From NCBI GenBank assembly GCA_964106645.2, contig OZ067052.1: a stretch of 64,000 nt of DNA; one strand, 5' to 3'. Position 1 is the first letter of the stretch; each line of letters opens with the position of its first letter. The position numbers were made by a program, and so were the translations under genes. Positions 1-64,000 of this stretch are shown piece after piece. The DNA is from Podarcis pityusensis (lineage: Eukaryota). The notes beneath the pieces were generated by a model. It did not search any database. It saw only the letters and a list, made by a program, of their open reading frames with translations, and was not told the DNA's origin.

Positions 1-649
1 CGGCTTCCACAAATACTCCGCAACCCCTGGCATTTGACACAGGCTTTTGCAAATCGTGAAACATTTTGACACCAGCAAACTCACTGGTGGCTGTTTTTAC
101 CCTCCTCCCTCCCCCAGTCCAGTTTCCCTACCAGAGGAAAACCTGGTGGTTTTTTGGGGGAGCAAGTGAAAAGTGCAGTTGCAAGATTTCTGTGCCTACC
201 AGTTGCAGGGCGCCTTTCTCAGTCCCAGCTTGGAAGTAGTATCATCGCGACAGCCTCAAGGCTGCCTCTTGTGACACGTTACCTTCCACCGGCAGCCACG
301 GGCTCACGGAGGGAGGTGTTTGGGTGGCGCAGGCGGAGGCCCTTGAAAAGCAGACAGGCTCCGGAGGGGCTTCCACAGGCCCTCCTCCACCTTCGGCCTC
401 GGAAAGACGCCCCCCTCGCCCCGGGAAGCAGCGCTTCGCCCGCGGTGTCTTGGGAGGCGGCCAGGCAGCCGGCGACGGGCGACCGAGGAGCACCCACGGC
501 CGACGGCCCGCTGCTCACAAGGGTGGTCGGAGAAGGAGGAGCCCCATGGAGGCCAACGGGATCGAGCAGGCCCCGCCGACACCCCCCTCCTCCCCCAGTG
601 GCAGCCGCTGACTGCGGAGGGCAGCGGGAGGCCCCGGCCGGACACTCAC

Positions 650-652
650 CAT
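650..652 (-). CDS. ARCN1: ARCN1 (coatomer delta) first exon, initiator ATG only; the rest of the gene lies beyond the left edge
   Basis: The minus strand reads ccttcgccATG|gtgagt (Kozak GCC-ATG, then a consensus donor at 649-644) inside a CpG island head-to-head with IFT46. Identity rests on KMT2A-TTC36-TMEM25-IFT46-ARCN1 synteny and the recalled ATG-only first exon; no further ARCN1 coding sequence is in the window. Confidence 0.7.
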
Positions 653-1011
653 GGCGAAGGTGACGGCGAAGATGGCAGCAGCGGCGGCGGCGGCGGCGTC
701 TCCGTTTCCTCCTCTCCCCTCCGGGCCCGAGCGCCTCTCCGCTCCTTCTGCCTGCCACACAAGATGGCGGCCCCGAGCCACGTCTCCCAGGCGGAAGCGG
801 CGGCGTCATGCACGCAGAGGGCACGCCGCCACGCCCCTCGCCCCAACGGGTGTCCGCCAGGCCCCGCCCACCCGAGCCCATTCGCCGGTGGCAGCGCCGC
901 CGCCGCCGCCCTCCCTGCCGGTAGGGGCCGCTGCACTCCCTCGCTCGCTCCTTGGCCACTCTAGCGGGAGGATGGCGAGTTCTCGCGAGGGCTCCGAGGG
1001 CCTCGTCTCAC

Positions 1012-1025
1012 GTTTCCCTGGAGAC
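1012..1025 (+). promoter_or_regulatory. RFX X-box-like element upstream of IFT46
   Basis: GTTTCCCTGGAGAC resembles the X-box consensus GTTNCC(AT)GGNAAC and lies 50 nt upstream of the proposed ATG. IFT genes are known RFX targets. Confidence 0.6.
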
Positions 1026-1075
1026 GGGGCCGCCTAGGCCTCGCTCGCCGGGAACACTTGGTCCTACTTGGCGAT

Positions 1076-4000
1076 ATGGCAGGTGCGCCGCCGCCTCCCG
1101 CAGCGCCGCCTGAGGCCGGCCTACAGGTGAGGGAGGGCGAGCCTTTCGCGGGCTGGGTGGGTGGGTGCTCAAGGGGATCCGGCTCACGTCCCGTTTCTCT
1201 CCCCACCTCGTAGACGCGGATCGTGGAGAACCAGCCTTACGATGAGAGCCTGGACGTCAACGAGACGGAGGACGTGGCCAGCATCTACGCGCCCAGCCCT
1301 CCGCAGCCAGGTATGGGGGGCTGGGACAACGGGGTCAGTGCGGGGCGCCGGGGGGTCGCCCCCTCCGCCTCTGACTCGGCCCTTCTCTCCTGCCACCGTC
1401 TCAGGCCCTCGCCGCGTCCGCTCCCAGCACAAGAGCCTGGCCGAAAACAGCAGCGAGGAGGACGACGAGGAGATACTCAAGGTACCCACTGAACAGCAGC
1501 CTCCCCCCCCCCCCGCCCCCCGTTTCCTGCCTGGAGGGCCAAGGAAGCAGTGAGCTGGGGTCGCGGTGGTGATGGGCCGAGGACCGAGTTGGCTCCCACT
1601 CCTTCGCTTTCCCCCTCTCCCCCAGGAGAAGAAGGCCTCCCAACTGGCCTCCCAGCCTCGTTTCAGTGGGAACGAGGTAGAAGACGAGGACGACGACTCT
1701 TCAGAAACGGACTCTGATGACGATGACGACGATGAAGAGCACGGCGCTCCTCTGGAGGGGTATTTGCCATTTGGGGAGGGGGAAGTTGGCTAGGAAGGGC
1801 ATGTGCTTGGCTGCCAATATATTTGCTACTTGTTAGTAAGCTTACATGCAATCGTGCCCTTGTTTCCAATAGGCATGGCGTGTGCCAGCCTTGAAGACTA
1901 GACTGCCCAGGAACGTGCTTTCTTAAGTCGATTGATTTTGGTGGGGCAAGGGATGCCTAACTCCGCCAAGAATCCAGTGAGCAAAAACAAGTCCTGGAGC
2001 CTTCCTTGGCCTTCAGCCTCTTTCACCCACACACTCCCGGCATAGGCCAGTTGGAAAGTTGAGAAGGTTCCTGTGTGATAGCAAAGACAGTTCTTTCAAG
2101 CATTGAAGTCACACCTTTTAAGTGAGGCTTTGCTGGCTTCCAAAGGTCCCCATATACTGACATTTGGGTAGGATATTGGGTTAGGGAACCTCTGGATCGC
2201 CAGATGATGCTGAACTACAACGCCCATTATACCTGACCATTAACCACACTGGCAGCTGGGGCTGATTGGAATTGGAGTCCGGCATCCTCTGAAAGGCCAC
2301 CGCTATCCCACCTGTCCTGTAATATAGCAGCCAGGTAGAAGATGGTTGAATGTCCAAGCAGATCACGTGTCCCAGGAATATAGTGGCTTAGTTAGACCAG
2401 TCTGTTTGCTGTTTTTGGCACCACCCACCCCTACTAAACTGTGTGCTACATTAAATGTGTATCTGTATGAAACTTACAGGTTTTAAAAAATGGAGTGTGA
2501 GAATAATGCAGTTGCTAAGATTGCAGCAGGTGTGGAAGAATGTAAACCTTCCCCGATGCGGTCTTATGGAAGGTGCTATTTGCTTCAGGAGGAAATATCT
2601 TTGGCCCATAGGGGTGGCAGTCTTGTTTAAGGGTGGTGGGGTGGATAGGGGAGAGTGAGAATGCAAGCTGGCTTTTCTTTGTCTCTCCTTGAAGTCAGAC
2701 TCTCCCTCACCCTTCCTTTGAATACATCCTATTTCCATTGCCTCCTGCCCAGCCTCACCACTGACTCTTTCCCCAGGGCATACAACTCAGCAGATTATGA
2801 CTACCTGCCAGTCTCCCTGGAGATCAAGGAGCTTTTCCAGTACATCCGGAGGTGAGCGGTAATGTGGATCTTGGCCGCATTGTGGGCAGGCGTGTCTCTT
2901 TTCAGGCTTCTGCTCATGGTGTCTGCTCCTCAGGTATTCTTCACAAATGATTGACCTGGAGCACAAGCTGAAACCTTTCATTCCAGACTTCATTCCAGCT
3001 GTTGGGGACATTGATGCCTTCTTAAAGGTACTGCATCCCTTCTGACACTCCTTTACATGCAGCACTGGCTGAGAACTGCCACGCAGGACTCTTTCCCTGC
3101 AATGTCCATAGAGAACTGTCGCCTCTCTATGGAGGTGCAACAGGGCAGCACTGTCATTGCTTTGTCTCCATACCCACAGTCAACAGTGCTGAAAGGTTAG
3201 CTGCTTTGCAGAATCCTTGTAGATAAGTGGGAATAATTTTTGTTGCCCTGAAGTGATGCTTATGGCTTTCCCACTGAGCATCTGCTTGGCCACTGAGAGG
3301 ACAAAATGATGAACTAGAGGGGCCTTTGGTGTGACAGGGCAGTAAAGGCTTCTTTCAGATCCTTGGCTTTCTCAGCAGGCAGGGCCACATTTTGTTTGTT
3401 ATAGTGATTGACCATTCCCAGCAGAAACTCTCTTGACTGGTCTTATACCTGGGTGCGTACATGAAGAATAGAATAATGGGAACTCTCACATGCAAAGGAC
3501 ACCCTGGCTTGTTTCTCATAGGTTCCACGGCCTGATGGGAAGCCAGATAATCTTGGATTGCTGGTGCTGGATGAGCCATCGACCAAGCAGTCCGACCCCA
3601 CTGTTCTCTCCCTCTGGTTAACGGAAAACTCTAAGCAGCACAATGTGGCCGTAAGTGGGAGAGGGTGTGTGTGTGTGTGAAGCGACTCCTCTTGGATGCA
3701 AGGCAGCCCTTGGCTCTGATGAGGAGGCACATTGGGGCATGTTCTGGTCTCTGTTTCCAGCAGCAGATTAAAGTGAAGAGCCTGGAGAATGCTGAGAAGA
3801 ATCCCAAAGCCATTGAGAGCTGGATTGAGAGCATCAGTGAGCTGCATCGCTGCAAGCCCCCAGCTACAGTCCACTATGCTAGGTGGGCCTCTTGGAGGGA
3901 GGGATGAGGGCAAGGGCAAGGGCAAGGCCTGCCAGCACTCAGCCCCACCTTTGCTCCGTGCTGGGGGTGGGGGGAAGAAAGCCACTCTGCAGATGCACTC

Positions 4001-4876
4001 TCTGTGTGGAAGAACCATGGCCATTTCAAGCTGCTCCCTGGTATTTCTTCCTTGTAGGCCCATGCCTGATATAGATACGCTGATGCAGGAGTGGTCCCCT
4101 GAGTTTGAAGAGCTGCTGGGAAAGGTAGTGTCTGCCAACTGTCCTCCTCTCTAACTTCTAGTTTTGGCCTGGCCTAAGAGAGGGGGCTTGTCAGCAGGAG
4201 GGAGAAGCTTGTGGGCCTCTAAAGAGATTCATGCAGAGAAAGAGAGTACTGAGCTGACCTTTCCCTCTCTGCTTTTCAGGTGAGCCTTCCCACTGCAGAT
4301 ATTAACTGCAGCCTGGCAGAATACACAGACATGATATGTGGTGAGTGCCCTTTTGCTGTTGTGGTGCTCACCTATTCCAAGCCTTTTAGGGGTAGAGATC
4401 TGCTCCAGTCGGTGTTGGAATTGGCCTCATCTCAAAATGCCCCTCAGCTATGCACCACCCAGCAAAAGTCTCCTTGCTTGTTGGAATCAGACTATATAGC
4501 CATTATTTTTTCTCTTCAGCTATTCTGGACATTCCTGTCTACAAGGGCCATATCCAGTCCCTGCACACCCTTTTCTCCCTCTACTCGGAATTCAAAAATT
4601 CACAGGTAGGAGACACAAGGATCTGAAGAGCAGCAGCTCTGGTCTGGTGTCCATGTTCATGTGGGGGCACCGCTGAACGGATTGCTCCCTGAGTCTTTAC
4701 CCCAGCCTCACCCGGAGTGGCCTTGCCCTAGAGCTGCCTAAAATGATGGTGTTCTCCCTCCCCCCTTCTCTCTCCTGCAGCATTTCAAGGCTCTGGCTGA
4801 GGGCAAGAAGGTTGCAAGCCCTCCCTCCAACCCCCCCTCACAGGCTGGCGAGACAGACATCCTGAGCTTTACCTGA
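1076..4876 (+). CDS. IFT46: Intraflagellar transport protein 46 (IFT-B), ~362 aa, 12 coding exons
   Basis: Exons 1076-1126, 1214-1310, 1405-1481, 1626-1759, 2777-2851, 2934-3027, 3522-3650, 3761-3882, 4058-4124, 4280-4340, 4520-4605, 4781-4876; all GT-AG, total 1089 nt. Recognisable peptides: SETDSDDDDDDEEHGAPLEGAY, KLKPFIPDFIPAVGDIDAFLKVPRPDGKPDNLGLLVLDEPSTKQSDP, KSLENAEKNPKAIESWIESISELHR, PMPDIDTLMQEWSPEFEELLGK, HFKALAEGKK. The first two exons are less certain than the rest. Confidence 0.93.
2176..2315. mobile_element. Degenerate short hAT-like MITE (squamate repeat)
   Basis: Shares gaactacaac-cccat...gggctgat-gga-ttgtagtcc motifs with copies at ~58290-58428 and ~62085-62200. Family assigned by recognition only. 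Confidence 0.45.
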
Positions 4877-5095
4877 GACGCCTGCCTTCCCGCCCCAGGT
4901 GGGACCTGTTCCAGAGAAGTGCCAGCCTGTGATGCTGCAGGGCCTGAGGCCTTCTTGTTTGGGCAACTGCTATTCAGGCTTCCAGTGGACCTAATGGAGC
5001 ACAGTCAGGATCTGGCTCAAAGGCCCCTGACCACTCAGAAAGCCACCAGCATCTCATCTACCTTTCTTTGTACAGCTTCTGTGAGAATTTGCCTT

Positions 5096-5101
5096 ATTAA
5101 A
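5096..5101 (+). terminator. Probable IFT46 polyadenylation signal (ATTAAA)
   Basis: ATTAAA 220 nt after the stop codon, followed by T/GT-rich sequence. Confidence 0.6.
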
Positions 5102-5410
5102 GTTTTGCTTATAGTGCTACTTTGTCCTTGAAGGAGATTCACAGCTGTGGAGGGTTGGCTGCAGTCTGAGTTGTGGATGGACTCAGAACAATTTCAGAGT
5201 ACTGTGGCTATTTGGGACTCTTAAAGTGTCATTTACCAGCTCAGACACTGGCCAGCTCAGCCCATTGAGCGTTGCCAAATCTGTTAGTGGTGAGCAGACA
5301 CAATGTGTATTTCCTTCTGAGCCCTGCCTCTTTTGCCTGGGCTTAGGCTTTGGTTCCCTCCATTGGCTTTCTGAAGGGGAAGGACAGGGACGGCACTTTG
5401 ATCACAGCCA

Positions 5411-5416
5411 TTTATT
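5411..5416 (-). terminator. Probable TMEM25 polyadenylation signal (AATAAA on minus)
   Basis: TTTATT on plus, ~460 nt downstream of the TMEM25 stop codon. Confidence 0.6.
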
Positions 5417-5877
5417 TGTAAAGTGCAGAAGCTACAAAGCAGCATGCTTCAGCTCAGTTGGCAGCAGCAGCAGCGCCGGGGCTTGCCAGTTTCCCGGTGG
5501 CCTGGCTGGTCCTCTTCATGCCAAGGAAGAGCCATCACATGCAGATTGAGCCATCCCTGAGGTTGGGAAGAGGAAGGAGGAGTGGGCCAACCAATGGCTA
5601 TAGTGGGAGGGACGTTCTTCAGGGGAACATGAGTCACTTGGTGGGCCTAGAGATATACTGCAGCGTGGGGTGGGGTGGGGGCAGTCCTTGGCAGCTGCAG
5701 GTCTTCCTTGGATCACAGTCATCAATATCCTTCTTTCAGGCACTGGGGCCTCACACATGGGATCTTGCTTTAGAGGTGCAAGGCCTCTTCCCTTCAGTTC
5801 AAGCTGCCTTGGAAGTCCGCCACCTCAGGACTTCCGCTGCTGCTCTTCACACCTGCTGATGGGTGCAGCAACAGCCC

Positions 5878-9910
<4,033 letters not shown>

Positions 9911-9969
9911 CGAATTCTGCATGCTCTGCCAGAACTGTCTGGCTGGCTCCTCCTTATTCCAAAGCAGTC

Positions 9970-10052
9970 TATCCCTGACATTCTTGCATTGCAGGGGGTT
10001 GGACTAGATGACCCTCGGGTGTCCCTTCCAACTCTACAATTCTTTGACTCCT
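9970..10052 (+). mobile_element. CR1 3'-terminal fragment
   Basis: gcattgcagggggttggactagatgaccctc...cccttccaactctacaattct is a typical CR1 3' end. Related short copies occur at ~19610-19675, ~30825-30880 and ~56920-56965. Confidence 0.6.
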
Positions 10053-10239
10053 GAGCTCACCCTGCCAGCGAAAGCTTTTGCCTTCACTCCGTCTCCTTTT
10101 GAGTTCCCACAGGCATCAGGAAGGCCGCCTTTAAAACACTTGGAGTTTAAGACTGGTGATTCTGAGAAGTGATGGGGTTTATGAGTGCTTTATTAGTGTA
10201 TAAAGCAGAACTTGGCCACATGAGTGTGTTTGGGGCAGG

Positions 10240-11035
10240 TCATCTTCTGCCATCAGGACTCCTAGATCTTTCCTGGTTAGTTCAGACCCCCTTAGCAGGT
10301 CTGTGAAACTTGGATTATTATTTTTCAATCCATTGTGCATCACTTTATACTTACTTATACAGAATTGCATTTGCCATTTTACTGCTCATTCACTTAGTTT
10401 GGAGAGATCCCTTTGCACAGATCTCGTGTGTTGTGAGGCCACACCAAGTGGGTCACAGAGAAGCTGGATTCCAGCTTAGGCTGAGCAGACGAAAAGGAGC
10501 ATTGCATGTGTGTCTAGACTAGGTCAAGTGAGACACCCATTTTATCAATTTCTACAAGTGCTCTGATGTGGCAGGAGAAAGGCAGGAGCCAATTTTTAAT
10601 ACGATACATATTTCTGGCCAGTCACATGCCTGTTCCTTTCTCGTGCTACATTGCAGCACTGGTTTTCATTTAGTAGTAATGCTAAGGCAACACTATGTAT
10701 ATTGCTCTGTTAATTGCCATTTTAGAATTAACAGCGTGCACTATTAGCAATATTAAGTATAAATTAAAAGTGAAAGTGGGTCCCATGTTGCAGCTTGGGA
10801 CTCAGAGGTGGGTCTTGGGTCTGGATCTGTTGAACAACACTGCTTTAGAGCTCCTCCTACTCCCTGTATGGTAATGTTGTGACTTGTATTGGTTTCCACC
10901 AGTTTTCCAGGAGCAGATAAACAAACAGGCTTGTAATTTCCCAGATCCCTTTTGAATCCTTTTCTAAAAGTTGGTGCTACATTGACCACGTTCCAGTCCT
11001 CAGGTAGGAAAGCTCATCTTAGGAACGAGCTACGT
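10240..11035 (-). mobile_element. Fragmented CR1 ORF2 (reverse transcriptase) remnants
   Basis: ORF 10179-10370 MQFCISKYKVMH...LRGSEL...RKDLGVL resembles CR1 MQFNVSKCKVMH...RDLGV. ORF 10753-10989 VNVAPTFRKG..DLGNYKPVCL...PGKLVE resembles CR1 ANVTPIFKKG..DPGNYRPVSL...PGK. Confidence 0.7.
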
Positions 11036-11279
11036 ATTGTTTCTCAATCTGAACCATTAATACAACATAAAATTACAATGTTGTCACAGAGATCTTTATT
11101 AAGAAAGAAACAAAGCTTATTAACAAAGGTTTTTCAGGGTGCTTAATTTGCATAGTTTATTCCGGACCGTAACCCGATGGAATGTAGTTTTTATATTATC
11201 CTTGGAGCTTGAAAGGTGGGGAGTAGCACCCCCAGCTTGCCTTTGGGAGAGAAATTGTAGGCTGAGCCCTCGTTTGTCC

Positions 11280-13246
11280 CTAGCGACACACTTTCTCCCC
11301 AGAGGAAGCCTCCAGCTGGGGCTCTTTGCTTGGGCCCCTCAGTTTCTTTATCATTTCGGAGAGCATCTGATTGCAGAGGGCTGCGTACGGATTCATCAGG
11401 ACCAGCTGACGACGGGCAAAGGCACTGCCCAGTCTGGCCGCTTGCTCAAAGTCCCTATGGGCCTCTTGCTCGTGGCCTTGCAAGCGCTGGATCAGCCCTC
11501 GCTGCACAAACGCCTGGCAGGCTACACGGCCAATGCCCCTGCTAAGCTGCAGTGCCATACCCAGGTCCTCCAGGGCACCTGACAGGGAGAGAAGAAATAC
11601 ATGCAAATGATGGAGGGGAACGCCATGGAACCTGCCTTGTGAATCATAGCAGAGATATTGCAGAAGGGGAAGTGGCAGCAGCTGTGCCCACACAGTGGCA
11701 CCATCTTCAGCATGGACAGAGTTGAAATGGAAAGCAATTGTTTTATTAAGATTGGGGATTGTTTCCAGTGGTTTGGGTTCCACTTTAGGTAGCAGGTTCT
11801 TAGCTCAGAGCTTTGATTCTCAGGGACCTTGTAGGGTTGGCTGTGCCATGGGGAGATGCCCCGGTAGGTGGGTTCCCAAGCAAGCAGCAGCACCAATACT
11901 GAGCCCAGAGAACAGCTGATGGGAAGGTCTCTGAAAAGCCCTTGAAGAGGACAAGGGATGTGGTGTTCCCTGTCCAGGGGGTTTGCTCAGTCCTCCTTTT
12001 GCTAGGCTCAGGCTACACAGCAGACATGGTGCCTGTCCCAGGCAGAGGGCCCCTCTGTCAATGCAGAAACGTGGAGACAGAACAGCACTGCCTTGCTCAC
12101 TTACTTGCTGTGTTGCCCTTGAGGCGAAAGGCCTGGGCCCGGTTGTTGTAGGCTGCGGCTCGCTCAGGGAGCAGCTGAATGGCCCGGTCAAATCTCTCCA
12201 GGGCCTTCTGCAGGTCTCCAGCTTCGGCAGCTTCAATGCCCTGGATCTCTAGCTGAGTGACTTGTTCCAGGAGCGCCGGGTCAAAGGTTGCTTCTGTCTC
12301 ATTATGAGGAGAAGCACAGTTTTGTTAATAGCTCCAGGTCAAGGGCGGGGGGACAGAAGACAGCTAGACTATATAGGTATGCAACCCCCCCTCCATCCTA
12401 CAGCCACTGGAACTTCCACTGGCCTCCAATCCAGTGCTAATTACACGGCTGACTACATTACAACTGCTAAAATGCAGCAGCTCAAGAGAGCCCAGAAATT
12501 TCTCAGGGACAAGGGGACAGAAAGCCTGTGGGGAAAAGCCCACCCACCTTCTCCAGGGCAAAGTGCAATGAATTGTGGTCAGGTGACTATCAGAGGTCAG
12601 GCTGCACCACCACGGACGTGAAGCCTGCAGAAAAAGGCTGGCAAGTTTCTGAAAGCAGCCTCCCCCCCACTGCAGACCAGGGGTGCCAACTTGAATAAAA
12701 TATTTGGGGGGCAGGTATAAACCCCAAGCCACCATAATCGATCACAAGACACAATTTGAATGGCAATGCCCATCAACTTTTGGGGCCCCAGACCCCTTCA
12801 ATATTTTATTGGGGGGGTGTCGAAGGGACCTTGGCCCCTAGGAGGAGTTGGCTCCTATGCTGCTGGTGGTGAGTGAGAGGCCCTCTCTTCCAGGGCCATG
12901 ATATGAGAGCCTTGTAAAGGCCTCCTTAATGAAAAACAGAGGGATTTGCTGCTGCTCCAATTACACAGAGGTGGGTAGGTGGGACTTTCCCCTTTGCAGC
13001 CCCTCACCATCCTTGAACCTCCACTTCTTGGCAGTCTGAAGCTGCTCTGCTGCCTCCGGGAGCTCAAGGTAGAGACAGACGATGCCTCCAGGAAAGTCCC
13101 TCTCCCCTGCCCCATCTCACGCAGAAGCCAAACTCACCTTCTCCATTGAGGGTCTCCTGCTCCTCCCGCTCATCAGAGAGGTCGCCAAAAGGGGAATTGG
13201 GGTGGAATATGCTTTGCAAAACTGCCCTGTCGTGTGCTGTTGCCAT
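11280..13246 (-). CDS. TTC36: Tetratricopeptide repeat protein 36, ~198 aa, 3 exons
   Basis: Exons 13246-13138, 12293-12105, 11578-11280; total 597 nt. Peptides [61 protein letters not shown] and [16 protein letters not shown]...[33 protein letters not shown] on minus at 11100-11095. Confidence 0.93.
12678..12859. mobile_element. Short non-autonomous DNA transposon (hAT-like) in TTC36 intron 1
   Basis: Imperfect terminal inverted repeats CAGGGGTGCCAACT / AGTTGGCTCCTATG. The flanks ctgcagac and ctgctggt match only partly as an 8-bp TSD. Confidence 0.5.
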
Positions 13247-13923
13247 GTCGGCTCCTGCGGATGAGATCTTGAGTGACCTGGGAGAGCAAGTGGGGGTGAG
13301 AGAGAGAGGGGGGGGCTGGCTTACCAAGCAGCCAATAGCAATGGGGGAGGAGATGGGGCAATGCCCTGCTGCTGCTGCTGCTGCGTCTAGGTCTAAGTGG
13401 GTGCTGTTGCTGGAGCTGAAACAGGGAAGTTTTTTGACCCCCAAGCACACTCCCAGGGCTGGGGGAGGAGCAAGAAGGGCGGGAACTAACACAGTGCAGG
13501 AATAACAAAAAAGGGAGGGGGCGCACACATACCTCCAGCCAGCCCAGATGCTCTGTCCCAGAGTTCCTAGCATCACCGGTGGAACAGCAGGGCTGGAGAA
13601 AGGTCGACCCAGTCGCTTTCCCTGCTGCAGTAAAGACCAAATTTTCCTAACAGGCTTTGGGGGATTTCTGTAGCTAATCCGGATTACATTTGTTACTGTT
13701 TTGAGTCCCACGTTTTACTATGCTGTGTTACGGAGCAGTTCAAACCACGGATGCAGTGCTACTGCCCTCCACAGCAGAGGGGAGCCCATGCTGCTGGGAC
13801 TCTGCTGCTGCTGCCAGAAGTTCATATGTCCACTAATGGGCAGCTTGGTGGATGAAGGTCAGGCCTGCCACTGATCCGCCTGGCAAAAAAGGAGCCTGTT
13901 AGAAGCCATCTGGCTGCCATATA

Positions 13924-14149
13924 CAGTGGTACCTTGGGTTACATAAGCTTCAGGTTACAGACTCTGCTAACCCAGAAATAGTACCTTGGGTTAAGAACTT
14001 TGCTTCAGGATGAGAACAGAAATCGTGCTCCGGCGGTGCGGCAGCAGCAGGAGACCCCATTAGCTAAAGTGGTGCTTCAGGTTAAGAACAGTTTCAGGTT
14101 AAGAACGGACCTCTGGAACGAATTAAGTACTTAACCCGAGGTACCACTG
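13924..14149. mobile_element. Tc1/mariner (Tigger/pogo-like) MITE, 226 bp, copy 1
   Basis: TIRs CAGTGGTACCTTGGGTTA...TAACCCGAGGTACCACTG with TA on the left flank. A near-identical copy lies at 51581-51806. Confidence 0.85.
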
Positions 14150-14568
14150 TTTATGTAACCCCTGCTCAAGACTGCAACTATGCCTGGATGCTATGCCTGC
14201 CAAAGGGGCAGTTCACAGGGACATGCCCCATGGGAAACAACGGGCTCAAGCTGATCTGGGAAAACCAGCCCCCTGCCCCACTCACCGGCTACCCTCATGG
14301 TGGCATGAGAACGCTCTCCAACCATGCAGGTGATCAGTGTTCGGCAGGATATACACCACACCTGTGCCAGCCACAATTATTGTTTCTCTTGTGCAGTGAC
14401 ACTATGCCAGCTGCACTACTCTTGCGGGAACTTTTGTGCTTGGGATGCATTCCTTGAAATGCTACTCTTGCCCTGCACAAGGCCAGGTAAAAGACAAGAG
14501 CAAGCAGTCTCAACACATGGATGAGACAGTGGTGTCAGGAGGCACGGCATGGATTTGCAAGATGCCAA

Positions 14569-14899
14569 GGGATGCGGGTGGCGCTGTGGTCTAAACCACA
14601 GAGCCTAGGGCTTGCGGATCGGAAGGTCTGCAGTTCGAATCCCTTGTTCAGTCCCAGCTCCTGTCCACCTAGCAGTTCAAAAGCATGTCAAGTGCAAGTA
14701 GATAAATAGGTACCGCTCTGGCGGGAAGGTAAACGGTGTTTCCGTGCGCTGCTCTGGTTCACCAGCAGCAGCTGTCATGCTGGCCACATGACCTGGAAGC
14801 TGTCTGCGGACAAACGGGCTCCCTCAGCCTATAGAGCGAGATGAGCGAGCAACCTGTCGTCTGCGACTGGACCCAATGGTCAGGAGTACCTTTACCCTT
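14569..14899 (+). mobile_element. Sauria SINE (tRNA-derived, internally deleted)
   Basis: A-box GTGGCGCTGTGG, B-box GTTCGAATCC, body gtgcaagtagataaataggtaccgctc...catgctggccacatgacc and an ACCTTT-type tail. Confidence 0.85.
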
Positions 14900-15303
14900 A
14901 TGGGACTTTTGGGGACAAGCTGGACCAATTCAAAAGGGATGGGCTCCACCTGAACCAGTTTGCTGGCACCTAAAATGAAAAGGGTGGCAGAGCTTTTAAA
15001 CTCCTAGTCAATGATGGCTTGTACTACTTCCAGTATCGGTTAGCAGCCTGCCTCTGCACATTAGTTTCTGTGTACCAATGGCAGGGATACCTTTTACACT
15101 TGGGTCTTCACTGTGGGCTTCCCTTTGGGGCATCTGCTCAGACTCTGTGAGAAGAGGATGCTGGACTATATGGGCCTTTATTTGGATTCAGCAGGATTGT
15201 TTTTATGAGGTATCTCTTTCCCCACAAGGTTTCCCTTTTGCTTCTGGACAAGGAAGCGTGTAAGACTGTTGCAGCACGTTCACCTTACAGAATATCAGAT
15301 ATA

Positions 15304-15543
15304 CAGTCGTCCTCCGAAGTCGAACAGAATCCATTCCCGAAGTCCATTCGACTTTCAAAACGTTTGGGAACCAAGGCACAGTTTCTGATTGGCAGCAGGA
15401 AGCTCCTGCAGCCAATCGGAAGCCGCAACGGGTGTTCGGGTTCCAAATAACGTTCGCAAACAGGAACAATCATTTCCAGGCTTGCGGTGTTTGGGAGCCA
15501 AAACGTTCATCATGAAAGGCATTCAACTTCTGAGGTACGACTG
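15304..15543. mobile_element. Second Tc1/mariner-type MITE family, 240 bp
   Basis: TA|CAGTCGT-CCTC...GAGGTACGACTG|TA with a TA TSD on both sides. Internal palindrome TCTGATTGGCAGCAGG-AAG-CTCCTGCAGCCAATCGGA. Confidence 0.8.
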
Positions 15544-15746
15544 TACTGCAACAAGGAAAGAAGCCCAAGAGGTGAAGTAAATGGTCTTACCTTGTGTTTG
15601 TATGGTGCAGCCTAGAAGAGGTGGCTTCCTTTTTTTATTGTTTCTTGAGAGCTATATACAAACTAGCCCCCCTCCCCTGCTGAAAACCTCCACAGCCTTG
15701 ATCAATAAATGAAAACACCATCCTCTGAAGCAATAAACTTGACATG

Positions 15747-18700
15747 TTTATTAATTAAACTATCACTTAAATAAAAAAGTGCATAGAAAATAAACATGTT
15801 TAAAAACTCCTTTTTTTGTACAACTATATACACTTGTTTTTACATTCAGTCTTTCATGGAACTTTTCAGTCATTTCTTGAACTACTGAAAGTACTTCCTT
15901 CATCCCTGTGACGATGACAGGGAATTAACACTGATGCAGCACGAGAGACGCGTTTCCTCTTTTTAAAGAAAACAAACAAACAAACAAAAACCCAAACAAT
16001 CTGGAAGAACACAAGAAATAAAACGAAGAGAGAGAGAGATTGGTTTTACATGATAAGTTGCTTTTTCTCTGGAACAAAACCCTGTTTGCGTAGCTTTTGC
16101 ACGGTTTGAGACAATTATTCACTACCTTGAGCTATTAAAAGACGGCTACGTTGAATCAAAGGAACATCACGAGCACAGTTCTCGGCTGAGAGGCAAAGCT
16201 GCAGGACCTTGTTAAGGTACCAGGAAAACAGATGACGCTGTTTTGGTACCTCAACAATCAGAACCCAGGAGGAGGCAGCGAAGGCGGCAAGAAACAAGTT
16301 GTACAAGAACTGACTGTTAACACTGAAGGTCAGGAGAATTCATAGCCAAGCCCCCAACAGCTTCCTGGGGGTTTACATGCAGGCAGACTGAGCCAGAGCA
16401 TCCACCCCCCGGTCCCTTACCCAGTCCTCCTTGGAGGAGGGAGACGTCAACTGGCCCCGAAGCCTCTGGCTTGCTGGTTTTCCTGCCTTTTGAGCAACTG
16501 GAACACAACTCTTATCTATAGTGTTAAAGAGAATTCAAAGCCAGGCTTCAAGACATGGTGCAGTACGATATTTGTTCCTATATATACCATATTTATAGTT
16601 ATAAAAACTTGCAGGTGTGTGGGAGGAGGAGATGGTGGAGGGGAGGAGGATGGAGCAGCAATCTGGGTGAGAACGACATGATTCTGCACAAAGAACAAGA
16701 ACCCGGTATTGCTTCGCAAGGGAGGACAATGAAGAGAAGATTATTATACCCCAGCCCTTTGCAGTGACCCGCTTTTCCTTTAAAAAAATAAACACCTTAA
16801 AGGTTTGACTCTTAGTATTCTCAGGTATCATGATCTCTGTCAGTCCTTAGAAATTATACATTCATATTGCCAGGAAGCCGCGTGGAGCTCCTCCCTTTGC
16901 TCCACGGATCAGAGTCAACACAACTGGCCAAGACCCCAACCCTTCCTTCTCTCCGTTCCTGCTGGCCTCCCCATGGAGCCCAGGCACAGTGGCATGCATG
17001 CCTTCTTCCCTTGGGTTACTGGCCATAGTGGCTGCCTGCTGCTGAGCTCAGTCAGAACAGGGTTTAGCAGCAGCAACAGCAGCAGCAAATGTCCGTGAGC
17101 TTGGACCCCAGTCCAGCTCTGCCCTGAGCCACATGCTTGTGCTCCTCCTCCTCCTGTTCCTTGCTTGGAACTTCCTTGTGGAAGAGAGGAAGAAGCAAGG
17201 GACGGAACTCTCTTTTGACCTGGCAGCAACTGGCCCAGGGCTTTGGTAGCAGCAGGGGACACACAAATTATGTTCCTCTTTGGCCCACAGGATGTGGCAA
17301 CCTGGAACAGGAAAGCTGGAGGGCTACTCGATTCCCCAAAAACTCTGCCACATTCACCACAGGCAACCCAAACTTGGGTTTTGCGCCCTCCCCCATAGGA
17401 GAAATGGACACATGCCCTGTACCACTCCAGCTGGAGCGGAAGGCTTAGTAAGTGCTGGCCTGTCCTCCCCAAGGCAACTGGAAGCTGGGCTGCAGGAGAG
17501 GCAAGATCTTCATAGGGAATGTGCTTGTTGGCCCAAAAGAAGCCTGGCTGCTGCTGCGGCTTTACTAGGCAACCATAGGAAGGTTTGCTTGCAGTTTCAG
17601 AGCCAAGGAAGTTTAATCTGGTGGCATGAGATGGAGCAGACCAGAAATGTTGGGTTACTGAGGTGTGGCATGGTGGGATTTTGGGCTCTTCCCAAGAGAG
17701 AGGAAGGTCAGGGGGTCCCCTCTGTGCTGTACTCCCACCCCCATGTTAAAACCCAGCATCAATGCTGGGTTCAAAACACCTCTGGCAGATGTGTGTGTAT
17801 CTTCTCTCCCACAATGTGTAATTCGAGGTCCAGCCGAAGCTTCCAGAAAACTGGAAAGGTTCTCCCCACTGCCCCCACTGCTCTCTAGAGGAAGGTTCAG
17901 ACTGCAGGCCTGGCCAGCAACCTCCTAAAGCCCATCCTATTAAAATAATAAGGTCATTAAAAACTGATTCTTTTAAATTAGGATGACAACCACAATTGAA
18001 AAAATAGTTTCATAAGTGCTCTTCGCTATGAAGTGCTTCTCATAGAAAAATATACAAAATATATTTACATTTACAAAACCTTAAATACTAAACTGTAAAC
18101 AGAAGAACCAAGTAAAATCCAATGACATAATAATTCAAGAGGGTGCAACTGAAGGAGGCTGAAAGGAAGTTGTGCTGCTTGTGTTTGCTTTTAAACGGGC
18201 ACATGATCCCACTAGGGAGATCCATCCCCTTTTGGGTCCCCCAATCTTGGACCAGGGAACCCATAGCCTTCAGCTCACTGGGAGTGTTGGCACTCCCTGC
18301 CTTTTCCTATGTCAGAGAGCAGCTGGTAGGGAAGGAAATGATATCAGCTGCTGTAGGCTGGTGCTCAGAGAGGCGCCAGGCCCACTGCCTGAGGGGCTCA
18401 GTTTCCTCTGGAGGCCCAACTGGAGGGCAGACGCAGGGCAGGGAGAGGGCTCTAGGGACTGAATGCTTGGCAGGACAGCCTGCTTCCTAGGGCAGGGAGT
18501 CCTCCTTGGTTGCACTTCTAACCTAACCTCATCCAAAGCGCATGGAAGCCCTCAGTCCTCATTGCTTGCCTGCTCAAATACTGATGAGCTATTCCTCGAC
18601 AAGTCATGGGAATTTCAGGGAACAGCCAGACAGAGGCAAGACACAAGGGCAGCTCACGGAGACCTGCAGGCCATGTCTCCAAGTCTGAGGAGGCAAGGGC

Positions 18701-18984
18701 CCACCAAAGTGTGCGGGAAGGGAAGCCCCACCTCTCAAGGCAGTCCTTGGCTGCTGCAGCAGCCCAACACTCCAGCAGTTTTCCTTGCAAGACGGGACAA
18801 CGAAGTCCATCATCTGGGCAGGACCCTTCACAAAGCCAAGGAGGCAGCAAACAATACCAGGCCTCGGCCACCTGCTGCCTGGCTTGACCCACTTGCCGTG
18901 GGAGGGCCACCCCACCCACCCCACCTTCCATACGCCTGAGACTGGCGGAGCCCAACCCCTATGACAGCCAGGTCAGGTCAGCGT
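15747..18984 (-). other. KMT2A long 3'UTR ending near AATAAA (minus, 15752-15747)
   Basis: About 3.2 kb after the stop codon with no recognisable transposon, containing AU-rich blocks and Pumilio-type motifs. The polyA signal is followed on minus by U/GU-rich sequence. A second AATAAA lies at 15639-15634. Confidence 0.65.
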
Positions 18985-19260
18985 TCAGTTGAGGAACCGG
19001 CGGCATTTCTTGGCACCGCAATTGCAGGGCAGCTTGTTGCTGGCGTCTTCGATAGGGAACTTGTAGTCGTAGGTCAGCTCCTCGCCACGGTAGATCTTGC
19101 GCATGGCAAATATGACTATGTGCTTCTGCCCATCAATGTTGATGACTCGGGAGTAGCAGTTGGGCTCACAGGAGTGGTTGATGAAGCGGGCTGCGTTCCC
19201 GTGCATGGTGGCGTCCACCACCTCAGAGTCATCAATGCGGAACATGTAGCAGCCGATGCC
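18985..19260 (-). CDS. KMT2A: KMT2A last coding exon (SET C-terminal half and post-SET)
   Basis: [35 protein letters not shown]...ELTYDYKF...[13 protein letters not shown]. Confidence 0.95.
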
Positions 19261-20930
19261 CTGGGCCAGGAGAGGAGGGGGCAGGGAGAGAGGATGGGCT
19301 GGTTTCAGGTCACAGGGCACCACCACAGCTAACCCTTCAGACAAGACCAGCTGCAACATAAAAGCCAACCCATGCCTGTTCAACACACCTTTTAAAAGGT
19401 TGCCAAAGGACATGGCTCACACATGCCAGGGAGACTGACTGATGGGTGTCTGTATTTATTTGAGTCTGTGAAGTTTCTGTGAATTGTTATAGGTCTTTAT
19501 TATAATGTATTCTTTATTTATGACTTATACTTTTGTTTTAAAAAGAAAGTAAGCCACTTGGAGATTTTTTTTAAGCAGAGGCTGGTTGGCCATATGTCAT
19601 GGAGGCCTTAGCTGGGATTTCTGCATTGCAGAGGATTGGACTAGAGGACCCTCCCAACTCTACAGTTCTATTTCTTTTTTGTGCTGCAAGCATAAGACCA
19701 CTAATCATAATAGTACAACTGGAGGCCTCATTCCAATCAGGTTTTACATTTCAGCCTATGTCGTAAGAGTGCTGCTAAGGCTGGCAACCTGATGGCTTTC
19801 CTGTCCAAACACGGAAAGGCTGAGCCTTTCCCCAAACCTTAGCCTAATAAGGCTCAAGGAGCCCCAAACCAGTTTCCTGAATAGGGAAGGCGGGAGCAGA
19901 GCCAGCTCCAGATCCCAGCATGAGGATTTGCTACACACACTAGCAAAATCTGGGATGGAGAGCCATACCTTCTATGATGGGGGGGGGGGGGCGGAATGCA
20001 TGGCAAGAGCCCCACAACCCTTCCACCCTCTCTGCCCCAGCAGTTGCCAGATCTTGCAGCAGCCCCTGCCTGCACCTGAGAAGGACCTGACTACCAGCTC
20101 CTAGGAAAATCAGGTACCAATCCTGTCACCTCAAGAGGCTCCTAGGACAAAATGTCCTTTCCTGATGGGAGAACAAGGGCCACTGCGAGGGAGGACTAGC
20201 TGCTCTCTGAGCCATCTTCTGCTTCTGTTTTCCTGAAGGCAATAGCAACAGAACCTCTCTCCTCAGCAACCCAGAAAAGGATTACAGGCAAGCTGTCACC
20301 CTACCTGCACTGGGAGATGGGCAGGAAGGAAGGGTCGCCAACCCACTAAAGGGTAAATTCAACTTAATTTACATAATCCTGCCTAGTGAAGCAAGTGGGA
20401 GGGACAACCCAGCCGAGGATCCCCCTCCCTTCTGCAGAAAAATCAACCTCTTCCTGTGCAGCCACCACTTCTCATCCCTCTTTTGCTTCCAAGGCTTAAG
20501 TGCTGGCACTTGCCTTACATAAGGAGGAACTGCTCAAGTGCTGGCAGGGTGACCCCTGCACTGTGCATTCCAACCAAAGAACCCAGGGCCTGCTTTTCCC
20601 AGTGCTTTACTGAAGGCCTGGGCAGCCCTTGTTCTCACTCAGGAGAACCCCAGGGCCCCTGTGGCCAGCACTCATGACCAGCTGGGTTTCAGCAGTGCCT
20701 CCGCTGTTGCTAAGGTTTACCTTGCTGTCGTAGTACTTCTCACGCTTGTCAGTTAGGATGGAACGGATCACGTTGCCGGCATACTCGATCACCATCTCTC
20801 CTGCATCGATGTTTCTTTTGCAGAACAGGCCCCGGCCGTGGATAGGAGACCTGCCAAGGAGGAACACACAGCACAGCCACTGGTGTTAGGTGCTGCAACC
20901 ATAGAAGTAGCAAGCCTCACCCTGAACGTG

Positions 20931-20970
<40 letters not shown>

Positions 20971-23900
20971 CAACCCAGCTAGGAGCAGATCTGTCCACAT
21001 GACCTAGGAGAGTCGTTCCAGGCACCTTCTCATTGGTGTTCTGCTAAGCCCTGCTGGCTTAGACTGTTCTACCCTCCCCATCGTTTATCCTGCTAAGGTG
21101 GCCTCCACCTACCAACAGCGGAGAAGAGCAGGCGTGGGCGTGGCGTGCGTCCTGGTGGGGTCCAGCGGGAGCAGCTGTGATGGAACCCCACCGGGATTGC
21201 GCTGCCGGGGGCAATGTGCTCCCCCTGCCCCCCTCTTCCTCCGCCAGTGCCTACCAACTCCCACGCACCTACCTGTAGACACCAACTGCCTCCTTGGAGG
21301 TTTTCTTCAAGTGTCGGAACCGCATGGGCATGGGGAGGTCCATGCTGGTTGCCCTCCTGAAGAGAGGAGGAAAGAGGCTGCTTGAGAGAGTTCAACCAAT
21401 GGGGCCTTTGAGCTGCCAAGCCCCACCTTGCTCCACAAGCCACTTTGCAGTGCCAACTGCTGAGAGGCTGGCTTATGAGGCAGCTGCAGGAGGCAAAATC
21501 TGCACCCCTTCCCCGTTCTTTAGTTTCCCACCACTGCCGACGAGATCAAAAAGGAGCAGCCTTCTAGCCCTCCCCACCAACTCGCCTCCGCACCCGCTAT
21601 GTACCGGGCAGACTTCAGCTGCACCTCCTCTTCCTCCTCATCGTTGGGGTTGTACTCTGGCGGCTGGCGGTGCTTAGAAGCCAGGAAATTGAACATGTCG
21701 AAGGCAGACTTCCTGCAATGCAGATCCAAGAGGTGTGAGACTGGCTCTCAGGGTTAACGGGCTGCCTTACAAGCCACACAATGCTCCTCTCTCCTCCAGG
21801 ACAATGCGACATTCCCAGACCGGCTACCAGAAGCCCACTAGGCTCTACACTGGCTCCCCATATTGTGTGGAGAAACTTCAAAGTGTCTTGTCTGAGCTAA
21901 AACCACAGCAGCCCCTTTGTAGAGCTTTCTGTGGGATTCTAGCAACCTTTTCCTCCCTGGGGGTAGAGATACTCTGGTCTTCCATCATGTGACCCTCCTT
22001 GTCTTGGACAGTTGGGGTAGTTAACCCTCTCCTTCCTGGATTTCTCCTATATGCCAACTAGGGAGAACCTGGGCCCATGTCTGTTCAATGATGACAGGCT
22101 ATTTATGTGCCTCCCTCCCAAACTGATATTTGAAGAATTTATTTTCACTGTCTCTCCACAGAAAGCCTCACCCCCAAACCACTGAAGGGTCTCTGAAGTA
22201 GGTGCTTTGGTTTTATGAGAGCAGAGTCTGCCACTGACCTGAGGTGCACTTCAGCTCTGGCAGAGCCATGGGGGTTCACTGGGGGCTCCTTGGCCTCCTC
22301 TGGCTTATGGAACCGGAACTTGTAGTTATGGCAGTGCTTTGCTCCAGACAGCTGTTCTATCAGGAACACAACAGCATCGTGCAGAATTCCCAGCATCCTC
22401 AATCCGCTCACACCTGGAATAAGGAGAGAGTAGGCAGGGAAGGCAGCTTGCTGGTAGAAGAGACTGTCCAGCCCAGGCTGAGCCCAGTGGCTCCCTTCAG
22501 TCCTCCTTGTAAGAAGAAGCCTGGTGGTGGTGGCTGCAACATGGCCCAGCCTTTAGGCAAGAAGCAGCTCAAGAAACTGGTGGAGCAGCTCAAATGGGCC
22601 CAAATCTCCACGGCCAGGCATGGGCTTAAATGATGCAGAGGGTGTCCCAAAAGAAGCACAAACCCCATTCTTTGTCCTTAAGCTGTTTGTACAACCAAAG
22701 TACTGTATCCTAAGAAAACAGGGCATCCTGTGAGATTCTTTCTAGTGTTTATGTAGCGCAAGGAAGCAGGCCCAGGTGCAAAGTCCCTGCCTAGGTCTTG
22801 GCCTACAGGACAGCAGTGACATTCAAGGCAGTTTCTTATTGTCTTCCTATCCATGCAAGGAGTTTGGAATTTCCAACCCTGCTGCTGCCTTTCTTACCTG
22901 CGAAGGATAGCTGCTTCAAGCGGGCATTGGAACGAGCCTCCTGAACCTTGTCAGTTAGGGATTGCCAGGCCTCTGAGGTGAAGATAAAAAAGAAATGATT
23001 CAGTGGGAGGGAGGAGTGTCCCAGAAAAGCTTCCCTTTCGTTCCTTTTTAAACCGTAAAATTCACAATTGCTGCCAGGTGGCTCTGCATTCCTGCAGACT
23101 TCACGCAGGGCTGTCCCCTGCAGCAAAGCAGTTAAAGGTGACCTTTGTAAGATGAGCACAGCGAAAATGCATCTAACCCCAAAGCAGCTGCAGCAGATGT
23201 CACCTGCCCCAACTGCCCCCTTTCCCACCTTCAATACTTTCAGCACAGATCTGAAATCCATCATCGCTTGAGATCTCAAAGATCAATCCTTTCTTGGGCT
23301 TCTTCTCAGCGAGGCTCTCCTTTCTCTTCCGCTCTTGCTGCAACCAGAACATGAGTGGGGAGCTGAAAGTGCTCTCTTCATCCTCAGAAGCTCTGGAGTC
23401 TGGAAAGAAAACAAGATCTTCTTACCTCCAGAGTCCTTGGCAAAGCCAAAGCCACCAAATAATGAACATTAAGAATGTAGGGAAAGGCTCTCATGAACTA
23501 AGAGAGCTGCCAAGGGCTCTCTCAAGCAGGGCTGTCATACAAGGAGAATCATAGGGCAAGTTTACAACTGGGAGTAATAATAGTAATTTTATTACTGATA
23601 TCCTGCCCATCTGGCTGGGGTTCCCCAGCCACACTGGGCGGCTTCCAGCAAGGTATAAAAACATAATAAAACAAAAAATTATTTTGAAGATATATGTGCC
23701 TTTCCAAGTGGAACGTCTGTGAACTGCTGCTTGGTTTGTACTTGAGGTCGATGGACAACATACCTGTGGGCTCTTGCTCACTTGCAGTGCTCTGTGCTGT
23801 CTGTGATTCTGGAACAGATGCCGTTTGCCTGTAGAGAGAAGCACAGCTGGAAATGATGCAAGAATCCGCTCCTGTTTCAACAACTGAAGCCTTTTAGGAG

Positions 23901-26900
23901 TTTTGATTCCCCAGCAGATGCCAAAGGGAGAAGCTAAACAAAACACTCTGAGCCGTGAGTCTCCACTGGATGGAGAGGCCTGCTACTTATAATACGTTTT
24001 GCTGAGTGGCAAGCACTCCAAAAAATGGACCAAGCCACAGCACAGCACTGCCCGTCCTTCTAAACAGTAGGGCAGGTGGAAAATTGGGGTGTTCAATGCA
24101 AAGAACATCACTTGGAGCTTTCTGAGAGGGGTCTCCATGTTTTATGCAAGTAGAGAAAACTTAAAGCCTCTGAGGTCAGCAGTAGAGTGACCCTACCGTA
24201 GACTCTGGTTATCAATGTTTTATTGTTGGAACTGCCCAAAACATATTAAGAAGTATGGTTGCTTTCTTGGGGCAGAACAATGTTTGTGCAGCCAGGCACA
24301 CGTGTACCTCTGCCTGCCAACATCCCTCCCGCCCCGCAAGCATACATCAAACACAGACACTCTTGATGTGACCACAACCTGAGAGACTGCCTTACCTGTC
24401 TGCCACTTTGGGTGGGGGCTGCTCTACACTTGCGGCCCCTTCCTCTTCTTCCTCCATGTGCATCTTCAGGGTAGGAATCCTGGAACAGACAAGATTATTC
24501 AGGGATACAACAATGACTAGTCACAAGCCAGATAATGCTCCACTTGCAGCCAATGCAAAACTGACCTCTCTGGCTCTCCAATAAGCAACATTTATCAAGC
24601 AGCATTTACAAGAGAAACTCCATTTTAAAAACATAGCTGTTGGGTTTTCTAAAGGAATCTCTCATAATAATATGGAGTCAAAGAGGTGATCTTGAGCTGC
24701 CACTGAGACAGTCAAATCTAATTTCTACCCCCCCCCCACTTTCCCACTTAGAACAGTCCCATCACACCCACTGCTGCAAATAAAGCAGATCAGTAGCATG
24801 TGCAGCTTCTCCCTCTTTCCTTCAAAGAAAAGGCCCTCAAGCATCACAGCTCATATTCAGGAGCTGCATCAAATACACGACAGCTTCCTGGTTCAAATGT
24901 ACATTGGCAGAAAAGCAGACTGCCTGCTGGCTTCTGAATGAAGCTTGTTTTCCATCTAGGCTTTGTTACAGAAGTTTCTACAGCAGAAGTACTAAAGAAA
25001 CAAAAAGGATGTCAGGTTCAGGAGGGGCTGGGAAAACAGGGGGGAGACCAAAGACCTCCATCTCTTACCCTCCAGCCAAGTCCTGGGCTGCAGAGTTGGT
25101 GCCTTGCTGGGGAATGTGCTTCTCAGGGGAGCTGGACCAGAAGTGAGACATCTTGTGCTTCTTCCCAGACCCTTTGCTGATGCTGCTGTCTGATGAGGGC
25201 TGAGACCGTTTCACTTTGGCTTTGACCTTCATGGAGGAGCTTCCAAGCAGCTGGTCAGAGGATGCGGAGCTTGCGGGAGAAGTTGAGCTGGCACGTGTGA
25301 CGGATGAGGTGGTCTTGTTTTGCTCCAGTGCTGCAGGGTTAGTGATGTCCACCAACTGGGGAAAGCCTGAATGCGGAGGAGCTTGGGATGGCGCAAGGTC
25401 CACCTGAGGCGGGACGGCACCAGTTTTGCTGGCCAGGATCTGTGTCAGAGGCCCAGGCTGGTAAGATCCTTCGGGGTCAGTGGTCATGCCCATAGTCTGC
25501 GCAGAAGGCAAGACACAGATGCTGGATGCTGCCGTCCCCGCCACTGAGACTGTGGACTGAGCCGATGAGGCATCGCCTAGTGGTGAAAACATCCCGGAGC
25601 CAGATGGTGGCACTGTGGCGTGCTGCTCCGGAAGACCCAAGCTCTGTTGAGTGGCTTTGATTAAGAGGTTGCTGATGGAGCCCATGTCAGATACCCCTTG
25701 CAGCCCAGAGCTAGGTAGTGCAACGGACCCCTTCCCCAGCACATGTCCGCTGGGGACTGATGTGCCCGTGGAAGGTGCTGATGACGTCGGCATTGACACC
25801 ACATTCAGCATGGATCCAGCAGAGGCTAGGCCTGTCACTGGCCTGGTTGCAAGATGACCACTGTCTGGCCCAGCCACGCTAGGGGGTGTTCCAACTGCTG
25901 CTGCAGTTGCTCCCACCCCTTGGGGCAGCAGAGAGGTCTGCTCAAAGTACATTATCCCAGACTTTGAACGCTTGATGATATTGGGGACAGTTCTGTGGGA
26001 TGCAGGGTTACTGGCAGTTCCCAAATCTAGCAGGCCTGGATGGCTGGGGAGCTGGGAAGGAGTGAAGTTAATCAACGTCATGTTGGGGACCATGTCAGAT
26101 GGGGTGATGGCGGAAGGGGCAAGCTTTTTGTTCTTGCGCGATGGCAAGCGCGAAATTTGCCTTTTCTTGCTGAGGCCAGAGGGTGGCGTGGTGGCTGTGG
26201 ACCCAATCTCGGCTCTCTGATTTGCTTCGGGGTCAGGTGGTTGCTGGACACCAATCAGAAGTCCTGAGGCAGGACTGCCAAGGGAGGATGGGAAGCTGCT
26301 TTGGGGGGCTGCAGAAAAGGAGTGCAAGTGTTGATGATGGGGCATCGGCAGTAACCCTTTGCTGGTTGGTGGAAAGAGAGGCTGGGAGGAGGAAGGCAAG
26401 CTGGGGTTTACACCGGCCCCTAGTGCCAGCCCTGGGCCCAGGGGCCCAAGAACAGAAGCGCTGGCCTCTAACACGCCCTGCGCAGAACTGACAGAAGAGG
26501 TCAGCTGTATCTTTTGTGTGACACCATTGGGAAGAGTCTGAAGGACGTACAATGGCTGCATGTTCTGATTAACCACCAGGAGCTTTTCTGCAGCTGCCTT
26601 GAGGTGGAGGGGGGCTGTCTGCACAGCAGCATTGGAAATCTGAGATGGGCCAGGGTTCTCTGTGGAGTTTGGGCCATACTTAGGATTCTGAAGTGGGAGG
26701 GTTGGAGAAACTGGCACTTGGAGACCAGGTGTCCCGCTATTTCTGGCCAAGTCTTGGCTGGCTGAACGGCCTGGCTCTCCTGGTCCACATGGGGGGCTGG
26801 CTATGTGCTCTGCTTCCATGTGGCTTTGAATAAAGGGGTCAGGGGTCAGGTGTCCTTCAGGGCTTGGGTCCACTCGTGGGCTCAACAGAGCTGGCTCCCC

Positions 26901-29900
26901 TTCACTGGAGGCAGCTTTCTCTGTGACAGTCACCCTCTTCTCAGCAGACTCCGTAGAAGGCAAAGCTAAGAGTGATCTCTCCCCTGACGAGGAGGAGGAG
27001 GAGGAGAGCGAGGATTCTGAAATGACAGCAAGTCTGCCATGATTTTGGCTGGGCACTGTCGGGCTCCGAGTGGTCAAGACAGAGAGATCGGAAGGCAGTT
27101 CCAGAGGCAGCTCAAACTGCTCCTCTGCCGAGATGGATGACGAAACACTGCTGTCAACAGGCTCTGTGGTTGGCAGCTGCTGAGAGAAGACTTCAAAGAG
27201 GCCCATATCCTTGCCCCGGTTGGTGGTGTCAAGGCCCAGCCCATCTCCCAGCGTCAGGAGCTCAGAGGACGATGACTCAGGGCTCTCTCCGAGGGCTTGC
27301 ATGGAGGGGGTGTTTTTCAGCACAAAGTCCATGATGTCAGACGGGAGAATGTTTCCGCAGTCGTCACTGTTGTTATTGTCGGAGTCGGACTTGAGCAGCT
27401 CTGTGCTGAAGGTATCCAGCAGGGTCTTCTCCGAAGGGGTGCTGGCACGAGGGCGGCGGCTGGCCTCTAAAGAACTCAGCTGAGCTTCCAGAGGATCCTG
27501 GCTCTGGGTTTTTACGCGGCAGTTCTCCATCTTGGGCTCGGCTGCTTTGTGGCCAGCTGAGCTCTTGGTGACTTGTGCTTTCTCCCCACTCTCTTCGCTC
27601 CGATCAAGTTTTAAGCTCTCTGTTCCATTTTCTTTGCCACTCCTTTTGGTCACTGGATTGACTTTCCTGGTTGTCACCGTGATGCTTGTGTCACTTTCTG
27701 TCCCGTCATCCACACCATCCAGCTGAGAGATTTTGGGAAGGCTGCACTGTTCCTCCTCCCGGAATAAGTTGTGAGGAGAAGCGAGATGCTCTTCCGTGTT
27801 TGAGACCACTGTCCTGGTGAAGTTGTAGTAGTAAAGGTCATCCTCGTCCGACGTGCTGAGGTCATCGGCACCATCTACTTGCCCTTCAGCAGACCTCTTT
27901 CCCCGCTTCTTCCCAGTGGAGTTGCTGTAGAAGGGAATGTCTTCTTCCCCGTAAGACCTCACGCCATACAATGGCGTCAGCCCAAAGAACATGTTGGATC
28001 TGGCCCGTGCGCTGCGCCGGGGGTACCGCCGCTTGTAGGCCCCGTCTTCCTGCGCTTTGGCTGTCTCCTGGAGCATTAAGTTGCTCTCCTGAACAGGAAG
28101 ACTCTGGTAGGCCTCGCTTGGAGCCTCAGGGACTGAAGCACAACTTGGGCTGTCTTGAACCAGGGAGCCGTTTCCTGACCGTTCTGGAGTGGAAGAGGAT
28201 TGTGCCAGGGAAGCTGGTTTGCTCTCCTTAGGCTGAGATTCTACATCACCCTCCCTCTGAATGTTCTTGGACTGGCTATCACCTTCCATCTTGAGAGGAG
28301 TCAACGTGACTTTCACTGTGCGCTTCTGGGAAGCCTGCAGATCCTTGGAAGTGGCCACTTCGCCCTGGGAAGGAACCTTGGAGGTCTTCTGGTTAAGCAG
28401 CTGTCTATCGGGGGCCTTCTCTGAAGCCACAACATTGTTACAGAGCTTCTGGTTCACATGCTCAGGCGTCACAGCTTGATGAACAAATTCTGGCTCTGCG
28501 CTGTCTTTGTTGCTAGGTGTGAGGAGGCTCGGATTTGTAAAGAGTTTATTGGAATGTCTCTCTTTGGCTCCCCTTTTCCCCTTCTGCTGCCGCCTATCTC
28601 TGCCTGCAGAAGGTGCTGGGTCACTTATGGAAGGAGGAGATCTGTTACTTGCCCCAGAAAGCTTGGAGATCTTTGCTTCTGGATCCTCGTAAGAGCAGTT
28701 TGTTTCTGGCTTTACAAGATCCACCTGCTGCTCTTGCTCCTTCTTTGGGGGTCTCTGATGTAAAGGTGGAAAGGCTACTGCCTCTTTGGAAGAAAACAGC
28801 CCAGAAGAGTGCTCTGGAAGCTTCCCTACTTTGCTGGTGTTTGGCTCAGTGCCAGAAGCACTCTGCACAGGAGTACTGGCCTTCAAATTACCCAGGGAAG
28901 AACTTGCATCTTTTTGGCTCATCAGCTTGCTCTTCTCTGTCCCCGGAGGCCCCATTGCTTCTAATGACAGTGCTCCCTCCAAGGAAGTGCTTGTGCCTCC
29001 TCCACCTGTCCCTGCTGGCCTCTGACCACCACAGGGAGGGGCAGAGCTACTCTGGGTGGCAATGCGTCCAGCTGCTGGGCCCGAAGAACGCTCTGAAGGC
29101 TTTGTGCTCAAGTCATGCTCTGGCAAGGGAGACAGGCTGGGTGTTGAAGAGAGGCTGTGCCTGGTGGAGTGAGTGGCCCCAGCTCTGCTGGAAGGCATCA
29201 TCCAGGACCTCAACTGTGGAGGGGGCAGAGGAGAGGAGGCGCTGTGTCGTCTGGAGCCAATGCTTCGAAGTCCAGATGACAGCAGGGGGTCTCCCACAGT
29301 CACGATCTCGTGTGTAATGTGGGTGGGGCTCCCTGGGAAAAGACAGAAGATGGGGAAGAATATTAGAACTGAGTTTGAGGTCATCTACTGAATGCAAATA
29401 TCTGGATCTATGCAGGCAAGGAGTAAAGCAAAGCCCAAACCCCCGGAGTCAACCCCTTTCTTGATCTAATTATTCCTTCTACTGGTGGCTTCATTGAAAC
29501 AAGGAAAACACTCTATAACTTTTTCCTTCTGGCTTCAAGTTGCACAGGAGCATGTTTGGTCTTGCCTACCCAGAAATATTTCTTAACTGTAAGAACAGCA
29601 GACTGAACTTTCCCTGGGGTTCTTTCAAATTCTGATCCAGCCCCCTGACAAACTCCTATGGCTGGGGAAGAGGGGGGGTGGCCATCTGAGCTGCAGGTGG
29701 AGTTCTGGGCTTCAATATCCTGATAGGCCTTTTCTCACCTAGGCCAGGTCTTCTGACTTCACAAGGTAAGTCAGTCACCAGCTAGGATTGTCGGTGAGCA
29801 GAATTTCCAAAGAACATTATCCTTCAAGGTGTGGTTTAGAGTTCTGCTTAAAAATGGAGCCCACCTCAGCCCAAAAGCTCAGGGAGGCTTACAAGTTGTC

Positions 29901-32900
29901 AGCAATTCAAACATGGTTCACTCGACAAGGTTAAATGTGAGGAAAAACTACATGTTAAGTATGTAGGTGAGATGCCCAGAAACCGGGAGGGGAAATGATT
30001 GAAGATGCCCCCCTCTACCAGCATCCTCAGTGCTTGGCCTTTGATGATGAGGACGGACAACAAGTCTTTTGCACCCCAGCACTTATTAAGCCCTAAACCC
30101 AATAGAGATGGTGGAAACAAGGTTCCATGCCATTGAGAACAGCCTGAAGAAATTGCTAAACAAAGAATGAACAGAAGTCAAAGAAAGCCAGAGAGAGCAG
30201 CAGAGGGAGGTGGAGGGCCAGACCTGCAGAGGGCAATGGCCTTGAACCAGGAGATCGCAGGGCGGGAGGAAAACTTGGCGCTCTGATCCGCAGAGCCCTG
30301 CAGTTCTGAGAATGTGGCAGGAAGTCTGAAGAGGGAGTGCTCACAACCGCTGACACTGCATGGCCTTCTCTGACTGGAATTTCTGATGAAGAAGAAAAAG
30401 AAATAATGAACTTATGGATTCAGGCAAAACCCAGGGTGCATTTGAACAAAACAGCTTCAGGGAAGTAGGGGAGTACTAGAGGCCTTTCCCCTCAATAACA
30501 TCCTTTCTTCCTCCCTCAGGGAATGTTAACAGAAAAATCTTTATACGTGGAGGGAGGCAGAAAGTAAAAGAGGGGAAAAAAGAAAAAAGGCTGCAGTCTT
30601 TTGGCATCTAGGCCAAAACCAGAATGCAAAGCTGGACATTATGTGTCATTGGGAGCAGGTGAGGGCCAAACATTAAGAGTACTAGGTAGAAGCACACCCC
30701 CACCATGCCCCAAGCATCTCAGAAGGACAAAGTCCCTTGTTGTTTCAGATCAAGCATACCATAATCTAGTCTCCAGAAACGCATGACACCTGGGCAAATG
30801 CTGGAGTGTCTTTCTGCACAGAGCAGAGTTGGGAGTTGAAGACCCTTGATGTTCCTCCCAACACTTATGATTCTATGACTCAGTTATGGAACAAGGGCCA
30901 GGATCCACTCCAAAACCTATAGCCAAAGTAGAGGATGTGATCTTTACCAGGGAACCCCCCTTTTTTGCCCTACTCCAAGTGTGTGCTGCTACTGCTGTCA
31001 CCAAAAGGTATTACAAGCCCTGTCTCATAGCAAAGACTAACCAGAAGAAGGAAGCTTTTGGCTTTGGAAGAGCCGAGCAGTACAAAAAACAGGCACCCAC
31101 AGGTCTGGCACAAAGGCCACAATCTCAAGCCAAGCCATGCCTGCAGAAACTTGCCTGAAAGTGGCCTGGGGCTGTGCGTGATGGTCCTATTGTCATCGTG
31201 CTCTACTGTGCTGTTGATGTCTGGCTCAAGAATAGGAGGGCGGCATTCCATGATCTTGCAAGTGTACACACAGCGCTTCCGAGCATCCGTTGTGCTCCAG
31301 TACACTCGAGAGCACCTGGGAAAACATTTAAGAGTTACAACATCTACACAGAGCTGTGCATGCCTGCAAAAGCCCTTCTCTGGGGCAAGAGGAGAAGGAA
31401 GGCCAAAGACTTCCTGGGTGGTCCTCACGGCATCTTCCAGGGAAAATAACATGGATTCTGCTGCTGCTGCTGCCTATTCAGGAGACAGCTCCTACTTACT
31501 GATAACCAATGGGGAACAGCTTGTCTTCACAGTCAGACAGATCGCTCAGAATCCCGAGGCAGTCAATCGTCATGGACCCTACAAGAAAACCAAAGAGGCA
31601 AAGTTCTGTGTGAGGAAGGCAGCAACTAAATTCCACTAGGCACATTGCCAAGGCCAGAGGCAGAGGGCCCTCACCAATCATCATGTGGATGTTCTCTGGC
31701 TCCAGACCATGAAGAAACCTTCGTCTCAAGCTAATCCCTTCAAAATCCACAAAGACTCTTCTTAGGACTTCAAAGCCATTCTCGGGAACCACCTACAGCA
31801 AGCACACACAAAAAGAGGCCTATACAGTATTAAGGTGAAAACACACAGCCTGAGCTGAGAAGAGCAGGGAAATGGGGAGGGGGGGGAGTACAGCTGGGCA
31901 AAGGCCTGGGGTGGTGGCTGGGCTCACCTCTCCTTTGATCATGTCCCGGTGGCGCTGGCAGTAGACTTTCTTATCCTCCAGGAAGACACAGTTCTTGGCC
32001 CGGGAGCACATGAAGTGATAGTTGCTTGTGCAGGAGGTCAGGCAGCAGCCCACTGTGGCACCCGACTTCAGGCAAAATTCACATCTCTGCAAGGTTTGAG
32101 GGTTGGATTTTTAGGGAAAGCATCTTGTTGTTATGGCCAATGGCCTAAACAAATAAACTGGACTAGTGCAGCACTGTCAAAAGCAGCAACACCCCTAATA
32201 TGATTATCTATGACATGCATATCAGGTTGCCAACAAAGAGAAAGCAATAGAACTGCTGCTGTTCCACCACTCATTTAGCAAACACAATTCATCTTGTCCA
32301 AAACAACCTGTTAGTAATCTGAGTGCAGCCTTTTTTCATTGTTGTTCATTTACAAACTCACATATTGTCTTGACTTCCCAATTTAATTCCAATTCAGAAG
32401 AAAGGTGTGTTTTTTTAACAGTTTAGAGCAATTTCTGAGCATGCAAAAGGGATCAGTGACTGATTAAGAACACGAAAAAGCTGCCACAGCCACTAGCCGC
32501 AACTGCTTGCAGTTGCAGGACAGCAGCCCAAGCTGGCCACCTGTGATTGTGACTTCCTACACTTCAGGCCACAGAAGACACCCCTTCCTAATCATTACAA
32601 GGAGACGCGGGCACTTGCTCACATCTGTCTGCTGCAGAAGCCAGGTGATGATCTGGTTCACATGCTAGTATAATAGAGCTGCTTGTGAATGTCCAAGTAA
32701 CCAGTGCTTTTGATTCTTTGCAGTCTGGAACTGCTGGAAGCTGAATTCAAGGATCTCTGTCTTTTTCAGATATAACATCCTGTGAAGCCCATTACTTCAA
32801 CTGTGGAGAATCATGTGAGGCTTTTGCTCTTTTTAAAGTTGGGCCATTAACGTCAAATATGAGCTGTCTCTCCATGGAGACATGCTGTGGGCTTTCCAAT

Positions 32901-34739
32901 ATTCTTCTTTGCCGTTGTAACAGCAGAAGAGAAACATTTTAGCTGCTTTTGAAATGTAAATCCTCATTCCTGGACAGACTCCTGAGCCCAACCTGTTCCT
33001 ACTCACCAGCTGTTTCCCTCTGATCACTGCCACGTGCACATTCTTCAGGGAGCCATCGTCATCTTCAAAAACTTCAGCTGACCACAGGGCACAGTTCACA
33101 TGGGTCCACTCATTCTGGCCGATGTAGAGGAGACGGCCAGCATCCTGCAAGAAAGGAGAAGGCCACCAGAAACACTCAGAAATCAGTCAAGTGCACTCCC
33201 CACCCCACAACTGCTGGGCACATCTTGCAGCAGCCACAGTGAAATAAAAGCTGGCAAACATAAAGGTGGCTCATGGAATCAGACCGTTTAAGGGGTCTTT
33301 GCAGCTGTCTAGTCCAACCCTCTGCTCAGAACAGAACACCCAGTGCTAGATTATTATGATTTACTAATTTTTATACCACCCTTTGCACCCCCAGCAGACA
33401 GAGGGCTCTCCAGCCTCTGCTCAAAGACCTCTAGAGGGGGAGTATTTCACCACCCCTCCATTGCCCAGCTGCTCTTACTGTCAAGAAATTTCCTCTATTG
33501 TTCAATCCAAATCTACCCTCCTGTAACTTAAGTCTATGAGATATAACCCTTTGACCCCTGGAGTCATGGAGAACAAGCCTTTGCAAACTCTTGCATGTGA
33601 CACAGCCCATTCAAGGATTTGTAGAGTGCTATTAGGTTCCACCTCAGTCTTCTCTTTGCTCAGCTAAGCATAACTGGTTCCTTATATAGGACTTGTCTTC
33701 CATACTTCTGACCATCTTCGCTATCTTCCTCTGATCCCATCCCAATTTGTCTACATCCTCCTTGATATGTGGTGCTAGAAATGAACATAGTACTCCAGAT
33801 GAGGTCTGACTAGTGCAGAATAAAGTCAGTTATTCCTTCTTGTGACATGATGATGGCTCTGTTAATGCGGACTAAGATCTCACTGCAGCCACATCACACC
33901 CCTGACTTGTGTTCTGCTTGTGATAAGCTACAGTCCTGAGATACTTTTCACATACACTTCTGCCGGGCCATGTATTGCCCATTCTATCCTTGTGCATCTG
34001 ATTCCTCCCACACTTGTTCAGAACTTTGCATTTGTCTCTACTGAATTTCTTTTTGTTGGGTTCTGCCTATTTTCCCTTCTGTCTTCTGGGGTCCTAGCTG
34101 TCCCTCAAAGTTCAGTGCCATTTGGAACTCTGGTAAGGATTCCCTCTATGCCCTCATCCAATATTTAAATCCTTATCAGATTTCCAGTTCCTACCGAAAG
34201 TCATTGATGGTTGGAAGAATGCCAGGCCCAGAACAGAAGCCTGCAGCACTCCACTCAAAACATCCCTCCAGTTTCATGAGGAACGACTGAAAAGTGTCTC
34301 TTAACAGGACACTTTTCTAACCAGCTGTGAAACCACCTGATATTATCGCCTGTCCCCATTTACAGAGTTTGCTAATCAAAATATCACAAGGAGCTTTGTA
34401 AAATGCTTTGCTGTTATCAGCTAAATTATGCCCACAGCATTTCCACAATTCACTAAGATAGTAACCTGCTTTTGTTTTTTTAAGAAAGGTAATATTAGTC
34501 TGGCTCAGCTGGACTGAGTGTGCAACAAAGATCAAGCCTGCCTTTCAACCTTAACTAGAACCAGAAGGCAAAGCCTCTACAGCTCACAACACACATTCTT
34601 GACAGAGCCACTTACATTCCCACCATCATCGCCATACTTCAAGCAAAGTGCACACTGCCGGTTATCCTCCACATCTGGAGGAGGGGTAAGTTCTGGGCTG
34701 TCCTCCAAGCTTCTGTCAGAACCTCAGAACAGAGAGAGA

Positions 34740-34778
<39 letters not shown>

Positions 34779-37700
34779 CTGATCACTCCTGAGAAACACT
34801 GCTTGGAAGAAAATGTGGGCTGGGAACTGTTTACTGGAGAATAAAGTAGCTTGCAAATGCCCAGAGCAGCAAACAATTTCAGCTGCTCGCTTGAATTGAA
34901 AAGGTTTTACTTCACTTTAAAACAAAACACAATTTAACCAACCATGCAGATGTAAGGGGGAGGCAGAGAAAGAGGCTTGGTTCAGACTTCGAAGTCCTGG
35001 CAGATGGTAGGTAAGGCAAGGAGCCTCTATGTACCCGACTCTGGCGGGCCCAGACTTTCCCCAGGGTCTAAAGCCTGCCTCCCCCAGTGTCACCCTCATT
35101 CCCTAGCACTTCCCCCAGACAAAAAGGCTCAGTTTCTCACTGGATATAGGTGGTGTAGAAGGATGCAGTGGAGTTGGGGAGTCTGGCTCTCCAGGACCTT
35201 TGGGTTTTGGTGCTGGAATGATTTTCTTCATAAGAGGAGGTTGTTGAGCACAACTGTTTTCTTCACGCTCCTGCCACTGTGCGTAGTTATGGTCGAGTGA
35301 TGGCGGCAAGACAGCATTAGGCAGCATCCCACTGCTAGAAATGGACAAAAGGTAGCATCAGACTTGGTTGCACCTAGGAGGCCCCAACTATAGCCCTTAG
35401 GCAGGTAAAGCTCTTTCATTCACTGCAAAGCCGTCTCTGCAGGGCAAGGGGCAGGACTAAGACGCAGATTGGTACAAGAAGGACCACAACCCACTTCTAC
35501 TTTCTAGATCAGGAACTAATTGCAGCCAGTTGCTTTGAGAAGCAGGAGAGGCCCATCTGGAAATTCAGTTCTGATCTTCTTTCCAAGGGGCAAGAGCGCT
35601 GGCACCACCTTTGGCTGAAACAGGCAGGTCAATTGCAGCAAGTGAGTGCTGGAAGTGGAACAAGTTACTTACTTGGTTGTAACTTTATTAGGTTCCCAAA
35701 ATCTTGATTTCTTTACACTGAACCATGGAAAAACGCGTTCCATTTGCTTAAAAACAAACAAAACACCCACAAATGTATTAGAAATGCTTTACAGGACTCA
35801 ACACTAAACACTTGAAGAAGTCTACTGTCCAAGATCTCTGCAAATTTACAGTCAGGAATAATTTATTATGAACTTAAAGGTCTGCCCAGACAAGATCCTA
35901 ATTTGTTTCACAGACAGCCACACAGTAGCTTGAACAGAAATATGGGCTCCTTGGGGACTATTAAAGATGCAGCTTCAGTGCACCAGTTGCCAATTTATTG
36001 AAAATAAGATGCAGCTTGGCTTACCCGAATAAAGAAGGACTTCACCATGCTGTTGGCCTTCTTAAGTTCTGGCTGCCCTCCGTCAGCATTAATGGCTGCT
36101 TGGATTATCTTTACAATATCATCACTAAACTCCAGCTGCAAGATAGACACACACAGAAATCAGCTTCCTATCTTCTTCTCTGATATACTTTATCCAGCCC
36201 TCTTCCCCATCCATGGGTGCTGAACATCAAGTGGCAGAAGTTCACCTTTTCCTATTCAATTTTTTAACTCCTTTTTATTCCCTGCCTATGTTTCAGAAGA
36301 GCAGCATGGCCAACGTAAAACACTGTAGCGTGGCCAAAACATCCATGCACCTTCAAGGCACAAGGGGGGAATTTATAGCAAAAATGTAGCATTTTAGGAC
36401 CACCTCAATGCAGTTCACAACAGCAAATTGATTTGTATATCCCATCATTTTCTTCTCCTCATGGAAGCGATGATGAAAGCAAGAAAGAGATGCTGACTGA
36501 ATTGTTAACGCACCACAGAAATGTAGCCTCCTTGCTCCATTTTTCTTTTCACTCCTTCCAGGTCCAGCAGCTGCTGTTCTTCTTGCTTGCTGACTTCAGT
36601 GAGCACAGGAGGGTCTGGGCCTTCTGGGGAACTTCGGGATGGGACGCTCTCTTCCGTCTCAGGATTTAAGTCAGGGGGTTTGGCCGCCTGGACACACAAC
36701 GGTAAGGGAGTACAACAGTTTTTGAGCCCAGCACAAAGCATTTCTTTAGTAGGTCTGTGGATAGAGGTTAAGAGCCAAAGAGCCTGCAGGACCAGGCCAG
36801 TAGTCCCATCTAGTCCAACATTCTGTTCTGATGGTGGCCAACCAGATGCCTTTGGGAAGCCTGCAAGCACTACCTGAGCACAAGGATCTAGTTGACTGAA
36901 AGGAGGTGCAGAAAAGTACAGCATAACAGAGGATTGGAGGAGACAAGCCCCCTTCATGTCTGAATTGTGGGAGGGGGCAACATGTCTTGGAAGGGGCTGC
37001 ACTGCACCTCAGGTCACCAAGTTTGGCCCTCACATTCACACCATAGGTGGGAGCATCTGCAGGGGAAATGCCTCTACGTGAGCTGGAACCTTGGTAATAC
37101 ACAGCAGAGCTCTAGACACAGACATCCACATCTAATGCATGAATGCTAAAGCCCTTGGAGGCAGAGCCCTACAGGCCTTTTCTGGCTATAGTCTACTTGG
37201 TTGGAAAAAAGGCTTAGGGGAAACAAAAACAGCAGAAGGGGCGTGATGGAAGTTTATACAACCTTGAGTGGTGCAGAAAGCACGAAAGGGGGAAGTATTT
37301 CTTTTCAAGGCCCAAAATGACAGTTAGCAGACAAGACACAGGAAAGGTAGTAATTCTTCACATCATGCATGTAAAACTCTAGGCAAAAACTGCTTTAAGG
37401 AATAAACACAAGGAGAGGTCCACGGTGAATGGCTCTTACGGAGGGTCCTTCCTGGTTGATATGGAGCAAGGGCCACAAGTGAGGCCACAGAGAAGGGCAG
37501 CCAGTGCTGTGCAAGCTTGACCACTGGCCTGGCTCAGGTTAGGCAGATACAGATGTTCCTACAGACTCCCTCCTGCCTGGAACATACTCTCTCACACATG
37601 CTGACAATTAGCAAGGCAGAGCGTTAGCCATTGCCATATGGGTTCTGCTCATGTTATGGGTTCCTCTATGATATCCATTGCAAGACAGAATATCAAACAT

Positions 37701-40700
37701 TTGGTTGGAACCTTTGGCTTGTCACCCTCTTTCCCTCTCCCCACCCCCTCCCACACACACCTGGCACTGCATTTCTAATGCCGCTTTTCTTCTAGAAACA
37801 CTAGGAAGAATATTGTGCTTTAAAGTCCAACAGCACCACTCTGAGCAGCCAGAATTCAGGTACATTTGTATGGTTCATAGAAGGAGAGGGAGGCCCACCT
37901 GTCTATAACGCAGCAAATGGCTGGATGTCCTGGAATTTAGTAGGGCTGTTAGAACCTGCTTCAAAGAAAGCTGCAGCTCTTTCTCCAGTGCTAGCCGCCA
38001 TTCAGCAGGAGGTTGTTCTGTGCAGTTAATGCAGGTGTAAGCCACACTCTCCGGCAGGTTGGAGAGGATCTCGTACATCTCATCTGAAGGTAGACAGGGC
38101 AAGCATTAGGGGCAGAGGGCAAGCCTCGGGAGGCTAAAAGTGTCAGATCTGTGGGGGATCTGGCAGCATGGTAGGAGGTTACATCGTGCAAAGGGGCTCA
38201 GCTGTAGGGATTCCAATGACTGTATTGGGAAGTGATTCAACAGGGAGAGTGTCTCTCTGCACACTCTCAGGAACCCACAGCACAACTGCAGCCTGCAAAG
38301 CTGGGCTCCGAAGTCCACAGCTAAGCACGATTAGCTCAGGATATTCAGCTCCTTGGCTTCTGCACCCTAGTCCAAGAAGAAACAACCCACCCCATAGACC
38401 AAGATGGAATTGCAAAAAGGATCTCAAGCACAAGGTTCCTGGTTGTAAATGTTCATCCTACTCCTCCATATATGCAGGGTTGGAAGCAGTCCTCACCTGA
38501 GAGGTTTTCACACTTGGAGTGGACCCAGCGGTCACATTTCCCACACTGCATCATTTTGCTCTCATAGTCATCGTCATCGTAGCATTTGTCACAGACGGGG
38601 CAGAAGTTCCCTACAAGCAAAACAGAGAGGCGGTCCAGATTTCCCACCATCAGTATACAAAGCCAAACACTCTAGCGGTCAGGGGACTCCACGCAAAGGG
38701 CAAGAATGGCTATCAGTCACTGCCACTATTAACAGCCAGCAGCAAGTACTATACTTGCCCCCTTTCAGTGTGAAGGTGCTCCCTGCTGCCGTCCCCCGCT
38801 TCCCTAGAGGAAGTACTTGAATTTAGCAAAGCAAGGGCTGCATCTGCACATGGAACTGCAGCTGCCAGCATTTCCCAGGCCATTCAGCATGATACAGCAT
38901 ACTTCCGCAGCAGACCAGACCTATCATGCACCCAGTCTCTCCACACCTTTAGCGAAGAGTTTGGCACAATCGTGACACAGAGAGAAGTCGTGAGACCATT
39001 GGGCATCCCACCCTTTGCCTGGCGTTGTCGCTCCACAGCTCTTGCAGCGGACACATTTCGTGCAGATCTGGAAAGACAGACAAGGAATAAAGGGCTGCAC
39101 AGCCTCTCTCTGGGATAATAGGATTCAGTCATAGCAGGCACCAAAGATGCTTCCCTCTACGGGTGAGCCATGGAACAGAAATCATGCCTCAGCCTGCCTC
39201 TTTCGCAATGGCCAGTTGATGGGGTTGCCATATCCAGCAGTTTATGATTCAGACCGATTTTATTGCATATCCTTGTAAACAATGGACCACTTTCAACATC
39301 AGGCTAAGACATCTGGCAGTCTGATTATAATAAGAGGGGAAGGTATCCCTGCCTTACAAGTGTCCCCACGATGCAACAGAACTCACCCAAACCTTCTTTT
39401 TCTTCGTAGGTTTTGTTGGGTAATTTGGTCCCAGGCACTCTGGGTGATAGCTGTTTCGGCACTTGTTACACTCCAGCAACTGCTATGGAAACATGGAAAA
39501 CAGCAGCAAGTCAAGCCTAGATGCTCCAGTAGTTGCTTTAGACCAGAGCTTTCCAAACTGTGTCTCGTGACGCATTAGTGTCAGCTGCTGTGTGTAGGTG
39601 TGTTGTACGAACACTCCCCATGCTTTTCCCGGGGCTGGAAAGGGGATAGTTTAACCTCCAGTTTGCTAGTAAAACTGAATTACTATGTTGCAAAATGATG
39701 TATGTCTAAAAAGTGTGTCACCAACATGAAAAGTTTGGAAAGCTCTGCTTTAGACATTTGATGACTCCTAGTTCAACATGAGGAAGCTGTGTTGGGGAAA
39801 CTTAGCATCCCTGGCGGCCATCCCTTACGATGCCACAAACCCCACATTCCAGAGGAACAAAAGGAGACAGGCAAGCTCATCAAGGGACTCCGACTACCTT
39901 GGTGGCCTGATGCTGCCTCCCACACACATGGCAGAACTTGCAGCGACGACAGCACCAGTTTTCCAACTGGTCCTCCAGGGGGCGCTCACTGTCCTCCAAA
40001 CAGAACTTGTGGAAAGGCTCACAGCACACCTGGCAATACACAAACTACAAGGGAAGGGGCAAGTCAGTAGGTCAGCCACATCCTGCAGCAGTTGCGCACT
40101 TCAACTATTTGCCCATCAGCTTGCCCTGGATGGCTGGCTCCAGAGGGAGAGGGAGGAGGAGGAGAAAGTCTTTGGTCACCCCACCCTCATGGTTTGGTCC
40201 CCAGTTTCACCAAAGAGGCTTAGAGAGCCCTCTTCCACCACCAAGTTCCGCACCATTTGTCTGTGGGCTGTTTTATCTCCAGAGCCCCTCTGCAAGAGCA
40301 GCATGTATTAGTGAAGCTACAAAAGGTCCACTGGTGCCTAGAGACATAAGTGCTTATCTGACACCACACCTCCTGCTTTGAGAGGTAGGTAAAGAAGCAT
40401 TTCAAATGGTAGTTGAAGCTGCAGCTCTAACTGATGGCCTTTATTCAGGATTCAATTCCAGCTTCAGATTTCCTTTAATTTTAGGTAGCTGAAATAATAT
40501 CTCACAAACACATACACCAAACACCTTGGTGTGGACTGTCCCTGTGGGACCTCACCCTTACCTCCACATGCCCACTGCTGGCACAGAGGAAGCAGACCAC
40601 CCTGGGAGTTATCGGGACAGAGGTCAGGATACCCAAACCGCCCATTTCCCAAACGTTCTCAGCCTCACAGTCCTCCTAAAAAACACAAAAGGAAGAACAT

Positions 40701-43700
40701 GGAAAGGGAATTATCCTTACACCAGGCCCAGGGGTGGTAGAAATGACAAGAACTGGAGCAAAGCAGGAAGATCCTGTACACATCACTATGAAAATGTTTT
40801 GTTTGTCAAAGCTTTTGTTATATACAAAGGAATGTGCTGGATGGAGTTACTTAACCTCGGTTCTCTCCACACCAGTGATACATACCTAGACATCTTCTAA
40901 AAGGCACGTGCCAGCAGTATATGCATGCCAATGTACTGCCTAACTAATGCTGTTGCTAACAATAAAGACTCTCTTTGGGCATTAAGAGCCTCAGGAGGCT
41001 GCCTCGGTTTACGGAAACTGCTGGTATTCCCTTTTGTATTCATCACTCTTTCTCATCCTCCTGTGTGCTATCTTAAGAAGCAACAGGCTCTACAGAAAAC
41101 TAAACAACTTTCATCAGAACAGGTCTTTGTAGAAAGATGGGAGTTTCAAGGAAGAGATGTTGCCACGTCCTACAAACCCCCAAGGCCAGGTTTCTGGTGG
41201 AGAAAGGCAGGGGGACCTCCCCAAACCACCCTGTTACCTTGAAGTCTACTCGGATCCTGTGGACTCCATCTATGAGGGGTTTCTGTTTGGAGCTGTTCCC
41301 ATTTGATAAAGTGCTCAACATGTTGAGGGTACCATTATCTGGCTTGCTGACTGAGGGTGGTCTCTCCTGGTGAAAGAGGGCAAAAAAATGGCATTTTCTT
41401 TGCTCAAGCAGCAGAAGGAAAACCAGCATTCAATATATATGCAGTTATTTATGGGCTGGAATCTAAGGAGGACTCTCTTCTTTCACATTTTGAAAAGCAA
41501 AGAGCAACAGGGGTTTCAGAAACTGGAAAGCAAAATCTGAAATTCTGAATTGGTCAGTCTTGTTTTGAAGGCAAACTCAATCCAGTAGGTATCCACCCCC
41601 AAACATGAATTGGAATCTATTAGTGTTAAAAGGTGCATGGCCTTGTCTTTTCTGGAGGGAAAGGCCATTCCATGCATAAACTATTGGCTGGGGGGAGGAG
41701 AGAAAAAAAACCATAGTGAGAAGCATCATCATCTGCACACCAACCTGAACCTTGGAGAGTCAAGCAAAAGGACCCCTAAGAGCCTAGAGCCATTGTAAAA
41801 GCAGCCCATCTGCAGATGCTGCCATCACAGGGTCAGAACTTGTACCAAAGGGCATCCTCAACTTGTGCTGTCTTCATGGGCTCTCTAAAAGCCAGGAGAG
41901 CTACATGCAAGGAACCAACTATGAAAAAAGCTCTTTCTGTTCACTGGAGAAATAGAGCAACTTGCAGGTTACCTTTTCTTTTGGCTTCTGTTTCACTGGT
42001 AAGCTTGGACGAGGAGTTATTTTCTTCTGTCTGCTTTGCTCGATCCCTAGGAAAAGTACAAGTGCAGTTTGTTAAAAGCCAAGAGTTGCTTCTAGCAGTC
42101 AAATGGAATTTGGGGACTTAAGAAGACAACAGCAACTTCTTAAGACGCTGTTGTGGAAAGCCGAAAACAAAACACAGTGAACTAGCAATTCCAATTTGTT
42201 AGGGAGGAGTGGGCACTGTAGGATTTCCTGCAGCTCGCCACACACTTGCTAACCTGCCCAGGTGTGTCCAAGGCTGCTCTTCCCTGACCCACTTAAGAGC
42301 CCAATTAGTACAGCAGATGTGGTCACATCTCTTCCATGGAGTCCAGAGGTGGGTTGCTTGACTTTGCAGAGGCAGCTAACAACTACCTTTGCTGCAATTG
42401 AATACCTACCCACTTCTGGTGGTGGAGCTGCCTTCTTCTTGGGCTCAGCAGGGTTGGTTTTGGGGGCTTCCTTTTTTGGTGGGCCTGTACTAGGCGGTGG
42501 GGTGGGAGGCACCTGCGTGGGGGGCGGTGCCTGCTGCTTGCCAGCCTTCCGGGCTGCAGGGGGAGGGGCCTGCTTGGTGTCTGGGGGAGGCGGAGTCAGT
42601 GGTGGTGGGCCCTCCTCACTCTTCTCCTCACTGGGCTTCCGGGCAGGTTCACTGCCCCTTTTGGAGGCATGATCCTCTTTCGCCAAGGTGAGCTGAGGAG
42701 CAGCTGCTTTCTGTCCAGCCTCTGGCTGGCTCTTCCCAGCATGGATTTCTTTCTTTTCACTGGACTTGGATTTCTTCTCTTTCTTTTTCACAGCTGTAAA
42801 GCAAAAGCAGCACCTCAGATGCAATGACCGATAGCGCAGCCTATGGCACTGGCCTCCCCCAAGTGAGCAACGGCCAGAGGTGAGGGTGGTGCCTAAGGAG
42901 GATACGCCAGCCTGCCCACGGCCTCACTGCCTAGATGAAGCTGAAGCTGAAGCTGAAGCAAAGATTCTGCAGCTGTTAACTATGCCTTTCTCTCCCCATC
43001 ACAATATAAATAAGGGAAAAAAACCACCTACCTTTGGCTTGCTTCTGGAGATAGGCTTTTGATGGCATCCACTGCAAATTCTGACACTTCCTCATCCTAG
43101 GGGAGAATAAAGGAAGGAGATGGCAAGATGCATCACCCGACACAAACAAGCCTTTGGATTCCCAGGCATGTTGCAGGCTGCTGCATCTCAAGTGGAAAGA
43201 TATCTGCTCTGGAGCCATGCCAAAGTTCGAGATCAATGGCAGACCAATCTGGCTAAAGGGATGAGAAAGATCGTCCCAGCAGGACCAGCCCTGCTATGTT
43301 AGCCTTTCTGCTATACCAAAAAGCAACTACTTTTGAAGCATCTTCAAAAAGCCTTACTTTCAAGATGTGGAGAAGATAACTATTCTCCCTCTTTGTTTAA
43401 GATCTGAAACCTTGCTCTGAGGTTTGGCCAAGCCACTGTGAGGAAGGCTGCTCAGAGGAAGCATGCTGTGGCATATTCACCAAAGGGATCAACTCTCCAC
43501 ACAACACTTTAGTTTTCACGTTCAGCAGAATACACAGCAGGGTCAACCCAAAACCTGAAAAGTCTGAAGAAAAGAGGAGGTAGATCTCTCCACTGCCCCA
43601 CCCAACCCTGTCCATTTCCCTGCCACTCTCTTGAGAGCCCCCAACTGCCACTTTGAACTCCAAGAGGAAGGAAAAGCAGCAGCCAAGCTCAGAGGATGAC

Positions 43701-46700
43701 AAAGTCACTAGTCTTCCGCTCCTTAGCTCTTCTTTGATGCAAGTGAAAGGATCTTCCTCTGGCTAAATCTTTTATAGGAAGACAGGGTAGAAGCACCACA
43801 AACCAACAACGGAGGGCCTTATTCCCAGAGCAACGGGAGGGCAGGGGCGGGCTTCACAGCCACACACTTACTTGCAGCACTGCTTCTTGATGTTCCGCCC
43901 ACCAAACTTTGGCTTATCCAGGCAATTTGTGCAGACACCACAGTCCTCTGGGACCTGGCAGCCTGGGCACTGCCCACAGCGCCTTGACCGCCGGCCTTTC
44001 TTCACAGGGGGCTCCTGGGGGGCCTTGTTTCTGGTAACTGGCTTGATAGGTTTGATGGGAGGTGCAAGGGGCTCGGCATCTTCTGAACCTGCAACCGAGG
44101 ACTTGTCTGTGAAATGAAAGACCAGCTATTAATTCAGCAATCAATAAAGGAGAAGTGAGTCCTCAACAGAACTGACTTTGCTGGCCATTGCTGGTTTCTC
44201 AGAACAGCTTCACAGCGGGGCCCATCCAGGTTTCCTAGAAACCTTCATCCTACAGCCTCACATACCTTCCCCTGCCACCGATGCACCCTTGGAGAAAACA
44301 GCACCCTTCAGCATAAATTCAGACACTTACCATCGTTCCCCATGGAAGACAGTATCTTCTCTCGTTCTTCCCATGGTAAGGCACTCAGAGTGGGCATGTC
44401 ATCTGGAAAGACGGCTCGCTTGCGGCCTAGTGCTACAGCTGCCCTTCTGCAAACATGCTTTATGCGTGGCCCTCGCACGGAGGTCTCTGAAGAATCACTC
44501 TCTTGACCCTAAATTCCAAGCAGGGCAAGAACACAGGAAAAGGCTGTTAAGACACAATCAACCATCCCACAGGGAGCGATTCAAGTTCAAAAGTAAAAGC
44601 AGTTTGTCCAGTAGAAGGTTAAAGATCTCTGAACCTTCTCTAAATGTGTTTTCAAATGGAGGACACAGCAGTAATCAGAAGTAGTTTTTTTCCCTAATGA
44701 ACAGTAACCTTTTAAGTGTAAAAATGCTTAACTAAGGCTAAGACTTGCAAAGAAAGGAACAATTCCTGCCACTACTTACATAAAATGCATCAAACAGCTA
44801 GTTATGCACCTCATGTGTGACCAAAAGCCCACCAAATCCTATACCTGTTAGAAAAGTGCAACAGCTTTGGGGAGACATCTGGTAACTGGCATCCCTCGGC
44901 TGTTGTGTATTTGTTTGTATGTGCATGTGTGTATATGTCTGGCCAGGGTGGGTTGAGATTGTCTTTGGTAAAAGGTAAGTGGAAGCATGAATAATATTAA
45001 TAATAATTTATTATTTATACAGCGCCCATCTGGCTGAGTTTCCCCAGCCACTCTGGGCGGCTCCCAATCGAGTGTTAAAAACAATACAGCATGAATGTAA
45101 AAGGCTGCAGTGAGAAAACTCTCACCAGTAATTCAAAAAGGAAGGAGCCATTGCTTTCCCTTGGGATGGGCAAGACATGATATCAAGGCAACAGGAAGCT
45201 TCAAAAAGACACTTCAGTGGGAACTGTGACTCCAAAGCAGAGGCAGCTAAATGATGATCTGAGGTCACGCTCTGGTTTGCTTACAGGGACCTAGAAATCT
45301 GAGACGCTGCACCTACTCAGGCCACTTATGTCAAGAGTTTTGGCCTCCCCCTCATGGTGCCAGCCAGGCACTGCATGGCCTTCTATTGTCATAGTTATTT
45401 CGCTTCATGTGCTACCTCTTTTTTCAAACCACTACTTTGGGGGTAAATACCTGTCCTTTTGGCTGATCCACCTGCTTCAGGGACTTGCTCTTCTCAATCT
45501 TATACAGCTGGGCTTTTGCTTTCTTGAGGAGGCTGGCCACCCTCTTGTCGGTCATTGGAAGTTTGTCTGCATGAGCCAGCACTGAGCTGATGGAGGAATG
45601 TTTCACAATGTTGACTGAAGCAGCAGCTGGGAGACGCAGGGATTCTTCCTTTTCAATGGAAGGAGCAGCCAATCCAAGTTCCAGACTGGATTTCTCTAAC
45701 CCCCCTCGGCCTTTCTTGGGCAGTTTGGTCTTGATGATGGCTGCTGCTGAGTCTACAAGAACCACAGCAGGCACATCTGCTGCTGGATCAGCAGCCGCCG
45801 ATTTCTTCCGGCCTGCAGTTTTTTTGGCAGAAGAGGAAATGGCTACATCTTCACGGACAACTTTTCCTTTGGAAACTCGAGTCAGTGGGAACAAAGTTGA
45901 GCTGCTCTGAATCTCTGGAGCCTTTTTCCTTTTCTCTTTCCTGGACTCCCGCTTATTCTCTTTCTCCCTCTCTCTATCCCTCTCTCTGCTTTTCTCCTTC
46001 TCAAGACCTTTGTCACTTTCTTTATCTTTGGATGGTTCCTCACTGGAGGCTTTGTCTCTGTTCTTGCCCCTCTCTGTTTGGGGACTTGGTGTGAACCATG
46101 GAAAGAGGGGAGTGGGGCTCCCGGATGAGAAAGGCTCAGCCGGAATGCTTGCCTGCTTCCTCGGTCTCTGGCTTTTCTCTGCCGACTCCCCAGGATGGGA
46201 GAGAGAATGGGAAGGAAAAGTAAAAGTGGAGTTTAAGGCACTGGTGGTAAGGGAACCCACAGGAATGCTTGTCAGCGAGGAAGAAACTGATGAGGATGGA
46301 GTGAGAGTGGACAGGTCAGAGGTGCTTAGTCTTCCACTTCTCGTCCTCATGGAGTGCGAAGGAGATCTGGGTTCTGATCGAATTGGGCTGAACCCTCTCT
46401 TCTTCCGCTTCTTCGAAGAGGATGCTGCTGCAGTGCTTCCTGCTGCCGATCGACTAACAGAAGAAGGCAAAGTTACAGACTCAAAGATGCGTGAGTGGGC
46501 CTCACTTGGGGTGAACCTTGGAGCTCGTAGCAAGGGGCTCCTTTTGTGTAGGTCGAATCTTGTTCCAGAGTGAAGAGGAGAAAACAAGCGGGCTGGAGCT
46601 GCAGCTCCAGGCGTTGAAAAACCAGAGGCAAAGCCAACATCCTCAGGGGTCAGCGGGGGAGGCCTGAAGTTATCAAAGATGGGCTTGCGGATGAGACCTT

Positions 46701-49700
46701 CTTTGGCATACTTGGCTGAGGAAAAGTACTGGGGTTCGGACCGAGAGTGCTTTAGAGAGGTCCAACGGAATGTTGGCTCTCGAAGAATCGACTTCCGCTT
46801 TTCTTGCATGGGAGCAGCTGAGGAGGGCAGAAAGGGCGATGCCAAAGGGATGGTGGGGGGCATAAGCCAAGGGGCATGGTCTGAAATGCCGGCAGCTGGC
46901 TGGAGCGGTGGCGGCGGGGTGAGAAGTGGTGGAGGAGGAGAGGAAGACGATGACTGCTGCTGCTGGGACACACTTTGGAGGCTGGGCAGTTTTTTAGCTG
47001 CTTTGGGCACAAAATTTCTCTCTGCCATAGAAAACCTCCTCCTCCTCCTCTCGCCACTCTCGTTATCAGGGGAAGGGGATGTGGGCAACGGAGGGTGAAC
47101 TTCTGGAGTATTGCTGCGTTCTTCAGATAAGGCCTGCATCTCTTCAGAGGCCTGAGAATCTGTGGACGTGTCAACACTGGGACTGCTGGACCGTGAGGAA
47201 TCTGAAGACACCTGAGAGGAGTGCTGAGAGGCGCCGCTGGACTTCTCACTGGACCCACAAGAGGGAGCACTGAAGCGGCTATTTGGTGTGGATTCCGGAC
47301 GGGCTATTTTGATTGGTGGATCATAGTCTTCATCTTCAATGAAGCGCTTGGGAGTTTTAATGATCCGTGAAGAGATCGCACTCACCACTGGCATGATGAA
47401 CTGCCGGATGTTTTTGAGCTGCGTCCTCCCCTTCCGGCCTTGAAGCTTTGCTGCTTCTTTCTCGATCTTCTTCTGGGCCCCCTTTTTAGCCCTCTGCAAG
47501 AGTTGCTTGGCAATCGTGGCATCAGTCCTCTTGGAGGAAGGGATGATCCTCACAGGCCTGCGGGGGCTCTGCCTCACAGCTGGCTTCTCATCCTTCGACA
47601 GGGGTGAGACTCCATCTTTCTCCTTTCGCAGCTTCTGGGCCTTCTCTAATGGAGAACTCACAACTAGAGCCGGTGCAGTCTTCAAGCGATCAGAAGATGG
47701 TGGCCTTCCTCTCCTGCGTACAATCTGAACCCCTTTTCTTCCAATCTGGAGCTTTCCAGATTTGAATTTAGACTTCAGTGGAGAGAGTTTTCCTGCTCTT
47801 AGTTTCTTAATTTTTGCAGCATGCTGAAATGTAGTGGAAGGTGCTCGCTTTATTTTCTTTAGATTCTCTTTTTCCTCCTTGCCTCCTTTCTGAGCATCTG
47901 GAATGACCTCTTTGCGGGTGATCTTGAACTTCACACTGCTAAGTGCAGGAGGCCTCCCTCGTCGCTTTTCTGCACTTTTCAATTCTTTCCTCTTTAATTT
48001 TTCCATGGAGATGGGTTCTGGTTTGCTTGAAGGTGAATACACAGGTGAGGACTCTGAGAGCACAACTGAACTTCGGTCTGAGCTGTTTCGGGGTCTCCCA
48101 CGAGGTTTGCGTGCGCTAGGCTTGACTGAGGCTGCAGGTAAAGTGAAGGAAGGGGAAAGAAAGTGCACATTCAGCTTCTCTGCAAGATGGGAAAAAGTGT
48201 GTGCATTTCAAAGTCACACGATATGCAAACAGGCTATTGAAACCAAAGAAAACAAAAGTTTTTAAACAAGCATTATATATAATGCTTGTTAACTGCTGGA
48301 ACCAATAGCTTCTGCTACAGGAAAAGGATTTCTGTCCAGTTGACTGTTAAAGTACTGCAAGTTCTCCTCACCATGAAAACTAGTAGCTCTGGAGATTAGT
48401 TGGTCAGTTCCACTTGTTTCTTTCCAAAAATGTAGACTAAGGATAGTATTCAGGATAAACCAAATTGAAAGCCCACTATGTATTGTTGCATTGTTTACTT
48501 TTAAAACGTTGCTCATGTTAAAGACAAATGAGAGGTATTATACAATATGCACTTGATTTGATGCCTATTTAAATACTCAACCCATCCATCCTTGCAAGCC
48601 AAAGGCCCCCCCCATCCCTGTAGCAGAGCTTAGTCACATCCCTACAGATAAGATGGAGAGAGATAACATGTGTTACCTCAACGGTTTGTGGCACTAGTGC
48701 AGTCTTCAGACCAGGCCCATGTAGACCGTTTTAAGATAAAACTCCCATGAACCTGACAAGACAGTAGCAAACTGAACATACCTGTGGGAGATTTGGTGGG
48801 ACTTTGTCCTTTGGCCTCATCATCTGAACCAAAGCCTATGAACTGCTCATCCTGCAAAAGAGAGAGAGGGGCAGTTTAACAGACTAGAAATATCTACAGC
48901 AATGCTGATTGCTTGGTCCCAGGTAAGTGGAGGATGAAAATAAGTAGTAACAAGCCCCACAGGGTGTGTGCTAGAGTACCACCAATGTAAGGCTATCAGT
49001 GGCTACTAGTCATGATGGCTGTAGACTATCAGCATACTTTTGAATACTAGTGTCTGGGCAGCTGAAGAAGGGAGAGTGCTGCTGCTGTGCTTATGTCCTG
49101 CTTCCTGATGGACTTCACATAAGAATCTAGTTGGCCCCTGTGAGAATTGATGTTCTAGATGAGCCTTTGGTCTGATCCAGCTGCAGGGCTCTTTTTGTGT
49201 TCTTAATGCGCACTCAGCTATATGTGATAATGAAACTGTCTCTTACAAACCACAAGGGAAATGCCGGATAAAATCTAGGACTGAAGGGCAGGACACGAAA
49301 ACGAATGAATGAAACAGAAAAGCACCACACTGAGGCTGCCCTCTCTGGAAAGGCTATCTGGCGATCACTGGTCTATGGCCACTTCTGCTGGATGGACCAC
49401 ATGGCAGACATACTCCTCTTCTACAGTAACCACTTCTGCTCACCAGCACAGAACTAAATGATCAAACTCACAGCCACAAGGTATGGTGTTGGCCACATCC
49501 TAAAAAGGATTATACAAACTCATTGAGGAGGGAAGGCTTATCAATAGCTACTAGTCAGGATGACCTGAGCGAATTGAAACAGAAGGGAATAACCTGGCTG
49601 GAGTATTATCAACTAAAAGCTGCCCCTGAAAAGGATAAAAGAACCAAAGAATTTGACAAAAAAATATCCTATCTGGAGAAGGATATTTTATATAATAATC

Positions 49701-52700
49701 AAAAGACACTTTCAAAAATGTACAAACTACTTCTGAATTGGCAAAGAAAGGAGGAAGATATCAAAGAAATTACAATAAAATGGGAGAGGGACCTGGGACA
49801 TATGATCAAACTCAATATTTGGAATGAATTATGGACTAAAAATATAAAATTCACGGCTTGTTTCCTTATAAGGGAAAATCTTATGAAAATGTACTATAGG
49901 TGGTACCTGACCCCTGTAAAACTTGCAAAAATAAATAAATCAAACAATAACAAGTGCTGGCGATGTAAGGAACAGATAGGAACATACTACCATATGTGGT
50001 GGTCCTGTCTAGAGATACAAAGATTTTGGAACATGATTTATGAAGAGATAAAGAGATTGATAAAAACTACATTTAGCAAGAAACAGGAAGAATTTTTACT
50101 AGGAATGGTTTCAGATAATATTCCCAAAAACAAAACTAGGGTATTTATGTATGCAATGTCAGCAGCAAGGGTTACAGTGGCAAAACAGTGGACAGATAAA
50201 AATACACCCACTAAAGAGGAATGGGTAGTCAAATTGTGCGAGTACTTGGAGCTCGCAAAGCTGACAGATGCAATAAGAGATAAACCTAAAAAATTGGTGA
50301 AAGAAGAATGGGAATGTTTAAATAATTATTTAGGGGACAAGGGCTCAACAAGAAAGATCTGGCTATGTTTAGAATGATACCATATAGAGAAATGTTCCCT
50401 GATACCAAGATGAGGGATTCCTTTGGAATGCAGATAGAGATAATTGATAAGAATAATGATCTGTTGTGAGCTTGATGGAAGTGTACAATAGATGAGCTTT
50501 CCTGCTCTGGCTCATCTTCCTTTTTCTTTTTCTTTTCTATTTTTCTTTTCTTTTATCTTTCCCATAGTTGCTCATGTTCTGTGTCACGTACTTCGATATT
50601 TTTTGTAGTTTTTTAAAAAAGTTTTTTTTCCATCACTATTAAGGAATTTTCCTTTGTAATTTCGGTTGTCTATATTTATATGTACCTGTTTAAAGCAAAA
50701 TAAGAGTTAAAAAAAAAAGGAACCTCTGTGTCCCTGGATGCCAGATGCTGAGAAACAATCAAGAGGGAGGGGGGTGGAGCTGCTCCTTGCATGTGGGTTC
50801 CCAGGAGCATCTGAATAACTGCCAGTTACTATTATGCCAGACTAGATCCAATTCTTGTGGCCTTAACCTGAAGCTAAAAGGACACCAGCCATCCCATCCT
50901 GCAGGTGCTAGTTCTCCCATATTTCAGGGGTGGGGTAACTCCTCTACTTGCCTGTGACATTAAACACTGATAACTGCCGGCATCTTGAGTAACAGCATCA
51001 GTCTATTCTTTATTTCCAAAATGCCTGACACTGTGCCGGGCAGGGTCCTTTGGGGGGAACACAGCATATCCTTCTGCTATCTGCCAAAAATGAGACAGGC
51101 CACCCACGGTCAGCACAGCAGGGAAATCCCTGTACCAACTGCGACAAGGATCCTCCTTTCCCCAAGTGTAGCTCCCTAAGCAGGAAGTGGCAACTGTTCA
51201 ATTATTTGAATGGAAAGAGGTGTGCTTTGGGACAAATGAGGCGGCTGACAAACCTTGCTGGCTCTGCTCATGTGTGGTCCCAGTTGCAGGCATTTTACTT
51301 GCTCCATAAACCTTAATGGAAGAATCAACTGCAGGATTCAAACTGGATGGGAAGAGTTCACCGCTGGCAACCATTCCAAGCAGAAGACCATGCACAGGGT
51401 GAAGTGGCAGGAGGGTCCTCTCTACCTCAAGCAGAAAGAAGCCACTATGGCAGCAGGACCAGGATAGCCTAAACTGGAAGTGCCATTCCTGCCTGCTAGG
51501 TCTGACAGGAGGAGGGCTGGAACTACACCCCCAATGAAAGAAAGAGAAGAGGAGGCACCTGTGGCAGCCTTTGACTCATATAGTGGTACCTCAGGTTACA
51601 TACGCTTCAGGTTACAGACTCCGCTAACCCAGAAATAGTACCTCGGGTTAAGAACTTTGCTTCAGGATGAGAACAGAAATCGTGCTCTGGCGGTGCGGCG
51701 GCAGCGAGAGGCCCCATTAGCTAAAGTGGTGCTTCAGGTTAAGAACAGCTTCAGGTTAAGAACGGACCTCTGGAACGAATTAAGTACTTAACCCAAGGTA
51801 CCACTGTATTCCAAGCTCTTTACATCTATCAAGCCTGGAGGCTTATGGTGATCACTTAACTCAAGGTCATCCAGAGGACCAGCCTTCATTTTTGTGTGTG
51901 CACCCCTTCAGCATACTTTTTGGGGGTAAATGGAGTACCCTGGCTTTGCCCAGAACTACAGGTGTTGCTTCCAGTTCTCCATGTTTAAACTATAGCAGGT
52001 CACCCTTGCAGTCTGTTCTTCCCAGGGAATGCAGATCATTCCATTGCCACCTAAAGGATTTTCCAGAATACAGCTCTGTGTATGTGCACAAACATACCCC
52101 CCCACACACAGAGGTGTACTTGATATAGGAAGAAACATTAATTCTAGGAAGAGCTGTGCTGCAGGCCATAGCTAGGAACAGCTGATTCAAGATGAGAGTC
52201 ATCTGCTGGAAGTCAGTTCTAGAAAAGCAACTTGAGGAACAGCTGCTTTTTGGCTGCCTTTCCTCAACATTCACAACACTGGACTGCAAAGAGGTGGCTT
52301 GTTTTTCAGCATTACGTCAAGCAGCAAATTCTCTTACTAGCATTGGCAGGAGGGAGGGGTAGGATGTGTACAGAAAAGCAGGCAACATGCCTGCAGATTT
52401 CTCTAAAGCAGAATATTTCATGAAAGATAAATTCAGCTGCAGCCTCTGCATCTGAGCTGAATCAAGCAGAGCTGCGTAAAGAGAATTGCTGTGGTGAAAG
52501 CGCATCACTCACAGGCCCTGGTTTTGCACACAGCACTGCAAAGAGCAGCAGCTTCATCATATCTCCTCTGCCAGCCACTCCCCTTGGACACGTGGGGCTC
52601 CCTGCAAGAAGTAAACAATGTTCGGCTGAGGAAGGACTGAGGCTTCCTCTACAAAGCTGGCCGAAAATTACAGCTGGTTAATATCAACAGAGACTGCTCT

Positions 52701-55700
52701 GCAAAGCACAAGGGTAGCCTTTGTAGCTACTAAGCTGGGAGAAAGATCCATGGACAAGCAAGCAGGGAGAGAAGTTTGGGCATGTGACCAAAGCTTCAAT
52801 TCTTCCATTTCCCCCTTCCTAGAAAGCAAGCACATCAGTCCCAGGCATCCTGAAAGGAACAGCAGCCTTGACTAACAGCTGGAAAGCCAAAGCTGGGCTC
52901 TAACCAGCTTCAAGGGAGGCAGTTCAACAAGATCAAAGGCTGTAAATCCTTCAGCCACTCTTTGCAATGATTTCCTGCTGTTGTGAGTCCAACTTAATGA
53001 GGAAGAGAGGGAGGCAGAAAGGCAAAGCAATTCCAGACTACCTAGGGATGGAATCTGGGTACCCCAGTCCTCAGCTCTTTCTCAAAACACTTCAACAACA
53101 CTTTGTGCCTTCATATTTCAGCAACTCATCTTAATCCCTCCAAGCAACAAATTCTGGATCACAACCGCATATCACTAAATTTCTGGCCTGCTGTACTGTT
53201 CCATGCTCAGCCACTGAACTCTTTTCTGTTTTGATCGCCAGTCACCAAGAAGCAGAACCTTGAGTCTAGTTGCAGTTTTCTACATTAAGAAGGGGATTGG
53301 TGTTTGAACAATTGAAGAATGCAATGTAAGGGCATATACTTAAACTGTTATATAAATTATGACATAACATTTGGCCAGACCATATAGAAATCTTTCCTCG
53401 AGAGCCTTGTCAACCAGCTTGAACATAATCATTTTTATGCATAAGTCTTCTTCTTATTCTACTGGGTATAAAATGATCCCAAAGTGAAAGTTTGATATTT
53501 TTCTTCTTTACCAGTAAGCATCCCACACCTAAGCTCTGTAATATACAACCCCTTTATATTGTTTTTGCATGATTTCATTGGTGTAGGTTGTTAAATACTA
53601 TGACCTTATCTGACAGAGATCCTTTTGGAAAGACTCTTTCTCTTAAGCTTGTATATTACAAGTGCACCAGAGTTGCCCCCTTATTTATACCAAGTTGTGT
53701 GGGAAGCAGCTTCCCCATGGCACTATCCCACTGCCCGTGATGGTATATGTATGAAAACATCACAAACATGTCAGTTCCCTTCTATCTGATCAGCTGGTGA
53801 GAAATAGACAATAGACCAAAAACAAAACAAAACAACCCCCAAAACCCCCCACAACCAACCCAGAAAACATTCCTTGACCTAACCTTTCCTTCCACGGTTC
53901 CTTTTATCCCCCCTTCCCCATGTTTTCTCAGTTCACCTTTTCTATCGCAACAACTTTTATATACTTTATTATTTCTTACTCTGCTGAAAATCTTCCCATC
54001 CTGCTAGGTAAATTGTTTACTTATAGTACTTTCCCATATATTCCATAAACAACATCCAGTCCTCTTTATAGATTTTGCCATTTTGGTTTCTTATTCTAGT
54101 AGTCATCCCTACTAGCTCTGCATATAACAGTTTAATGTGCCATTCACTCAGCAGTAGGTTAGAGGGCTGAACACCCTCTTTTACAAAATATGAAAATGGA
54201 GATTCATCAGCTTCTGTCTGATGTGACAGATTCTTTCACTTTCAAGGGGCCTTATATAATAATTCCTGTCTTGGGTGAAGCCAACATAGCGGTGGATTGG
54301 GTGAAGCTGCAATTTTCTTCTAATTAGTCAAGAGCTTCATGGTCTGAGTATACGGAGGCTGCACTCCTGGATCTCAAAGCCTTTTTCTGCAGCCACTCAA
54401 GCCACCAGGCTTGAAAAGAGTCTCCCTTCTTTCCCTTCCCTTGCTTTGTAAGAGACAATTCCTCCATCCCTACCCACAAGCATCTCCAGTGGGAATCTAG
54501 TGAACAATGACTCAGGAGCCAGTGATTTAAGGTGGAAAAATTCCCAGTGCTTTTATTTTTCCACAGAAACTCTTCCGTTTCATAAGTTCACTATTAACAA
54601 TGAACAGATGCCAACTGTGAACAAAATATTAGGCAAGACTGACAGTTTCAACATTTTTAGCTTTGCTTACTAAACACAAGTAAAACAGACATGATGAATT
54701 TGATTAGTTTCTAGGGCATCAGAAAATTTTCTGATTCCAACTGATTTTTTTTCTAATGCAAATCACCTTATGCAAATCAGGGTAATTTGTACAGGATTCC
54801 CCCCCCCCCCCCGAAAACTCAAATCACTCCCAGGGACTGTTGTGTCTGCTTAAAACTGAGACAAAAGTGGAACCCATCTAGCTATGTTCTTTAAGCTTTA
54901 AAACAGGACAACTGTAGAAGGCTCTCCACCGTGTCTGAGTGGCCCAACAGCAAAATAAAGTCATTTGGGATTACAAAATGGTTGGGTGTATATCATGCTG
55001 ACCCCCCAAGTAAGTTAGAAATAGAAAAAGAGATTGCAAGCCTGTAAGGCTTTGGGAGGCTTTAGAAGAACAACTGAGCTTTGCAGACAGACCAGAAGCA
55101 CTCCATGTTTAAGCAGGCCATAGATTTGCTGAAGAAAGCCAGCCCAAGTTACCAGAGAAACAGGTGGATGAGACAAGGATCTTATTGTGCCAGCACTTAG
55201 AGGATTTATCAGTTTCAATGTAAAAGCATTCCCTCAACATACCTTGGCTTTTTGTTTCTCTTTCTGGAACCAAGAGGAAAATGCAGCACCTTCTATATTA
55301 GATGAAGCAGCAATGAACCTAACTGACAGAGAAGCTCCAGAAAGAACAGCCTTTGCAGTAGCAGCAGCATTGCAACAGGGAGCCTGCTTCCTACCTACTT
55401 AAGAAGCTGGGGCTAAGATACGGGTCTGTGCTACAGCAGAAACCAGGCAGCCCAAGGAAAAGAGATGGGGAATAAGTAGGCTCCACTGCTTTATAGCCCC
55501 CACAAGTCATGACTCCAGTTTGGGTGCTGTCCCTTCCTGCAGAAAGTGTCAGTTGGGAAGAGCTTTCCCCCACCCTTCTCATATCTTTTGGCATTATTGT
55601 CTTCAGACTTCCCCATTTTCTGAGGCTCTTTGTCCTGGTTTTTGACACCTGAGGTGTACATTTTAGGACACACATTATTTCTGTAATTTTAAGTTGTTTT

Positions 55701-58700
55701 AAATTATTTTTAACATCATGTTTTAATAGCTGTAATGAAGATGGGTAATAAATTATAATGCTAATAATAATAGCATGCAAGCCTTTCACTAATTAAGTTT
55801 TTCAGATGATTCAAATAGTTATGCAGAAATGATAATTCTCCCAAGATCCATCTAGAGTCCTGGCAGACTTTCCTCTCTTAAAGGATTAACTTCCATCACA
55901 AAGGATAAGTCTTCTTCCCTCTTTCCTGATTTCTAATCTTTATGTATTGCTTTTTGGTGTAAGTGCATAAAAGGTAGGAAATAAAAGAAAACCACCCTAA
56001 ATATGTTTTTAAAAGAACTATAAATAATAAAAACAAAGGCCAATAGTTAAGACTTAGCTAAATACAAATAAAGAGAGTATGCATCTTTAAATGGTATTTG
56101 GGGGCCAATCCAAAGCTTCAGAGATCCAAAGATTCCTGGTTGCAGCCCAGGGGCTTCTGACAGCCCAAAACAACTGCCCCCACTTCCTGTCCCCAGGATC
56201 CCAACTAACTGAGCAGCCATAAAAGAATGCCAAAGTCACAGCAGGGAACACAACTTATATATACACAGTGGAGCTCCATCACTTGAAATAGACAACAAGC
56301 AGCCAAGACTAATAACAAAGTAGGAATAATGTTAAGTCTTCTATCAGAACCCTTACACTTCTAGACTCCCCCTGGAGTCCAGACACAAACACACCTCAGG
56401 AACCTCCTTCAACAGGGACTGCAAGGATAAGGGATCCCACAGGTGTGCAAAGGAGTGCAGAGCCGGTGCTTTAAAAGCTTACAGATTTATTCCCAGGTGT
56501 TTACAATGCAATTTAAAATACATAAACATCAACAATATTCAAGAACGGCAATACAAAACAACAACATGTTAACACAATTCAGCTATCACCCTGAAAAAGC
56601 ATCAGAAAGGGAAACCATCATACCAGTGGCTAAATTATCATTTCATTAAAATGATAAGAGAATCAGATATTGGCTGCTTATTGTCTATGCCAAGTTAAAA
56701 CCTGATAAAGCTTTGGGGGGGGGAACACACTGTTATTATGATTATTTTATTATTATGCTTTTTGTTATGTTTTTATTTTTACGCTCCCTAAAATGTTTTC
56801 TTAATGTTGTACACTGCCCTTGGATCTTTGGATAAAGAGTGGTATATAAATTGAATTAATCATCATCATCATTCTGGGATAGCTCAGTGAGTAAAGCATG
56901 AGACTCATCTCTGCGTTGTGGGTGGACTAGATGACCCTCATGGTCCCTTTTAACCCTATGATTCTAATAAGCTGGGCATCTGGCAGAATTTGTGGAGGGT
57001 GTTCCACAGATCAAAATGTTCTAGCTTCTGTTGCCTTTCCAGTCTGTGTGACAGTCATGCAATGGGTGCAGCAATCTGCAGCATGCAGACAGAGTAATAG
57101 AAACTTCAGCATTTGTTACTTCTCTACCTGTCATGCAGCTTTCAAGAGCACAGCACAGGAATCTTGCAAGACCAATACTACTGGTGAGCCCATTCACCTA
57201 AACCCTTTCACAACTGGCACATTTCAACAAAAGCTGTGCCTCTGCTCTTGTGATAGTTAACAAATAAGGAACCAGCACCCCCTACAGCTATCATGTGCTA
57301 AATAGAAAAAACTCCAACAGCCCAGGCCAAGGAGGGTCTGCATACCCTGATTAACACCTTGCATCAGCCATGCTGAGGGACACCCCATCCACCCAGAGAA
57401 CCTAAAGGCAGAAGACCCAATGACACTTGGACACCTCCTCCTCTGCTTCAACAGCAGAGACATGATGAACCTGAACTGAAGGCAGAGCAAATGGTTCAAC
57501 ACACATCTAGCAAAATGAGACCAACCATCCCTGGGCCCTACTCAGCAGGACAAAGTGAAAAAACCCCTGAAACATACACCAGATCTAGAGGGCAGCTATA
57601 ATAACTATTGCATGCTGCCTGTCCTTGCTGCTGCAACACCCTTTTCTTTCTCTAGCTTGAATCCTTGGCTGGACAGCTCCCTGCCTGCTTTGGCACACCT
57701 TGCCTTCATTGCCTGACCAGCTTCCCAGTCTCATCATATGACAGGAAATCCATCCACCCCACTCATGGTTGCTGAGGAGACAGCAATTCAGTCCCCTCCC
57801 AGCCATGTCCAGCCCAGTAACTCCTGGTGTGATAATTAACGTAGCAGCTGGGCTCAGCTCTGGAGGGCCAAGAGTGCTTTGAGAAAATTGTCAGCAGACA
57901 TTGGTAATTATCCTAACGAAAAGGGTATGTCAATGAACCGGATGCCGGGACTGGGTATATTGTGACATGAGTCAGTTATCTGAACAAGGCTACTGGAGAG
58001 TAATTCCAGTTGCTGCACTGTCTGGTATGAGTCTAACCCAGCAGACTGGTACCAGGAATTGAACCCATGATCTCATGTATGCTAACCAGTGCAATGCCAC
58101 AACATAGGCACTTTTAAGATTGGGGTGGGAGACATCTCATGGATGGATTGCGGGGGGGGGGGGGGGGGTAGGAAGTGGTACGTGCCAGGAGCTTGGCCCC
58201 AGAAGATCAAAATGTCCCAACCATAGTTTTTATTTATCAACCATAGTTTTTATTTATTTATTTACAGGCTCCTGCATTCTGTGAGTACGGCAGGGATAGC
58301 CCATGTGGTGCCCTCCAGATATTGCTAGACTCTCAACTGCCATCAGCCCCATTCAGCTTAGTCCATGGTCAAGGATGATGAAAGTTGTAGTCCAACTAAT
58401 GTCCAGAGGGCAGTGTTGGTTATCTCTGGGTTAGGTTATCCCTCTCTGGTCCAGGAAGCCCCAGCCCTAGTCCTGCTACCTCACCCTTTTCCCCATCTAA
58501 AGCTACTGCTGCTCACAAAGGGGAGCTTCCCCCCTTGTGGAGGTCACAAACACATTGCTCCTGGGCAGCTCAAAGGGCGGCCTCCTGTAAGCTTGCTGAT
58601 ATAGCTTCCATTCTTGTTTGTCTGCATGGCTCTTCCTTGCCAAAAACACCCCCTCACCTCACAATAAAAACATATTTTGTGCAGCATTACTTGTACTGCC

Positions 58701-61700
58701 TGTGTAGTATTGCTGGCCCCATAGCAGGACTTAACCTTACTCTTGGGAAGCCTCTGATTGCTGAGCACTGGGATGCCTTTACTGGAGGAGGTGCTCTATT
58801 TCTGGGAACTAGAATATGACTATGGGGTGGAAAGAGTGCTTCTGCTGGTTCCTGTAAGTTGATTGGTGCATTGTATGCATTGCTAATGAGGGGATCTTAT
58901 CACCAATTGATGGACGGCACCAGAGCTTTTACGGATGCTCTGGGAGTTCTGTCAGTGTCATTACATTTTTGTTTTTGTTTGCATAGTTGTTGTTGTGCCA
59001 CTGATTGCTACTGACTAGGCACAGAAACAGAACTATATTAAACCAGCACTGAGTTTAATGTGCCAAGTTTAACTCTTTCCCAGAACAATCTCATGTAACA
59101 GGAGCATAGAATGGGAGCCCCTACCCATTATTACCTTGAGAAATTATTTTGGGGGGAAGTGGGGAATAGTCTTTTGGCTTTCTTAGTCTCCAGTAATGCT
59201 GTTTAAGATAAGACAAGATACTCTTTATGTTGGTTGTTTTTACTTTGAGCAACTCATAAGTTTTACAAATAAATGAATTCCTCTTTCTTCAGAGGTGCTC
59301 TATTAATTTTACTCCAGCAAAGTCCTATTGGACAGAGGTAGCACCTTTCATTTGTCTGCCATAAAGCACTGTTTTTGCAGAAGTCAATATAAGCCCAAGT
59401 GATAAAGACTGACTTGGCACTCACATATTCCCCTGTTCCCCAAGTGCTAAGATCTTCTTTGGAAATAAAGTCTGCATGGCCTGAGAAGGTGTTTTGTACA
59501 CAGCAAGCTTCAAGGTTCCAGGGAAGACTGGGGGCTGATGTTTTCCTAACAGGAGCCAAGAACACATCCAGCAGCTTAGCTCTTGAGGTTTAATTATGCA
59601 GGATGCTGCCAGGTGGACTTTGGTAATACAGTGCCCTGAGCAGGGACAAAATCCCCCCCCCCCCCCGGTATTTCTTATTTTCACAAAATTCCTTTTAGAA
59701 CAGTTGCTTTTTAATGGATCTTCTCAATATTATTATTATTTTGCAATCCCTTGGCTTGCCACTCTAAGATAGGGAACTGGCTGCAGCACCCTAAATCCAG
59801 AGCTGATGCCAGCTGAGAACATGATACTACTAGCTGACCAGAAGTACAACATACCAAGCAACAAAGTTGCTATGCTGTCAGTGTAAAATGTACAATTTTG
59901 AGTGGCAAAATTTCAAAATTATGAAAGAAAAATATATTCAAACACAGTTCTGACCATCCCTTCCTGCAATGATTTCAATAAAGTTCTTTAGCTTGCCTCC
60001 TAAAAAATTATGATCCATTCACAATTACAGTGCAATAGTGACATCACTGTTTTAGGTTACTTGTTTGTTTGATATTCTGTCCTTCAGTTGAACTTTGAAG
60101 GGGGAATTACAGCATATAAGGATAATAAAAAAGAAAAACATAACAGCTGCAAAAAATAAATAAGATTCCCAATGGAATAGCCTAAAAAGAAAGTAGCATT
60201 AAAAGACCTCTGATGGGTACCAGAAAGGCAACTAAGATGTCATTTACATGCTAAGCTTCTTTCTCAAATACTTAAAACTCAGATGAAATAGCAAAAATTA
60301 ATTTTTTCATCAATGCTGACTTAAAGTTGTATGAAACAAGTTCAGCATTCTTAAACTTAAATTTTAATTATGGGGAAAAAATAAACAGATGTGGGTTATA
60401 ACATCTGTTGCTGAAAGAGAACAGAAGCTGCTCTGCTGCTCAGAGCACTTAAGTGGCCAATTCTCTGCTACATCACTGAAAGGCCTCAGAAAGGAAATAG
60501 GCTCTGCCAGAACGAAAGATGCAAGACCATCAAAATCTCTGTCACCAAGGCAGGTGTGGCATACTGATATCAATATCAAATAATTTGAAATGAGTGGGAC
60601 ATGCCCCCATCATTCAAATCAGTTTGCAGGCAATTAATTTTCCTCTTAGAAAAGTTGCGATAACATCAAGCTTCCCAGTGGCAACTTCAGTCTAAGTTTC
60701 TTCAAGCCCTACCTGAATAAAACAAATCCAAACTGGAAGATCTAAGATAATAAGTGACATATTTGCAATAAAGGTTCCTTATCAGTGTTTGTGCCACTGC
60801 ACTGATATGTACTGATTCATCTGTAAATAACTAGGGCTCCATATTTTACATGAGTAGAGGTCCACATATTTTTTAAAATTACTACATCTACACAATTTGG
60901 TTAAATCAAATGTATTCTGTCTCTGAATAGGACTTTACTGAGCAAATGTCCAAAGTTTATTATAAAAATGTAAAATGGAAAGTTTTTTTCTTAAAACATG
61001 TAATTGCCCTAATATGTCTCAGCTAGGTTAGTCCAGCTATCCTAATAGCAACACAGCTGTTTTAACAATGTTTTCACTAGAACACCCCACTTTCCCCCAA
61101 AAGAGTAATGACTGAAAGAGCTGCTTATTTGAAGGACTCCTTTAGGAAAGAAAGAACAATAAACTCAATAAAGTGGTTGGGTCTGGATGTATGAAAAATC
61201 CAAGTTCAATTGTCTGGGCCTGGAAGCTAATCTTTCTCATTTATAAGCCATTTTTTAAGAAATGAAGTGATACTAAAATGAGCCCCAATTCTCTTGAGCT
61301 TCTTTGAGACTGGGTAAAGTCAGTTCTCAGCCTTGCGGTTTATTAACCTTTGCTTAGTTACAACAATTCCATGCACACATTTTCACATGTAAATAAATCT
61401 CGAAAAAACCTGATTTAAAACCTGTTTACATAAAATTATTGCATCCAACTGCTAAATTCATGAGGGAGATGGCACCTAGCACCGTTTAGGGCTTACCTCA
61501 AACTGCTCAAGAGGCTCATTCAAGAGAGGAGCAGAGGCAGGTGCCTTGTCATTAGGTAGGAGAAGGTAAGCAGCAGCTTGTATCAACCACAGTAAAATCA
61601 TAAATAATGATTAAGTGCTGCATAACTGTTTACAGCCTTTGACTAATCAAACAATCTATGGCCTTTTAAACTGTGGCCTTTTAAACTTTTAAACTGGAGG

Positions 61701-63887
61701 GGTTATTGTTTTTGTTTGGTATTATGTTATATATAATATATATTATGAAATATTATATATAGAGAGTGTGTGTGGTTTTATATTGTAAACCACTCTGTTA
61801 TCTTTGGAAGAAAGGCAGACCAGAAATTCAATAAACTAAACTAAACAAACAAACATAGGAAGCTGCCTTATATTGTCAGACCACTTAATCCATCTAGCTC
61901 AGTATTCTCTACAATGAATAGCAGGAGCTCTCCATGGTTTCAGGCAGGAAACATTCCCAGTCCTACCTAGCGATGCCACTGGGGCTTGAACCAGGGACCT
62001 TGTGCATACAAGCTAGATGCTCTACCACTGAGCATTTATGGCCATTCCCATATAGAAAGATTTTGGGGGACAACTGTATAACAACCTACTTCAGCCTGGA
62101 GCCTTCCAGATGTTTTGGACTGCAACTATGCACAACCATACAGGCTGGGGCTGATAGTTGTAGTCCAAAAAGCTCTAGAGGCTATCAGGTTGGGGAACAC
62201 TGCCGCAAAGCAAGCTACTTAGCCAGCCTCCCAACCTAAGCAATAGAAATACCCCATGGTATTGTAGTCCAATATCTGAAAGGCCAACAGATTGAACATC
62301 CCTGTTTTACAGGAATATAGGAAGGTAGGGAAAGTACTGAACAGAAGAAAGAGAAAACCATAGAATCATATAATTATAGAGTTGGAAGAGATTCCTGAGG
62401 ACCATCTAGTCTAACCTCCTGCAATGCAGGAATTTCAACCACATCATACATAACAAATGGCCATTCAACGTCTGCTTAAAAACCTACATGGAAGGAGAGT
62501 CCACTGCCTCCTGAGGGAGGCTGTTCTACTATCTACTACTGTGGCTCTGTCAGAAAGTTCTTCCTGATGTTTAGTTGGAATATCCTTCCTTGTATTTTGA
62601 AGCCATTGGTTCAGGTCCTAGCCTCCTGACAGGTCTTTAGGTATTTGAAGATGGCTATCATATCTCCTGTCAGTCTCTTCTTCTCCAGGATAAATACGCT
62701 CCCTTAACCAGTGATGCCTGACCACCTGGACACCCTTGCTTGCAGGGAGGCCGGCAAGCAGATAGAAAAGCGCCTGGCAAGGACACATCCCTACACAAAG
62801 TGCATTGCAACCGTGGCGAGATTGCTTCCCTGCAGGAGGAGTGCGGAGGCAGGCAGGATCGTGGCCCCGCGGCTTTGATAGTCGGGAGGAGGCGAGGGGG
62901 GAGAGCTCTTCTTCCCCTCCCAGCGGGCAGAAATGCAGGTGCGAGCGGGCCTTGCCGCTCCCGCTCCCTCCCCGGCGAGAAGCGCGGATGCTTCCAAGGA
63001 GAGAGCGAGAGAAGGGAGAGGGTGGCGCTGGCGTCCTCGCTCGCTCGCTGCTTCTCCCGCCCCGCCGTTCTTCGCGCGCAGCAGCAGCATCTCCTCCCGG
63101 GGAGGCGAGGTGGGCGTGCCTGTCAAGTCTCCCGCGGCGGCCCAGGCTGCTGGTTGCGAGGCGGGCACGAGGTGGGCGGATCCCCCCCGGGAGGTGGTGG
63201 TTGTAGAAAGGGGGGGGGTAAAGAAAGCCTCCGCCTTCTCCCGCTCCATCCATCCCGAGGCGGCTCGTTTCCCGCCGGGCGCGAGCGCAGGCACGCCCCC
63301 CATCTCCTGCCGCCCCGCGTGCGCGCGCGCTTCTCTTTTCCCCCGCCACACACGCGAGCGAGCGCGCGTGCTAGGGAAGTCTCCCCCGCTAGCCCCCCCC
63401 GCCGCACACATCCCGCTCCCTCCCCTTCCCTCCCCCGCGCGCCCGGCCGCCTGCTCCTCACCTCTCCACTGCCCGCCTCAGCACCGCAGGCCGCCCGGAA
63501 CCGGCGCAGGTTGATGCCGATGGTGGCCGAGACCTGGAGCGCCGCGTCGAAGCCCGGCGCCACCCCGGCACTGGCCGCTGTCGCCGCTACCGAGGAGGCA
63601 GCGGCGGCGCCCGAGCCGGGAGCAGCAGCGGGTGGAGGCGGAGGAGGCGGCGGGCCGAGGGCGGCGGCGGCGGCGGAGGCCGAGGAAGAGCCGCCCGCCC
63701 CGCCCCCTCCACCGCTGTTTCCCGCCGGCGCGGCCGCTCCTCCGCCGCCAGCCGGGCGCTCCTCGGGCGGCTCCCCGCGCAGGCTGCGCACGGCCGGCAC
63801 CCGCACGCGGCAGCCCCCGAGCCCGCGGCGGCCCCAGCCACAGCTGCCGGGCCGGGCCGGGAAGCGCCACCGACCGCTGTGCGCCAT
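18985..63887 (-). CDS. KMT2A: Histone-lysine N-methyltransferase 2A (MLL1), ~3974 aa, 36 coding exons
   Basis: Exons on minus: 63887-63462, 48851-48782, 48131-45451, 44508-44331, 44106-43872, 43096-43032, 42793-42410, 42046-41973, 41366-41238, 40675-40562, 40044-39898, 39482-39387, 39067-38947, 38610-38497, 38083-37899, 36687-36514, 36135-36025, 35746-35673, 35334-35141, 34722-34616, 33144-33007, 32086-31928, 31792-31675, 31578-31500, 31315-31155, 30382-30224, 29332-25069, 24479-24396, 23828-23764, 23399-23229, 22972-22898, 22413-22239, 21712-21605, 21356-21273, 20850-20721, 19260-18985; total 11925 nt. Contains the menin-binding motif [10 protein letters not shown]-hooks (RGRP), CXXC, PHD1-3, bromodomain, ePHD, FYRN, taspase sites, TAD, FYRC, the Win motif GSARAE and SET/post-SET ending CRRFLN*. 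Confidence 0.97.
20933..20972. repeat. (GGCA)10 tetranucleotide microsatellite; (CCTG)n on the KMT2A sense strand
   Basis: Read directly from the sequence. Confidence 0.95.
23575..23690 (-). mobile_element. LINE (L2-like) 3'-end fragment with TAA-rich tail
   Basis: gcccatctggctggggttccccagccacactgggcggct next to a taataa-type tail. Related copy at ~44990-45092. Confidence 0.55.
25069..29332 (-). CDS. KMT2A: KMT2A exon 27 (4.26 kb; taspase-1 sites and transactivation domain)
   Basis: ORF 25065-29384 contains QVDGADD (27861-27881), QLDGVDD (27705-27725) and [20 protein letters not shown]. Confidence 0.95.
33272..34500 (-). mobile_element. CR1 LINE remnant (~1.2 kb) in KMT2A intron 20
   Basis: CR1 3' end (catggaatc...tctagtccaaccctctgctcag). 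ORF 34317-34535 includes [20 protein letters not shown], resembling the RT motif SKAFDKVPHDILISKL. Confidence 0.75.
34731..34772. repeat. (AG)n microsatellite forming the (CT)n polypyrimidine tract of the KMT2A exon 20 acceptor
   Basis: Read directly from the sequence. Confidence 0.9.
39544..39747. mobile_element. hAT (Charlie-like) MITE, 204 bp, in KMT2A intron 11
   Basis: Perfect 16-bp TIRs CAGAGCTTTCCAAACT / AGTTTGGAAAGCTCTG and a perfect 8-bp TSD CTTTAGAC (39536-39543 and 39748-39755). Confidence 0.92.
44990..45092 (-). mobile_element. LINE (L2-like) 3'-end fragment
   Basis: ataataatttattatttatacagcgcccatctggctgagtttccccagccactctgggcggctcccaatc; homologous to 23575-23690. Confidence 0.6.
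45451..48131 (-). CDS. KMT2A: KMT2A exon 3 (AT-hooks, nuclear speckle signals)
   Basis: ORF 45424-48168 contains [22 protein letters not shown] and [16 protein letters not shown]. An alternative in-frame acceptor 6 nt downstream (48125) is possible. Confidence 0.93.
49565..50718 (+). mobile_element. 5'-truncated L1/Tx1-type non-LTR retrotransposon (ORF2 C-terminus, 3'UTR, polyA), antisense to KMT2A in intron 1
   Basis: Uninterrupted 284-codon ORF 49523-50377 with a CCHC zinc knuckle ([18 protein letters not shown]) and [11 protein letters not shown]-rich composition, T-rich 3'UTR and an A-tail at 50709-50718. Confidence 0.88.
51581..51806. mobile_element. Tc1/mariner (Tigger/pogo-like) MITE, 226 bp, copy 2
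   Basis: TA|TAGTGGTACCTCAGGTTA...TAACCCAAGGTACCACTG|TA; same length and orientation as 13924-14149. Confidence 0.88.
53760..54150 (-). mobile_element. Older L1-like 3' fragment
   Basis: Minus-strand translation of ~54148-54018, [43 protein letters not shown], resembles the C-terminus of the 49523-50377 ORF ([17 protein letters not shown]...[11 protein letters not shown]). Confidence 0.6.
58290..58428. mobile_element. Short hAT-like MITE
   Basis: Imperfect TIRs CAGGGATAGCC / GGTTATCTCTG and internal inverted ccctccaga / tccagaggg. Confidence 0.55.
61853..62045 (-). mobile_element. tRNA-derived SINE with a CR1-like tail
   Basis: The minus strand shows A-box GCTCAGTGGTAGAGC, B-box GGTTCAAGCCC and a 3' end agatggattaagtggtctgacaatataaggcagcttcctatg. 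Confidence 0.65.
62358..62720 (-). mobile_element. CR1 LINE 3' fragment
   Basis: catagaatcatataattatagagttggaagagattcctgaggaccatctagtctaacctcctgcaatgcagg...aaagttcttcctgatgtttagttggaa is a typical antisense CR1 3' end. Confidence 0.75.
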
Positions 63888-64000
63888 CTTTACTGTGAGG
63901 CGACGAGCCAGAGAGCGGGGCCGGGCCGCGCCCGGGAACCTGCCTGGCGCACAACCCGCCCCTAGGGGCGCTGCAGACACGCGGCTCCCATCCAGGTTCC
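62800..64000. promoter_or_regulatory. KMT2A 5' CpG island (truncated by the window end)
   Basis: Extremely GC- and CpG-rich sequence over exon 1 and the start of intron 1. Confidence 0.85.
63462..63887 (-). CDS. KMT2A: KMT2A exon 1 (menin-binding motif, Ala/Gly/Pro-rich), inside a CpG island
   Basis: [14 protein letters not shown]...[21 protein letters not shown]...SGE|gtgagg. Confidence 0.93.

Follow-up and report, generated by a model that had tools for sequence, protein, structure and literature searches.

In Chlamydomonas, residues 23-44 of IFT46 bind ODA16 with a Kd of about 1 uM (Wang et al., 2025; PMC11879689). The same paper defines the motif Nxxx(D/E)E, shows that the exchange D33K abolishes ODA16 binding, and already reports the motif in IFT46 of zebrafish, Xenopus and C. 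elegans. The algal IFT46 N-terminus is required for ODA16 and outer-arm transport and dispensable for IFT assembly.

For the human proteins this interaction is reported to be missing. Wang et al. (2025; PMC11879689) describe the motif as absent from human, mouse and cow IFT46. They nevertheless find that human ODA16 (DAW1) has a conserved cleft, to which a chimera with the algal motif binds; an alternative via IFT74/81 failed in pull-down, and the coupling of human DAW1 to IFT is stated to "remain elusive". The absence of a human IFT46-DAW1 interaction is repeated in papers of 2024, 2025 and 2026, and had also been stated in the initial annotation of the DNA studied here. The authors of a 2025 review take it to prove that transport is species-specific, and a 2026 paper names the coupling as an open goal. 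Human DAW1 is also described as co-precipitating with IFT88 in HEK293T cells. From the 2025 text we infer that the negative human pull-down of 2020 used the annotated short IFT46.

A further body of work concerns the leader of the human mRNA. For human C11orf60/IFT46, a non-AUG start was predicted, with a 54-residue extension that contains NQTYDE (Ivanov et al., 2011; PMC3105428). Supplemental Table S3 of Na et al. (2018; PMC5749180) contains an acetylated 19-residue human N-terminal peptide spanning NQTYDE, identified by mass spectrometry, whose start is an ACG located 153 nt (51 codons) upstream of the annotated AUG and is matched by a ribosome-profiling start with a count of 44. In Fig. S4 of that study, the leaders of human, chimp, cow, rat and mouse all carry NQTYDE in frame; the three species for which its absence has been stated are among them. 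The start codon thus differs between the sources, AUA in the former and ACG three codons later in the latter. Protein-level support for the human long form amounts to one peptide from one study, in which 56 peptides were checked with synthetic peptides (PMC5749180). IFT46 is unnamed in the main text of both papers as far as available, and hence no function is given there. A review on irisin goes no further than naming the ATA start. In the supplements of Fedorova et al. (2022; PMC9789052) that were searched, which comprise all but two files, IFT46 appears only in a table of earlier predictions unannotated in GENCODE v35 and lies outside the conserved and ribosome-profiling sets. The supplements of the Fedorova addendum, of PMC11317171 and of PMC12718117 do not contain it, and the available part of the GWIPS-viz paper (PMC4832365) makes no mention of it.

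The window considered here, a stretch of 64,000 nucleotides from the lizard Podarcis pityusensis, contains an IFT46 gene whose N-terminus can be compared with these systems. A 12-exon model at positions 1076-4876 of the plus strand, on which all of its features lie, has GT/AG ends at all exons and an open frame of 362 amino acids. Coding exon 1 (1076-1126) encodes Met1 to Gln17 and is Pro/Ala-rich and poorly conserved except for its last three codons, and coding exon 2 (1214-1310) encodes Thr18 to Pro49, the conserved block. Both are joined in frame to exon 3 (1405-1481), as the initial annotation had proposed for two additional exons with canonical splice sites. Exons 4-12 (1626-4876) encode an acidic linker and the IFT46_B_C domain, up to the stop codon, and an ATTAAA polyadenylation signal lies at 5096-5101, with a poly-A loose end at 5113 in one assembly (X1). 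The Pfam family PF12317 (IFT46_B_C) matches residues 121-331 with an E-value of 6e-99 and 330 bits against a curated cut-off of 22.2 (determined on the identical entry P0083); no Pfam family matched the exon 2 segment, and exon 2 was matched at one site in the genome.

The site of the annotated mammalian start Met is occupied in the lizard by a CTG (Leu61, 1437-1439), and the N-terminal segment in question comprises the 60 residues upstream of it, derived from exons 1 and 2 and the beginning of exon 3. After Met1 at 1076 there is no in-frame Met codon until residue 150, and the segment is therefore obligate unless the CTG initiates. A near-cognate start ahead of an annotated AUG, the mark of non-AUG extended proteoforms, is not what is found in the lizard gene, which starts at the plain ATG at 1076. 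Longer lizard starts were rejected, because the ATGs at 764, 808 and 972 reach stops before 1076 in the unspliced DNA. Some database models of snakes and lizards (P0002, P0005, P0006) start at the ATG at 764, whose frame stops here at 962; a sheep model (P0058) also uses a comparable upstream start. The sequence around this ATG (761-772) is presumably a YY1 site.

Splicing of both new exons is reflected in assembled contigs. The junction 1126/1214 is bridged in five of six RNA-like assemblies (X1, X6, X11, X13 and X14, from five studies) and the junction 1310/1405 in all six, and neither is bridged in the two DNA-like runs. These counts rest on eight of 24 runs with contigs from the same or related organisms; the RNA-like status of an assembly is a program's guess, and the contigs carry no information on tissue, level or start site. 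Intron 1 (1127-1213) is kept in one assembly (X5), which could represent pre-mRNA; the TAG of its acceptor, at 1211, reads as a stop in frame. Intron 4 (1766-2800), with a repeat near 2200-2240, is covered by contigs of several RNA-like assemblies, deepest in X11, which could reflect a retained intron or pre-mRNA.

The predicted protein is identical at 362 of 362 positions to the GenBank lacertid protein CAI5795474.1, and the lizard extension is therefore already annotated. Five other lacertid entries (e.g., XP_034995349.1) are identical at 359-361 of 362 positions, with the extension matching over its full length. Lacertid isoforms of 362 and 361 residues likely reflect a tandem acceptor (CAGCAG) where exon 8 begins (3761-3763).

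The conserved block contains NQPYDE (1229-1246, residues 23-28), a match to Nxxx(D/E)E in which Asp27 corresponds to the critical Asp33 of Chlamydomonas. Residues 17-38, encoded at 1124-1276 and spliced across intron 1, are the counterpart of the Chlamydomonas 23-44 peptide: the motif lies in the N-terminal region of the same protein, at the same, collinear position, with N-Q-P-x-D-E and the central Asp kept, and eight of 22 residues are identical by hand count. Residues 23-54 of chain D in PDB 8BD7 align to lizard residues 17-51; this alignment, at 9.6 bits, is weak by itself and is collinear within an orthologue, and it shows that the algal motif named in the initial annotation is real. The bare motif Nxxx(D/E)E is weak evidence alone, because a second match occurs at residue 91 in the acidic tract. 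In 100,000 shuffles of residues 1-60, it arose in 1.8%, and the fuller pattern NQx[YH]DE in 0.006%. Chlamydomonas Glu35 is replaced by Ser in the lizard and by Arg in placentals, and the lizard peptide would be expected to bind DAW1 by analogy. These observations support the view that the lizard segment corresponds, in vertebrates, to the peptide with which algal IFT46 binds ODA16.

The presumed partner is encoded in the same genome. The DAW1 gene lies on another contig, with exon 1 at G000:C5:28587151, and 11 of its exons matched lizard or chicken DAW1 at 86-100%; a short internal exon and the terminal exon had no match. It was located via a short motif, and its name was confirmed by database matches and structures. 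A lizard DAW1 entry (P0131) aligns to the human and algal ODA16 structures, and the cognate protein is encoded with its N-terminal domain and WD40 propeller; the best lizard DAW1 database entry found is correct over residues 1-350. A search of representative sequences for DAW1 was dominated by unrelated WD40 proteins.

In the conservation of the segment, residues 1-14 show 48% identity among squamates and 0-4% outside them. Over residues 15-46, identity to the lizard amounts to 64-72% in the fish, amphibian, turtle, marsupial/monotreme and placental groups. In placentals, identity to the lizard is 65% over residues 15-46 against 35% over the adjoining residues 47-75 (five entries). The N, Q, Y, D and E of the hexamer are invariant in 38 of 38 alignment rows, hand-picked among extension-bearing entries, and the invariant stretch extends beyond the hexamer to residue 46. 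All 51 distinct matches of two segment-based searches carry NQxYDE (46 with Pro, five with Thr); the searches themselves selected for the segment, and this figure therefore shows range, not prevalence. The range covers sharks, rays, gar, a teleost, coelacanth, amphibians, turtles, squamates, platypus, marsupials and some placental models, and the conservation in other vertebrates on which the initial annotation had staked its claim was thus found from sharks to marsupials. No bird or crocodilian entry occurred among the 33 and 31 matches of these two word-based searches, a method that cannot prove absence. Judged by this comparison, the lizard IFT46 segment alone is ordinary and general in non-placental vertebrates.

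The states of the two start sites differ among these groups. Sharks, coelacanth, turtles, platypus and marsupials have both AUGs. Squamates have lost the second one, with no Met at the site in the 14 of 14 entries printed, and can therefore make only long IFT46; in placentals, it is the first AUG that is replaced. Lizards and placentals have therefore diverged in opposite directions. All 16 marsupial and monotreme entries examined carry the motif, and 12 of them begin at the ancestral Met. Of 23 placental entries examined, four of which were assigned by likeness, 12 contain the segment, eight start at the short Met and three are otherwise truncated. Several of the 12 motif-bearing entries begin without a Met, as a model lacking an AUG would look.

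The initial annotation had stated that the canonical human protein starts without this segment. The annotated human IFT46 start indeed lies downstream of it, but the placental leaders encode NQTYDE in frame, and a difference between lizard and mammal is therefore not supported. In five placental species the leader runs in one open frame up to the annotated AUG, the 22-residue binding stretch is nearly unchanged among these species in the printed alignment (PMC5749180), and the human 54-residue extension is nearly identical to the AUG-initiated platypus N-terminus (PMC3105428). The human extension is homologous to lizard residues 17-38, with 13 of 22 residues identical by hand count. The two differ in that an AUA or ACG start coexists with a strong downstream AUG in human, whereas the lizard uses an AUG. 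Inspection of the printed human mRNA by eye shows a purine at -3 and a G at +4 for both the AUA and the ACG, an in-frame stop that precedes the AUA by seven codons, and a four-codon uORF opened by two AUGs that lie out of frame within the motif codons. The annotated human AUG, likewise by eye, has a strong context, and the long form may therefore be scarce. Two substitutions distinguish the placental sequence: Thr stands in place of Pro in the motif, and Arg in place of Ser at the position that follows it. The Arg reverses a charge and, at the Glu35 site, faces the positively charged cleft, so that placental binding may be weaker.

Conserved non-AUG extended proteoforms have also been described for VANGL2, HDGF, EIF4G3 and STARD10, and leaky scanning would yield long and short forms alike in all of these cases. 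Unlike those proteins, IFT46 carries a known cargo-adaptor motif in its extension and has a plain AUG start outside placentals. Several single entries deserve mention. In two capuchin entries (P0043, P0081), a Met codon takes the place of the human ACG; both entries are of low quality, differ at many positions of the core and may be retrocopies. In a slow loris entry (P0042), the Leu that precedes the exon junction is a Met. For P0039, the long N-terminus was rejected as a real start, as the N-terminal half of this entry reads as the antisense of an exon of the neighbouring gene (compare L008 8721-8996); the entry joins the motif exon directly, without the exon bearing the near-cognate starts, and is likely a chimeric contig, with a hint of a leader isoform. 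No support was found in the literature, including the available part of PMC2064023, for a testis doublet of mouse IFT46, and this idea was dropped.

Taken together, the two exons probably encode the normal vertebrate IFT46 N-terminus, which likely docks DAW1, and placentals likely use a long form started at a near-cognate codon. The best reading of the compared sequences would thus be a pan-vertebrate IFT46-DAW1 handle, with a placental long form that is likely minor. According to this proposal, the Nxxx(D/E)E segment would dock DAW1 and thereby tether outer dynein arms to IFT trains. By analogy with the algal complex, residues 17-38 may lie in a basic cleft between the N-terminal domain and the propeller of DAW1, extending the sheet of the N-terminal domain while an acidic loop around the central Asp27 fills the cleft, and the opposite propeller face might stay free for dynein arms. 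In the lizard, every IFT46 molecule would bear the handle. In placentals, some ribosomes would initiate at AUA/ACG and produce a minor long form with the handle, and the remaining ribosomes would scan to the strong downstream AUG and produce a major short form without it; the human layout of uORF and near-cognate codons may tune the long-to-short ratio. That human IFT46 is reported not to bind DAW1 would then, we propose, come from the use of the short form in the assay. The initial annotation saw an ancestral module kept in the lizard and lacking in the annotated mammalian protein: the segment is indeed the counterpart of the algal one, but the lizard-mammal contrast appears to be an effect of annotation.

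The strongest competing view, which follows the initial annotation, accepts a working handle in non-placental vertebrates and regards the placental leader segment as a weakened remnant, with DAW1 reaching IFT otherwise. We regard this as rather unlikely. Loss of the first AUG does coincide with the Pro-to-Thr and Ser-to-Arg changes, eight of the 23 placental entries start at the short Met and three are otherwise truncated, and IFT46 is not in the high-ranking conserved or translated sets that were searched. A remnant, on the other hand, sits poorly with a frame and block kept in the five placental species of the printed alignment, where the 22-residue stretch is nearly unchanged, and with a conserved block that outscores its neighbour in placental-lizard identity. 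Moreover, the peptide and the ribosome-profiling start come from human samples (PMC5749180), and the human DAW1 cleft is conserved and binds the algal motif (PMC11879689). The co-precipitation of DAW1 with IFT88 in HEK293T cells would allow another route, but a bridge via endogenous long IFT46 would presumably give the same result.

It is also conceivable, though improbable in our view, that the block is translated and chiefly binds a partner other than DAW1 across vertebrates. The invariant stretch running beyond the hexamer to residue 46 would suit such a partner. C. elegans, moreover, is not known to have motile cilia. In this species, too, the motif is reported (Wang et al., 2025; PMC11879689). 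Against another chief partner stand the position-matched homology to a measured ODA16 binder, with its Kd of about 1 uM and critical Asp, and the algal N-terminus, which serves ODA16 and outer-arm transport and not IFT assembly. The idea that the exons are part of a leader and not translated, or that their frame arose by chance within a CpG island, retains practically no credibility. The region is GC-rich, the bare motif appears in 1.8% of shuffles and intron 1 is kept in one assembly, but no other in-frame AUG precedes residue 150, the junctions are spliced in RNA-like assemblies, and conservation at the protein level extends from shark to mammal. Conservation and the absence of an alternative AUG already refute it.

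Extending the preferred reading, that of a pan-vertebrate handle, to the mammalian cell, we lean towards the view that human and mouse DAW1 ride trains via a hidden near-cognate long IFT46 that constructs made from the annotated protein omit. The textbook "species-specific loss" would then be an annotation artefact, the AUA/ACG start would set the number of docking sites per train, and laterality defects or motile ciliopathy could result from variants in the 5' leader that are scored as non-coding. The lizard segment, the motif and the human extension were each already known; what appears to be new is the link of the mammalian IFT46 extension to the DAW1 motif, and no paper joining the extension to DAW1 binding was found in the open literature, a search that covered neither subscription papers nor bioRxiv supplements. 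The value of the lizard segment is as a pointer to its mammalian counterpart. If the long form binds, the question of DAW1-IFT coupling would be answered by one peptide assay. In that case, human IFT-B reconstitutions, structure predictions and rescue constructs based on the annotated protein would miss a functional element, and screens for variants in heterotaxy and ciliary dyskinesia would have to treat the IFT46 leader as coding.

The surroundings of the gene complete the description of the locus. The start codon of a head-to-head neighbour lies at 650-652 on the minus strand, about 420 bases upstream of IFT46, as an ATG followed by a GT donor, so that its first coding exon consists of the ATG alone; its further exons are found in the adjacent stretch (L008 4945-8902). 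We take this neighbour to be ARCN1 (delta-COP). It shares one CpG island with IFT46. Tail to tail with IFT46, open frames occur at 5400-12330 of the minus strand. They resemble, we assume, TMEM25 and TTC36, and the order IFT46, TMEM25, TTC36 is presumably as in the human locus.
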